A DNA stretch of 64,000 bases. Origin: Eledone cirrhosa (taxonomy: Eukaryota). Positions 1-64,000 of this stretch are shown here, one piece after another. The position numbers and the translations under genes were made by a program. How positions within the stretch are numbered: position 1 is the stretch's first letter; each line of letters begins with the position of its first letter. The DNA is taken from NCBI GenBank assembly GCA_964016885.1, contig OZ024741.1:206894001-206958000 (forward strand), in the 5' to 3' direction. The notes under the pieces are model-generated. The model did not search any database. It saw only the letters and a list, made by a program, of their open reading frames with translations, and was not told where the DNA came from.

Positions 1-2150
1 GCACCACCATGTTATTCGATCTCAAACAGATGTATACCGCTTTTCAGCAGCACTTCACCCAAGTGTTCGGGAGCAGTGGAGGGCCGGATCGTGGGATTGA
101 CATTACTACCTACCTCGATGGCCTGTCGCGACTCGCAACAGAATGTTGCAAAAGTCAATAACAGCCGCTGAAATACGGGAGACAATAACTAACTAAACGA
201 AGGGGAAATCGCCTGGTTTAGATTGTCTGTCCTACGAGCTTTACGTTTCTATGCCAGACTTGTTCGGTGACCTCTTGGCAGACGTCTACTGCAACCGGCA
301 ACAGAACAAGAGAATTCCCAGTTCTGTGAGCCGTGGTGCAGAAAAGACCCGAAAAAAGGAGATTATATTGATCATTTTAGGCCCATAATTCTACTGAATA
401 CAGAGTTCAAAATTTGGGCCATGGAGTTAGCGATAAGGTAGGCGCTTGTCGGTGGTCTGGTAGGGAAGGCACAGACATGTGCCATTTCGAAGAGATCCAT
501 ACACGATTACTTTATCTGATAAATCATAATGAGGTTGGCTAAGGAACTTGGCACGGATGGGGTACTGATCAATTTAGATCAATCAAAAGCACTCGAGAGG
601 GTCGACCATCAGTACCTGGAGGCGGTCCTCAAAGCAGCCGGCTTTGGGCCCATTTTCAGAGGATGGATTGCTTCTATGCACATGGACATCTGCTCTGCGA
701 TTAGAGTGAACGCTCACCTCTCGTAACCGTTCAACATTATGCGTTCGTTTGCCAAGGTTGTTCCCTCTCGTCTCTGTTTTATTTTTTTACTTACGAGCCA
801 CTAATGCACAAATTGGAGACTCTTAGAGGCATCTCGAGTGAACTAGGACATGGGAGATCTGTGTCAGCTTATGCCGACGACGTCACCGAGGTAATGTCCA
901 GCATCAAACATATTGAGGTAATCAGCACCACTCTGACGAAATATGAAGCGCTGACAGGAGCAAAAATTAACAAGGAAAAGTCTCTAGGACTACAACTCGG
1001 CACCTGAAGAGGCAGGTCCATGCCCTCCAACAGCGTTGTCGGGCGTTGGACAGACGAATAGGTTAAATTGTTCGTGTCTGATTCTGTCCAGACCTTCAGA
1101 TTGACAAAAACTGGGACGAGGTAACAAACAGAGTGCCCAATCTCACTTACAAATGCGCCGAGAGATCGGGCAGAGGTGGCGAATGCGTACATCACAATAG
1201 TCATCTACTCTCACTTGACCGCCGTGCCTTGTCCTTAGCTACACCTGACTGCACTGAAGCGTTTGCTCTTTCGTTTCTTGTTGAAGATACGCGTTCCGAT
1301 GGTCAGGCCGTCCATCTGCGTGGAGGAGTGGGAATACAGTGGCTGATGATGCGCAGACATGCACCGAAGCTACCATATCTCCATCCTTTGCTAGACACAT
1401 GTTTCCGCAACTCGTCTCCTTGTTTCGTCTCCCAGCTGCAGTACTGGTTAAATGCCGTCAAGAAAAGACCGAGAAGGAGCGCTTGTAAACTAAAATGTCT
1501 TCAAGGGCTCACAGTCCTCTACCAATCGGGCAGTACGATCGGTGGAAATACTCCTTGGAGTTCTATAGAAGGTTAGAGGCGGAAGAAAGCGACGACGTTC
1601 TGGGGAAACTCTGAGCATCGGCGAAAATCATCTAGCCACTCATTACTCAAGGACTTTTGATCTAGGGCCCATGGACAATTTCCAGAAATCCCTGGCTTGG
1701 CAATGCTACCGGGGAGCTTTGTCAGTTCAGGATAAACTCTACGGACATGGAAATGCCGTCAGCTGAACCTGTCCGAAATGCGCGCAGGGCGACGAAACCG
1801 TCCTACACGCACTCGTCTAGTGTCTAAGCATTGATGACCTGTGGGTTTATGTCGAATACCGGCTGTCGCGTGTAAGACGAATCTAGCTAATGATTGGTCC
1901 CGCCGTCTTTCTTTAGTCAGAATGATCATGCTCTTTTTATCTGTCTGGTGGCCATGGCAAAAAAGATTGTATGGTGGACATGTTTGAAAGTGTTGAAGAA
2001 CAGTACTTTCCTCTTCGACGAAACCCTGATAAACTTTTTCAGATTTACTAGAATAGAAAAATCAGGGTAGAGAGGGACGTGCTGCCTTACAAGCAGTTTG
2101 TTGTAAGGTGGGTGAAAGCAGCATACATCACGGCATTCTATCGACTTAGC
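1..2150 (+). mobile_element. Decayed L1/Tx1-clade LINE ORF2 (RT plus C-terminal zinc finger), 5' part outside window
   Basis: ORF pieces LDQSKALERVDHQYL (529-726), SAYADDVT and GAKINKEKS (804-1007); CPKC..ETVLHAL..C finger near 1770-1825; many stops and frameshifts. Confidence 0.85.
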
Positions 2151-2224
2151 CAATACGTCGCTTTGAATACATAGATAAACAATAACAGAAATGTGTGTGC
2201 TACGAGTTTGTTCCACAGGATTAA

Positions 2225-2898
2225 CCATCAGCATTACCATCACCGGCACCTTCATCAACATCACCGTCAACAACATCACCATCACCATCATCAACGTCAT
2301 CATCATCAACATCACTACCATCAATATCATCACCAAAACATCCCCATGTTCATGATCATGATGATCATCATCATCAGCAGCATCACTATTGTCATCAACA
2401 TACCCATCATCCCCACCACCACCACCATCACAATCATCATTATCATTAATTTAATTACAATTTTAATCATAATAATTATTTATAATTATTCCGAACTTGA
2501 GCGCTTTTTTAGCATAGCAACAAATAAAAGACACCACTACCAATAATAACCACAAACAACAGCTACTACTACTACTACTACTACTACTACTGCTGCTACT
2601 ACTACTACTACTTCTACTGCTGCTGCTACTACTACTACTACTACTACTGCTGCTGCTGCTATTGCTGCTGCTACTAAGGCTACTACTACTGCTGCTACTA
2701 CTACTTCTGTTATAACTACTACTAATACTACTACTGCTGCTGCTGCTACTACTACTACTACTACTAATACTACTGCCGCTGCTACTACTACTACTGCTAC
2801 TAATACTACTGCTGCTGCTACTACTACTACTACTACTAATACTAATACTACTGCTGCTGCTGCTGCTGCTACTACTACTACTAATACTACTGCTGCTG

Positions 2899-2931
<33 letters not shown>

Positions 2932-2943
2932 ATACTACTGCTG

Positions 2944-2984
<41 letters not shown>

Positions 2985-3110
2985 GCTGCTACTGCTGCTG
3001 CTGCTACTACTGCTGCTGCTACTGCTACTACTACTACTACTACTATTACTACTACTACTGCTATTCCTGATGCTGCTGCTGCTGCTACTGCTACTACTAC
3101 TACTACTACA
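2225..3110. repeat. Compound trinucleotide microsatellites: (CAT/CAC)n then (CTA/CTG)n
   Basis: Direct reading; explains the poly-H, poly-M and poly-V/A ORFs. Confidence 0.95.
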
Positions 3111-3491
3111 AATGAAAAGACTATTGCTGTTAATGTTTCTGTTTCTGATATTGGTGTTGTTGCCATTAGTGTAGATGTTGCTGTATTAATACTACTATTG
3201 TGAGTATAACACGTTATCAGAGATAACACTTGTGTTGGACTGTGCGACAGACATCGAGAGAAAGGGAAATAAAGAGGTGCCCCAGCATGGCCTCAGCCGG
3301 ATGGCTGAAACAGGTAAAAGAGTAAAAGAGTATAAAAAGAAAGAGAAAGAGAGAGAGGGAGAGAGAGAGAGTGAGAGAGAGAGAGAGAAGGGAGAGGGAA
3401 AGATATTTGTAAGCAAGTATGATTGTTACACGATTGTATGTCGAAATTAACACTTGTATATAAATACAAACAAGCACACAGACACACATAT

Positions 3492-3527
<36 letters not shown>

Positions 3528-3532
<5 letters not shown>

Positions 3533-3681
3533 CGAAGGAAATGTGGTAAGGAACCAGGTGGACCATAACGCACCAAAGTACTCAATACTTGGGGTAGTAG
3601 AGTGGGTAATAGGAACCAGTAAGACCCCAGAATTAGCCGTCGAAACGGCTTGAGCTCAGCCGTCGGGGTCTTACTGGTTCC

Positions 3682-3684
<3 letters not shown>
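3528..3684. mobile_element. Family A fold-back insertion in (TA)n with 3' half of a hammerhead (GAAA-CGGC..GCCG-UC)
   Basis: Inverted arms AGGAACCAGTAAGACCCC/GGGGTCTTACTGGTTCCT; near-identical to 58721-58920; partial copy 3765-3840; relatives at 24150-24272 and 37128-37345. Confidence 0.75.
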
Positions 3685-3742
<58 letters not shown>

Positions 3743-3841
3743 ATTTGTGTGTATACATATATATATAACGAAGGAGTTGTGGTAAGGAACCAGATGGACC
3801 ATAACGCACCAGACTACTCTATACTTAGGGTAGTAGCATTT

Positions 3842-3908
<67 letters not shown>

Positions 3909-3909
<1 letters not shown>

Positions 3910-4068
3910 CGGACGCCTTGCTTTGCAGCATAGTTACGTCTCTTTACGGTCTGAGTTCAAATCCCGCCGAAGTTAACTTTGTCTTTCATCCTTACGGGGT
4001 CGATAAAATAAAGTACCAGTAATGTACTGGGTTATTGCTGGCCTTATGCCAAAAGTAGAAACAATTAT
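3909..4068 (+). mobile_element. tRNA-derived SINE, 5'-truncated
   Basis: B box GAGTTCAAATCC plus family body TTTCATCCTTACGGGGTCGATAAAATAAAGTACCAG. Confidence 0.85.
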
Positions 4069-4625
4069 TAAATAACTCTTTGTTTATATATTTATATATA
4101 CATAATACAGTTATAAAGATCATATATATTAGAAAAGTTATAATTCTCCACAGTTTTTAGTTACAAACTTTCCTGTAAAATGAATACACTGAAAACATAG
4201 TAGGCTTCATAACAAGCAACTTAAACTGACTATTAAAATTAGCATATAAATATTATCAGTTGGGGGGGGGGGGGGTTGACTATGGTATAGTGTCGGTGGC
4301 AGTGTATCTGTGTGTGTCTGTTTGTGTAAGTAACGTAATCACGCACACACACATATACAGACAAACAAATACAGACATAGATATACAAATACACACACAC
4401 ACACACACTCACTCACAATCTCACTCACTATCTCTCTCCCTTTTTCTCTCTCACCCTTTCTCTCTCTTACACACACATCACATATTTGTGAATACATTCA
4501 TTCATATTTTCCTACAGAAAGGCATAGGGATGATTTAAAATTATTGGCATCGTATTCCCATAGTCTCATGTTTAATCCTAATTCGGTGCAGCATATTGAA
4601 CTGGTGAATGTCTTCTAACAATTAA

Positions 4626-4785
4626 TTGGCCATCAATTACCCAGTGCATTACTGTTACTTTATATTATCGACCCCGTAAGGATGAAAGGCAAAGTTAACC
4701 TCGGCGGGAATTGAACTCAGAATGACAAGGGGCGTAACTCTATGCGTCAAAGCATAGTGTCTGACCCTCTACCGATACTGCAAAT
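4626..4785 (-). mobile_element. tRNA-derived SINE
   Basis: Reverse complement of the same family. Confidence 0.8.
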
Positions 4786-6429
4786 TAATAATCTAGCGTT
4801 AGCAACACTCAAGAAGTAACTGCACCAACTTCAAGAATTACGAATTAATATACGGTTGAATTAACGCCCTTAAGGAAGAATACAAGAGGGTTCGAGGTAA
4901 AGGACGGCTACGGACACAGCTACGAATTATAACCGCAACAGCATACCGTGGTCCTACATGTCACGAGGCTCATCTCTATCAATAACTACATACATACACA
5001 CATACACACACATATATATACATATATATATAGAGAGAGAGAACAGTTAAGAGGAGACGGATAACAGAGAGAACGACTGTATTGGATATGTTGTCTGGTA
5101 TGAGGAGTAACCGTAATGTGTGTGAGAGAGACATAAAAAAGAAAACAACCATAAAACTTGCTTATTATGTTGGGGGAGTAAACCACAGATTAAATGTTAG
5201 CTTTGGCCTTGGATTTTAAATGTTGTGAACTAGCCATAGTCAATATGATCTTTTTCAGTTCCAAAGGACATCATCTGAAACACAGCAATATACCGCATAA
5301 CATTGCTTCTGAAGTGTTTAACTTCGTTAGTACGGTCTGTAAATAGTATATTGATAAAAGCTGGAGGGTAGATTAATTTCAAATAGTATCAATTTTTCTG
5401 TGTTCTGTAAAATCAAAGCCCGTAAAACGACTTTATAAAAGCTAACGCAATATTGTTAAACTTTCAACTGAAACTTTGATCTATAGTTTAAGCCGAATCT
5501 AGACTTTTGTGGGACGTCATCCTCTCTCTCTCTCACTCTCTCTCTCTCTCTCTCTCTCTGAATATCTAACACTTTAATTGTATCTGCCTCTGTATAACTG
5601 CCTATCTCTCTCTCTCTCTCTTTAAATGTGTGTGTATGTATTTGTGTGTGTATGTGTGTGTGTAGTTTTCATGTGATTCAACCAACCAAACAAGCAACCA
5701 ACCAATAAACATCTCTCTTTTATATCATAGATTACTCCTTTCATCATGTGACTTTCGTGGAAGCTGAGCCGCTGACAAGGTCTTTGTCATTGTTGGCGGT
5801 TCGCCTTATTGATGTACCAGGTAATATTTGTGAAATTGCTTGGCTACTCCACCACCTTAGCCTTCTTTTCACCAATGATAAGGCCGCGAGTGTCTGAGTT
5901 TCTTTCAAAATTTTTTTATATGGGAACATCAGCATATCTTGTTGCAGAGTAATTTGATGAAACAAGTGGACTTCATAGATTTGGTTCAACAGACTACTAA
6001 TTTGTGATTGGTTAAACGTAACATCTAACAAGGATAACTCTAAAATGGTCATGTGCTTTTGTTAAACTGTATTATTTGAGAGGGATTTGGCTGCAATTTC
6101 GAGTAACTATTAATGGTTTCTTCGTTGGATCATTGATGTTCTAGTTGTGAGGCCGAAAAAAGAAAGAAAAAAAGAAGAAAAAGAAAAAACAAATGCTTAT
6201 TGTCATATAAAATATATTTTATATGTATATAAGTACTACAGTGATCAGTTTTCTGAAATATTAAGGTGACTGACTTACAAAAGTGAATCATTCGTTGTAC
6301 TATGATAATAATAATAATAATAATAATAATGAAATATTGTGTACAGTGCTCAGGTGCACTACAACTCATCAAAAAGTGTATGTATAGTACATAGGGTAAT
6401 GTACAAACATCAGGAAAATGAACAGTGCA

Positions 6430-7506
6430 TGAGTCATGATATACACATGTGTGCATGTGTATGGAAGGGGTACATCAGGTGTAGTTTGGCGTATTTCGGG
6501 AAGCATGAGGGTTTTAAAGGATGCAGTGTCTCGGCAGCTAACAACTGACGCAGGCAGTTTGCTCCATGCTTCAGCAACTCTAAGCGTGAAAAAATGTCTA
6601 CGAAAGTCATGGGAGCTGTGCTGTTTTCTGATTTTGTAGGCATGTCCACGTGTGTTAGACACATGGAGATCAAAAAGGTGCTCAGGGTTGTTGTTGGCGA
6701 GATGGTTAATAACTTTGTGGGTATTTACCAAGTCCATTGCCAGACGTCGGAGCTTCAATGAATCCATGCCCAGGGAAGCAAGGCGTTCAGAGTATGGTAG
6801 GTGTCTGATGGAGGGTATGCGCTTGGTTGCACGTCTCTGAACAGTTTCCAGGAGGTCAATGTTCTGAGCAAGATAGGGGTTCCAGACTGATGATGCGAAT
6901 TCCAAGTGTGGTCGTACCATAGCTGTATACAGTTTTAAATAGATGGCTGGAGAGCGGCTAACAAAGGTCTTGCTGAGTGATGCCAAGACACCCTCGGCCT
7001 TCTTGACAATCTTAGAGACATGCTTTGTCCAACGCAAATCGCTGCTGACAGTAATGCCCAGGTCACGTTCACAAGAGGACTTCTTGATATCAGTGTTGTG
7101 GAGGGATTATGTGGACGCTGGATTTTTCCTCCCCAAATGCATGGCGGTACACTTGTCCACAGCCAGCTTCAGTTGCCAGTCTGTGATCCATTGCTGCATT
7201 GTGTCCAGGTCTGATTGTAGGAAAGAGTTGTAGATTTCAGGATCAGTCCTTTTGATTTCAAGGTACAGCTTGATGTCATCTGCATATTTCAGTACCATGG
7301 TATTCTGTAAGTTGGCATGTATGTCATTAATATATGCCACAAACAAAAGGGGACCAAGAACAGATCCCTGTGGTACACGAGATGACATCTCATATGGTGA
7401 AGAATGCTGTCCTAGAAACGTGACTACCTCTTTTCGGCTGAGAATGAAGAATTTCAACCAGTCGAAAAGATCATCCCTCGCACCCATTGCAGAGAGTTTT
7501 GCCATA
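6430..7506 (-). mobile_element. 5'-truncated CR1-like LINE, RT C-terminal half, frameshifted
   Basis: VPQGSVLGPLLF..YIND, KYADD (7107-7505); VRPHLEFA..VW.P, VQRRATK, TRGH, FF..RV..W..LP (6369-7037). Confidence 0.92.
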
Positions 7507-7849
7507 AGTCTTTTGTGTACGTTAATTTTAGTATTTTTGTTATTACTGTTGTTTCAGTGTCGAGTGTAATAGTAACTTAAAACAAAGATTAAACGTAGTT
7601 AGTTGATAGGATTGGTTAGAATTTTGAATGTGAGATTCATGGTTTTCCTATGATTTGTTATATTTAGAACGAATATGGCCTTCAAAACCATCGTAAATTA
7701 ATATTTTCTGTGGTTCCCACACCCGAGTACTCCATAACACCAGTATCAGAGACGGTGCAATCATAAAAATAACCTTAAATTTTGTTACTGTAACTTTCAA
7801 ATATAATTAAACGCAGAATGACTGGGAACAGATCAATATTTTAATTTGA

Positions 7850-8063
7850 ATTGGCAGTATCGGTAGAGCGTCGGACAGTATGCTTTATGCCATAGAGTTA
7901 CGACCCTTTACGATCTGAGTTCAAAACCTGCCCAAGTTAGCTTTGCCTTTCATCCTTACGGGGGTCTATAAAATAAAGTACCAGTAATGCACCGGAGTCG
8001 ATTTAATCGACTTTCTCCTTCCTCAAAATTGTTGGCCTTCTGCCTAAATCAGAAACCAATATT
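7850..8063 (+). mobile_element. tRNA-derived SINE
   Basis: A box TGGCAGTATCGG, B box GAGTTCAAAACC, family body. Confidence 0.85.
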
Positions 8064-8278
8064 TTACATCATTTTACACAATAGGTCTCTCAAATATTGT
8101 CTTATTTATTCATTTTCTAGTATTTATTTATTTCCCAGAAATGCACGCGCGCCTACACACACACACCGCTTTTCAGTATAAAAAAAAATTAACAACATCT
8201 TTTGTTTTATTTTCTCTTTCCATATATTCGTCTTTCACTTTCCAGAATTACGTTTAACTCTACTAATAATAATTATTA

Positions 8279-8452
8279 TTTCTACTTTTGGCCAGCAATT
8301 ATCCTAGTGCATTACTGGTACTTTATTTTATCGACCCCGTAAGGATGAAAGGCAAAGTTAACCTCGGCCGGATTTGAACTCAGACCATAAAGGGCCGTAA
8401 CTCTTTGCTGCAAAGCATGGCGTCCGACCCTCTACCGATATTGCCATTCCAC
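8279..8452 (-). mobile_element. tRNA-derived SINE
   Basis: Reverse complement of the same family. Confidence 0.85.
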
Positions 8453-8580
8453 TAATAATAATGATTTCATTTATTGGCCAATTCCAAATATAATATTAAC
8501 CTTTTTTCAAAATATAAACTTTCCTTCTTCATCATTATTATATTGTAGTGGTGGTGCTTGGCGGTATGTTTATATATGTA

Positions 8581-10617
<2,037 letters not shown>

Positions 10618-10951
10618 AATAAGAATTCGCTTCAAGCATAGCTCTCTGCAAATATGTATAGAAATTTCGTATTTCTAAAGAAACACGCTTTTAGGAAGCC
10701 GTAGCTATGCATTCACCGGGGCTAACACCCTCTTGTGGTGTCCAGTAGAAGCAAGGGGGACAACCTTGCTTCTGCTGGGTGAAATATATATAACGGAGTT
10801 TTAAATAAACCTAAATCAACTGAATATAGCCTCTAATCTTTTATATATATAGTGGCAGAACATTGGTGGGTTATATCCGCAGTAGTAGAGCACTCAGTCC
10901 ATGGGACGAGTTTGGTAGTAGTAGTTCCACAACAGTTTATATATATATAAA

Positions 10952-11538
10952 CTAGCCGAATTACCCGCGCCTTGATGCGTTTCACACATTTTTTTTGTAA
11001 GAAAATTATGATTGATTTTAAATCAGTGATATCATTTATGAAAAACTTTGCATTTCAATATTAATCAATGTAAATGTAATGCATGAACAATTGGAAAACA
11101 TTATTTTTTGTAATATATCAAATCAAAATTACATTATTAAATCTTATTCTTATTTTGTTTCTTGTAAATAATTTTTTTCAAAATATCAATTCAAAACCTT
11201 TGTGAATAGGCATCATACCTTGTCATTTACCTATGGTTTAAATTTCATATAAATCGAAGGGAAAAGATTTTCAGCAGGGGTTTGTGCCCCCGGGAAACCC
11301 TAATAGGGGGTTTAACCCCCATTAGGGTGTCTTAATATTATTGAAATTTGCTTAATATTATTGAAATTTGCTGAAATTTTGTGAATAGGCATCATATCTT
11401 GTCATTTAACTATGGTATACATTTCATATAAATCGAAGTTAATTTTAACGTGTTGACTTACACGTCTTCATAAATATACCCCAGAGTAAACTTCGCCGAG
11501 TGCTCTAACCTGCATACTGAAGTGTCGGTAAATAACTA
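10952..11538 (-). mobile_element. Helitron-like remnant with internal duplication
   Basis: Minus-strand hairpin CGCATCAAGGCGCG then CTAG/T; duplicated block 11198-11258 vs 11378-11438. Confidence 0.4.
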
Positions 11539-11554
11539 ACACATACACGAATTA

Positions 11555-11636
<82 letters not shown>

Positions 11637-12539
11637 GGTTTACAAAAGTCACTGATGTTACTACAGCGATCTTCAGCCATGAATCTCTCAATGAATCAAT
11701 AAGGTTGCAGCTTTGGAACTGTATGTCAATGTTTAGAGTGCACACATAGTAATTAAATAGTGAGTTCGGTGGCTGTGTTTAGGTGAAGATACGTTATGTA
11801 TCTAGCTCCTGGACGGATTCCGCTTCTGTCCAGCAACAGTTCTTAAAACAGCAGTGTGCACAAAACAGCGTAGTAGCAGCCGATATTAGGCAATTGGGTA
11901 ATTGCACGTCCTCAGCAGGTCAACGTCTAACTCCGTATATAGGTCATTAGTGTGTGCATACTTGTATTGCTCCAATAATAAATCTAGCAGCCCAATGCTA
12001 CCATGACACGTGGCCTCTAGAAGACCATTGTATGAGACTAAACACGTTATGAGGAGGGGTGAATTCAAAAGGTGGAATTCCGGCAATAGAGAACTCAACC
12101 AGGAAGGTGCATACATATTATATATATACATATCTAGATATACGTATTTACATAGATATATACGCAAGTAAAGGCTGACTAGTAATATAAAGTCGAACAT
12201 TCAATACTCAATATATAAACAAAACAAAGAAATACGGAAAGCTCTAACCTCGTATTCCTGGCGAAATCACAATGCAAACAGATACTGCCGGAAGAAGAAT
12301 AACGAAGGCAGGTCCCGAACACAAATCACAGAGAGGCGGAAAAATAACTCTAACAATTGATCTATTATCATGACTGCAAGCTTATGAGTGAACACAGTAA
12401 CGGTATGAGGGAGAAACAGAACACACACACACACACACACGCACACACACACATATATATATATATATACACACATGTATATATATATATATATAATATT
12501 AAAATACAAATATTAATAAAATAGATGTTCTTTTTATCA

Positions 12540-12602
12540 ATTACATTTTATTATACATATTTCAGATGTACAACAGTACGTCCTCATCAGACAAAATATA
12601 AT
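12540..12602 (-). ncRNA. Minimal type I hammerhead ribozyme (family C), left arm of inverted insertion 12495-13270
   Basis: 12-bp stem I ATTATATTTTGT/ATAAAATGTAAT, CUGAUGA, stem II GGACGTAC/GTACATCT, GAAA, palindromic TATGTA, AUA site. Confidence 0.8.
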
Positions 12603-13066
12603 GATACAAGACATACCCTGAGATGTTAAATGGTTTAAAAGTTATCCTCATAAAATTCCGAAGTTTAGAAATGTTAAAACACTTATTGAATTTACAAAAC
12701 TAATAAATAACCTGCAATTTAAAAAAAAAACCCCTAAAATCTTGATTCTTCACCCTAAAATAGCATAAATTAAATATTTTCAAACTTAACCGTTTAACTT
12801 TCGGAAAATCTCCTTCTACATATATTCCCTCTCTCTATATATATTATCTCAGCGGCTCTCATTGACCGCTTTCCCTGATAAATTGTAGTATCATACATTT
12901 TAAAATCTCTATAACTGTTACATTAAGCAACGTTTTTCTTACTCACACATTCTCTATTGAATTTATTATGTTTTCGCATTTTCTCATTATTAGGGTAGAA
13001 ATGTTAAGCTTTCTCCTACCTTGATTAAATCTTAACCATTTAACATCTCAGGGTATGTAATGTATC

Positions 13067-13129
13067 ATTATATTTTGTCTGATGAGGACGTACTGTTGTA
13101 CATCTGAAATATGTATATTAAAATGTAAT
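13067..13129 (+). ncRNA. Minimal type I hammerhead ribozyme (family C), right arm
   Basis: CTGATGA 13079-13085, GAAA 13106-13109; one stem I mismatch next to the cleavage site. Confidence 0.75.
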
Positions 13130-13269
13130 TGATAAAAAGAACATCTATTTTATTAATATTTGTATTTTAATATTAATAACTCTGGAAAATTATTTTTTCC
13201 TTAGAGTGCTTCCAATCTACTGTAAAACTCATTCTTTGATATACTCATTGAATATTGTTCAACTCTTTA

Positions 13270-13308
<39 letters not shown>

Positions 13309-13420
13309 CAGGGAGAAAAAGACGATTATTAGGAAGAAAACATTTTTTTTTTCCCTTTTTATTTATTTCTCTCTTTTTTCTGGGTTAGAAATATGTTACA
13401 TGCATACATATACACACACA

Positions 13421-13515
<95 letters not shown>

Positions 13516-13528
13516 TTTACATCAAAAA

Positions 13529-13741
13529 GGGTGGGCCAGAATTCATGACTCGCTTGTTAGTTACATTTCTCAACATGCTTATTTTATTGTTATCGTATTG
13601 TTTTAATTAAATGGTGCTTACTGTATCTTGATCATGATCTTATGCCTGTATATGGTATTATATTGCTTGACTTGTTTGATAACATTTTGTGTTAATAGAT
13701 CTATAAATAATCAAATGAGTCATGAATTCTGGCCCACCCGG
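13529..13741. mobile_element. MITE with 23-bp terminal inverted repeats (Tc1/mariner-like)
   Basis: GGGTGGGCCAGAATTCATGACTC at 13529-13551 and exact reverse complement at 13717-13739; TA follows the right end. Confidence 0.8.
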
Positions 13742-14684
13742 TATAATATATATGTGTGCGTGATTGGGTCAATTTAAATATAAAATAGATTATGCAAACA
13801 TAAATTCAAGTAAAAAAATATATAATGTAATCAATTTATCCCATGTACAATTGTTCAATCGATGGCATAAATTCGTTCTGTATCCCCCCATCTCTATTTT
13901 TCTATTTGCTTTATCTCTTTAAACTCTTCAACACTTACTCTTTCTCATCAATATCTATTTGTTTTCCTTTTCTTTCCAGGAATGTTTTCCACCCTGCTTT
14001 CTCTCTCTTTGTTAATGTATCGCATTCTTATAATCTTCTAACCCTTTCATTATTTCTAATTCTGTTTCCAACGCTGTCGTATCAGTAGTTACTATGGCAA
14101 CTGTGACGCAACCGAGAGGAACGCATGAGACACCAACCACTAAGACATTAAGTTTTATAGGTTTCAAACGTCCAATTTACGCTATGTTGTCCTCAAGAAC
14201 GTTTTTTCTCGTTTACTTTGCTTCGCCTCCCTTTCCTAGACCTGTCGCCACCTTTTATTCAAAACTTTTACCCAATTCTTCCACCTGTCTTAAACACTAG
14301 CACACTATATGCTTTTGGGTGATATTCTTCCAACATATGGTTTAATTGTGGTTTCTAATTTAGACACCAGGCCAGCGGAGGGGAATGGAACGTCGATTAT
14401 ATAGTGCTTGACCGGTACATTATGTTGTCGACTTATGAAAGGATGAAAGGGAATGTTCACCTTAGTGGGATTATATTTCATAGAATAAGCTAGCGGAACG
14501 AATAGTGTAAAACGATCTGATAGCTTATCTCATTCTCTCTCTCTCTCGCTCTCTCGCTCGCTCGCTCGCTCGCGCTCTCTCTTTGTCCCTCTCTTTCTCT
14601 CTCTCTTTCTCTCTCCCACTCTCTCCTCTCCCACTCTCTCCTCTCTCCCTCTCTCCCTCTCTCCCTCTTTCTCTGTATATATAT

Positions 14685-14786
<102 letters not shown>

Positions 14787-15260
14787 ATATTTTACGATGG
14801 ACTTTTCGTCAAATCGGACCGAGGAAACAATGTTTCCATTGGTCTTTCCAATTGCTAATACTATCTATCGGTCGCAACTCCAGGTAGAAGGAGCAACGTG
14901 AAATAAAGTGTCTTGCTCAAGGACATAACGCATCGCCCAGTCCGATATATATTAATGGGTTATAAGATGTTGACTAGCAATCAGTAAACGATGATGCGAT
15001 TAGTTTCAAGCAGGCATCGTCATGTGTCTCATTCCAAATGCGATTTAGTGTTCCATGGCGTATGTATAGGAATATTAACGTTTTCTGTTTCCCGCCCTCT
15101 TGTTAGTAGTCTTTTCATTATTCTCCCTCACTTACATAACTCTTTCTAAGTCTGTTCCTAAAACTAAAACTACAATATTATATTAATAGTACTGTGACAA
15201 AAGTGACATTTCTGAGTGCCCTTCAGCATGACGGATCTCAATCAAATGGTTATAAACACT

Positions 15261-15305
<45 letters not shown>

Positions 15306-15316
15306 ACACACACACA

Positions 15317-15379
<63 letters not shown>

Positions 15380-16079
15380 CTGGTAGGTTGTACGTACCAA
15401 AGATCTTAGCCTTCAAATGATAGGAAACTCCTTTAGGTGTTAGTACTTCTATGTTCTTGGTGAAAGCTGCGCAACCTAGAGAGATTCGATACTGCGCAGC
15501 AACCATTCCATTGTTTTGTATATATGTATATGACTTATTTCTTTTTACAAATTATGTTAGTGCATATTCTTTTATTCTACTACTTCTTTTAGTCATTGTA
15601 CACTAGTCAGCCTGAGGCAATGCTGTCAAAGTATCTTAGTCGACAATAACGATCACATCTGGAACGTATGTTATCAAGCTCCATGTTTCAAAATGAAAAC
15701 ACCTCCCTCTACACATCTTTGCTCTGCTAAATTCAAATGACATGACATAGAGATTATACTAGAAACCACTTACTGAAGGCACTGATCTGGTGGATCGAAC
15801 CTGGATCTATGCTCTTCTATAGAAAATATCTTATGCATATGACCATTTCTGCATGTAGCCTCATATATTTTGTCTACCAAGGCGTTATATAGTCACTGTT
15901 CAATGAAGCCACAACAAATATGGTAGGTTTAGGCTAAGTATGGGTTGGACAGATGCGAAATTTGAACTCAAAACGCAATAAGTCGGAACAGAGACTGCGA
16001 AGCATTTCAATTCCTCTTAGCCATAGAAAGGTTTACAATATTTATCAGCACTGCAAGGATGAACGGAGAGTTTGACTTA

Positions 16080-17434
16080 GTATGTGTATGTTCTTCTGGT
16101 TTTATAATTTCACAAATTTTTTCGCAATAGAGAGAGAGTCGGTTTCTAACATAGACACAAGACTCTCTAATTGGAATTTACACATCAACTAGACTATGTA
16201 TGCATATAATGTGTAGATATGGATGTTATTGTATGTGTGGATGTGTATGTTTTGAGTTGTATGCGTGCATGTGTATATGCTTTGTATCTGTACATGTGTA
16301 TATGCAGTTATTAGATGCAAAATGTTTGGAATGTTTTACATATTTTTACTGTTCCATTAATGGATTGTACTTGTAATTTCCTAACTAGTTGTGTTCTTTC
16401 TGTTCCTGTGAAGCCTAGCTTCTCAAGATTTGTATTGAGGCAGTTACTAACATACCCCAGTGCCCTAATAATCACAGGCATAAATCTGAAGGTGTAATCA
16501 GGGTGGAGTATCTGCAGATTTCTCATCGGTATTCTCTGCATAAATATTCTCCCTTTCGCTAATCTTTGATATTATATTGGCATCTGCTGGGCAGCTAATT
16601 TCCACTACAGTGCATGCTTTTTTCTCCCTGTCCCATATCATATCTGGTCTGTTATGCCTGCATTTTATTGGGGTTTTTACTGGAACATTCCACCAGTATT
16701 CTTTCATATTATATACATGGATGTCTTCCACATTGCTGTAGCTTTTAATGTGTTTATTATCGGGGCTATCTTTTTTACGAACTGCATTGTACAGTGTTTT
16801 GGCCACTACATCATGCCTCATAGGTAGATAGTACCACGATGACATCTTTGGACAGCTGCTGATGACATGGGTGATATCCTCGATGTTAGTTCTGCAGAGT
16901 CTGCACTTTTTATCACATCTAGGTGTTTTGCCTGCATCCCTATCTCTTTTGTAAATCAGGTATTGGATTGCGAAAGCGTATCCTTCAAAGTGGGAGCCAA
17001 TATAGCGGTTGTTGGTCCAAGATACATTACTTTACTTATCTATATTACTCTCACTCTGGAGCTTCCTGGCAACATATCCATGCATGATTTTTTTGCTGAT
17101 AAGCTTGCAGTTTTTCATCCATGGATTAACTGCGATACTGCTGAGCGACTTCTCTGGGTGTGAGTTTTTGGTTATCACACAGGGAATATCTCTCGAGGAG
17201 TTCCTTCCCAACTCTCATGATCTTATCTGTTTCATGCAGATAGACTTGCTCGAGAGACGGGCTCCTACGCTTCGAGGTTCGTAGATGTTGTCGGAGAGAT
17301 ATGATGCGCATTCAAATGCTGTCTGGACTGATGTTAGGCCTCTGCTTCCCTGCTTACGTTTCAAGTAAAGGCGGTCTATGCCACTGTTGATGTGGAAGTT
17401 TCCGGTGTTGTTTAGTATTTTTCGAGTTCCAATA
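16080..17434 (-). mobile_element. R4/Hero-like non-LTR retrotransposon 3' part (CCHC knuckle plus restriction-like endonuclease), decayed
   Basis: LYLKRKQGSRGL, CRLC..HVISSC, RHDVVAK, RPD..D...VVEISCP; further fragments at 36340-36520 (-) and 44462-44920 (+). Confidence 0.85.
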
Positions 17435-17674
17435 TCAACTGCTCAGATTTCGTCTATCGCCCAATTGAGTATTCCAAACGTTGGTGTTAGGACAGGCACA
17501 GCAAACACATTGTGACCCACTGTTTTGTTTTGCGCAGAGAGTTCCGATGATCAAATCTTTCTTAATCGGGTGTAGTATTCCCTGTATGTATGTATGAACG
17601 TATGTATGTATGTACGTATGTGTACATATATGTATATATATATATATATAAACATACACACACACACACATATA

Positions 17675-17706
<32 letters not shown>

Positions 17707-17797
17707 TGAATCATGCACGAAACGTCCATGTAAATAGACATTTCTGTGGCCTCACAATATATATATATGTGTGTGTGTGTGTGGGGTGGGGGGGTGT

Positions 17798-17850
<53 letters not shown>

Positions 17851-17878
17851 TGCGTGCGTGTGTGTATGTGTGGTGTAT

Positions 17879-18112
17879 ACTAAGAATAATAAAAAGGACG
17901 AAGTGTTAGGTCTTCATTATGTTTATTGAGCTGTGACATTCGTTTCGCGATTCCTCAGCTCGTTACCATAACAGAAGACCGACGAGCTTTTGATTCCACA
18001 GTGGGGCCATATAGGTACAGATAAAAGCTTGAGTTGATCTATCGCGAAACGCGCGTCACAATTCAATAAACATAATGACGACCTAACACTTCGTCCTTTT
18101 TATTATTTTTAG
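17879..18112. mobile_element. Fold-back insertion (about 75-bp arms) with HHR 3' half GAAA-CGCGCG-UC
   Basis: Arms AATAATAAAAAGGACGAAGTGTTAGGTC and reverse complement; GAAACGCGCGTC at 18046-18057. Confidence 0.7.
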
Positions 18113-18118
18113 CATTAC

Positions 18119-18327
18119 AGGCAGTATCGGTAGAGGGTCTGACGCCATGCTTTGCAGCATAGAGTTACGGCCCTTTATAATCTGAGTTCAACTCCTGCCA
18201 AGGTTAACTTTACCTTTCATCCTTACAGGGTCGATAAAATAAGGTACCATCACGCCCTACAGTCGAGTAAATCGACATTTCCCTCCCCCAAAATTGCTGG
18301 CATTGTGCCTATATTAGAAACCATTAC
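18119..18327 (+). mobile_element. tRNA-derived SINE
   Basis: A/B boxes and family body. Confidence 0.85.
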
Positions 18328-18433
18328 TTTTAGTATTACACACTGCTTTAGTGCTACACTAATGTACCTACTGGAAACTACGCATCGAGTGCTCACTCTG
18401 GTGAACCTACCGTATCTGGACGTTACAATCCCG

Positions 18434-18481
<48 letters not shown>

Positions 18482-18485
<4 letters not shown>

Positions 18486-18739
18486 ATAATAATAAATTTC
18501 AAGACTAAAATCCAAAGAGGGCTCGATAAGGATAACTATATATCAAATATATAAGAACCGTAGAGCAAATATTTATTAAAATAACAGATTAAAGTTTAAG
18601 CAAAGAATCGCTGCTTTCACCCTTAACGGGATCTTCTGAAACTAACAAAGTCAATAAAAAATGTTAGTTTCAGAAGATCCCGTTAAGGGTGAAAGCAGCG
18701 ATTCTTTGCTTAAACTTTAATCTGTTATTTTAATAAATA
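18482..18739. mobile_element. Family B PLE 3'-end fold-back with two variant HHRs (18593-18643 minus, 18666-18716 plus)
   Basis: Perfect inverted arms of about 77 bp; AGTTT-CAGAAGA-TCCC/GGGT-GAAA-GCA..TGC-UU-AAACT; matches 3' end of the PLE at 50330-50911. Confidence 0.75.
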
Positions 18740-18847
18740 CAGTTCCCCAGTGAATTAACAACCCAACAAGGAACTGGGCATATCAGAGTATTGACAATAT
18801 CATACACCTAAACAACATATGTACTTTTCTATACCATACTAATTCAA

Positions 18848-18902
18848 ACTGCCTGAAGAGGTCACAGCCAAAGATGGCTGTCACTGAAATATATATAGCA
18901 GT
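18848..18902 (+). ncRNA. Minimal type I hammerhead ribozyme
   Basis: Stem I ACTGC/GCAGT, CUGAAGA 18853-18859, stem II GGTCACAGCCA/TGGCTGTCACT, GAAA, TATATA palindrome, AUA cut after 18897. Confidence 0.85.
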
Positions 18903-18946
18903 AATAAACGAAGCTAAATTTTAATCATTTGACTTTTATTTAACTT

Positions 18947-18982
<36 letters not shown>

Positions 18983-18986
<4 letters not shown>

Positions 18987-19623
18987 ATAATAATAAAATT
19001 GAAGACTAAAATCCAAAGAGGGCTCGATAAGGAAAATATATATCAAATATATAAAAACCGTAGAGCAAATATTTATTAAAATAACAGATTAAAGTTTAAG
19101 CAAAGAATCGCTGCTTTCACCCTTAACGGGATCTTCTGAAACTAACAAAGTCAATCTGTAAACGCAGAACTGGATATTTCAAAAAACGTTGCAACCGGAG
19201 GAAGACAGGAAGACGATACTTTGGTTCGTGGAAACGTTCGCTGGCAAAGAACGGGAAAAAACGAATAATTAATAGAAGCGGTGAAAAACAATTACGCGCA
19301 AAGACAGAAACACGTTTATGGTATAAAAGAGGTCGTAGACTAATGTTCTCTTAGGTGGTGCATAGAGACGTTCTCTGGCAATGAACGAAAAAACGAAGAT
19401 AATAAGTCATATGTGGAGCGGGTGTTTGCGTGTATGTATTTATTTGTTTCTATTACTTCTGTATTGTATTTATTTACTTTGTTCTTAACTCTGTAGCGGA
19501 GATTCATTTGGTCTTCTAGTTAGAATTTTAGTCTACGACTTCTGCTATACCATTTACGTAGTTTTGTCTTTGCGTGCTATTGTTCTCCACGCTCCACATA
19601 TGACTTATTATCTTCGTTTTTTC
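18983..19623 (-). mobile_element. Family B PLE 3' end with inverted part; variant HHR at 19093-19143
   Basis: Reverse complement of 50460-50911, 3' end abutting (TA)n; 19470-19623 is the inverted arm. Confidence 0.8.
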
Positions 19624-20299
19624 GTGAGAGAGAGAGATAACCTTTAATACTGAGAAATACTGTCTCACAGAGAAAAATAAAAAAAAAAACGTTGTAAGAT
19701 AATACATAATTTCCATGCTCGTATTAAATCTATTATTTACTTTTTCCTATTACAATATATAGAAACAAACTTAGACCCTAATTAATTCCTCTAAGTTCAA
19801 AATTCATTTAACCTTTTCTTCATTCACCTTATCTTCTTAATATATTTTATTTTAATAATACATTTTAATAAATTCCTTTTCGCACATCTTATTAAACCCT
19901 TCAATATATAAACCTTAAATAAATAGTATTCTTAATTCCTTTTTCTTTAATCATAAGCATCACCATTCATAAACCTCATTAACTTTTAATTTCTTAATTT
20001 TTTTTAAATTATGTATTATCTTGCAACGTTTTTGTTATTTTTCTCTGTGACAGTGTTTCTCAGTATTAAAGGTTATCTCTCTTTCACTCATTTTCCCCTC
20101 CTCTCTCATCCTTCCTTCTTATACTCCTCCTCCGTCATCCTCTCATTATTATATTTTTTTCTTCTATCTATATTTTTTCTCCCTCTTCCTTACCTTTTCT
20201 TTCCCCCTTCCTTTCCTTTTTTTCAATCTCATATATCCCTCTTATTTTATTTTTTCATATGTTGATTTAACACTTCACTGCTCGCATATCATGTCTCCA

Positions 20300-20370
20300 T
20301 ATTTTATCTGATGAGAACGCAAATATCATCCCATGATGATATTTGTTTTTGAAATGTGCATAATAAAATA
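20300..20370 (+). ncRNA. Minimal type I hammerhead ribozyme (family C-related)
   Basis: Stem I TATTTTAT/ATAAAATA, CUGAUGA 20308-20314, 12-bp stem II core GCAAATATCATC/GATGATATTTGT, GAAA, ATGTGCAT, AUA. Confidence 0.85.
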
Positions 20371-20585
20371 CATGGCACTCTTTTAACCATCTACATATGT
20401 AGAATATACTCAAAGATTCCAATGAATAGATCCGAGGATTTTATATCAACTAGAAATTGATTGACATATATATATATAAAATAAACATATGAAACAATCA
20501 CAGGGAATAATTTGTAAAGTGTGTAAGCACACACAGCTAGGTAGGTAACTAACTAAAGTTTAACTGGAACTTCATATGTTTATTT

Positions 20586-20676
<91 letters not shown>

Positions 20677-21245
20677 CAATTTCTAGTTGATATATATACA
20701 TTTTGTCATTGAGCACTTTGTAAAAGTTATTTCACGAAAAACACATTCACATTATAGCGAATCCCGCTGAGGTTAACTTTGCCTTTCATAAAATTAAGTA
20801 CCAGTAATACACTGGTATAATTTCTAGCAATTATAGCTAGCTACAATATAATCTATTTCAAACAGTAATACCACTATGGGATTTATTGTTAATTCTGAAA
20901 GTAGATCCTTTTCAAATGCATAAAATTTTACATATATAGAGATAAGATAATATATTTATCGAATTTTGAGCTGATCTCTGTAGATTCGCAAGTATTTTAT
21001 AAAACCCTGGCAAATCAGAAACATATAAAATGAAGTTCATACTCTCAACGTAATTATTCTATCACATGGTGACAAAGGCAGTACATGTATACATAGCTGT
21101 ATTAATAATGTATATAATTCTTTTGCACATTTGTACTAGAGCCACATATCCATCTTCAGGAATAGAATGTATAGAATATGGATGTTTACATTAATCTATA
21201 CATCCTGATTTATTGTCCCCGCGTTTTCCTGTTTAAGATACACAT

Positions 21246-21302
<57 letters not shown>

Positions 21303-21521
21303 AATACATACGTAACTGTGTTTAGATGGATAGGGGCTAATAAAAGAAGCTCCCTGCACGCATACAGCAATATACTTGCACATACATGTTAAGAAGGAGT
21401 GTAATTTTCCACCAAGGGTGAGATTGGAAAAGATGAGTTGTTCTCAAAAAGAGTTTCTGGCAAAACAACTGCAAAATAAGGCAGTCAATAGATAGATACA
21501 GACATAACAATACAGATATCC

Positions 21522-23436
21522 AGATGGGTAGGTGGGTAGATGGGTAGGTGGGTAGATGGGTAGATGGCTAGATGGGTAGATGGGTAGGTGGCTAGATGGG
21601 TAGGTGGGTAGGTGGCTAGATGGGTAGGTGGCTAGATGGGTAGGTGGGTAGGTGGGTAGGTGGTTAGATGGGTAGATGGGTAGGTGGCTAGATGGGTAGG
21701 TGGGTAGGTGGCTAGGTGGCTAGATGGGTATGTGGCTAGATGGGTAGATTGGTAGGTGGGTAGATGGGTAGGTGGGTAGATCGGTAGGTGGCTAGATGGG
21801 TAGATGGGTAGGTGGCTAGATGGGTAGATGGGTAGGTGGGTAGATGGGTAGATGGGTAGGTGGCTAGATGGGTAGATGGGTAGGTGGCTAGATGGGTAGA
21901 TGGATAGGTGGCTAGATGGGTAGATGGGTAGGTGGCTAGATGGGTAGATGGGTAGGTGGCTAGATGGGTAGATGGATAGGTGGCTAGATGCGTAGATGGG
22001 TAGGTGGCTAGATGGGTAGATGTGTAGGTGGGTAGATACGTAGATGGGTAGATGGGTATGTGGCTAGATGGGTAGATTGGTAGGTGGGTAGATGGGTAGG
22101 TGGGTAGATCGGTAGGTGGCTAGATGGGTAGATGTGTAGGTGGCTAGATGGGTAGATGGGTAGGTGGCTAGATGGGTAGATGGGTAGGTGGGTAGATGGG
22201 TAGATGGGTAGGTGGCTAGATGGGTAGATGGATAGGTGGCTAGATGGGTAGATGGGTAGGTGGCTAGATGGGTAGATGGGTAGGTGGCTAGATGGGTAGA
22301 TGGATAGGTGGCTAGATGCGTAGATGGGTAGGTGGGTAGATGGGTAGATGTGTAGGTGGGTAGATACGTAGATGGGTAGGTGGGTAGGTGGCTAGATGGG
22401 TAGATGGGTAGGTGGGTTGATGGGTAGATGGGTAGATGGGTAGGTGGGTAGATGGGTAGATGGGTAGGTGGGTAGGTGGGTAGATGGCTAGATGGGTAGA
22501 TGGGTAGGTGGCTAGATGGGTAGATGGGTAGGTGGGTAGATGGGTAGGTGGGTAGGTGGGTAGATGGCTAGATGGGTAGATGGGTAGGTGGCTAGATGGG
22601 TAGATGGGTAGGTGGCTAGATGGGTAGATGGGTAGGTGGCTAGATGGGTAGATGGGTAGGTGGCTAGATGGGTAGGTGGGTAGGTGGGTAGATGGCTAGA
22701 TGGGTAGATGGGTAGGTGGCTAGATGGGTAGATGGATAGGTGGCTAGATGGGTAGATGGGTAGGTGGCTAGATGGGTAGATGGGTAGGTGGGTGGAAGCG
22801 TAGATGGGTAGGTGGGTAGATGGGTAGATGGATAGGTGGCTAGATGGGTAGATGGGTAGGTGGCTAGATGGGTAGATGGGTAGGTGGGTAGATGCGTAGA
22901 TCGGTAGGTGGCTAGATGGGTAGATGGGTAGGTGGGTAGATGGGTAGATGGGTAGGTGGGTAGATGGCTAGATGGGTAGATGGGTAGGTGGGTAGATCGG
23001 TAGGTGGCTAGATGGGTAGATGGGTAGGTGGGTAGATGGGTAGATGGGTAGGTGGGTAGATGGCTAGATGGGTAGATGGGTAGGTGGGTAGATGGGTAGA
23101 TCGGTAGATCGGTAGGTGGCTAGATGGGTAGGTGGGTAGATGGGTAGATGGGTAGGTGGGTAGATGGCTAGATGGGTAGATAGGTAGGTGGGTAGATGGC
23201 TAGATGGGTAGATGGGTAGGTGGGTAGATGGGTAGATGGGTAGGTGGGTAGATGGGTAGATGGGTAGATCGGTAGGTGGCTAGATGGGTAGATGGGTAGG
23301 TGGGTAGATGGGTAGATGGGTAGGTGGGTAGATGGCTAGATGGGTAGATGGGTAGGTGGGTAGATGGCTAGATGGGTAGATGGGTAGGTGGCTAGATGGG
23401 TAGATGGGTAGGTGGGTAGATGGGTAGGTGGGTAGA
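21522..23436. repeat. 1.9-kb octamer minisatellite (AGATGGGT/AGGTGGGT/AGGTGGCT variants)
   Basis: Direct reading; 8-bp register kept throughout. Confidence 0.97.
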
Positions 23437-23918
23437 CGAATATTTGTTAAAAAAATGAGCGTGAATGTATTGAGTAGTTTCTTTACTCCAACTGGGTATC
23501 TAACATGCCATATACCGTTTGTCCAGTCCACTCAGCAATAGCCAGGGCAGAACCATGCGATGGATTAGCGCCCTCTTGTGGAGAGTCTTGTATTTTCCGT
23601 TGCTTAACGAGATAAGTGGAAAATAAAGAAAATTTCTTGGTACAGTAAGATATATCTATCAATAACCACTCGTTGTAAAGCATACATACACACATACACA
23701 CATACACACATACACGCATACACGCACACACACATACACGTATATATATATGTAAAAGAGAGAGAGAGAGAGAAGTAGAACATGATGTTTCCTAATGACT
23801 GTTAGAAAGAAAGAATACGTTTGTAGAATAAAACTTTATCAATGGAATCGGGAGCTCAAAAGGGTAAAGTTCAATGTGTGGTACAGAACCTTTCAATTCC
23901 ACTATTATACGTGTATCC

Positions 23919-23999
<81 letters not shown>

Positions 24000-24015
24000 C
24001 ATGTGTGTGTGTGCA

Positions 24016-24046
<31 letters not shown>

Positions 24047-24271
24047 GCGTGTGTGTGTGTGTGCGTGTGTGTGAATCACTGAAAGAAAATATAGTACTGA
24101 ACACTGAATGTGTTAAGCTTCAAGAAGCGGAACATTTAGTCACAGTCTGGAAGTAGCAAGAGCTCAGCCGTCGGGTTCCCACTTTTTATAATATAGTCAT
24201 ACTCTATTACCCCCAATATCGAGTACTCTGTTGAGTAATGGTCTAACCATTTTCAAACTGGTTCCATACTG

Positions 24272-24432
24272 GTTCTACTTTTGGCACGAGGCCAGCAATT
24301 ATCCCAGTGTATGACTGGTACTTTATTTTATCGACCCTGTAAGGACGAAAGGCAAAGTTAACCTCGGTGGGATTTGAACACAGTCCGTTAAAGGCCGTAA
24401 CTCTCTGCTGCAGAGTATGGCGTCCGACCCCT
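24272..24432 (-). mobile_element. tRNA-derived SINE, head truncated at a TA tract
   Basis: Reverse complement of the family body. Confidence 0.85.
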
Positions 24433-24444
24433 TTATATATATAT

Positions 24445-24921
24445 GAATGTAGGTATAGTATATTTGATAATATACTGTATGTTTATTTTAAAACATTTAG
24501 AAGACCATTCGCTATGAGTTTTAAAGTAGTGACTATGTCACTTATTTAGTCTCGGCAAAAATAAAGGGAAGCAACCGACGGCAGTTTCTTGCTCGTTAGC
24601 GGTTATCAACATTGCATATCCCTTCACTTCCGCCAAGACTTATAGAAGCTGGATTCTTATAGAATTCCACTGATGTTTAAGAATTGATTAAACAGAGTAG
24701 TTGCCGGTCCAGCAAAAATTAGGAATTAGTATCAGTGCTCTGAAATAGCGATGTATGTATGAATGTATGTTTTGTCGAGACGAAGTAAGTGACATAGTCA
24801 CTACTTTAAAACTCATAGCGAATGGTCTTCAAAATGTTTTGAAATAAACATACAGTATATTATTAAATATACTATACATACATTCATACATACATCGCTA
24901 TTTCAGAGCACTGATACTAAT
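24445..24921. mobile_element. Diverged relative of the 311-bp retrozyme: one 316-bp monomer (minus) plus about 150-bp inverted arm, decayed HHR at 24571-24615
   Basis: Shared blocks TGCTCTGAAATAGCGAT, GTTGCCGGTCC, CTGTATGTTTAT, GAAGACC; minus strand TTGATAA..GAAA-CTGCCG-UC-GGTTGC. Confidence 0.85.
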
Positions 24922-25316
24922 ATATATATATATATATATTTAAAGTGAACAGGCTACTAGGAAAAACTATGCAAGATTTGTTGAAATTCGAAGAAAGATT
25001 TATAAACCTATGTACCATAATTGATGATACATCTCATAGTATCAAGATACTTATGTTGCACAACTCCACCGACCACGTTGAGCAAAATTAATCGGTAAGC
25101 TGCCACTTTAACTTTTTGTCACACATATTCACTTTACACAAATGCGAATTAACAAACATAAACATGATACACAGTAGTAGATAGTCGTTTAGCAAATATA
25201 TTCAACAATGTCCATACGCTTTGAATACTTTTTATCTTATGTTAAATCAATGGTATTGGAATAACTTTTAGGTAGACTCACACATTTATATATTATAAAA
25301 TATTCTGACACACAAT

Positions 25317-25590
25317 CACGAGCCTTGTTTCAGGGGCGGGAGTGAGGTGTAAAAGAGGACAAGTCCCCCCACCCTCAAATCATCTATGTTTTATGTTTGT
25401 TTATTTGATATAATAAATTCTTTTTAAGCTTATTTTTTCATATCTGAACTTCATTTGAATATATAAAATTTAATTAGCGTAAAATTTTACTTATGTGATA
25501 GTGTCCGGGAATGGCACCATAAGCAATACTTTAAGAATCAGCAAATATTGGTTTGTCCCCCTCACATTTTTAATGTAAACGGGGCCCCTG
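25317..25590. mobile_element. hAT-like MITE
   Basis: 8-bp direct repeat CACACAAT at 25309-25316 and 25591-25598; imperfect TIRs CACGAGCCTTGTTT vs CAGGGGCCCCGTTT. Confidence 0.7.
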
Positions 25591-25647
25591 CACACAATCA
25601 ACAAATTATATTAATTTATTCAATATAATGAATTATCTTATCTCATC

Positions 25648-25832
25648 AGTGGATTGGCAGTATCGGTAGAGGGTCTGACGCCATGCTTTGCAGCAAAGAG
25701 TTACGGCCCTTTATGGTTTGAGTTCAAATCCCGCCGAGGTTAACTTTGCCTTTCATCCTTACGGGGTCGATAAAATAAAGTACCAGTAATACACTGGGAT
25801 AATTGCTGGCCTTGTGCCAAAAGTAGAAACAA
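25648..25832 (+). mobile_element. tRNA-derived SINE
   Basis: A box, B box GAGTTCAAATCC, family body and tail. Confidence 0.9.
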
Positions 25833-26175
25833 CTATAATATATTAATTTTCTTAAATAAATTACTCTTATATATCTTGGCCATATATAAAATATCCCTTA
25901 AATACGTGTAAATGGTTAACATATATTAATTCAAATATATCTTCTTCGCAACAATATTTCGATAATTGATAGTCTACTTTATAAATTTAACATCGGTTCA
26001 ACTCATTAAATTACCCCCCTTTTAACATCTGAAATGATATTCTGAAACACGTAAATATTTGTTTATTTTAATACTAATATACTCTTCCCAGAGTATATTA
26101 GTATTAAATAACATAATTATATATTATCGATTATTTGATAATTAACATAATAGGTAGAACATCTCTGTAACATTA

Positions 26176-26214
<39 letters not shown>

Positions 26215-26643
26215 CTGTGTATAAGTTCATGTTTCATAATATAACTTTAGGTCTGCAGTAAATATCTTTTAACCCTATTATAATCGTTGGATTGCCCAGC
26301 TAACGATGACTATTGCTTTGTTAAAACACTATATATTCAAATTCATTTTAGGAAAACATTTAATACAAATGACACCATTTTTTAAAAGTATAAATTACAA
26401 TTCATTCTAGGTAATACAACTTTTAACGCAACCGACACTATATTTTCTGGACTACGATGTTTTTTAACTACATTTGTAACTGTAATTTTGATGAATGTTA
26501 TAAATTATCTGTTTTTGTTTCCTGAGTGAATTTTATTGGTATTTTAATTAAACTCTGACCCCACTCATAGTCTACGTTCACTAATGTCAAATTTTTATAT
26601 AAAATGATTTGCTATATGTGGTACAATAGCAATTATCAGAAGA

Positions 26644-26700
<57 letters not shown>

Positions 26701-26721
26701 ATTGCATGAACAGTACATTTC

Positions 26722-26779
26722 CGGAATATACGTGTTTCATTGGGTGAATCTAACAGACTCGATCAGATCTTCAGTTCAG
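26722..26779 (-). ncRNA. Degenerate minimal hammerhead in fold-back insertion (about 26700-26990)
   Basis: CTGAA-CUGAAGA..GAAA-CACGTA-UA-TTCC; the plus arm retains GAAA-CACGTG-UA-TTCGG at 26949-26965. Confidence 0.6.
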
Positions 26780-27239
26780 CCGTCTTAGAATTTTTGCTCA
26801 TCCAATTTCACGGAAGTCCCTTAAGGCACTTGGATATGTCTAGTGCTCACCACATAGAGTAGGTTTTCAAACATACGTGTGCCTCAAATGCATGCATTAA
26901 AAAATTGCGAAACAGAAAATCTGAACGGGTCACTAAAACTCACCCAGTGAAACACGTGTATTCGGAAAATATTCAGTTGATGTAATAAAAAAATATATAA
27001 TAGAACTTGCCCCTTGGATTGAACGCGCGGCAAACTTTGGATATTCATTACGAAATTCAATTGCACGATATACCGGGTTGCTTAGTTCATTCAGGACATT
27101 TGCATGAATTTAGTAAATGACACATACGACATGCAATAAAAGCTAGATTTGATAAAAAATGGCATAAATATTCTTCAAACTCGTATTGACGGATCTACTC
27201 AATAAATCCGCCATTAATATCGATGACTGCTTCAATAGA

Positions 27240-28030
27240 AAGTCTAAAATATTGACATGCCCGAATCAGATTATCTTTATCTATTTTGGACTGTGTGCTA
27301 GTTATGACGGATTTCAGAGATTCGTATGGCGTTACGAGGGAGTTGATTGCTTTCCTTCTCCTCGACTAAGTCCCATACGTAGTTTTCCAACGTGTTCAGA
27401 TTTAGAAAGCTAGGAGGCTATATGTTTGGCGTGACGTGATTGTGGAGATAGTAACTCATCGATTCTTAGGTGTCATGGTTTTATGAGGCAGCACAGTGTC
27501 TTGTTGATAGGTGTACATGTGTACGGTCTTTCTTTGCTTGCGCTTACTATTCAAGGTTTCATATCCTTTTCCAACACCTCCTTGTAGTCAGCAACATTGA
27601 CCCTCAAGCCATGAGGCAAGAAGTGGGGAGGCATAACATCTCCATCACTGCTCACAACAACCATAATCACCACATTTGCCAGAAGCCTTGTGTGCATGAC
27701 CGTTAGAACATCTTTAAAGTCTCTACATAAGTATTTGTCATTCCTTTGGTAGACCTTTTGGTCCTGATCAATGTATTTCTCATCTGAGAGAAACCCAAGC
27801 ATTGTAGGCTCTTGATGTTTAAACGTGCTCACCAAGAGCTTGCACGGACATCATATGACTTATAACGAATATCCTCATGCACAATCCTTCCGATAGTGTA
27901 TCTTGAAACATTGAGCTCCTAAGAAATGGCGCTAATTAAATTTTCTGGGGTCTCATCGATAAATTTTAGTATCTTTTATACAAATTTGGGTGTTCTTTCA
28001 GAAGCTAGCAATTTCTGAATCACTATGCCT
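27240..28030 (-). mobile_element. Decayed Tc1/mariner transposase (maT/DD37D-like)
   Basis: FLSDEK..DQDQKV..RND, VSSDGDVMPPHF..GLRVN...Y..VL; degenerate WPP.SP.LN motif near 27390-27430. Confidence 0.8.
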
Positions 28031-28243
28031 TTAGGGCAACGATTACATCGTGCCTTTTCATTTACTGAGTTAACTTAATGTCTCTCCTCATTTATCTGAA
28101 AGGAAATGATAATCAGAAGTTAGAAAAAAGAGCTATCAAAAGAGGTGTTTTCAAAGAACTTAATAGCCCTATATATTCAAACTGAGCCTGAACCGATAAG
28201 GTCTGGTTTCTTGGGTATGACGACATTTATAAAACAAATTTTG

Positions 28244-28304
28244 TATTTTATCTGATGAGAGCGTACCAAAATTTTGGTAGCCTTGAAATATATATACTAA
28301 AATA
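28244..28304 (+). ncRNA. Minimal type I hammerhead ribozyme (family C)
   Basis: TATTTTAT-CUGAUGA (28252-28258), stem II TACCAAA/TTTGGTA, GAAA-TATATA-UA, 3' stem CTAAAATA with one mismatch. Confidence 0.75.
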
Positions 28305-28424
28305 AATACGGTTTAATAAATATAGTTTCCATTTATTAATATCATTGATATTATACTCCCGAAAAATTCTGTAGAGTGCTTCGAATCTGTTATAAATAAA
28401 TTTGTTGAATAATATCTATTTGCT

Positions 28425-28478
<54 letters not shown>

Positions 28479-29606
28479 ATCACCATTTATACGTGATAAA
28501 AATAACTCATTAACGTTATATAGGCATGCATGGCTTGAGGGTCTTTAATCAGTCACCCAGGCCAGAATTACCCTGCCTTTATAAAGGTATGTGTAGTTAC
28601 ATTATTCAATGTCTTTTTAAGATGATAGATTTGCTTCTATTTCTAAAACGTTCCGCGACTATATACAGACTCCATCTTCAAATGAGATCAAAACATATTC
28701 CCCTGGGTGAAGTACGTGTTTCCTCACTGCTGAGCAAAGATTTCGATTGCAACTTGATGAAAAGACAGGGTTTGTTCTGCAAGATTATGCGAAAATAAGG
28801 ATACAACAGCACACACGTGAGAAGAAAAGTAAAGAAAACAATATTTGGCAATGAAAAGATCAACATCGGTTTCAAACATACTAAACAAAATTGTTTAAAC
28901 ATTTCCAAGCATCAGAGAATTGATGATTTATAAAAAGATGGAATTGTAATGAACTATGCAGGAAAGATAAAATGAGAAATTTTCGAAATGTGGTGCATTC
29001 AGGTGGTAAATGAAAATACATTTTAGGGACTTTCCGAGAAATCTTCCGTTCAGTATTTGGACAGATGCTACTACCATCCTTTCTCAGTCAACTCCTTGGA
29101 TTAAATAACTGTTAAATTAAACTACTGATACTTGTGTCAAATTTAGATCTAATATTAGCGCCTATAACTCATACTATATTTTCCACATCTTCAGATGGAC
29201 GTTAAATAAATAAATCGGAGACAACGTTATGTAAAAACTGCCCAAGGCGGCCCACATTGGAAGTGAATTGATATCTAAGTGGTTAAGAGAATTAAACTAC
29301 ACTTTTATGACAGCATATATATATTTATATAGGCATAGCGAATATATAGACTAAAATATATGGTGGAGTCTTACATTGATTACCCTCATATCTAATTGTA
29401 TTTAATTCTATCTAACCATCAGGAATCATGTCACGCTCCAGTTTATGTTAGTATTTTCTGCTGCAAGTATTTTATAGGAATAAAAAATATAATAACAACA
29501 TAATCCATAGTGTGTTCACAAAAGTATATATATATATATATATATATATGTCTGCATCTCTGTTTTGTTCCCGTATAAATTTGCACTATATATATATATA
29601 TGTATA

Positions 29607-29696
<90 letters not shown>

Positions 29697-29832
29697 TATA
29701 TTCAGTAGATAAGTTTGCAATTCAATTTAAGCACCCGACGTCATATTACTTCTTCAAAATAAGGATGACGGAGTATATTTAAAATGCGGAAAATGCGAGG
29801 TTGAAGATATTAAAAAGTCTTTTAATAATTGA

Positions 29833-29883
29833 GCCGTTATACATACTTCAATGACGATAGATATCGTGATTTCTTCAGACAGC
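29833..29883 (-). ncRNA. Minimal hammerhead (GAAA mutated to GAAG) in fold-back insertion 29790-30053
   Basis: Stem I GCTGT/ACGGC, CUGAAGA, stem II AATCACGAT/ATCGTCATT; opposite arm keeps GAAATATGTATAACGGC at 29993-30009. Confidence 0.7.
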
Positions 29884-30056
29884 AAAACTGAGTAAAAGGT
29901 AACATTTCCGAAGCAATTATGGATGGAAGGAAGCGGACTAAAAAAATTATGTTTTTGCTTTGGTTGTCCGCTAACAAATATCGATCGTCATTGAAATATG
30001 TATAACGGCTCAATTAATAAAAGACACTTTAACATCTACAACTTCGCATTTTTTTC

Positions 30057-30096
<40 letters not shown>

Positions 30097-30109
30097 ACAT
30101 ATATCTATA

Positions 30110-30144
<35 letters not shown>

Positions 30145-30699
30145 TATACTATGTGTTAGTTAAATACTCGACACTAGTTTACACTGCATAGGGCACCCAA
30201 CGAAGTATACAAGTAGGTCTGCATACTCTGGAGTATAATTATACTAATGAAGTATAAGTCAACAGGTTAGAGTTGTTTATTTCATTTATTCATTACACAA
30301 TTGCTGTTATTCATATTTCGATGATAACAACTATTTGTTGAACAGATACACAAAAAAAATAACATGAAGAATAAATATGGATTACTCATGCTATTTCATG
30401 TAAACAAATCATGTGTGGTTTACAAGAGTGTGGTAATTGGAATTTGGAAATTGGATTAAATTAACAGCTTTCACCTTATTTGTGTTACTATATAAAATAG
30501 TCAAATAGCGAGGCGTATATGCCCCCATAACGGAATGCGTGAGTATCAGCTGATTATATTAACTTGCCCACTAGTTGGTGTAATTAGCTAGGATACATAT
30601 CGAACACACACATCTTATGTTCGCCATGGGTGTGCTAGACGTTTACATAAAATTGTGGGCAAATTTGTATAATCGACTAGCATACTTACTGCGAAAACA

Positions 30700-30904
30700 A
30701 GGGCGGTGGATTGGCAGTATCGGTAGAGACGGACATCATGCTTTGCAGCATAGAGTTACGGCCCTTTACGGTCTGAGTTCAAATCCCGCCGAGGTTAACT
30801 TTGCCTTTCATCCTTACGGGTTCGATAAAATAAAGCACCAATAACGTACTGGGGTCGACTTTCCACACTCCCTAAATTACTGGCCTTGTGCCTATACTGG
30901 AAAC
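30700..30904 (+). mobile_element. Full-length tRNA-derived SINE with 19-bp target site duplication
   Basis: TSD CATACTTACTGCGAAAACA at 30681-30699 and 30905-30923; A and B boxes. Confidence 0.93.
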
Positions 30905-31260
30905 CATACTTACTGCGAAAACAGGAGGTGTGGGCAATTGTTCCTTGTATCGTCTCTGATTGAACAATTTCTTGCGAGTGGAATTTGGTAGTTAGGATCA
31001 TCACCCTCCCAATATTTGTATACATATTGACGTAATGAATCAACTACTAACTTCGTATAGTATTCTGCTCACAATCGTAAGGCAGCTACAAGCGTCTGTT
31101 ATACTCAGCCACATACATATTCATTTCAGAAATAGGCTGTTCTATTGATCATACGACTGGAATACTCGTCGTCAGAAGCGACGAGGGTCCAATAAACACC
31201 ACATATGCGTACACGAAAACACAAATATCTATGTATTATTCTTATATATATATATATATA

Positions 31261-31450
31261 TAAATTAGCGAGAATCGCATTTCGGTTAGTGGAAATTAGC
31301 GAAAAACGACTTCCGAATTGTGTGGCAAGCGCTCGATAGATACGAGTGTACTAGAGCAATAAACATACGTTAAAAGGGCCATACACACTGAGACGATGGT
31401 TAAACCATTAACCGCAAAGCCAAAAAAGCGAGCAAGCTATTCGGGTCAGA
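31261..31450. repeat. Dispersed TA-anchored repeat, inverted homolog at 35580-35756
   Basis: CGAGAATCGCATTTCGG and ACACACTGAGACGATGGTTAAAC match the reverse complement of 35580-35756. Confidence 0.7.
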
Positions 31451-31511
31451 CAAATAATAATATATGATTGAAAAATTAATATATGATTGAAATTTATATA
31501 TATATATATAT

Positions 31512-31900
31512 AGTGACGAAACATAAGTCAATTGCATAAACTCATAATCCGTTATTTACTGCTATATATATTTCGATGATAGCCATTGAATGGCTATGAC
31601 CTCATCAGGCAGTTAGTCAGTTCTTAGATTTGCCAGTTCTTTGTTTATGGCGTTGATAGTATCAGCGCCTAGGGACATATGAGCTTGTTAGGGATAATTT
31701 AATGTTGTCAGCAGGAATAATCTTAATTCTCATTGGTCAGTTTGTAGATGCTAGTACGGTTGGTATTTGACCTCAAAGAAGCAGGTGGTGTTGTAAAGTT
31801 CAAACCGTCAGGCAAGATGACAATAGTTCCATATGACTGATTTTCACAAAAGGCATTCCTGGTCAGATATATATTCAATTGAGGTTAATAGCATGAAATA
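31512..31900 (-). mobile_element. PLE 3' end: endonuclease C-terminus plus 3' UTR ending in (TA)n
   Basis: Minus-strand LPDGLN motif near 31797-31817, typical of PLE GIY-YIG ends; HHR downstream. Confidence 0.55.
31558..31613 (-). ncRNA. Minimal type I hammerhead ribozyme (same family as 18848)
   Basis: ACTGC-CUGAUGA-GGTCATAGCCA/TGGCTATCATC-GAAA-TATATA-UA-GCAGT; stem II pair C-G at 18848 is T-A here. Confidence 0.85.
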
Positions 31901-31919
31901 GATACTACAGGTCATTCTT

Positions 31920-32222
31920 AAATTGAGGAATTTATGTGGGGTGGTACTACTGAAAATTATGGTTAGAGTCGAATACTAGAAAGTTTACATATAAAAAGAC
32001 TTATGTTGGTTGACTTGCACATACACTCAGACCCACCCCCACAGACACACACGCACATCCACAAATACAAATTGAGGAATTTATGTAGGGTGGTAATACT
32101 GAAAATTATGGTTAGAGTCAAATACTTAGAAAGTTTACAAATAAAAAGACTTATGTTGGTTGACTTGTACATACACTCACACCTACCCCCATGGACACAC
32201 ACACCCATCTACACACACAAAT
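31920..32222. repeat. Two-copy tandem duplication of about 150 bp
   Basis: AAATTGAGGAATTTATGT..AAAAAGACTTATGTTGGTTGACTTG repeated. Confidence 0.85.
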
Positions 32223-32340
32223 CCATACAGGTGTGTATATATATGTATGTACGCACAAGTGCACATATATATACAACAGAGGCCCCCAAATCCAAGTATA
32301 AGGCAGACATAAAACGAGGTGGGTGTTATTTTTAAAGAAA

Positions 32341-32529
32341 AGGGCGGTGGATTGGCAGTATTGGTAAAGGGTCGGACGCCATGCTTTGCAGCAAAGAGTT
32401 ACATTCCTTTATGGTCTGAGTTCAAATCCCGCCGAGGTTAACTTTGCCTTTCATCCTTACGGGTTCGATAAAATAAAGTACCAGTAATACACTGGGATAT
32501 TTGCTGGCCTTGTGCCAAATGTAGAAACA
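32341..32529 (+). mobile_element. Full-length tRNA-derived SINE with 16-bp TSD
   Basis: TSD GTTATTTTTAAAGAAA at 32325-32340 and 32530-32545. Confidence 0.93.
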
Positions 32530-33131
32530 GTTATTTTTAAAGAAAGGTAAAGTGGGTGTTTGGAGAAGTTATTGTTTAGACTAGACAAAAGTAGAGTGTG
32601 ATATATATATTAACAGCAATAGCTTGGGGGCTTTGGAGCTTAGGCGAATCTCTTAGTACAGATATATATAGGTACACGCACCCACCCACACTTGTATACC
32701 TCTGGATACGGGTGTATGTCTATATACACATGTGCACTCATACAAGAGAGCATACACAAATATACTCTTAAGCATACACTCGAACATTTTTCAAATGCAA
32801 CCTGGGCTATTAGTATTTCGTTGCGTTCACATGAGTGTGTACATTCAAGTAATCTCAGTATACACACACAACGCACAGTTGCGGGCACTCATTCATGCGT
32901 ATAGGGTTAGTACCTTAGGATAATTGTTCTTCCTGTGTGGGCTACTCCCGGTGGGGGGGTCCTCAGGTTCAATAAACAGGGTTTTGCTGACTCCTAACCA
33001 GTAGAGGATCCGGTGGACAATCCACCGTAGGGACTACAAACTATGGGTGGGTGTTGTTGTCCATTGGTCATTGGTACGGGGTGTAGGAGACCTACAGGGG
33101 GGGGAGCGTTGTGGGAGGCCTTAACCGGGGT

Positions 33132-34370
33132 TTATCCATATAGCTTGAGGAAAGTTCCCGTCCTTAGGTGTCTGCAGGCGCCGAATAAGTCAGCCCTTCT
33201 GTTCAATACCTTGGTTCCGCTATGAAGTATCTCGAGTGTCTCACTAAGACAGAGGTTGCAAATACCAGACCTACCTCTGTCTGGTGGAACCATTCTAACC
33301 ACGGACCAGACCAGAGAGTGCGGGGTCTTTTCAAGTTTGAGCTTCCAGATCAATTGAGAAAGAGCCGTACATTTCCTCTTTTCTATTCTGTTAAAGGAAT
33401 GGTGATGGTTATACCACCTAGCTTTGAAGTTCATCTCCGTGGATCCCATTTAGTGGTGCTCCGAGTTAGGGGTTGTGACATTGCACCTGTAGACTACGTT
33501 TTTCGTCATGCATTCATTACTAAGGGGACATAGTGATGGGTCTCTGCAATTGTATGACTTCTTAAGCCCCTGCACATGTACCGCGTGGTTACCATCACGC
33601 GGGGTTGGCTGGGTAGCCGCCGCAATCAGCACAGGGTCGTTGGGTTCCGCTGTGCTAGTTGGGCCTGTTCGAGGTCTGGTGCGTCCCGCGTGCTGGTTCC
33701 GTTGGGTGGGCCGGGGTTTACAGTGGCATTAGAGGCAATGAGCCTCTAATACCACCGTATTTATGCCGGCTATGTGCTGGGCTACGGAGCGTGTGGTTGA
33801 GTAGGAAAGCTTCACCGTGTGCCTGTTGAATATTTCATGGTACTTGTGGGCTCTAGGGAAACATTTATCCAATACTCTAAAGAATATTCTATCCAGGCTG
33901 GTACGTAGACCCACCGAATACGGGGGGTTATACCATGTGAACTTCCTGGTCCTATTATTGCGGGGTTGTTGGGTGTCCGCCGTGGTCCATCGCGGGGTTG
34001 TGCACAGCTCAGGTCGAGCTCGGTTGGTGTCACTCAGGTGTGCGGAGCGGTCACTATCATGAGGGTTATATGGGCCCACAGTGGGGCTATAAATCTGCGC
34101 GTTGCGGCCTCCCTGCTCAATGAGGGTTCGGCGGGTGGTGGGGCCAGTGCAGTGGTGCCTATGTTCCGCACCGCAGTGGTCTTCAGCGTTGTAGGTATTA
34201 GACCGGTCGGGTATGCGGGACATTCTACCAGGGGTGGTGACGGATAGGGGTCTGGGAGTGTTACTACTGGCCACCGAGGTAATAGGTGGGCGACTCATGC
34301 CTCTGAGGGTATTGGCCCGGAGCACACTTGGGTCATCTCGATCATGTCCCTTAGGGTTATAGCTGATCAT
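33132..34370 (-). mobile_element. Penelope-like element 3' coding part (linker plus GIY-YIG endonuclease, Neptune-like), disrupted
   Basis: WYNPPYS..IFNRHTVKLSYS; NC..CPL..C...VVY.C; GST..FK.R..H..SF; ALS..IW.LK; CNLCL.E..I; LNRR.....CRH. Confidence 0.9.
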
Positions 34371-34706
34371 ATGGCTGTGGGACGCTTATATCTAGATCCC
34401 TCTTAATTGCACTTAAAATATAGGTTCCCAAAATCTGAATCTAAGTATATTTTATTAGTTATCTCTTCGTCCCTCAAATACTACATATAATGTACCCTAT
34501 AGTAGTCCTCACATGTCAATTTCCTACATCTGTATCATATCAGTTCGTTTACCATGATAGTTTATCAGTATATTCTATTTCTTACTTATATTGATGTTAT
34601 TATTTTAACTATTCAGTATCTAGTTATTTTATTATTGATATTATTGTTCTGGTCTAATACCACTCCTCATAAAAGCCATGCCTTGCGAATTATCCTCACA
34701 TCCGCT

Positions 34707-34815
34707 TGCTCTAATGAATTGACTGGTTATAAACAAAGTATTTGAGATCGATTGACGCAACATCAAGCGATTAGCGAACTCTAGACCTACCAGATCAAAG
34801 AAACAATTGTCAGCA
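34707..34815 (+). ncRNA. Hammerhead-like motif with about 80-nt expanded stem-loop II; core G5 changed to A
   Basis: TGCT-CTAATGA, TTGACTGGT/ACCAGATCAA, GAAA-CAATTG-UC-AGCA; 3' half matches HHR at 45736-45782. Confidence 0.55.
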
Positions 34816-35025
34816 CTCTGAATAAAGCCCGCATTGTACAGCCAACCATGTTACTCTTATTTCTTGAATTATTATTACTCCAAGTATAACCTACATAGAA
34901 ATCACCGCGAACTCGCTGCATCACTATGGAAGCGTCTAAGCCATACGTTAATACCATCCACAGCACGGAGTACACTAACTGGACTACCTCTAAGTGGACT
35001 GCTTATAACGATAACTTGATATCCC

Positions 35026-35085
<60 letters not shown>

Positions 35086-35092
<7 letters not shown>

Positions 35093-35292
35093 TAACGGAT
35101 TAAAGTGTAAGCAAAGAATCGCTGTTTCGCCCTTAGAAGATCCCGTTAAGGGTGAAGGCAGCGATGCGTTGCTTAAACTTTAATCTGTTATTTTAATAAA
35201 TATTTGCTCAACGGTTCTTATATATTTGATATATATTTATCCTTATCCAGCCCTCTTTGGATTTCAGTCTTCAAATTTGTTATTATTACTAT
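35086..35292. mobile_element. Family B PLE 3'-end fold-back in (TA)n
   Basis: Short minus arm joined inside the HHR core to the plus arm ending TTATTATTACTATA; further fragments at 9504-9690 and 41995-42062. Confidence 0.8.
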
Positions 35293-35760
35293 ACATATAT
35301 AACATACACAACTGAATTCATTCGCCTGATATAGGGGTTGCCTCCCTTGCCGATCCCCACGTAGAGTCAGCAATAGTCAGTCCTTGTATTAACATTGAAC
35401 TAAAACCTGTTGAGAAAGTGGCTTCCTTATTCAATCATCTTACCAGAAGCCTAACATTATTTATGTAAGCGGACAGTACTTGATTTAGGAGCCGCAGAAA
35501 CCCAAATGCTGGATTTTACCAACCTTCCAGGGGTCCGGGTAAATTTTCAATCACAGATATTTTTTATTTGTTTGACCTGAATTACTTGATCGTTTTTTTT
35601 GGCTATGCGAATGATTGTTTAACCATCGTCTCAGTGTGTTTGGCCTTTAACGTTTGTTATAGCTCTGGTTCATCTGAATCATTGAGCACTTGCCACACAT
35701 CTCGGAGGTTGTTTTTCGTTATTTCGTGGGCCGAAATGCGATTCTCGATAATTTATATTT

Positions 35761-35884
<124 letters not shown>

Positions 35885-36539
35885 TGTGAGTGTGTGTGTA
35901 TGCGTATTTGTCAGTGTGTGTGTGTATTGGATTTTCTTAGTTAAAATAGAAATCAAAGTTTAAATGAGTACATAGAGTTGAACTGTAGAGATTAAAACCA
36001 TAACGGTAATCATAGTAACCATTTCTACTTCAGGCAGAATGTCACAAATGATTTAGAGAAAGGGGGAAACGTCGATTATCTCGATCCAGTACTTCAATGG
36101 CAATTTATTTTTGAACCCGTCAGGATAAACCGAAAAGTTCACGACGGAAGGGTTTGAAGCCGAAATGTAAAATCTGGAACAAATTCCTAAATGAATTTTC
36201 TCAGACGCTCTAAACACTTCGCCAATTGGTGTTATTCACACACATTACACAATAATTCACATACACACATACTCACCAAGCACACAAAAACACACGCACA
36301 CATACATTTAAGTATGGTTTTAAAAACAGAAGAGAACATAAATTTATGTATGTATGGAATGTTCTTCTGGATTTATAATTTCACAAAATTTTTGGAATGT
36401 TTTACATAATGTTAATGTTCTATTAAATGATTTTCTGTGTAATTTCCTAACTAATTGTGTTCTTTCTGTTTCTGTGAAGCCCAGCTTCTTAAGATTTGTA
36501 CTGAAGCAGTTACTAACATATCATGTATGGTATGCAAGA

Positions 36540-36780
36540 CCAGCAGTGACCCATGCAACCAGTCTCCCGCTCTACGCCACAGATGTTGTCCAAGGGAAAG
36601 GCAGAAACCGATACAGCTTGGCACCAGTAACATCGCAACTCATTTCTACATTTGAGTAAACTGGAACAGCGTGAAATAAAATGCCTTGCTGAAGGTTGCA
36701 ATGCATCGCCCGACCCAAGAATCTAGCTGAAACATCCCAGTTGCAAGCCCAACACTCTACCCCACTAAACCATGCGTCCC
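36540..36780 (-). mobile_element. Second SINE family
   Basis: CGCAACTCATTTCTACA..GTGAAATAAA..CTTGCT shared with 40050-40260 and 14870-14945; tRNA-like head on minus strand. Confidence 0.6.
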
Positions 36781-36797
36781 ACACAAACATACGCACG

Positions 36798-36845
<48 letters not shown>

Positions 36846-36875
36846 TATATATGTGTGTGTGTGTGTATAACAACA

Positions 36876-37042
36876 TTTAATATAGAAAAGGTTTCTACAG
36901 GACTAGAACTGTTTCATTCATTCGAAGGAAATCATCAGTTCTAGTCCTGTAGAAGCCATTTCTATATTAAATTTTGTTGCATATATCCTACTAATATATT
37001 GAGTACCTTACATACTGTAGTTACCCCTGATTGAACCCGGAA

Positions 37043-37046
<4 letters not shown>
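36876..37046. mobile_element. Family D fold-back with HHR core on minus strand (stem I 5' strand lost)
   Basis: TCATCAG 36932-36938 joined via CAG microhomology to plus-arm stem III; homologous to 39209-39397 and 46686-46821. Confidence 0.75.
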
Positions 37047-37086
<40 letters not shown>

Positions 37087-37127
37087 TGTGTGTGAGTGTG
37101 TGTTTGTGTGTGTGTGTGAATGTATAA

Positions 37128-37345
37128 ATTATAAAGAGTTAGGAACCCAATGGCTGAGCTCTTGCCGTTTCAACAGCTAGTTCTAGACTCAGACTGAGCC
37201 TGGAACTAGCTGATGAAACGGCAGTACCTCAGCCGTCCACGTTCTTACTCATAATAATATAACCATACACTACTACCGAAAGTATCGAGTACTCCGGTGA
37301 GTAATGTTCTAACCAGTTTCAAACTGAATCCATCCTGATGTATAT
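37128..37345. mobile_element. Family A-related fold-back centred on the putative stem-loop II
   Basis: GCCGTTTC-hairpin-GAAACGGC symmetry around 37193; 3' end in (TA)n. Confidence 0.7.
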
Positions 37346-37347
37346 AC

Positions 37348-37424
<77 letters not shown>

Positions 37425-37542
37425 TATATATATACATATACACCCCCCCCCCCCACTGCACTCTCAAGTGTGAAACTAATTTTAACACTTTGTACTGCCT
37501 CTTCGTTTCTTCGTTGTTGTTATTTTGTTTTCTGTTTAAACT

Positions 37543-37651
<109 letters not shown>

Positions 37652-37794
37652 TAAGTTTGTTGGTTCACCACTGGATAGAACTGGTCATTCCGTATGGGTC
37701 AACCTCGATGTAATATTATGGAGAGCACTCAACGTAATGCAACTCACCCGTCTTCGTTTGTGTAGTTGGTGGTGTGAGTACGGAGTTGATTATT

Positions 37795-38169
37795 ATAAAA
37801 TAACAGGAGGCTGGACTGGTGTAATTCCTTAAAAGGTTTATTATACTATGAACATTTCAATGACCGGGTTCAGTATGGATCCGGTGACATCATCAGGTAT
37901 TCGAAATATAACAAAGGAATATAATAGACAAAATCCATGGGGCTGGAAATCAGACTTGAGGGCGGCCGACCGGAGTAGAAGCTGCTAAATGTTCGGTCGC
38001 CCTCATGTCTCTGATTTTCAGCCCCATGGCTTTTGTCTATTATATTCGTTTGTTATATTTCGAACATCTGACGATGTCACCCGATTCATACTGAACCCGG
38101 TCATTGAAATGTTCATAGTATAATAAACCTTTTAAGGAATTACACCAGTCCATCCTCCTGTTATTTTAT
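37795..38169. mobile_element. 375-bp near-perfect inverted repeat with an HHR in each arm (37843-37900 minus; 38064-38121 plus)
   Basis: About 175-bp arms; ATAC-CUGAUGA..ACCGG/CCGGT..GAAA-TGTTCA-UA-GTAT; plus copy has CUGACGA at 38068-38074. Confidence 0.85.
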
Positions 38170-38213
38170 TATATATATATAATATATATATATATATAAG
38201 TATATATGTATGT

Positions 38214-38860
38214 ATACGTACATACACATATGTATACAGACGTACAGTAGTATGTATATATATACATACATGCACACATATATATATATATATGCACGTA
38301 TCGGTACTCACTCGATATGCAAATTAGACTGCTCAGCCGTTAATATGCATAAGGAAAGTATACACTTTCAGACGTTCAACCATCTGGCAGGAAGGTATAC
38401 GATGCTGACGATAGCTAATAAGCTTGAAACTAGTACATCGTTCCTGTGTCAGTGTTGAACAAAAAGGTGACGTGGTTGCCTAAACACTGTACGGCGTAAT
38501 CCGGGCTGTTTGTTTGTTTACAAACAAACAAACCGCCCGGATTACGCCGTACAGTGTTTAGGCAATCACGTCACCTTTTTGTTCAACACTGACACAGGAA
38601 CGATGTACTAGTTTCAAGCTTATTAGCTATCGTCAGCATCCTATACCTATACCATGCACACATATATATAGGCACGTATCGGTTTACCGAACATTTATTA
38701 TAATGCTCGGTTTGTTTACAAACAAACAAACCGAGCATTATAATAAATGTTCGGTAAACCGTGCTCGATAAATGTTCGATACGTGCCTATATATATGTGT
38801 GCATGTATGTATATATATACATACTACTGTACGTCTGTATACATATATGTATGTACGTAT
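38214..38860. repeat. Nested inverted-repeat complex (hairpins 38393-38648 and 38680-38761 inside an outer IR)
   Basis: Direct arm comparison; both hairpins turn on GTTTGTTT-AC-AAACAAACAAAC. Confidence 0.9.
38399..38441 (+). ncRNA. 43-nt minimal type I hammerhead ribozyme; inverted twin at 38600-38642
   Basis: ACGATG-CUGACGA-TAGCT(AATA)AGCTT-GAAA-CTAG-UA-CATCGT: perfect 6-bp stem I, palindromic ACTAGT stem III, GUA site. Confidence 0.9.
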
Positions 38861-38931
38861 CAATACATACATACTTACATCTAAATAAGTGGTGCCGTAC
38901 AAAGAGTGAGAAATGAAATTTCGTTTCATTC

Positions 38932-39022
<91 letters not shown>

Positions 39023-39267
39023 CAAGATACATATATCGGCAAGTTTTATAAGGGTGAAATGAAATAATATAAAAGTATTCAGTGCTTAGTACTTTGTCAC
39101 TCCTCACATATATTCATGTGTGTATGTAGAGGGAAGTAAATGAGGAAGAGAGATAAAGACACGCACACACACATATATATGTGTATGTGAATGTGTATAT
39201 ATATATACTTAATATAGAAATGGCTTCTACAGGACTAGAACTGTTTCATTGGAAGGAAATCATCAGG

Positions 39268-39319
39268 GGCTTTCCTGATGATTTCCTTCGAATGAAACAG
39301 TTCTAGTCTTGTAGAAGCC
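39268..39319 (+). ncRNA. Hammerhead ribozyme (family D) in fold-back 39209-39397
   Basis: GGCTTTC-CUGAUGA (39275-39281)..GAAA-CAG(TTCTAGTC)TTG-UA-GAAGCC; inverted core copy at 39222-39267. Confidence 0.75.
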
Positions 39320-39437
39320 ATTTCTATATTAAATATTTATACTCTGCTATGTATTGAGTACCTTACTTACTGGTTACCCCCGACTGAACCCGGGATACAC
39401 ACACACACACACACACAAGACACACACACGCGCGCAC

Positions 39438-39498
<61 letters not shown>

Positions 39499-39700
39499 TA
39501 TACTTACGCATAAAAACGTACATCTACCCACGCAGAAATATATTCACAGGCATCCCATATATATATATTAGAATGTATGCATTCATACATACATATATAT
39601 GTATATATATATATATGGGAAATGCCTATCTCCATGTTTGTGTTTCCTTTGCCTTCTAAACACTTGTTCTTAGTAACCACACGGCCTTGTCCCTTTAATT

Positions 39701-39769
<69 letters not shown>

Positions 39770-39838
39770 TAAAAACACAGAGAACAAAAAACAGAAAAAC
39801 GAAGAGGCAGTACAAATGATATTAGTTTTAGTTTCACG

Positions 39839-39893
<55 letters not shown>

Positions 39894-39896
39894 ATA

Positions 39897-39946
<50 letters not shown>

Positions 39947-40462
39947 GTAAATACATCATTCAGTTACGAATGACCATGTGTTTTACACCTGTAAAATTCT
40001 CTTCCATGGCATAAGGCCGAGCAAGGAGTTTGAGTGGTAGGACCAGCTGAGGTCCATGCAAACCAGTTTCCCCAAGTGAACGGCAAAGGTCGATACAGCT
40101 TGCTACCAGTGGCTTCGCAACTAATTTCTATAGTTGAGAGAACTAAAACAACATGAAATAAAATGTTTCGTCAAGGATGCAAAACATCGCCCAGTCCGCG
40201 AATCTAACTCACAACCTCACGATTGCGAGTTCAACTCTCTAACTAAAAAGCCACACGCCATCAGACACACACACACGCCTTCACACACAGACACACACAC
40301 ACACGCTCACACACACACACATTCATACACGCACACGTACAGACACACACATGGTCATATATAAACATATAGATACAGCCACATTCCAATGCTTTAGCTT
40401 CAAGACATGCAACAAACTTAAATTAGTAAAAGAGCGAGTAAAGAATACATATATGTACGTAA

Positions 40463-40723
40463 GTATGATTGTATGTATGTATGTATGTATGTATGTACGT
40501 ATGTACGTATGTATGTACGTATGTATGTATGTTTGTATGTATGTATGCATGTATGTATGTATTTATGTACGTATGTATGTATGTTCTCTCTTCTCTCTCT
40601 TAATTTCGAGTATATTTTTGACCGGCCACCTTCCTGGTTTCAAGGTTGTAAAAGAAAAGAAATTGTCATCCCTTGAATCGCAAGAATGTTTTGCAAATTT
40701 TGAAGGTGCCAGCTATCGCAGCC

Positions 40724-40767
<44 letters not shown>

Positions 40768-40980
40768 GTATGTATGATTGTACGTATGTACGTATGTACG
40801 TATGTATGTATGTTTTTATTATGTTTGTATGTATATTTGTATGTATGTTTGTATGTATATTTGTATGTATGTATGTTTGTATGTATGTTTGTATGTATGT
40901 ATGTTTGTATGTATGTATACATGTATATATATGTATATATGTACGTACGTACGTATGTATGGATGGATGGATGGATGTAA
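40463..40980. repeat. (GTAT)n tetranucleotide microsatellite field, interrupted
   Basis: Direct reading. Confidence 0.95.
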
Positions 40981-41407
40981 GCATGTTTGTGTACTCGTAT
41001 ATTGTTACTTATTTATCAAAACAATTCTACATACAAGGACAGTCATGTGTATATAATAAGTTTCTAGAGACATACACACTTACCTGTTGTTGATGGGGTA
41101 TCTTGTTGTTGTTCAAAACATGTGCAACTTAGAATCTCACTGTTACCGGTAGATTGTCAGTATAGAGGTACTTGGTGAATGAAATAGTGTGGGAGGGCGA
41201 GCATTAGGGAGGTACTATAGAGAGAGTTGGAGAGTAGAATAGAGAGTAAGATAGATAGGTATGCAGAAAGAGAAGGGGGTTGCGAAGATTGAGGAGAAAG
41301 AAGTGAGAGAGAATTTGAGTAAGACAGGGCGGAGAAATAGAGTGGTAAATAGAGATAGAGAAAAAGTTGGATAGAGGTAGATTGATATATATATAGATAG
41401 ATAGGTA

Positions 41408-41783
<376 letters not shown>

Positions 41784-41961
41784 GATAGTTAAGCAGTTGG
41801 AGAGGAATGGTGTATATAGATGGAAACAAAGGCGTGTTTATACGTTTGTGTGTGTCTGTGCGCGCGCGTGTATTGAGCGATAGAGAAAAGAAGAAAGAAA
41901 GAAAAACGAAAAAAAAAAGAGAGAACAGGCTAAGCTTGAGAGTGAGAGAATTAGAGTTAGA

Positions 41962-41999
<38 letters not shown>

Positions 42000-42098
42000 A
42001 TATATAGTTATCCTTATCGAGCCCTCTTTGGATTTTAGTCTTCAAACTTATTATTATTACTATATATATATATATATATATGTATTTATATATATATG

Positions 42099-42129
<31 letters not shown>

Positions 42130-44938
42130 TTATATATATATATTTATTTATATATATATATGTATATATATATATTTATACATATATATGTCTGCCTGTG
42201 TGTGTGCGCGCTCGTATGAAGAGACAGAGATAGAGAAAGAGGGAGTAAAGAATTGTGTGTATAGTGGTGATGGCTTTAATAAGTAGTATTCTGTTTGTAT
42301 TGAGGCGCTGTTCACCAATCACATACACACACACACACTCACAGCTTCACCTCTTCCTCGCATATCTCTATATTTCTTCTCTTTTTCTTTTATTTTTCTC
42401 TCCCTCATCTTCTCGCTTTACACCCTCTCCTCTCTCACACACTGAATGTGTGTCTCTCAACCTCTCAGTAATGAACTCATCAATGTAACATGTGAGTCTG
42501 CACTTGATTACTGTAATTGTTGCTGTCGTTGTTGTTTAACCCTTCTTTCAGTCAATAAACAAAACTATGATCACACATGTTCCAGAAATATCCAGCCCCT
42601 TCTAAAATCTAGGAAGTTTCTCTATTTAGGGCTATATTATCACGTGCCCCAAGTTTTTAAAACGACATTGTATAATTTATTGGAGATATCACTGCTATAA
42701 CCAGCAAATCCAGTAACCACGTTGGTGATATCTCGTTGACTCGAGATTGTTAGTGTTGCTGCTGTGGCTTTTGTTGTTATTGGTGATGTTTAATATTATG
42801 ACAGCCATGACCACCCTGTCTTTGATTTAGATTGTGCCACCTATTTTTGTTGTTATTTAGCTCCAGGTCAGTCCTATTCTGTATGTTGACAGTCAGCCGA
42901 GCGACTAGGCGTGACCCAAAGATGCCGCTACCCAGTTATATCATATCTCCGCCTAACTGAGAACAATATTGCACACTATGAGATGCAGTGTAGTATGGTA
43001 TAGGCTGCTCTGTGACAATCAAGACATGTACTCTTTCCACTGTCATGTGTCTCTCTTTACCTGTAGGTATTACATACAGTGACGAATTCTAAGGGGTCGA
43101 ATGTAACAGTCTGGACATAGTATCCTCTCTCCGTTGTCCAGTTTTGTCTTTATATCTGCAAATACTTTATATTTCAAGGTGCAATGTTGAATCGTATGGG
43201 GTACGGCGTGATAATCTGGACATAATGCTCTGTCTCCATTGTCCAGCTTATTTCTGTACATCAGTAGATTCTAGCCATGTCCACAGTGGAAGCCAGCCAT
43301 GCAGTCTCGGTCATAGCGTCATTGTTTCTTCCCTGCTCTTATTGTTGATGATGTACATCCCAGCAGGGTATTTACTGAAGACGTGTGGCTTAGTGGTTAG
43401 TGTGTTGAACTTATCCCCATATGGACATGGATTTGATCCAAGGACCGCGCGTTACTTTTCATGATAGTTCCAGGGGCTCTCTCATCAAAGCATTCCAGAA
43501 ACTTCCGGCGATACAACATCATAGGAGGCCCGATCTGAGGGTAAATGTGAGACATTACTATGAGTATGAGTTTCATATTTTTGTCTACGCTGAGTGAGAG
43601 AGGATATTTTTTGGATGAAATAATAGTGTTCTGAGAGGCGACGAGTTAATAGAGTCGTTAGGACAGCGATAGTATGTTTTACCGTATTCGTTCAGGCTTT
43701 CCGTGCTCTGAGTTCAAATCCCGCCGCGGTCACTTTTGCCATTCCTCTTTTTGTGGTCAATAAAAAAGTACCAGTTCAGAGCTGGATTCGATTCTTTCTC
43801 TATCTCTCTTTCTCACTTCCATTCTTTCAATCACTCCTCTTCTCTGAAAGTAATTAGCTTTATTTAGAACTGGAGAGGAGCGGGCGACGCCAGGTTATAA
43901 AAAATGCGTAGGAGACGCCGTCTGTCACTAGGGCGCCCTTACGATTCTAACAGGAGTTATGGGTAAAAGAAAGAATGGTGCTCAGGGGTGTTATATCTAT
44001 GCATGAGTGTTTCGAGGGGGGTTCGTATAGTGACGTGTACTGGGTGGATTGAGTGATCAAGGAGAAGTTCCCTTGTTAGATCAGGTTGTAATTGTTGTTT
44101 AATGTCAAGTCAGCTGTAATTTATACAGATTAGAATATAAAGAGATGCATTGATGACATTCAGATAAATTCATAATTAGAAAATTAAATATTTGAATATG
44201 TACTCTATATGTATTGAGGCCATACTTTCAGGTGTACTTCTCTTGGTAGATAATCTTTTTTCGTAAGCTATAAATAAGATGGATGTGTGCGTATATATGC
44301 GTGAGCATGCGTGTGTGGGTGTTAAGACCCCACCTTATTTAAAACGCCACACTGTCGTTTATGCCCTGTAACAAAGATGTTCGACAATATTTCTCTCTGT
44401 ATCACTCCTAATCGCTCTCTTTTTCTCCCTCTGTCCCTCTCACTCATACATATATGTCTACCTATGAGGCATGATGTAGTTCACAAAAACACTATACAAT
44501 GCAATCCGTAGAAATGATAGCCGTGAGATTAAGTGTATAAAATTTACAGTGATATGGAGAACATATGCATACATAAAATGAAAGAGTACTGGCTGAATGT
44601 TCCAGTCAAAACCCCAACAATATGCAAATATAAAGACATGCATGTAGTGGAAATCAGCATCCCAGGAGATGTCGATATAATTCTAAAGATTAGCGAAAAG
44701 GAGGACATTTATCCTGGACTAATGAGAAATCTGCAAATACTCCACCTTAACTATACTTTTAGATTCATACCTGTGATAAATGAGGTTTTGGGATATGTTA
44801 CTAACTGACTGATGTGTATTTACCTAGTTGATGTCTAAATTTCTATGAAAGAGTCTTGTTTCTATGTTAGAAACTGACTATAGGGGAATATTTATGAAAT
44901 AATAAAATCAGAACATACATATATATCTGTCTATTCAC

Positions 44939-45028
<90 letters not shown>

Positions 45029-45735
45029 GTTTTATAGTTTTCAAAAGTAAAGAGAGATGTGGAAATGTTTAGCACTGTCCACATTCACTAAACCATGACA
45101 TTTCCGTTTTTGGCGTGAAAGTGTCACCAAATTCGAACCTGTTCACATGATCATCGTCAGCTTATTCAAATATACTTTTAACAGATAGCAATTTAAACCA
45201 CTGATAAAACTGAAAGAACCATGAAACTCACGATTTTTGCGCGAAATTACCACAAATTCGATCCTTAATCATGTGATCTTCCTCAACCTGTCAAATTGTA
45301 TGTCAAATATATAACAATCTGAACCATTTTTATTGCATAAAACTGAAAGAAATTCCCAACATCAATTAGATGCGAGTTAGAAATTGTTATAGCCACACAT
45401 CTCTCCATCTCTTTTGACTTTTAAGAATCATGAAACAAGTTATTGTAAATAAACCTTCTTAAAGACTCAAATTGCATTTTCAACTTCTTTTTCCTATATT
45501 TTTTTGCAGTTTAGGATGTATTTAAAAAAAAACCTTACTTTTATATATATATATATAATAATAATATTATTTATAGTTATGTATACACTATATACGACTA
45601 TAAACAGGAAAGGTCAGTAATTTATTACTACCATATTACCAGTAAGAAAAATAGCTCAATGTAAAAACATGAGATGCTTTACAGAGCCGGAATATAAGTT
45701 ACACAATAATCAAAGCTATGTTCAAATCATTTTAT

Positions 45736-45782
45736 TGCTGACAATCGTTTCTTCCAAACTATCGTTTGGAATCATCGGAGCA
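45736..45782 (-). ncRNA. Minimal type I hammerhead ribozyme (CCGAUGA core variant)
   Basis: TGCT-CCGATGA-TTCCAAAC(GATA)GTTTGGAA-GAAA-CGATTG-UC-AGCA; perfect 8-bp stem II. Confidence 0.8.
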
Positions 45783-46685
45783 GTAGCAATGTTTGTCCAT
45801 ATAATTAACCTCCTATTCAAATGAACAATCATATAGATACATGGATATTAATGTTGTCAACAACAGTTTCGTATTTACAGAGCGGAATGGATGCGACATA
45901 GATTTCAAGAGAATTGTACAATAATTAAAATTAAAAGTTAAAAGTTAAAAGTCACAAAGTGGAATGCATGCGACAGAGATTAGTATAACAATTATAGACA
46001 TTAATGTAGAAAGTTACTCGTGAAACTAGGACACTAGCAGTACATATGCAAGCGAATAGAGAGTGCAAATGCAATAGGCATATACAGGAAGGAAACAAGT
46101 AATGGTACAAGGCATATATAATTTCTGCGAGGCAAAGGTATCACATAAAACAACATATATATATACATATATATATATACATATACACACACATACACAT
46201 ATATATATATATACACATATATATATACATACACATATATATATATATATTATTACATATACACACATATATATATACACACACATATATATATATACAC
46301 GTATACATATACACACAGGCACCCAATATTTGAACTGGTTTATACAATTCTCTCTGCCTTTGTCACTCTAAGTAGAGCTTTACAGAATTAGCTTTTAAAG
46401 AATTTCCCTTTTCTTTAAATCCATCAACCATGACTGACCCCCAACCATCTTATAGACACCTGAAATATAGGCACTGTTAGCTTAAGAGAAACATAAAAAT
46501 AAGGAGTGGCACCCCAATTTGAACTTGTTTATAGAATTCTTTCTCTAAATATAAATTATAGCTTTAAATAATTAGCTTTTAATGAATTCCCTTTTCTTTC
46601 AACCAATGACCTCCACCCATCCCACTCCCCACCCTCTCCTACCACCAGAAAATATATAAATACCACCACATTTATTTGGACAGTC

Positions 46686-46736
46686 AGATTCCTGATGATT
46701 TCTCAAGAATGAAACAGTTCTAGTCCTGTAGAATCT
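46686..46736 (+). ncRNA. Type I hammerhead ribozyme (family D)
   Basis: AGATTC-CUGAUGA-TTTC(TCAA)GAAT-GAAA-CAG(TTCTAGTC)CTG-UA-GAATCT; stem I covaries with the 39268 copy; element ends in (TA)n at 46822. Confidence 0.85.
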
Positions 46737-46837
46737 CATATATTAAAACTTTTATACTCTGGTATGTATTGAGTACCTTACTTACTGTGGTTACCTCCGA
46801 GTCAACCCAGAATAACTTACCTATATATATATATATT

Positions 46838-49410
46838 GGTCGTTTGGGAAGCCTCAATAATGCAGATGGGTAAATCTCCGGGTAACAGAATCCGGTGGTG
46901 AAGAGAGAGATGTAAGAGGAAATGTCGAATGAGATGTATTGTGGGAGTGGGATGGTGCTAGCTGTCAATCCATTGTACTACCTATATTCAGTCTTTGTTA
47001 CTGGCAGTGTAGAAGTATGTCTGGTCGCTTATTGGTCGGTGGATTGTGGGGGCGCTATACACACAATAACAATCGTTCGAATGCCACTGTGTGTGTGCGT
47101 GTGCGTGTTTGTTTACACCAGCCACCTCGTCTCGCTTCTCTCGGATCGGTTATTTATTTGTGGTCCTAGGCGTTTGATCCTAAGTGCTTCTTTGATTGGT
47201 AACGTGCCGACGTTGCGTTCTGTCGCTAGCACTGTGACAATGGGCCTTCCGTTTTGTTTCCGTATTTGGTTATATGTTTCCGGAAAGACGAGGCCCTGGT
47301 TTTGATGTGCTCCTTGATCCGGATATGTAACGGCCGGATTATGCTACCAAAATAGTAGTGATTGCACCTGTCACATTCTACCCTGTATACAACGTATGTG
47401 CGTAAGCAACAGTTCGTTTGGCGCATCGGACAGTTTCTGAGGGAACACGCGTCAGTCGATTTCCCGGGTTTCCTGGAGGGGCATCTCCGTAGCGGGTTTC
47501 CTGGAGAGGCATCTCTGTAGCGACAGAACGCAATGTCGGCACGTTACGAATCAAGGAAGCACTTTGGATCAAACGCCTAGGACCACAAATAAATAACCGA
47601 TCGGAGAGAACGAGACGAGGTGGCTGGTTTAAACAAACGAGACAACAGAACAGGCACACACACGCACAGTGGCATTCGAACGATTGTTATTGTGTGTATA
47701 GCGCCCCCACCATCCACCGACCAACAAGCGACCAGACAGACTTCTACACTGCCAGTAACAAAGACTGAATATTAGTTGTACAATGGATTGACAGCTAACA
47801 CCATCCCACTCCCACAATAAAGAGGAGCTGCTTCGACCTTTGCTTGACCGCACCTATTCCGCTCGCACGCGCGCTCTACAGAATATCTCAGTTACACACA
47901 AACGGTGGACAACAGAGGCCACGTACCCTTCCTCTTCGACAGATAACTTTCCCCCTCGGAAAACCCCCCAGTTGATGGATGCGAAATCCGAAATATAGGG
48001 ACAATTAAATCTCACCCAAGGTAACTCTATCTCGTGTTATTATTTTTATTTTTCGCTCTTTCCTACGTTCCTCTACACACTATACATCTCATTCTACATT
48101 TCCTCTTACATCTCTCTCTTCACCACCGGATTCTGTTACCCGGAGATTTACCCATCTGCATTATTGAGGCTTCCAAAACGAACAAATGTTTTATTATTCC
48201 ACAATGCTTAAAGCAAACTTCAATACTCTCTTTTCCTTACACCTGAGCCAGGAATTGTTTGCATCCGCAAGGGAACTCTTTAGACTGTCGGAGAAATGGA
48301 CCAATTTTGGCTGTCAAATTATTTTCCTAAAACGCTGTCTAAAAAACGATGTCATCCCACCACCATCAGGCACATCCGCTTACCAGGATGCCTACGTACA
48401 CCAGCTTTTCAAAACACCGCTATCCGCATACTCCGCTCGTGTATGTGACATCTCAACCGCCAATTACACATATATAAATGGACATTCTCAGAGAGGACAC
48501 ATCGATTAACAGTAACACCCGGTGACTTGCTTCTTAAAATCACAAAAGCAATCGACCAGTGCTACCACTCCAGAATCCAACACGATAATAAAAACGGCTC
48601 AAGCGGAAATATGAGTGGATCTTGCTTAAACACCACAACGAAAACACCGATACTAACAAACAAACCAGAACCACGTGATAGACAACAACATTACAACCGC
48701 CGCCGCTACATCCACTAACAGCGAGCCACATCTCAACGATGTGACGCACCTGATCAACGACATAACCGGGACCCTCACGAACGACGAGCTGGAACTCCTA
48801 TGCCTCGGACCCAAATTCATCGTCTCACAGCGGTTCGACGACAGACTTAAACTCGACATCGAAGCCAACTTCTGCCGAGCCGCTTACCAACTTAAATGGG
48901 TGACCGCCATCTACAGCGCCACGTAAAATAACACCACCCACACAACCCGCCCCAAGTTCCCCGCTTACCACCACGACAACCCAATACAACGAACTCGACA
49001 CTAAACTCCTCAAGGTTAAAACACTCCATCTCTGATATCCAACACAAACACATATGCACAACACACAACCTCACTAAATCTCAAATCCCCACTCCCTCCA
49101 GCCTGAAATCGAGGAACCTCATCTACCTCCCTTCCAACAAGGGAAAGGAATTTTGCGTCATCAGCAGAGAGACCTACAACACCGTGGCCCTCCAACACCG
49201 TGACGATGACAACCTCTACTCCAAAGTCACAGGAATCTCTCCCGCGCAGATCGAGGATCACATCAACGCCGCCTGGACCAACATCTGTGACCGGCGGAAG
49301 CTATCGAAGAAACTCAGATACAACCCCCTCACAAAGAAAAGCAGACTACCCGCCTTTTACCACCCTGTGAAAACACACAAGCAGGGACCCGACCTGAAGA
49401 TCAGACCTTC
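46838..49410. mobile_element. Penelope-like element: inverted 3' end (minus, with GIY-YIG piece), pseudo-LTR and ORF N-terminal half (plus)
   Basis: VVYRVEC..C...YFG...R.L..RIKEH (47226-47426 minus); IRs 46939-47227/47518-47818 and 46838-46926/48096-48182; FLKRC..VIP, LGPKF, PSNKG, P.FY..VKTHK..IRP from 48186. Confidence 0.88.
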
Positions 49411-50907
49411 GGGAAATGCCTATCCGGGAAATGCCTCTCTAGTAACATTTTTCTACAAATGTAAGGTTGAAACACCCACGTCCCGTAGGGCCTACATAGG
49501 GTTAACCGCCAATAGATTCAAGCAGCGTCTTTACATGCATACCCATTCTTTTCGTTAGCCTCTAAGAAGGAATATGACGTCACTTTCAGCTTATATCTGG
49601 AGTCTAAAAGACAACCACACCCAATATAAGTTACACTGGGAGATCCTAGTTAGGGCTAGATCGTATAACGGATATAAAAGACCATGTGACCTCTGCGCCG
49701 CTGAGACCCTGGAAATACTCTACGCCCCAGACCACATCTTAAACAAAAAATCTGAGGCAATTTCGGCTTGTAAACATAAATTGCACAAAACTTTCCTGTA
49801 TTATAGCCCCACATTATACCCTAACGGATAGTACGATCTATACGCGGATATTTTACGTCTTGATGTGGTAGCTAAGTATATGTTATGTTTATACTATTAC
49901 TTATTTGCATAGGTATGTATATATTACCTATATGTTTTGTGAAGGTACGTATACTTTCTCGTACGTATATGTGATTGTATATGTTATGGCGTATATTTTA
50001 TATATTCTGCTACATATACTTTTGGTTATGTGTATACGTGAGTTTTGCGTCTGTGTGAGTATGCGGGTTCGTACGTATGTAGGGTGTGTGTATATGTGTA
50101 CTTCGTGTTTTGGTTGACGTACGTCTCCGAACATTTGTGAATTTATATGTAGGTATGTGTGTGCGCTTGTTATATACGTATTTATTTATATACGTTTATT
50201 TAATTATTTGTATACACGCACACACACACACACATATTTATATGTGCGTGTATTTGTATACCTATGGCGGGTGTTTTCGCGTATGCTTGTGTATGTACGT
50301 ATGTGGATGCGTGTATGTATTAATTTCAATTACCTCTGTATTTTCTTTACTTTATTCTTAACTCTGAAGCGGAGAATCATTCGGTTTCCTAGTTAGGATT
50401 TTAGTCAACGACTTCAGTTACACCATTTACGTGGTTTTGTCTTTGCGTGCAATTGTTCTCCACGCTCCGCATATGACGTATTATCTTCGTTTTTCCGTTC
50501 ATTGCCAGAGAACGTCTCTATGAACCACTTAAGAGAATATTAGTCTACGACTTCTTTTATACCATAAACGTGGTTCTGTCTTTGTGTGTAATTGTTTTTC
50601 ACCGCTCCAATTAATGACATATTATATCCGTTTTTCCCGTTTTTGCCAGGGAACGTTTCCACGAACCAAAGTATCGTCTTCCCGTCTTCCTCCGGTTACA
50701 ACATTTTTTGAAATATCCACTTCTACGTTTACAGATTGACTTTGTTAGTTTCAGAAGATCCCGTTAAGGGTGAAAGCAGCGATTCTTTGCTTAAACTTTA
50801 ATCTGTTATCTTAAAAAATATTTGCTCTACGGTTCTTATATATTTGATATATATTTATCCTTATCGAGCCCTCTTTGGATTTTAGTCTTCAAATTTATTA
50901 TTATTAC

Positions 50908-50911
<4 letters not shown>
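49411..50911 (+). mobile_element. Neptune-like PLE 3' part: GIY-YIG endonuclease plus 3' UTR (source of family B), ending in (TA)n
   Basis: YKC..AYIGLT..FKQR..H..SF; TSLS.YIW.LK; CDLC..E..I; LNKKSE....CKH; variant HHR at 50747-50797. Confidence 0.9.
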
Positions 50912-50969
<58 letters not shown>

Positions 50970-51023
50970 GTGAGGTTTTTTTTACAAAATTAAAAAAAAC
51001 GAGATGTCCTACACGAGTGAAAG

Positions 51024-51111
51024 TATAAGGAAAACAGATGAAATCGATAATGCAACTGGAGTCTTTAAAAAAAAAAAGACTCCAGCTGCATTTTCGATTT
51101 CAACTTTTTTC

Positions 51112-51116
<5 letters not shown>
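51024..51116. repeat. Hairpin (about 42-bp arms, oligo-A loop) between TA tracts
   Basis: TGAAATCGATAATGCAACTGGAGTCTTT / AAAGACTCCAGCTGCATTTTCGATTTCA. Confidence 0.8.
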
Positions 51117-51145
<29 letters not shown>

Positions 51146-51149
<4 letters not shown>

Positions 51150-53101
51150 TATAGACATAGAATATTCGAAAATATTCTGTATGTTTATAATAAACATTTT
51201 GAAGACCTAATCGCTATAGAATAGAATACGTCACGTATTACAATTAGATTCTCGATAAAAGCAAGGGAAGTAAATCTACGCGTTTCATTCTTATTAGAAA
51301 TCGTCAGGACTACATATCCAGTGCTTTCATCGAGAATGACACAGCTAGAGACTTATAGAATACTTAGCTGTGTACAGGAACTGGTTTGAAAGAGCGGTTG
51401 CCGGTCCGGCAGAAATTAGAAATTGGAATAAATGCTCTGAAATAGCGATATATATGTGAATATAGACATAGAATATTCGAAAATATTCTGTATGTTTATA
51501 ATAAACATTTTGAAGACCTAATCGCTATAGAATAGAATACGTCACGTATTACAATTAGATTCTCGATAAAAGCAAGGGAAGTAAATCTACGCGTTTCATT
51601 CTTATTAGAAATCGTCAGGACTACATATCCAGTGCTTTCATCGAGAATGACACAGCTAGAGACTTATAGAATACTTAGCTGTGTACAGGAACTGGTTTGA
51701 AAGAGCGGTTGCCGGTCCGGCAGAAATTAGAAATTGGAATAAATGCTCTGAAATAGCGATATATATGTGAATATAGACATAGAATATTCGAAAATATTCT
51801 GTATGTTTATAATAAACATTTTGAAGACCTAATCGCTATAGAATAGAATACGTCACGTATTACAATTAGATTCTCGATAAAAGCAAGGGAAGTAAATCTA
51901 CGCGTTTCATTCTTATTAGAAATCGTCAGGACTACATATCCAGTGCTTTCATCGAGAATGACACAGCTAGAGACTTATAGAATACTTAGCTGTGTACAGG
52001 AACTGGTTTGAAAGAGCGGTTGCCGGTCCGGCAGAAATTAGAAATTGGAATAAATGCTCTGAAATAGCGATATATATGTGAATATAGACATAGAATATTC
52101 GAAAATATTCTGTATGTTTATAATAAACATTTTGAAGACCTAATCGCTATAGAATAGAATACGTCACGTATTACAATTAGATTCTCGATAAAAGCAAGGG
52201 AAGTAAATCTACGCGTTTCATTCTTATTAGAAATCGTCAGGACTACATATCCAGTGCTTTCATCGAGAATGACACAGCTAGAGACTTATAGAATACTTAG
52301 CTGTGTACAGGAACTGGTTTGAAAGAGCGGTTGCCGGTCCGGCAGAAATTAGAAATTGGAATAAATGCTCTGAAATAGCGATATATATGTGAATATAGAC
52401 ATAGAATATTCGAAAATATTCTGTATGTTTATAATAAACATTTTGAAGACCTAATCGCTATAGAATAGAATACGTCACGTATTACAATTAGATTCTCGAT
52501 AAAAGCAAGGGAAGTAAATCTACGCGTTTCATTCTTATTAGAAATCGTCAGGACTACATATCCAGTGCTTTCATCGAGAATGACACAGCTAGAGACTTAT
52601 AGAATACTTAGCTGTGTACAGGAACTGGTTTGAAAGAGCGGTTGCCGGTCCGGCAGAAATTAGAAATTGGAATAAATGCTCTGAAATAGCGATATATATG
52701 TGAATATAGACATAGAATATTCGAAAATATTCTGTATGTTTATAATAAACATTTTGAAGACCTAATCGCTATAGAATAGAATACGTCACGTATTACAATT
52801 AGATTCTCGATAAAAGCAAGGGAAGTAAATCTACGCGTTTCATTCTTATTAGAAATCGTCAGGACTACATATCCAGTGCTTTCATCGAGAATGACACAGC
52901 TAGAGACTTATAGAATACTTAGCTGTGTACAGGAACTGGTTTGAAAGAGCGGTTGCCGGTCCGGCAGAAATTAGAAATTGGAATAAATGCTCTGAAATAG
53001 CGATATATATGTGAATATAGACATAGAATATTCGAAAATATTCTGTATGTTTATAATAAACATTTTGAAGACCTAATCGCTATAGAATAGAATACGTCAC
53101 G
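51146..53101 (-). repeat. Retrozyme-like array, left arm: 6.3 copies of the 311-bp monomer, 6 HHRs on minus strand
   Basis: Period 311 (GAATATAGAC at 51147, 51458, 51769); TCGTCAG at 51301+311n, n=0-5. Confidence 0.95.
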
Positions 53102-56100
53102 GACCGGCAACCGCTCTTTCAAACCAGTTCCTGTACACAGCTAAGTATTCTATAAGTCTCTAGCTGTGTCATTCTCGATGAAAGCACTGGATATGTAGTC
53201 CTGACGATTTCTAATAAGAATGAAACGCGTAGATTTACTTCCCTTGCTTTTATCGAGAATCTAATTGTAATACGTGACGTATTCTATTCTATAGCGATTA
53301 GGTCTTCAAAATGTTTATTATAAACATACAGAATATTTTCGAATATTCTATGTCTATATTCACATATATATCGCTATTTCAGAGCATTTATTCCAATTTC
53401 TAATTTCTGCCGGACCGGCAACCGCTCTTTCAAACCAGTTCCTGTACACAGCTAAGTATTCTATAAGTCTCTAGCTGTGTCATTCTCGATGAAAGCACTG
53501 GATATGTAGTCCTGACGATTTCTAATAAGAATGAAACGCGTAGATTTACTTCCCTTGCTTTTATCGAGAATCTAATTGTAATACGTGACGTATTCTATTC
53601 TATAGCGATTAGGTCTTCAAAATGTTTATTATAAACATACAGAATATTTTCGAATATTCTATGTCTATATTCACATATATATCGCTATTTCAGAGCATTT
53701 ATTCCAATTTCTAATTTCTGCCGGACCGGCAACCGCTCTTTCAAACCAGTTCCTGTACACAGCTAAGTATTCTATAAGTCTCTAGCTGTGTCATTCTCGA
53801 TGAAAGCACTGGATATGTAGTCCTGACGATTTCTAATAAGAATGAAACGCGTAGATTTACTTCCCTTGCTTTTATCGAGAATCTAATTGTAATACGTGAC
53901 GTATTCTATTCTATAGCGATTAGGTCTTCAAAATGTTTATTATAAACATACAGAATATTTTCGAATATTCTATGTCTATATTCACATATATATCGCTATT
54001 TCAGAGCATTTATTCCAATTTCTAATTTCTGCCGGACCGGCAACCGCTCTTTCAAACCAGTTCCTGTACACAGCTAAGTATTCTATAAGTCTCTAGCTGT
54101 GTCATTCTCGATGAAAGCACTGGATATGTAGTCCTGACGATTTCTAATAAGAATGAAACGCGTAGATTTACTTCCCTTGCTTCTATCGAGAATCTAATTG
54201 TAATACGTGACGTATTCTATTCTATAGCGATTAGGTCTTCAAAATGTTTATTATAAACATACAGAATATTTTCGAATATTCTATGTCTATATTCACATAT
54301 ATATCGCTATTTCAGAGCATTTATTCCAATTTCTAATTTCTGCCGGACCGGCAACCGCTCTTTCAAACCAGTTCCTGTACACAGCTAAGTATTCTATAAG
54401 TCTCTAGCTGTGTCATTCTCGATGAAAGCACTGGATATGTAGTCCTGACGATTTCTAATAAGAATGAAACGCGTAGATTTACTTCCCTTGCTTTTATCGA
54501 GAATCTAATTGTAATACGTGACGTATTCTATTCTATAGCGATTAGGTCTTCAAAATGTTTATTATAAACATACAGAATATTTTCGAATATTCTATGTCTA
54601 TATTCACATATATATCGCTATTTCAGAGCATTTATTCCAATTTCTAATTTCTGCCGGACCGGCAACCGCTCTTTCAAACCAGTTCCTGTACACAGCTAAG
54701 TATTCTATAAGTCTCTAGCTGTGTCATTCTCGATGAAAGCACTGGATATGTAGTCCTGACGATTTCTAATAAGAATGAAACGCGTAGATTTACTTCCCTT
54801 GCTTTTATCGAGAATCTAATTGTAATACGTGACGTATTCTATTCTATAGCGATTAGGTCTTCAAAATGTTTATTATAAACATACAGAATATTTTCGAATA
54901 TTCTATGTCTATATTCACATATATATCGCTATTTCAGAGCATTTATTCCAATTTCTAATTTCTGCCGGACCGGCAACCGCTCTTTCAAACCAGTTCCTGT
55001 ACACAGCTAAGTATTCTATAAGTCTCTAGCTGTGTCATTCTCGATGAAAGCACTGGATATGTAGTCCTGACGATTTCTAATAAGAATGAAACGCGTAGAT
55101 TTACTTCCCTTGCTTTTATCGAGAATCTAATTGTAATACGTGACGTATTCTATTCTATAGCGATTAGGTCTTCAAAATGTTTATTATAAACATACAGAAT
55201 ATTTTCGAATATTCTATGTCTATATTCACATATATATCGCTATTTCAGAGCATTTATTCCAATTTCTAATTTCTGCCGGACCGGCAACCGCTCTTTCAAA
55301 CCAGTTCCTGTACACAGCTAAGTATTCTATAAGTCTCTAGCTGTGTCATTCTCGATGAAAGCACTGGATATGTAGTCCTGACGATTTCTAATAAGAATGA
55401 AACGCGTAGATTTACTTCCCTTGCTTTTATCGAGAATCTAATTGTAATACGTGACGTATTCTATTCTATAGCGATTAGGTCTTCAAAATGTTTATTATAA
55501 ACATACAGAATATTTTCGAATATTCTATGTCTATATTCACATATATATCGCTATTTCAGAGCATTTATTCCAATTTCTAATTTCTGCCGGACCGGCAACC
55601 GCTCTTTCAAACCAGTTCCTGTACACAGCTAAGTATTCTATAAGTCTCTAGCTGTGTCATTCTCGATGAAAGCACTGGATATGTAGTCCTGACGATTTCT
55701 AATAAGAATGAAACGCGTAGATTTACTTCCCTTGCTTCTATCGAGAATCTAATTGTAATACGTGACGTATTCTATTCTATAGCGATTAGGTCTTCAAAAT
55801 GTTTATTATAAACATACAGAATATTTTCGAATATTCTATGTCTATATTCACATATATATCGCTATTTCAGAGCATTTATTCCAATTTCTAATTTCTGCCG
55901 GACCGGCAACCGCTCTTTCAAACCAGTTCCTGTACACAGCTAAGTATTCTATAAGTCTCTAGCTGTGTCATTCTCGATGAAAGCACTGGATATGTAGTCC
56001 TGACGATTTCTAATAAGAATGAAACGCGTAGATTTACTTCCCTTGCTTTTATCGAGAATCTAATTGTAATACGTGACGTATTCTATTCTATAGCGATTAG

Positions 56101-58678
56101 GTCTTCAAAATGTTTATTATAAACATACAGAATATTTTCGAATATTCTATGTCTATATTCACATATATATCGCTATTTCAGAGCATTTATTCCAATTTCT
56201 AATTTCTGCCGGACCGGCAACCGCTCTTTCAAACCAGTTCCTGTACACAGCTAAGTATTCTATAAGTCTCTAGCTGTGTCATTCTCGATGAAAGCACTGG
56301 ATATGTAGTCCTGACGATTTCTAATAAGAATGAAACGCGTAGATTTACTTCCCTTGCTTTTATCGAGAATCTAATTGTAATACGTGACGTATTCTATTCT
56401 ATAGCGATTAGGTCTTCAAAATGTTTATTATAAACATACAGAATATTTTCGAATATTCTATGTCTATATTCACATATATATCGCTATTTCAGAGCATTTA
56501 TTCCAATTTCTAATTTCTGCCGGACCGGCAACCGCTCTTTCAAACCAGTTCCTGTACACAGCTAAGTATTCTATAAGTCTCTAGCTGTGTCATTCTCGAT
56601 GAAAGCACTGGATATGTAGTCCTGACGATTTCTAATAAGAATGAAACGCGTAGATTTACTTCCCTTGCTTTTATCGAGAATCTAATTGTAATACGTGACG
56701 TATTCTATTCTATAGCGATTAGGTCTTCAAAATGTTTATTATAAACATACAGAATATTTTCGAATATTCTATGTCTATATTCACATATATATCGCTATTT
56801 CAGAGCATTTATTCCAATTTCTAATTTCTGCCGGACCGGCAACCGCTCTTTCAAACCAGTTCCTGTACACAGCTAAGTATTCTATAAGTCTCTAGCTGTG
56901 TCATTCTCGATGAAAGCACTGGATATGTAGTCCTGACGATTTCTAATAAGAATGAAACGCGTAGATTTACTTCCCTTGCTTTTATCGAGAATCTAATTGT
57001 AATACGTGACGTATTCTATTCTATAGCGATTAGGTCTTCAAAATGTTTATTATAAACATACAGAATATTTTCGAATATTCTATGTCTATATTCACATATA
57101 TATCGCTATTTCAGAGCATTTATTCCAATTTCTAATTTCTGCCGGACCGGCAACCGCTCTTTCAAACCAGTTCCTGTACACAGCTAAGTATTCTATAAGT
57201 CTCTAGCTGTGTCATTCTCGATGAAAGCACTGGATATGTAGTCCTGACGATTTCTAATAAGAATGAAACGCGTAGATTTACTTCCCTTGCTTTTATCGAG
57301 AATCTAATTGTAATACGTGACGTATTCTATTCTATAGCGATTAGGTCTTCAAAATGTTTATTATAAACATACAGAATATTTTCGAATATTCTATGTCTAT
57401 ATTCACATATATATCACTATTTCAGAGCATTTATTCCAATTTCTAATTTCTGCCGGACCGGCAACCGCTCTTTCAAACCAGTTCCTGTACACAGCTAAGT
57501 ATTCTATAAGTCTCTAGCTGTGTCATTCTCGATGAAAGCACTGGATATGTAGTCCTGACGATTTCTAATAAGAATGAAACGCGTAGATTTACTTCCCTTG
57601 CTTTTATCGAGAATCTAATTGTAATACGTGACGTATTCTATTCTATAGCGATTAGGTCTTCAAAATGTTTATTATAAACATACAGAATATTTTCGAATAT
57701 TCTATGTCTATATTCACATATATATCGCTATTTCAGAGCATTTATTCCAATTTCTAATTTCTGCCGGACCGGCAACCGCTCTTTCAAACCAGTTCCTGTA
57801 CACAGCTAAGTATTCTATAAGTCTCTAGCTGTGTCATTCTCGATGAAAGCACTGGATATGTAGTCCTGACGATTTCTAATAAGAATGAAACGCGTAGATT
57901 TACTTCCCTTGCTTTTATCGAGAATCTAATTGTAATACGTGACGTATTCTATTCTATAGCGATTAGGTCTTCAAAATGTTTATTATAAACATACAGAATA
58001 TTTTCGAATATTCTATGTCTATATTCACATATATATCGCTATTTCAGAGCATTTATTCCAATTTCTAATTTCTGCCGGACCGGCAACCGCTCTTTCAAAC
58101 CAGTTCCTGTACACAGCTAAGTATTCTATAAGTCTCTAGCTGTGTCATTCTCGATGAAAGCACTGGATATGTAGTCCTGACGATTTCTAATAAGAATGAA
58201 ACGCGTAGATTTACTTCCCTTGCTTTTATCGAGAATCTAATTGTAATACGTGACGTATTCTATTCTATAGCGATTAGGTCTTCAAAATGTTTATTATAAA
58301 CATACAGAATATTTTCGAATATTCTATGTCTATATTCACATATATATCGCTATTTCAGAGCATTTATTCCAATTTCTAATTTCTGCCGGACCGGCAACCG
58401 CTCTTTCAAACCAGTTCCTGTACACAGCTAAGTATTCTATAAGTCTCTAGCTGTGTCATTCTCGATGAAAGCACTGGATATGTAGTCCTGACGATTTCTA
58501 ATAAGAATGAAACGCGTAGATTTACTTCCCTTGCTTTTATCGAGAATCTAATTGTAATACGTGACGTATTCTATTCTATAGCGATTAGGTCTTCAAAATG
58601 TTTATTATAAACATACAGAATATTTTCGAATATTCTATGTCTATATTCACATATATATCGCTATTTCAGAGCATTTAT

Positions 58679-58684
<6 letters not shown>
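53100..58684 (+). repeat. Retrozyme-like array, right arm: about 18 copies of the 311-bp monomer, 18 HHRs on plus strand
   Basis: Reverse complement of the left arm; CTGACGA at 53201+311n, n=0-17 (last 58488); ends in (TA)n. Confidence 0.95.
53195..53238 (+). ncRNA. Minimal type I hammerhead ribozyme of the 311-bp monomer (representative copy)
   Basis: GTAGTC-CUGACGA-TTTCT(AATA)AGAAT-GAAA-CGCG-UA-GATTTAC; palindromic stem III ACGCGT; predicted GUA cut after 53231. Confidence 0.9.
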
Positions 58685-58720
<36 letters not shown>

Positions 58721-58725
<5 letters not shown>

Positions 58726-58916
58726 AACGAGTAGGACCCCGACGGCTGAGCTCAAGCCGTTTCGACGGCTAATTCTGGAATTACAGAATTAGCCGTCGAC
58801 ACGGCTTGAGCTCAGCCGTCGGGGTCCTACTCGTTCCTATTACCCACTCTACTACCCTAAGTATTGAGTACGTTGGTGCGTTATGGTCCACCTGGTTCCT
58901 TACCACATTTCCTTCG

Positions 58917-58920
<4 letters not shown>
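58721..58920. mobile_element. Family A fold-back insertion in (TA)n
   Basis: About 57-bp arms symmetric around the loop GAATTA (near 58778-58783); near-identical to 3528-3684. Confidence 0.85.
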
Positions 58921-58990
<70 letters not shown>

Positions 58991-59038
58991 TCAACGGTAT
59001 TAAATAAATGGAAACTATATTTATAAAACCATATTTTT

Positions 59039-59097
59039 TCTATTATATATATTTCAAGGGTACCAAAACTTTGGTACGCTCTCATCAGATAAAATAT
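59039..59097 (-). ncRNA. Minimal type I hammerhead (family C), with upstream fold-back 59117-59231
   Basis: TATTTTAT-CUGAUGA-GAGCGTACCAAAG/TTTTGGTACCCTT-GAAA-TATATA-UA-ATAGAA; homologous to 28244-28304. Confidence 0.75.
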
Positions 59098-59239
59098 AAT
59101 GTTTGTTTTATAAATATTGACATATCCAGGAAGAAGATCTTAACGGTTCAACTTTTTTCCTGGAGAAAAAACAGTTTAAGTTTATCCAGGAAAATCTTGA
59201 ACCGTTAAGATCTTCTTCCTGAATATGTCAACTTCATGT

Positions 59240-59398
59240 CAACTTTAATTAGTTACTACCTAGCTGTGTGTGCTTACACACTTTATAAATTATTCCCTGT
59301 GATTGTTTCATATGTTTATTTTATATATATGTCAATCAATTTCTAGTTGATATAAAATGCTCGGATCTATTCATTAGAATCTTTGAGCTTATTCTACA
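59240..59398 (-). repeat. Inverted homolog of 20398-20562 (element 3' region)
   Basis: CTAGCTGTGTGTGCTTACACACTTT..TCAATCAATTTCTAGTTGATATAAAAT shared. Confidence 0.85.
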
Positions 59399-59594
59399 GT
59401 GGATATGGCGCATGTCTCTCAGACATTTAATTTAATTTTGGATATATATATTTATATATATATGTCTGTATATATATTTATGTATATATATATATATATA
59501 TTTATATATATGTGTGTATATATATTTATATATATGTATGTATATATATTTATGTATATATATATTTATATATATATAAATATGTATATATATT

Positions 59595-59626
<32 letters not shown>

Positions 59627-60667
59627 TTAAAGTAACTAATACATACATGAATATATTTAACATTTTCATGTTTATACCATCGTATCTCTATATTTTAACC
59701 ACCAACACCACAACTACTCTCAATAAACATACTATGTTTAATTTTCTTCGCACATATAAACATATTTTATTTATTTATTTTCATATTTTGTATTGTTGTG
59801 TATCATCCTCGATGTAACTTGTTTATTAGCATTTATTCATTTATTGTTGAAATCATTTTTTTCCCTTTATTTTTATTTTTATTTACCTTCTATTTTATTC
59901 TTTATACTTTCTCTTCTCTTTCTCTCCCCTTTTCTCTCTGTCCTTTTTCTCTATATCTTTCTTTTTTTTTCTTTTCTCCTTTTTCTTTTTTTCTCTCTAT
60001 CTCTCTTTCTTTTTTCTCTCTCTATCTTTATTAATGATGTTGTAATTTGAATTTGTGAAAACTGAACATATTTTAACAGTTTCTCTGGTGATCTGGTTAA
60101 GCTAACAGCGCATTTAAAATCGAGTGGCACAGTTTCAAGCGTTCAGCAATTTTTAGACAACTTAATCAGTGAAGTCCGCCGGAGCTGTGGGTGGGCCCCA
60201 TCGCGTATCAGGCCGATAAATAAAGTACCAATCCGACATTGGTGTCGATTCTCCACCCACCTTTTCTCTCTAACCACACACACTGGCAGTTACTGATAGG
60301 AAATATCGTTTTAATTGTATCTGTCTACTCATTAATCGTATATAGTAAAATTATAAATAGTACGTTTTTCAAAACTCTCAAAAACACAAAAACAAAAAGA
60401 AAAAAAAAAGTAGTTTCATTAAAAACAAGACAATATGTATTATTAGACTGTAAATAAAACCCTTTTTTGTACTGTTGACCAAGTTATTCTTCACTCTTTC
60501 AATATTATTATTCCAAGATAAACTTACACAGGAATACAAGAGAACTCATAAACTCGCCACCTACGTAAACCCCTTGTTGAGTCAAACAACGCCGTACGTT
60601 AAAACTATCCACCATACGAAGTATTCACAACCTCTAACTGGATTACCTATAACCATATTTTGTTATC

Positions 60668-60745
<78 letters not shown>

Positions 60746-61757
60746 ATGTGTGTGTGTATGTGTGTGTATATATATATATATGAAATATTGCAGAGAAATT
60801 TTTGTACAAACTGCAATATGTTTTGAATCGTCTTTTAAGGAGTTTATATTTACAGCTATTAGTCGTTACGCTAGTTTTTCAAATGTGTACGTATGCGTGT
60901 GTTATAATAAATATATGACTACGTTATTGTTTTATCTAATTAGCAACTATTTTTCATGTGATATAACTTACTTGCACGTCGTTTGGAACTTTGGAACAAT
61001 TAATTTTTATATCAATCACATTGATTTTTAGACATTCACAGTCTCATCGTTTGGTTGTGAACTATTATCGGTGTATGTAACTGCATTTTTATATTAGGCA
61101 ATTATGATTTGTGTAGACTTTATCGCCAGATGTTGTGTAAATTTTGCCCCGGAATTTGTGTTGACCTTTTCGACAAAATTCGTAATTTGAGGTGTGATCG
61201 TTGGATGTAAACTTCCCAAACCTTAGGTTTACGAAGAGGTTTTATCATTCTGCTACCATCATTAATCACTTGTTTTGTGGAAAATGTTTCGTAGCATATA
61301 TTGTCTATTAATGTTTATTTGCCTATCTTTGTTCTTTGTTGTTTGGTGTAGTTTGTTGCAATTGTTCCGAGGAAGGTGATCAATGTAACAGTGGGAGTCA
61401 TGGAGCTTACAAAATTCACTTTCACAATCGAATTTATACATTCATTGGTCATTTGCAGCTTGTTGTCGAATTTCACCTTATATCGTTGGCATTGTTTTTT
61501 AGGTTAATGTTTGATGTATTTAAAGTTCTTGTTTATGATAATTTTCTTTATGTATTCCTGTTTTATAATTTGAAAGCTTTTGATTTATAAAGTAAATTGG
61601 TGTATTTTTAAAGTGTGTAATTTATGCTGTATTTTTTTGCGCTATATTATCGATTATATATTTCTGTATCATGGTATACTAGTTTTTCAGAATATCCGTT
61701 CTTAATTAATATTTGTTTTATTATGTCAAATGTTTAATCTAGTGCTTCGTTTGATAA

Positions 61758-63814
61758 CACCGTGTAACAAAAAGTATTTTTTTCTCTGTTCCTGGCTTGT
61801 AATCACTTTTTGTGTTGCTTAGGTCCCAAATAAATAAAAAAAAGTGCTATTAAACAGTTAAATATTTGGGTTTGTAAAAATTCTAAGCTATTCACTACAA
61901 TTATTTGTATGCTGGATTTTACATTGTATGTAAGTTTAATTTACTTATGTTAAATGATTTTTTTATATATGTTTCAGGTTAAATTATAATTATAAAATAA
62001 AGAGTAATACTTAAAGAAAATTATAAAAGTGCAATAAAGTATAAAATTGTTAAAAAGTGGATTAAAGAGATTTATTGATACTGGATTTTCGCACCCTGAA
62101 TAAGTTGTGTTTTAAGCACGAATTTTCATTAGTATGATTAGTGTTCTTTTATATTATTTAAATATGTAATTCCCTTACCAATATTTATTTTGTATTGTAT
62201 ATTAAATTTATTTTCCAAGACAAGTATTCTGATGAAGAGGAGGAGATGGATGCTGAGGACTTGGATTACCTACCTGAGGTACCAGAAAAAGTTACTCACT
62301 TCCCAAACCAAAAAGAAGTCAATGACTTGGTCAGAGATATGGGCCTGACCAAGTCCAATGCAGAGCTATTCGTCTCCAGGATGAAGCAGTGGAACTTGCT
62401 CAAGGAGGAAGTGCAGGTGACAAGTCAGAAAAGTCGACACGAACCTTTCTCAGGCTTTTACACTCTTAGGGATGGCCTCTGCTTCTGCCATGACGTGCCT
62501 GGACTGTTTGACGCTACTGGGGTGCCGTTTGTGCCCAAGGAGTGGCAGCTCCAACACAAGTTTGAAGGCTGTCCTGCTCCACAATGGAAACAAGTTCCCG
62601 ACACTGCCCTTAGCTCATTCAGTCTGCCTGAAGGAAGATTACTACAGTGTGAAATTCCCCTTGGAAGCTCTGCAATACAACAATTGGGAAATCATTGGAG
62701 ACTTCAAGATGGTGGCTTTCCTGCTTGAACTCCAAGGAGGCTTTATCAAATTCCAATGCTTCCTCTGCCTTTGGGTCAGCAAAGCCACCTCTGACCACTA
62801 CAAAAGAAAGAACTGGGAGCAGCGAACAGAATTTGTAGTTGGGACCCGGAACGTCGTGTGGGAGCCACTGGTTGATCCCAGGATTGTGCTCATGCCGCCA
62901 CTGCACATGAAGTTGGGGTTGATGAAGCAGTTTGTGAAGGCTCTCAACCAAGAACCAGCCGCTTTTAAGTACCTTCTTGAGTTCTTCCCCAAGTTATCTG
63001 AGGCGAAAATCAAAGGTAGGATTTTTGTTGGACCTCAGATAAAGAAGGTGTTTGAGTCTACCGAGTTCTCCAATAAGCTCAATAGGATTGAAAGAACAAC
63101 ATGGAACTGCTTCGATGCAACTGGGCAACTACAGAGCTGAAAACTACCAGCAACTGGTGCAGGATCTGATAAAGGCTTTTGGCGCCATGGGATGTAGGAT
63201 GTCGCTTAAACTCCATATGCTGTACGCTCACCTGGAAAAATTCAAGGACAATATGGGCGCCTACTCAGAAGAACAAGGCGAACGATTCCACAAAGTTGTG
63301 AAAGAGAGAGAGCGGAGGTACCAGGGCCACTACAATGAAAAAATGATGGGGGACTATATCTGGGGCTAGTGCGGGAATGCGACCTGGACTACAACCGCAA
63401 ATCCAGGAAATTCAGTCATTTGTGACGTGTTGCTTTATAAGTGTTATTTGTTTTTATGTGTTTGCTTTTGATAAGCTTGTGTAATAAAATAAATATATAC
63501 TCTGTTGATTTAATTATATGAACTGATAAATTTTTAAAATATGTGTTTTTTCTTGAAAAATATGAAAATTTCGAAATATCAAACTCCTGACCACAAACCC
63601 AAATTTCTGATTAAATAATAGTGTTTTTTTTTTTATAATAATTGTTTCTACTTTAGGCACAAGGCCAGCAATTACCCAGTGCATTACTGGTACTTTACTT
63701 TATCGACCCCACAAGGATGAAAGGCAAAGTCAACCTTTTTTTTTATAATAATGGGATATAACAAACCATGAGATGACACTTAGAAGCGGGGAACAAAAAA
63801 TATGTTACACGGTT
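61758..63814 (+). mobile_element. Chapaev3-like (CMC superfamily) DNA transposon, decayed transposase at 62210-63425
   Basis: TIRs CACCGTGTAACA / TGTTACACGGT(T); 3-bp TSD TAA both sides; motifs GDFKMV..LL..QGG, PPLH.KLGLMKQFVKAL, SLKLH.L..HL, SEEQGERFH; frameshifts; SINE fragment inside at 63642-63736. Confidence 0.85.
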
Positions 63815-64000
63815 TAATCAGAATGGCTTTCTAAGAATGTTGAATGAGTTCAAAATAGTCGATTAATAATAGAATCAGTACTCATAAAACAGCATATTGG
63901 TAAAATAAACACACAGGTAATATACACACAACATAACCAAAACATGTGTCATATATATTTCATTAATTTTCAAATTTCAGTAATGAAATTGTCATCATCA

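Follow-up and report, generated by a model that had tools for sequence, protein, structure and literature searches.

Two outer end sites shared by a diverged inverted insertion and a long hammerhead-bearing array in Eledone cirrhosa, in the manner of Penelope-like elements

Two loci in a 64,000-nucleotide stretch of the Eledone cirrhosa genome (GCA_964016885.1, contig OZ024741.1, positions 206,894,001 to 206,958,000, forward strand; hereafter the window) raise the question of how a short, diverged insertion at 24445–24921 came to share both termini and an inverted layout with a far larger array. We refer to the 311-bp unit of the array as family A and to the 316-bp unit of the insertion as family B; the two end sites are named E1 (after TTCA) and E2 (after AAT), and lie 35 nt apart in both families, matching the "few tens of nt" of an earlier note on this DNA.

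The left arm of the insertion (24445..24769, minus strand) comprises 325 nt, or 1.03 family-B units, with its 3′ end at E1 abutting a (TA)n target tract (24434..24444); the right arm (24770..24921, plus strand) comprises 152 nt, or 0.48 units, with its 3′ end at E2 abutting a second (TA)n tract (24922..24940; both tracts, read from the sequence, are without strand). These values agree with the earlier estimates of about 1 and 0.5 units. The arms meet 5′ to 5′ at 24769..24770 (no strand) with an overlap of about 1 nt, and the 35 nt between E1 and E2 at the end of the right arm (24887..24921, plus strand) constitute a one-sided tail, like the tail of Penelope-like elements (PLEs; PMC8557442, PMC11167929). 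The comparison array consists of a left arm of 6.3 units of 311 bp (51146..53101, minus strand) ending at E1, and a right arm of 18.0 units (53100..58684, plus strand) ending at E2.

Comparison of the two loci reproduced the likeness first noticed: the left end (TA)n-TGAAT matches that at 51146, with its T at 24444, one base before the 24445 originally given, and the right end ...ACTAAT-(AT)n at 24921 aligns with ...TCCAAT-(AT)n at 58684. The 316-bp period is seen in TGAAT at 24444 and again at 24760, the divergence from the array unit amounts to 71% identity over 338 nt (E=2e-32, two-sequence BLAST), and the junctions differ, lying at unit phases 307/201 in the insertion and 222/49 in the array. 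The minus-then-plus order of arms had also been read correctly, but it is uninformative as evidence of likeness, because every diverging pair reads so on either strand; sharing E1 on the left is close to a coin toss, as 31 two-armed A loci gave 20 E1-left, 9 E2-left and 2 other. The informative feature of both loci is that their outer ends are one E1 and one E2.

We plotted end positions on the monomer across genomic copies, the check that the earlier note had proposed, and observed two sharp peaks. The A sample comprised the 18 best-scoring loci, including the window array, and 19 loci sampled in order of position along the first 36 Mb of contig 1; two of the 19 that were not family A, inner extra segments in two loci, and non-visible ends were left out. 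Here 64/65 visible arm ends fell at or near E1 or E2, in two windows that were chosen after inspecting the data and cover 41 of 311 positions, with 57/65 in 11 positions. The B sample was reduced from 60 loci to 47 by dropping 13 repeats of one place or insertion, and arms below 80% identity or shorter than 40 nt were discarded; 39/66 ends lay in strict windows (15 of 316 positions) and 58/66 in wider ones. Since the first B query demanded the full unit, the 18 loci known only via a mid-unit query were counted separately, giving 8/22 ends in the strict and 17/22 in the wide windows.

The two sites were used in combination: E1 was paired with E2 at 29/30 two-armed A loci with both ends readable (the remaining one joined E2 to another site; E1+E1 and E2+E2 were each 0), and at 14/18 two-armed B loci by the wide windows (four with one other end, none with two alike). 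Head-to-head pairs made up 31/33 assessable A loci and 18/47 B loci, while 28/47 B loci had one visible arm and 1/66 B arms reached two units, the 24445–24921 insertion itself carrying one hammerhead. Family B alone thus does not demand a circular template; its short, often one-armed copies may reflect either decay of arrays and palindromes with age or less processive copying. Nearly all E1 and E2 ends of both families adjoin (TA)n. TA-like sequence of 2–8 nt adjoins the sites themselves, and at E1 a C before the AU run was kept in 7/31 ends and absent in 21, which suggests short primer pairing.

The inner 5′ ends of A arms behaved differently from the outer ones. Their 64 phases were compatible with a uniform distribution (KS p=0.32), with 0/64 at positions 178–184 around the predicted cut site and a marginal pile-up at phases 124–154 (14/64). 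Arm lengths fitted an exponential without a cut-off (63 arms, mean 1.56 kb, maximum 5.6 kb, p=0.39), and among 29 junctions, 21 overlapped by 1–16 nt, 4 were blunt and 4 had a gap. Extra short segments at the junctions of loci L062 and L138 alternate between the 5′ ends of both arms—which suggests repeated template switches during joining.

Alignment and pair counts revealed one predicted type I hammerhead motif in each of the two units; an Rfam search of the window gave no match at gathering level. In the insertion it occupies 24565..24624 (minus strand), with a U3-A8 core (U3 at 24609) and a predicted cut after 24577. Substitutions affect the stem I base and also stems II and III of this copy, which is probably decayed and inactive. 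Every unit of the 53100..58684 arm carries the canonical C3-G8 motif (plus strand; e.g. core 53512, predicted cut after 53542). When 19 B copies and A were aligned, 92% of cells were paired vs 38–51% in slid controls, two-sided changes occurred in 5/19 pairs, stem II among them, and the core pair was U3-A8 in 19/19 B copies and C3-G8 in A. CpG decay accounts for the GGCC/AGCT changes seen in loop 3 of B, which were therefore not counted as covariation; whole-unit circular MFE folds did not form the hammerhead. The U3-A8 core is a published hammerhead variant of PLE terminal repeats (PMC4209133), and three autonomous PLE families of the same genome have U3-A8 cores like that of B. The motifs described there show the same core covariation as B, but are mostly single minimal motifs, whereas the B core sits inside a tandem unit whose relatives carry C3-G8. 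The ends lie far from the hammerhead cut, as previously stated: 131/166 nt (A) and 133/168 nt (B) 3′ of the predicted site.

The strongest likeness between A and B was found in the block around the ends, where a small hairpin is predicted about 10 nt 3′ of each of the two sites. In the insertion, the hairpin at 24737..24749 (minus strand) begins about 10 nt 3′ of E1 and has the same sequence in A and B; that at 24701..24715 (minus strand) begins about 9 nt 3′ of E2, and occurs in the left arm because this arm exceeds one unit. No covarying pair was found in either. Conservation of the hairpins across 18 rows is circular, because 16/18 rows were picked by a pattern holding both words; the independent support is the A-vs-B identity.

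Genome-wide, the B unit search returned copies at 88–92% identity (40 scored of 3,668 candidates), and the A unit search returned arrays 100% identical on many contigs, so that, judged by sequence identity, B appears to be the older family and A the young one. A pattern common to both had 16,293 exact matches in the genome (0 for the reversed control), equivalent to about 5 Mb if each represents one unit; the version without A's usual base had 240, and the 30 of these loci that were read included further subfamilies with periods of about 315–320 and the same ends. Given its 16,293 matches, family A is therefore an active source of long palindromes. The unit is non-coding, with no LTR, PBS, PPT or ORF (PBS and PPT judged by eye), and in tblastn with 7 PLE proteins over 156 loci, no PLE-like coding match lay inside a unit or ran on from one. 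At both window loci tblastn likewise found no PLE coding match, and the insertion lacks an RT + GIY-YIG ORF. At locus L050:1856-2481, a B copy is followed by about 17 tandem copies of the 36 nt immediately 5′ of E1, forming a minisatellite that arose at the putative initiation site. Sequencing runs of 18 organisms in 17 studies contain most words of the A unit; in two such runs compared with window positions 53411–54343, each yielded one 340-nt contig (the 310-nt unit + 30) at depth 26–34, both sharing the same four changes and one deletion. The presence of the unit in these runs is more plausibly explained by trace carry-over of so abundant a repeat than by horizontal transfer. No RNA run was among the listed runs that contain the unit, which carries no weight for or against its expression.

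We then asked how many templates contributed to one insertion. Over 62.8 kb of best-scoring A arms, units were near-invariant and changes mostly singletons. The 16 position-sampled A loci with a readable haplotype carried 11 haplotypes, and diagnostic sites stayed constant through up to 15 units, save for scattered single-unit changes; no single-unit variant was common to different A loci. The two arms agreed in haplotype at 12/12 informative A loci (chance 4e-12 if arms drew independently), and B arms within a locus differed by 6.0% on average vs 9.5% between loci (15 loci, Wilcoxon p=0.004). That each insertion carries a single haplotype suggests a single RNA template, likely circular and monomeric: to yield many long, uniform arrays that differ in haplotype, the repeat must pass through a one-unit bottleneck and then expand, and this is what copying around a circle of one unit would directly produce. 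Concordance of arms is also expected from one dominant homogeneous source per cell or period, or from arm-to-arm conversion. Some private variants are repeated, which a monomer circle does not predict: the plus arm of the window array has the same T>C change near 54183 and 55738, in two units five apart, and another A arm has a 1-nt deletion in two units. The repeated T>C may stem from duplication of five units at a later time, from an error that recurred, or from a slip in the assembly. The A haplotype changes avoid invariant hammerhead core positions. Those that define haplotypes (L138-L156) lie mostly in or beside the ribozyme, at unit positions 129–183 with the rest of the unit near-invariant, and at tolerated positions (N7, stem II base, loop 2 and stem I bulge).

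The genome is rich in RT + GIY-YIG elements (RVT_1 + GIY-YIG ORFs). One young autonomous family has two end sites about 68 nt apart in (TA)n, indicating that internal ends are also a property of autonomous PLEs here; its upstream (5′) repeat runs beyond E2 into the ORF. At L182 and L187, inverted pairs of 5′-truncated RT+GIY-YIG ORFs show the same head-to-head layout in autonomous elements. A search of nine families, from 150 scored of 10,595 GIY-YIG candidates plus one further family, found none whose terminal repeat is homologous to A or B. Where B-like matches occurred near PLEs, they proved to be separate insertions and so do not mark a partner; a young PLE family adjoining one A arm was rejected too, as its terminal repeats show no homology to either family. 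Partner searches with a tail-plus-hairpin pattern excluding A (30 loci read of 240 matches) found none, and a hairpin-plus-ATG pattern (30 read of 57 matches) gave a longest frame of 36 codons. A young C-rich PLE family (L257:940-1075, L278-L297) has 2,556 candidates, with top copies 99% alike and a hammerhead-like motif in which CCGAAGA replaces CUGANGA; only its age makes it a candidate partner of A, and the two share no sequence homology.

The surroundings of both loci were also inspected. The left flank of the big array (50964–51115) is a small inverted 3′-end copy of the young autonomous RT+GIY-YIG family whose (TA)n ends were described above (88–91% identity to L177); its two ends are likewise separated by about 68 nt, and the array lies inside its TA tract. 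The right flank (58724–58917) is a palindromic mini-element too, extended on one side by about 75 nt and present near other PLE loci as well; a diverged piece of it occurs at 24160–24243. Directly left of the 24445–24921 insertion lies a very high-copy short repeat (24268–24400; summed contig depth over one million), probably a SINE; the window further contains a G-rich 24-bp minisatellite of 80 copies (21525–23435) and a (CTA)182 tract (2563–3109).

Fixed outer ends of this kind have precedents. The insertion unit of EN+ PLEs is an inverted 5′-truncated copy with a one-sided 30–40-bp tail, and (TA)n target bias has been described for PLEs (PMC8557442 and PMC3846280). The loci studied here resemble EN+ PLE insertions in their head-to-head arms, the 35-nt tail on one side only, the variable inner ends, the (TA)n target without discernible TSD, and the hammerhead upstream of the ends; unlike EN+ PLEs, A and B lack an ORF and both arms are tandem 310–320-bp units, up to 18 in A. 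For Poseidon_Ac, an anole PLE, in vitro work identified two internal RT starts flanking the tail and showed cutting and extension of both strands, and a dimer was predicted; hammerhead cleavage was not required for insertion, and the start site was non-homologous to the target (PMC11167929). A and B are similar in having two starts flanking the tail, internal on the RNA and downstream of the hammerhead, in an AT-rich target, the starts here being putative; Poseidon_Ac differs in being autonomous, in having been assayed in vitro on linear RNA, and in its start being non-homologous to the target. Judged from the sequences, the two ends correspond to the known PLE tail, which here sits on non-coding ribozyme units and has been retained through about 30% divergence; the two-end layout is a published PLE feature, not new.

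We consider that the insertion was likely produced when a Penelope-like RT/GIY-YIG enzyme copied a single RNA, probably a monomeric circle, starting from both ends of a cut in the TA tract. Two-site initiation of the PLE type is the part we hold with high confidence; a circular monomer as template is reasonably likely. The reading of the fixed ends as RT start sites, made in the earlier note, gains support by extension of the in vitro result on the anole PLE (PMC11167929), and so does a circular or multimeric template, with the haplotype data favouring the circle; of the proposed internal priming, initiation internal on the RNA stands, while the cut target DNA most likely serves as primer. In the proposed course of events, tandem transcripts would first cleave themselves and then be ligated into circles. 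A PLE protein, which is likely dimeric, would attach to the conserved E1/E2 block, possibly via the two small hairpins, and the enzyme would cut both (TA)n strands, each 3′-OH being extended, one from E1 and one from E2, with the help of 2–8 nt of AU pairing. Both cDNAs would run round the template, past the hammerhead cut site, to a random stop, and their far ends would be joined by short microhomology.

Alternatives differ in where the tandem repetition comes from. With the PLE two-site start retained, homogeneous source arrays could be transcribed into a long multimer that stays linear and uncleaved and itself serves as template, without a circle. This accounts for the fixed ends, the arm concordance and the passage through the cut site, is in line with uncleaved RNA as the main in vitro substrate (PMC11167929), and fits private variants repeated in two arms as copying of a pre-existing array. 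We nevertheless regard it as unlikely: copying a linear multimer can only shorten arrays, at least 11 separate long homogeneous sources would be needed for 16 random loci, a new mutation in one unit would yield mosaic daughters whereas no single-unit variant is common to loci, and arm lengths show no cut-off. PLE-type insertions could instead start short and lengthen later through unequal exchange between DNA copies, while conversion keeps the two arms similar. Local tandem amplification is favoured for retrozyme satellites in bioRxiv 10.64898/2026.07.22.740005, the variant repeated five units apart resembles a DNA-level duplication, and short B copies could be unamplified; however, arms are longest in the youngest family and shortest in the older B, the opposite of what growth over time would give, each arm of most young loci spans several units, and single-unit variants are nearly all singletons rather than runs, making such growth quite improbable.

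The inverted arm might also arise from self-priming or fold-back of one cDNA or of an antisense template, or from L1-style twin priming at a chance internal site, rather than from a second programmed start. Self-priming has been proposed for head-to-head PLE copies (PMC3846280), and junction microhomology together with the extra switched segments in two A loci shows template switching; fold-back, however, predicts a second arm starting at or near the 5′ phase of the first, and the phases are mostly unrelated. In L1-type twin priming the arms are non-overlapping and one outer end is unfixed, whereas the loci studied here have overlapping arms and two fixed outer ends, so that we give this group of explanations very little chance. 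Least credible of all, to the point of near dismissal, is that the likeness of the two loci reflects a segmental duplication or that the layout is an assembly artefact. None of the listed contig pieces bridges the 24769/24770 junction, and such structures trouble short-read assemblies (PMC8557442). Against these readings, 31/33 assessable A loci are two-armed with varied junctions, eight public-run contigs end in TA repeat just beyond E1, from a run that may be the assembly's own sample, the arms of the 24445–24921 insertion differ at 7/150 sites, and haplotypes are locus-specific. Segmental duplication, which the earlier note had named as fatal to its model, was ruled out: over 3 kb the flanks of the two window loci showed no left-left and no right-right homology, the only match between them being an 84-nt dispersed repeat at non-matching positions.

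The units themselves recall animal non-LTR retrozymes, described as tandem hammerhead units with circular RNA, probably moved by PLEs (PMC7229834; bioRxiv 10.64898/2026.07.22.740005). A retrozyme unit has about 150–400 nt and one type I hammerhead, as do the 316- and 311-bp units, and a tandem array with at least two hammerheads was seen in A. Shared features include non-coding, AT-rich tandem units of about 300 bp, a single type I hammerhead with a short palindromic helix III, co-occurring PLEs, and circle-templated tandem cDNA, which has been proposed for retrozymes (PMC7229834, PMC4209133); circular RNA has been demonstrated for retrozymes, and is a putative stage of A and B. The word "inverted" is absent from the available sections of PMC7229834; in the main text of bioRxiv 10.64898/2026.07.22.740005 it occurs only in a reference title, and "tail" and "haplotype" are absent. 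A two-end rule or haplotype concordance in retrozyme arrays was unreported in the literature searched (few subscription papers), and circle-templated retrotransposition of animal retrozymes by PLE enzymes is proposed there, with no demonstration in the literature searched. Non-autonomous Chlamys elements such as MRC1 form multicopy head-to-tail insertions though their clade is mostly without canonical hammerheads; they differ in being green algal, in belonging to an N-terminal EN clade, and in a 3′ end like that of their autonomous partners (PMC8557442), whereas A and B have no 3′-similar autonomous partner among the PLE families examined.

The insertions combine a PLE tail and inversion on retrozyme-type units with one haplotype per insertion, and the 24445–24921 insertion demonstrates that the two-end rule holds despite about 30% divergence and a changed ribozyme core. 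The circle proposal is now exactly predictive: it calls for two cDNA starts at named positions on a 311/316-nt circle, and a short conserved block should suffice for mobilisation. It is about as plausible as its negation that a PLE RT dimer copies one 310–320-nt circle up to 18 times per arm, by twin rolling-circle reverse transcription. By the same evenly balanced judgement, the dimer may grip the circle at the twin-hairpin block and start two cDNAs 35 nt apart, using both ends of a cut (TA)n; and the initiation block may, with equal chances for and against, have been kept in at least three subfamilies as the ribozyme switched between C3-G8 and U3-A8. If the twin rolling-circle reading is true, the block would constitute a portable, sequence-defined signal for the insertion of circular RNA into a genome.

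Follow-up and report, generated by a model that had tools for sequence, protein, structure and literature searches.

The tandem array described here is a non-coding hammerhead retrozyme whose ends lie inside a predicted RNA module that resembles one in Penelope-like elements (PLEs), and this module probably lets a PLE reverse transcriptase (RT)–endonuclease prime both nicked (TA)n strands on the same RNA. The fixed end sites lie in a predicted fold that one clade of PLEs also has at its ORF start, suggesting that the retrozyme likely borrows a PLE RT through this shared fold. The array is located in a 64,000-nt stretch (hereafter, the window) of the 3.0-Gb genome of an animal, Eledone cirrhosa.

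An inverted array of hammerhead retrozyme units

The stems quoted in a preliminary description of this DNA sit in a 311-nt hammerhead retrozyme unit that is tandemly repeated. The array consists of two inverted arms, of 6.3 and 18 units, embedded in (TA)n; the units are 99% identical, the 3' ends of both arms face outward into TA runs, and the arms overlap by 2 nt at the inner junction (Table 1). Hammerhead cores occur 24 times at 311-nt spacing, and the P1–P3 domain discussed below is repeated in all ~24 units. No stop-to-stop frame of at least 120 aa exists within 51146-58684, and the unit lacks the ORF with RT and GIY-YIG that marks an autonomous PLE. The target is (TA)n, and target-site duplications are unreadable within the TA runs.

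Table 1. Positions, in the window, of the retrozyme array, its sister insertion and the structural features discussed in the text
Feature	Position	Strand	Remarks
Left arm, 6.3 units of 311 nt	51146..53101	-	3' end = site A (51146), adjoins (TA)n
Right arm, 18 units of 311 nt	53100..58684	+	3' end = site B (58684), adjoins (TA)n
Sister insertion, older subfamily B0	24444..24921		ends in TA runs: minus arm, 24444 (site A); plus arm, 24921 (site B)
Upstream hairpin, 9-bp stem	53135..53169	+	subfamily-A form
Long stem closing the hammerhead	53171..53260	+	53171-53186 / 53245-53260; covaries across subfamilies
Type I hammerhead	53195..53238	+	stem I 53195-53200 / 53232-53238; core 53201-53207; stem II 53208-53221; GAAA 53222-53225
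P1	53291..53377	+	53291-53298 / 53370-53377; position matches AUG-containing stem of PLE families
GG-pyrimidine motif	53301..53307	+	1-3 nt after P1 5' strand; in retrozyme and all matching PLE families
P2 hairpin	53311..53327	+	retrozyme only; one U-A to C-G compensatory change
P3 hairpin	53330..53349	+	retrozyme only; stem 53330-53337 / 53342-53349; two compensatory changes, one shared G·U
Site A, first fixed 3' end	53362	+	7 nt before P1 3' strand
P5, 22-nt linker, P6	53381..53428	+	P5 53381-53385 / 53424-53428; P6 53408-53420, 5 bp + triloop; PLE-like spacing
Site B, second fixed 3' end	53397	+	35 nt past site A, 12 nt into P5 linker
Module at ORF start of decayed PLE family Z	48158..48262	+	P1 48158-48164 / 48201-48207; P5 48213-48218 / 48257-48262; P6 48242-48252

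Pattern searches of the whole genome returned 24,745 exact matches to a 15-mer anchor from the domain (control, 0) and 5,702 to the sister-type pattern. The element shows two hallmarks of retrozymes, a dispersed family with many insertions and a type I hammerhead in every tandem unit. Since an Rfam scan gave no match at gathering score, the assignment to the non-LTR retrozymes rests on the motif and on covariation. In a tree built from 40 natural units, each from a different locus, the older subfamilies (B0 to B3) form a ladder alongside a young array-forming subfamily, A; the natural units and loci come from among the matches listed (the first 100 places per search), nearly all on one contig, C1.

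The hammerhead has a palindromic helix III and a predicted cleavage site after 53231. According to PMC4209133, type I hammerheads with a palindromic helix III are the form that works in dimers, and this helix implies a dimeric form here; the core and stems are intact, as judged from the sequence. The region 53100-53420 folds better than its shuffles (z -4.7), as does the rotated unit (z -4.0). The 16-bp stem that was proposed to close the hammerhead is present, with 15 Watson-Crick pairs and one G·U; this G·U is private to the window array, and 8 of the 9 other subfamily-A units examined have 13/13 Watson-Crick pairs. The 22-bp stem of the sister copy is also present (minus strand, 24619-24640 / 24548-24569), and its deviations are all G·U on the ribozyme strand as claimed (17 Watson-Crick pairs, 5 G·U, no A·C). 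It had been called a different stem, which was wrong, as alignment shows the two to be homologous; an early reading of the sister as carrying a swapped ribozyme was dropped for the same reason. Between subfamilies ~7 positions of the long stem differ with pairing kept, including a G·U shared by B1, B1b and B2, and 42 of 45 units together have 77 G·U against 28 A·C, counts that are not independent. Moreover, stem II has undergone four successive double substitutions across subfamilies, and the core pair is U3-A8 in B0 and B3, C3-G8 in A, B1 and B2. The long stem, stem II, P2 and P3 all contain compensatory pairs and C3-G8 alternates with U3-A8, in agreement with the suggestion that selection acts on RNA structure.

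The surroundings of the array are rich in other repeats. Its left flank (50963-51116) consists of two ends of PLE family W, arranged as a short inverted pair into whose TA run the retrozyme inserted, and a perfect palindrome of ~115 bp directly follows the right TA run (58720-58840), with related pieces at 24160 and 37140-37250. An inverted pair of a SINE-like element, which we take to resemble an octopus SINE, lies at 24270-24430 and 25671-25831, and a 24-bp G-rich tandem array of 80 copies at 21525-23435. Other hammerhead-like cores are found at 12590/13079, 18853, 20308, 26774, 28252, 31608, 36938, 37896/38068, 38405/38636, 39266/39275, 46692 and 59088; they belong to several unrelated families, many as inverted pairs, and two of these families show two end clusters, ~70 and 90-105 nt apart. 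Runs X4, X5 and X6, from three other organisms and of unrecorded library type, each yielded a single 340-nt contig made of one unit plus 30 nt, as expected from a tandem repeat or a circle; these contigs were set aside as evidence of expression.

Two fixed ends and the domain that holds them

Insertions of the retrozyme end at two fixed positions, sites A and B. Exact patterns for subfamily A matched genome-wide at 1,251 places for site A (some of them internal), at 508 for an end 2 nt further on, at 1,017 for site B and at 15,180 internal junctions. The ends at site A that skip the adjacent AT run by 2 nt thus outnumber those that use it. Pairing of ends was analyzed among the matches listed on C1 up to 217 Mb, where 178 ends remained after 41 ambiguous ones were dropped; 110 of these form 55 outward-facing pairs and 68 are unpaired. 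One A and one B end were found in 54 of the 55 two-armed insertions of subfamily A (binomial p ~1e-15), and the single A/A case is probably an internal unit. For subfamily B, both ends could be typed in 16 of 23 pairings, giving 12 A/B, 4 A/A and 0 B/B. Inverted arms with a tail of 30-40 bp at one end are features of PLEs, and the retrozyme has both, with a tail of 35 nt; the one-A-one-B rule explains why only one arm is tailed. In four arrays, among them G000:C1:77389564-77394950, the 2 nt that follow site A are missing from all units, which looks as though the template had taken up a copied site-A/TA junction.

Around site A, the outer stem P1 encloses two hairpins, as the preliminary description had it. 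The first, P2, was drawn with 8 bp; the sequence is there, but as written the loop would have a single nucleotide, and 7 bp can form in the window and 6 bp family-wide. The second, P3, is where it was placed and shows the A-U to U-A swap reported for the sister, but its UUCG loop is not conserved, being GCCA, GCAA or ACCA in other subfamilies. In a family alignment, which had been suggested as a check, 50 domain copies contain compensatory changes amounting to three double changes, two of them on one branch; RNAalifold on the domain alone preferred a closing helix other than P1. This alternative helix shows no two-sided change, and its sense-strand probability is at most 0.28 in single monomers. 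In the 50 copies, 94.5% of the cells of the four tested helices are paired, against a shuffle control that ignores the relatedness of the copies. One P2 pair is U-A in 24 and C-G in 24 copies, with 2 U·G, and under a strict pattern its intermediates are one U·G locus and one C·A locus. Three P3 pairs vary, as A-U/G-C (24/24), U-A/A-U (43/5) and A-U/G·U (38/12). Counted by allele, 7 of 7 shared minority alleles in the 26 paired columns outside the search anchors keep pairing, against only 13 of 35 rare changes.

P1 shows no covariation within the retrozyme family, and its columns overlap the search anchors; as the anchors also cover the GG-pyrimidine motif and the bases after P1, the invariance of these parts is in part ascertainment. 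A further class of three copies has a C·A in P1, which looks like CpG decay. In natural monomers, the probability of P1 is at least 0.5 in 9 of 14 and that of P5 in 5 of 13, and the antisense strand folds more stably than the sense strand in 10 of 14. A small hairpin around site A, P4, was rejected, being unpaired at one position in 26 of 50 rows. The pyrimidine motif might form a pseudoknot or triple with the purines that follow P1. A covariance model of P1–P3 run over window positions 1-51000 found the sister copy and weak AT-repeat matches only, and missed the module of PLE family Z.

A predicted RNA module common to the retrozyme and one clade of Penelope-like elements

The search for a partner led through a chimeric locus, L126, whose junction pointed to an abundant PLE family with a C-terminal GIY-YIG, X, and then to its relatives Z and T; Z is present in the window as one decayed copy (46836-49410). 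X, Z and T have open frames of 860-879 aa, 54-66% identical, that contain RT and GIY-YIG, with a DKG motif, a CCHH endonuclease and a reduced cysteine linker. None of 113 homologues was a named reference by which these families could be placed in the Nematis, Neptune or Poseidon clade, and no solved relative of the X protein was found in the PDB. Family X has many near-identical copies and likewise two sites ending in TA; all 16 of its two-armed loci have one A and one B end. BLAST of the retrozyme against X and 30 GIY-YIG loci revealed no similarity, save for one adjacent retrozyme insertion. The retrozyme is thus not marked as a pLTR derivative by sequence homology to a pLTR, but it shares RNA architecture and end positions with a PLE family. 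The absence of BLAST similarity is compatible with descent and with convergence alike, and does not single out one partner.

The common order runs from P1 over 1-3 nt to the GG-pyrimidines, then, by way of a loop that contains site A, to the P1 3' strand (carrying the AUG in PLEs), over 1-5 nt to P5, through a linker of 21-25 nt with site B to P6, a triloop hairpin of 4-6 bp, and over 2-4 nt to the P5 3' strand. Stem sequences differ between the retrozyme and the PLEs, while the order and spacing of the helices are the same, and site B lies ~12 nt into the linker in the retrozyme as in X, Z and T. A descriptor free of any sequence term matched 9 distinct retrozyme and 13 distinct X/Z/T contexts and nothing else in a locus set of ~2 Mb, both strands counted, compared with 1-2 matches in each shuffle; its ranges were chosen after X and Z had been seen. 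The GG-pyrimidine motif was itself a term in other descriptors, those that found it, including the widened one described below. In a 17-row alignment of P5 and P6, 4 of 9 pairs change on both sides and 93.5% of cells are paired, the inner pair of P6 being broken in subfamily B3.

The two hairpins inside P1 are confined to the retrozyme. From GG to the P1 3' strand there are 69-72 nt in the retrozyme and 28-39 nt in PLEs, and subtraction of P2 (17-18 nt) and P3 (20 nt) leaves 32-34 nt. P2 and P3 would thus be inserts whose pairing is maintained because it preserves the proper length of the loop. Being absent from autonomous PLEs, they are unlikely to be the recognition signal themselves. The earlier proposal that the domain is the signal for the mobilising RT is therefore supported by the precise two-site ends and by the structural match to autonomous PLEs, but not as regards the inner hairpins. 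It had also captured, in P1, half of the likely signal; the shared GG-pyrimidine motif and P5, linker and P6 had gone undescribed.

The module comparison covered PLE families X, Z, T, V and W (U and Y being without an ORF-junction copy), and neither V nor W, whose tails measure 39 and 65 nt, matched, their predicted fold being another. In loci of W and V (L274, L283, L280 and L287), the AUG is also paired in a predicted stem, but one that encloses both end sites. Tail lengths are family-specific, at ~39, 40-44, 50, 60 and 65 nt. As an outside test, we used 75 metagenome loci of relatives, with best segments 22-57% identical to X. Before its ranges were widened, the descriptor matched 1 of the 5 loci containing an ORF start and 2 off-target places. 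Once widened after this outcome, it matched three further families, in L294 (L295 having the same sequence at that place), L298 and L304, always at an AUG of the coding strand, with 1 off-target match and 0-2 per shuffle, and missed L307, L313 and L358; P5 and the hairpin are visible in the folds of L307 and L313. Truncated metagenome copies stop short of the AUG or within the linker, 7-16 nt from its start, as approximated from BLAST ends. Folding of single sequences favors the module only in part, the predicted helix probabilities for P1, P5 and P6 being 0.22, 0.26 and 0.92 in X, 0.87, 0.90 and 0.04 in Z, and 0.99, 0.63 and 0.0 in T; P6 overlaps a conserved coding motif in several PLEs.

Chimeric loci were considered as identifiers of the partner and rejected, as their junctions involve two different families, X at L126 and Y at L075. 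One arm of L126 (1683-2311) is a ribozyme-less 163-nt repeat, seen at this single locus, with 4 units in which the entire module is preserved; it ends in TA at site B. The 3' half of a PLE of family X makes up the second arm. In L075 (787-1480), the inner junction joins a retrozyme arm to the 3' half of a PLE of family Y.

Template, mobilising enzyme and known systems

In the mechanism that we propose, array transcripts would self-cleave through dimeric hammerheads and then circularise, so that the template may be a circle on which a non-autonomous element presents the module to a Penelope RT. Folding out of ~37 extra nt by P2 and P3 would leave a single-stranded loop of 32-34 nt, within the range of PLEs. 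A protein dimer would bind P1, P5 and P6, with RT starting at site A on one target strand and at site B on the other; each RT would displace the cDNA of the other and circle the template, generating two inverted multi-unit arms joined at their 5' ends. More broadly, a module found across the PLE clade may set two RT active sites on two template positions, the retrozyme having kept or re-evolved the fold and giving rise to inverted arrays by double-primed rolling circle; for this wider reading, we regard the case for and against as evenly balanced. If true, one and the same module would account for the cis signal in PLE mobilisation, for how the tail arises and for the connection between the retrozyme and its partner.

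The nature of the template can be approached through the haplotypes of the arrays. Seven arrays represent six haplotypes, and wherever both arms contain units (6 arrays) their haplotype is the same, which indicates that one template served both. Older subfamilies have ~2 units or fewer, and the long arrays belong to young subfamily A. A circle primed at both sites fits these observations best, although a homogeneous linear multimer accounts for the shared haplotypes as well as the circle does. It is conceivable, if on the unlikely side, that a PLE acts at the two sites on linear transcripts and that arrays arise from uncleaved multimers or local amplification with no rolling circle. Hammerhead mutants still insert in vitro, where the main substrate is reported to be unprocessed RNA (PMC11167929); local tandem amplification has been proposed, 1 of 9 tested dimers having cleaved (10.64898/2026.07.22.740005); and haplotypes common to both arms fit a homogeneous source array. 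Such linear templates sit less well with arms that are both multi-unit with exact ends, with arrays that are shorter rather than longer in older subfamilies, with six different haplotypes fixed across 7 arrays and with a hammerhead core still under compensatory selection, and other animal retrozymes are described as accumulating as circles (PMC7229834).

As for the enzyme, the true partner might be an unsampled PLE family, the match to X, Z and T then reflecting clade-wide ancestry of the module rather than its present use, which we think improbable. Two-site or TA ends are seen in at least seven PLE families among the loci, the retrozyme tail of 35 nt is shorter than those of X (40-44) and Z (~50), there is no match at the sequence level and the fold comparison left out U and Y; on the other hand, the open frames of X, Z and T and the near-identical copies of X point to an active protein, with the module, as an available candidate, and V and W fold differently. 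A very improbable alternative dispenses with an RNA signal, the stems covarying through hairpin correction at the DNA level (template switching, quasi-palindromes) or cDNA selection, and the ends being set by TA microhomology. It would suit the Watson-Crick to Watson-Crick changes in P2 and P3 with their one U·G and one C·A intermediate in P2, the AT-rich sequence next to the ends and the often more stable antisense folds. However, at P3 pair 44-65, 20 loci have G·U and none has A·C, the long stem shares its wobble G·U among subfamilies, the switch of the 3-8 core pair is sensible only in the ribozyme strand, and more A ends skip the AT run than use it. Nor would it explain why A ends pair with B ends or why the module recurs in PLE coding strands. 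Strand bias and the pairing rule thus largely refute the DNA-level explanation, and we favor priming of both target strands on one RNA through the module.

That retrozymes exist and are linked to PLEs, and that there is a tail and initiation at two sites, has already been published. In our literature search, we found no description of the module, of a match between a retrozyme and a PLE clade by structure only, or of the one-A-one-B rule in retrozyme arrays, and supplements of the papers may bear on this point. The enzyme that mobilises retrozymes and the RNA feature that a Penelope RT recognises are both treated as open questions in the cited papers. The module points to candidate partner proteins whose frames are intact, yields predictions for individual helices and specifies two exact start sites, and it is suited to an in vitro assay that is already available (PMC11167929). 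Builders of RNA-templated insertion tools would likewise be interested in a signal that is short and can be transferred, serving a telomerase-related RT by which circles are copied into (TA)n.

The closest relatives of the present element are the animal non-LTR retrozymes (PMC7229834; 10.64898/2026.07.22.740005), which like it are non-coding tandem units of ~310 nt with a type I hammerhead each, and for which PLEs have been proposed as the mobilising partner. In the former report, RT is proposed to act on circles and PLEs are named a strong candidate; the latter describes pLTR homology for 24 of 57 Xenopus families and favors local amplification. In our case, the PLE link is one of RNA architecture without BLAST homology, and the anatomy of inverted arms with two fixed ends, one per arm, is resolved; we found neither point in the text consulted of those reports. 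The Poseidon element PAc of Anolis (PMC11167929) likewise has two internal RT starts 30-40 nt apart downstream of a hammerhead, and an AT-rich target of which both strands are cut and extended, as in our model; the tail of PLEs was traced there to these two starts, with a predicted protein dimer. PAc is autonomous, unlike the retrozyme, and as RNA features the main text names an AC-rich stem loop and a 172-nt ORF region only. PLEs with a tail and inverted pLTR (PMC8557442, PMC3846280) resemble the retrozyme in their 5'-truncated inverted arm, a tail of 30-40 bp at one end only, (TA)n and a minimal hammerhead, whereas the retrozyme has no ORF, arms that are long arrays and two extra hairpins in the P1 loop. 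The Naiad/Chlamys group is described in PMC8557442 as being without canonical hammerheads, and the non-autonomous Chlamys elements such as MRC1 are, like the retrozyme, multicopy head-to-tail PLE derivatives, but, unlike it, share 3' sequence with their partners (PMC8557442).

In L1 twin priming, both target strands prime on one RNA and an inversion results. In the retrozyme, by contrast, neither site varies, and the two cDNAs are copies of one and the same upstream RNA.
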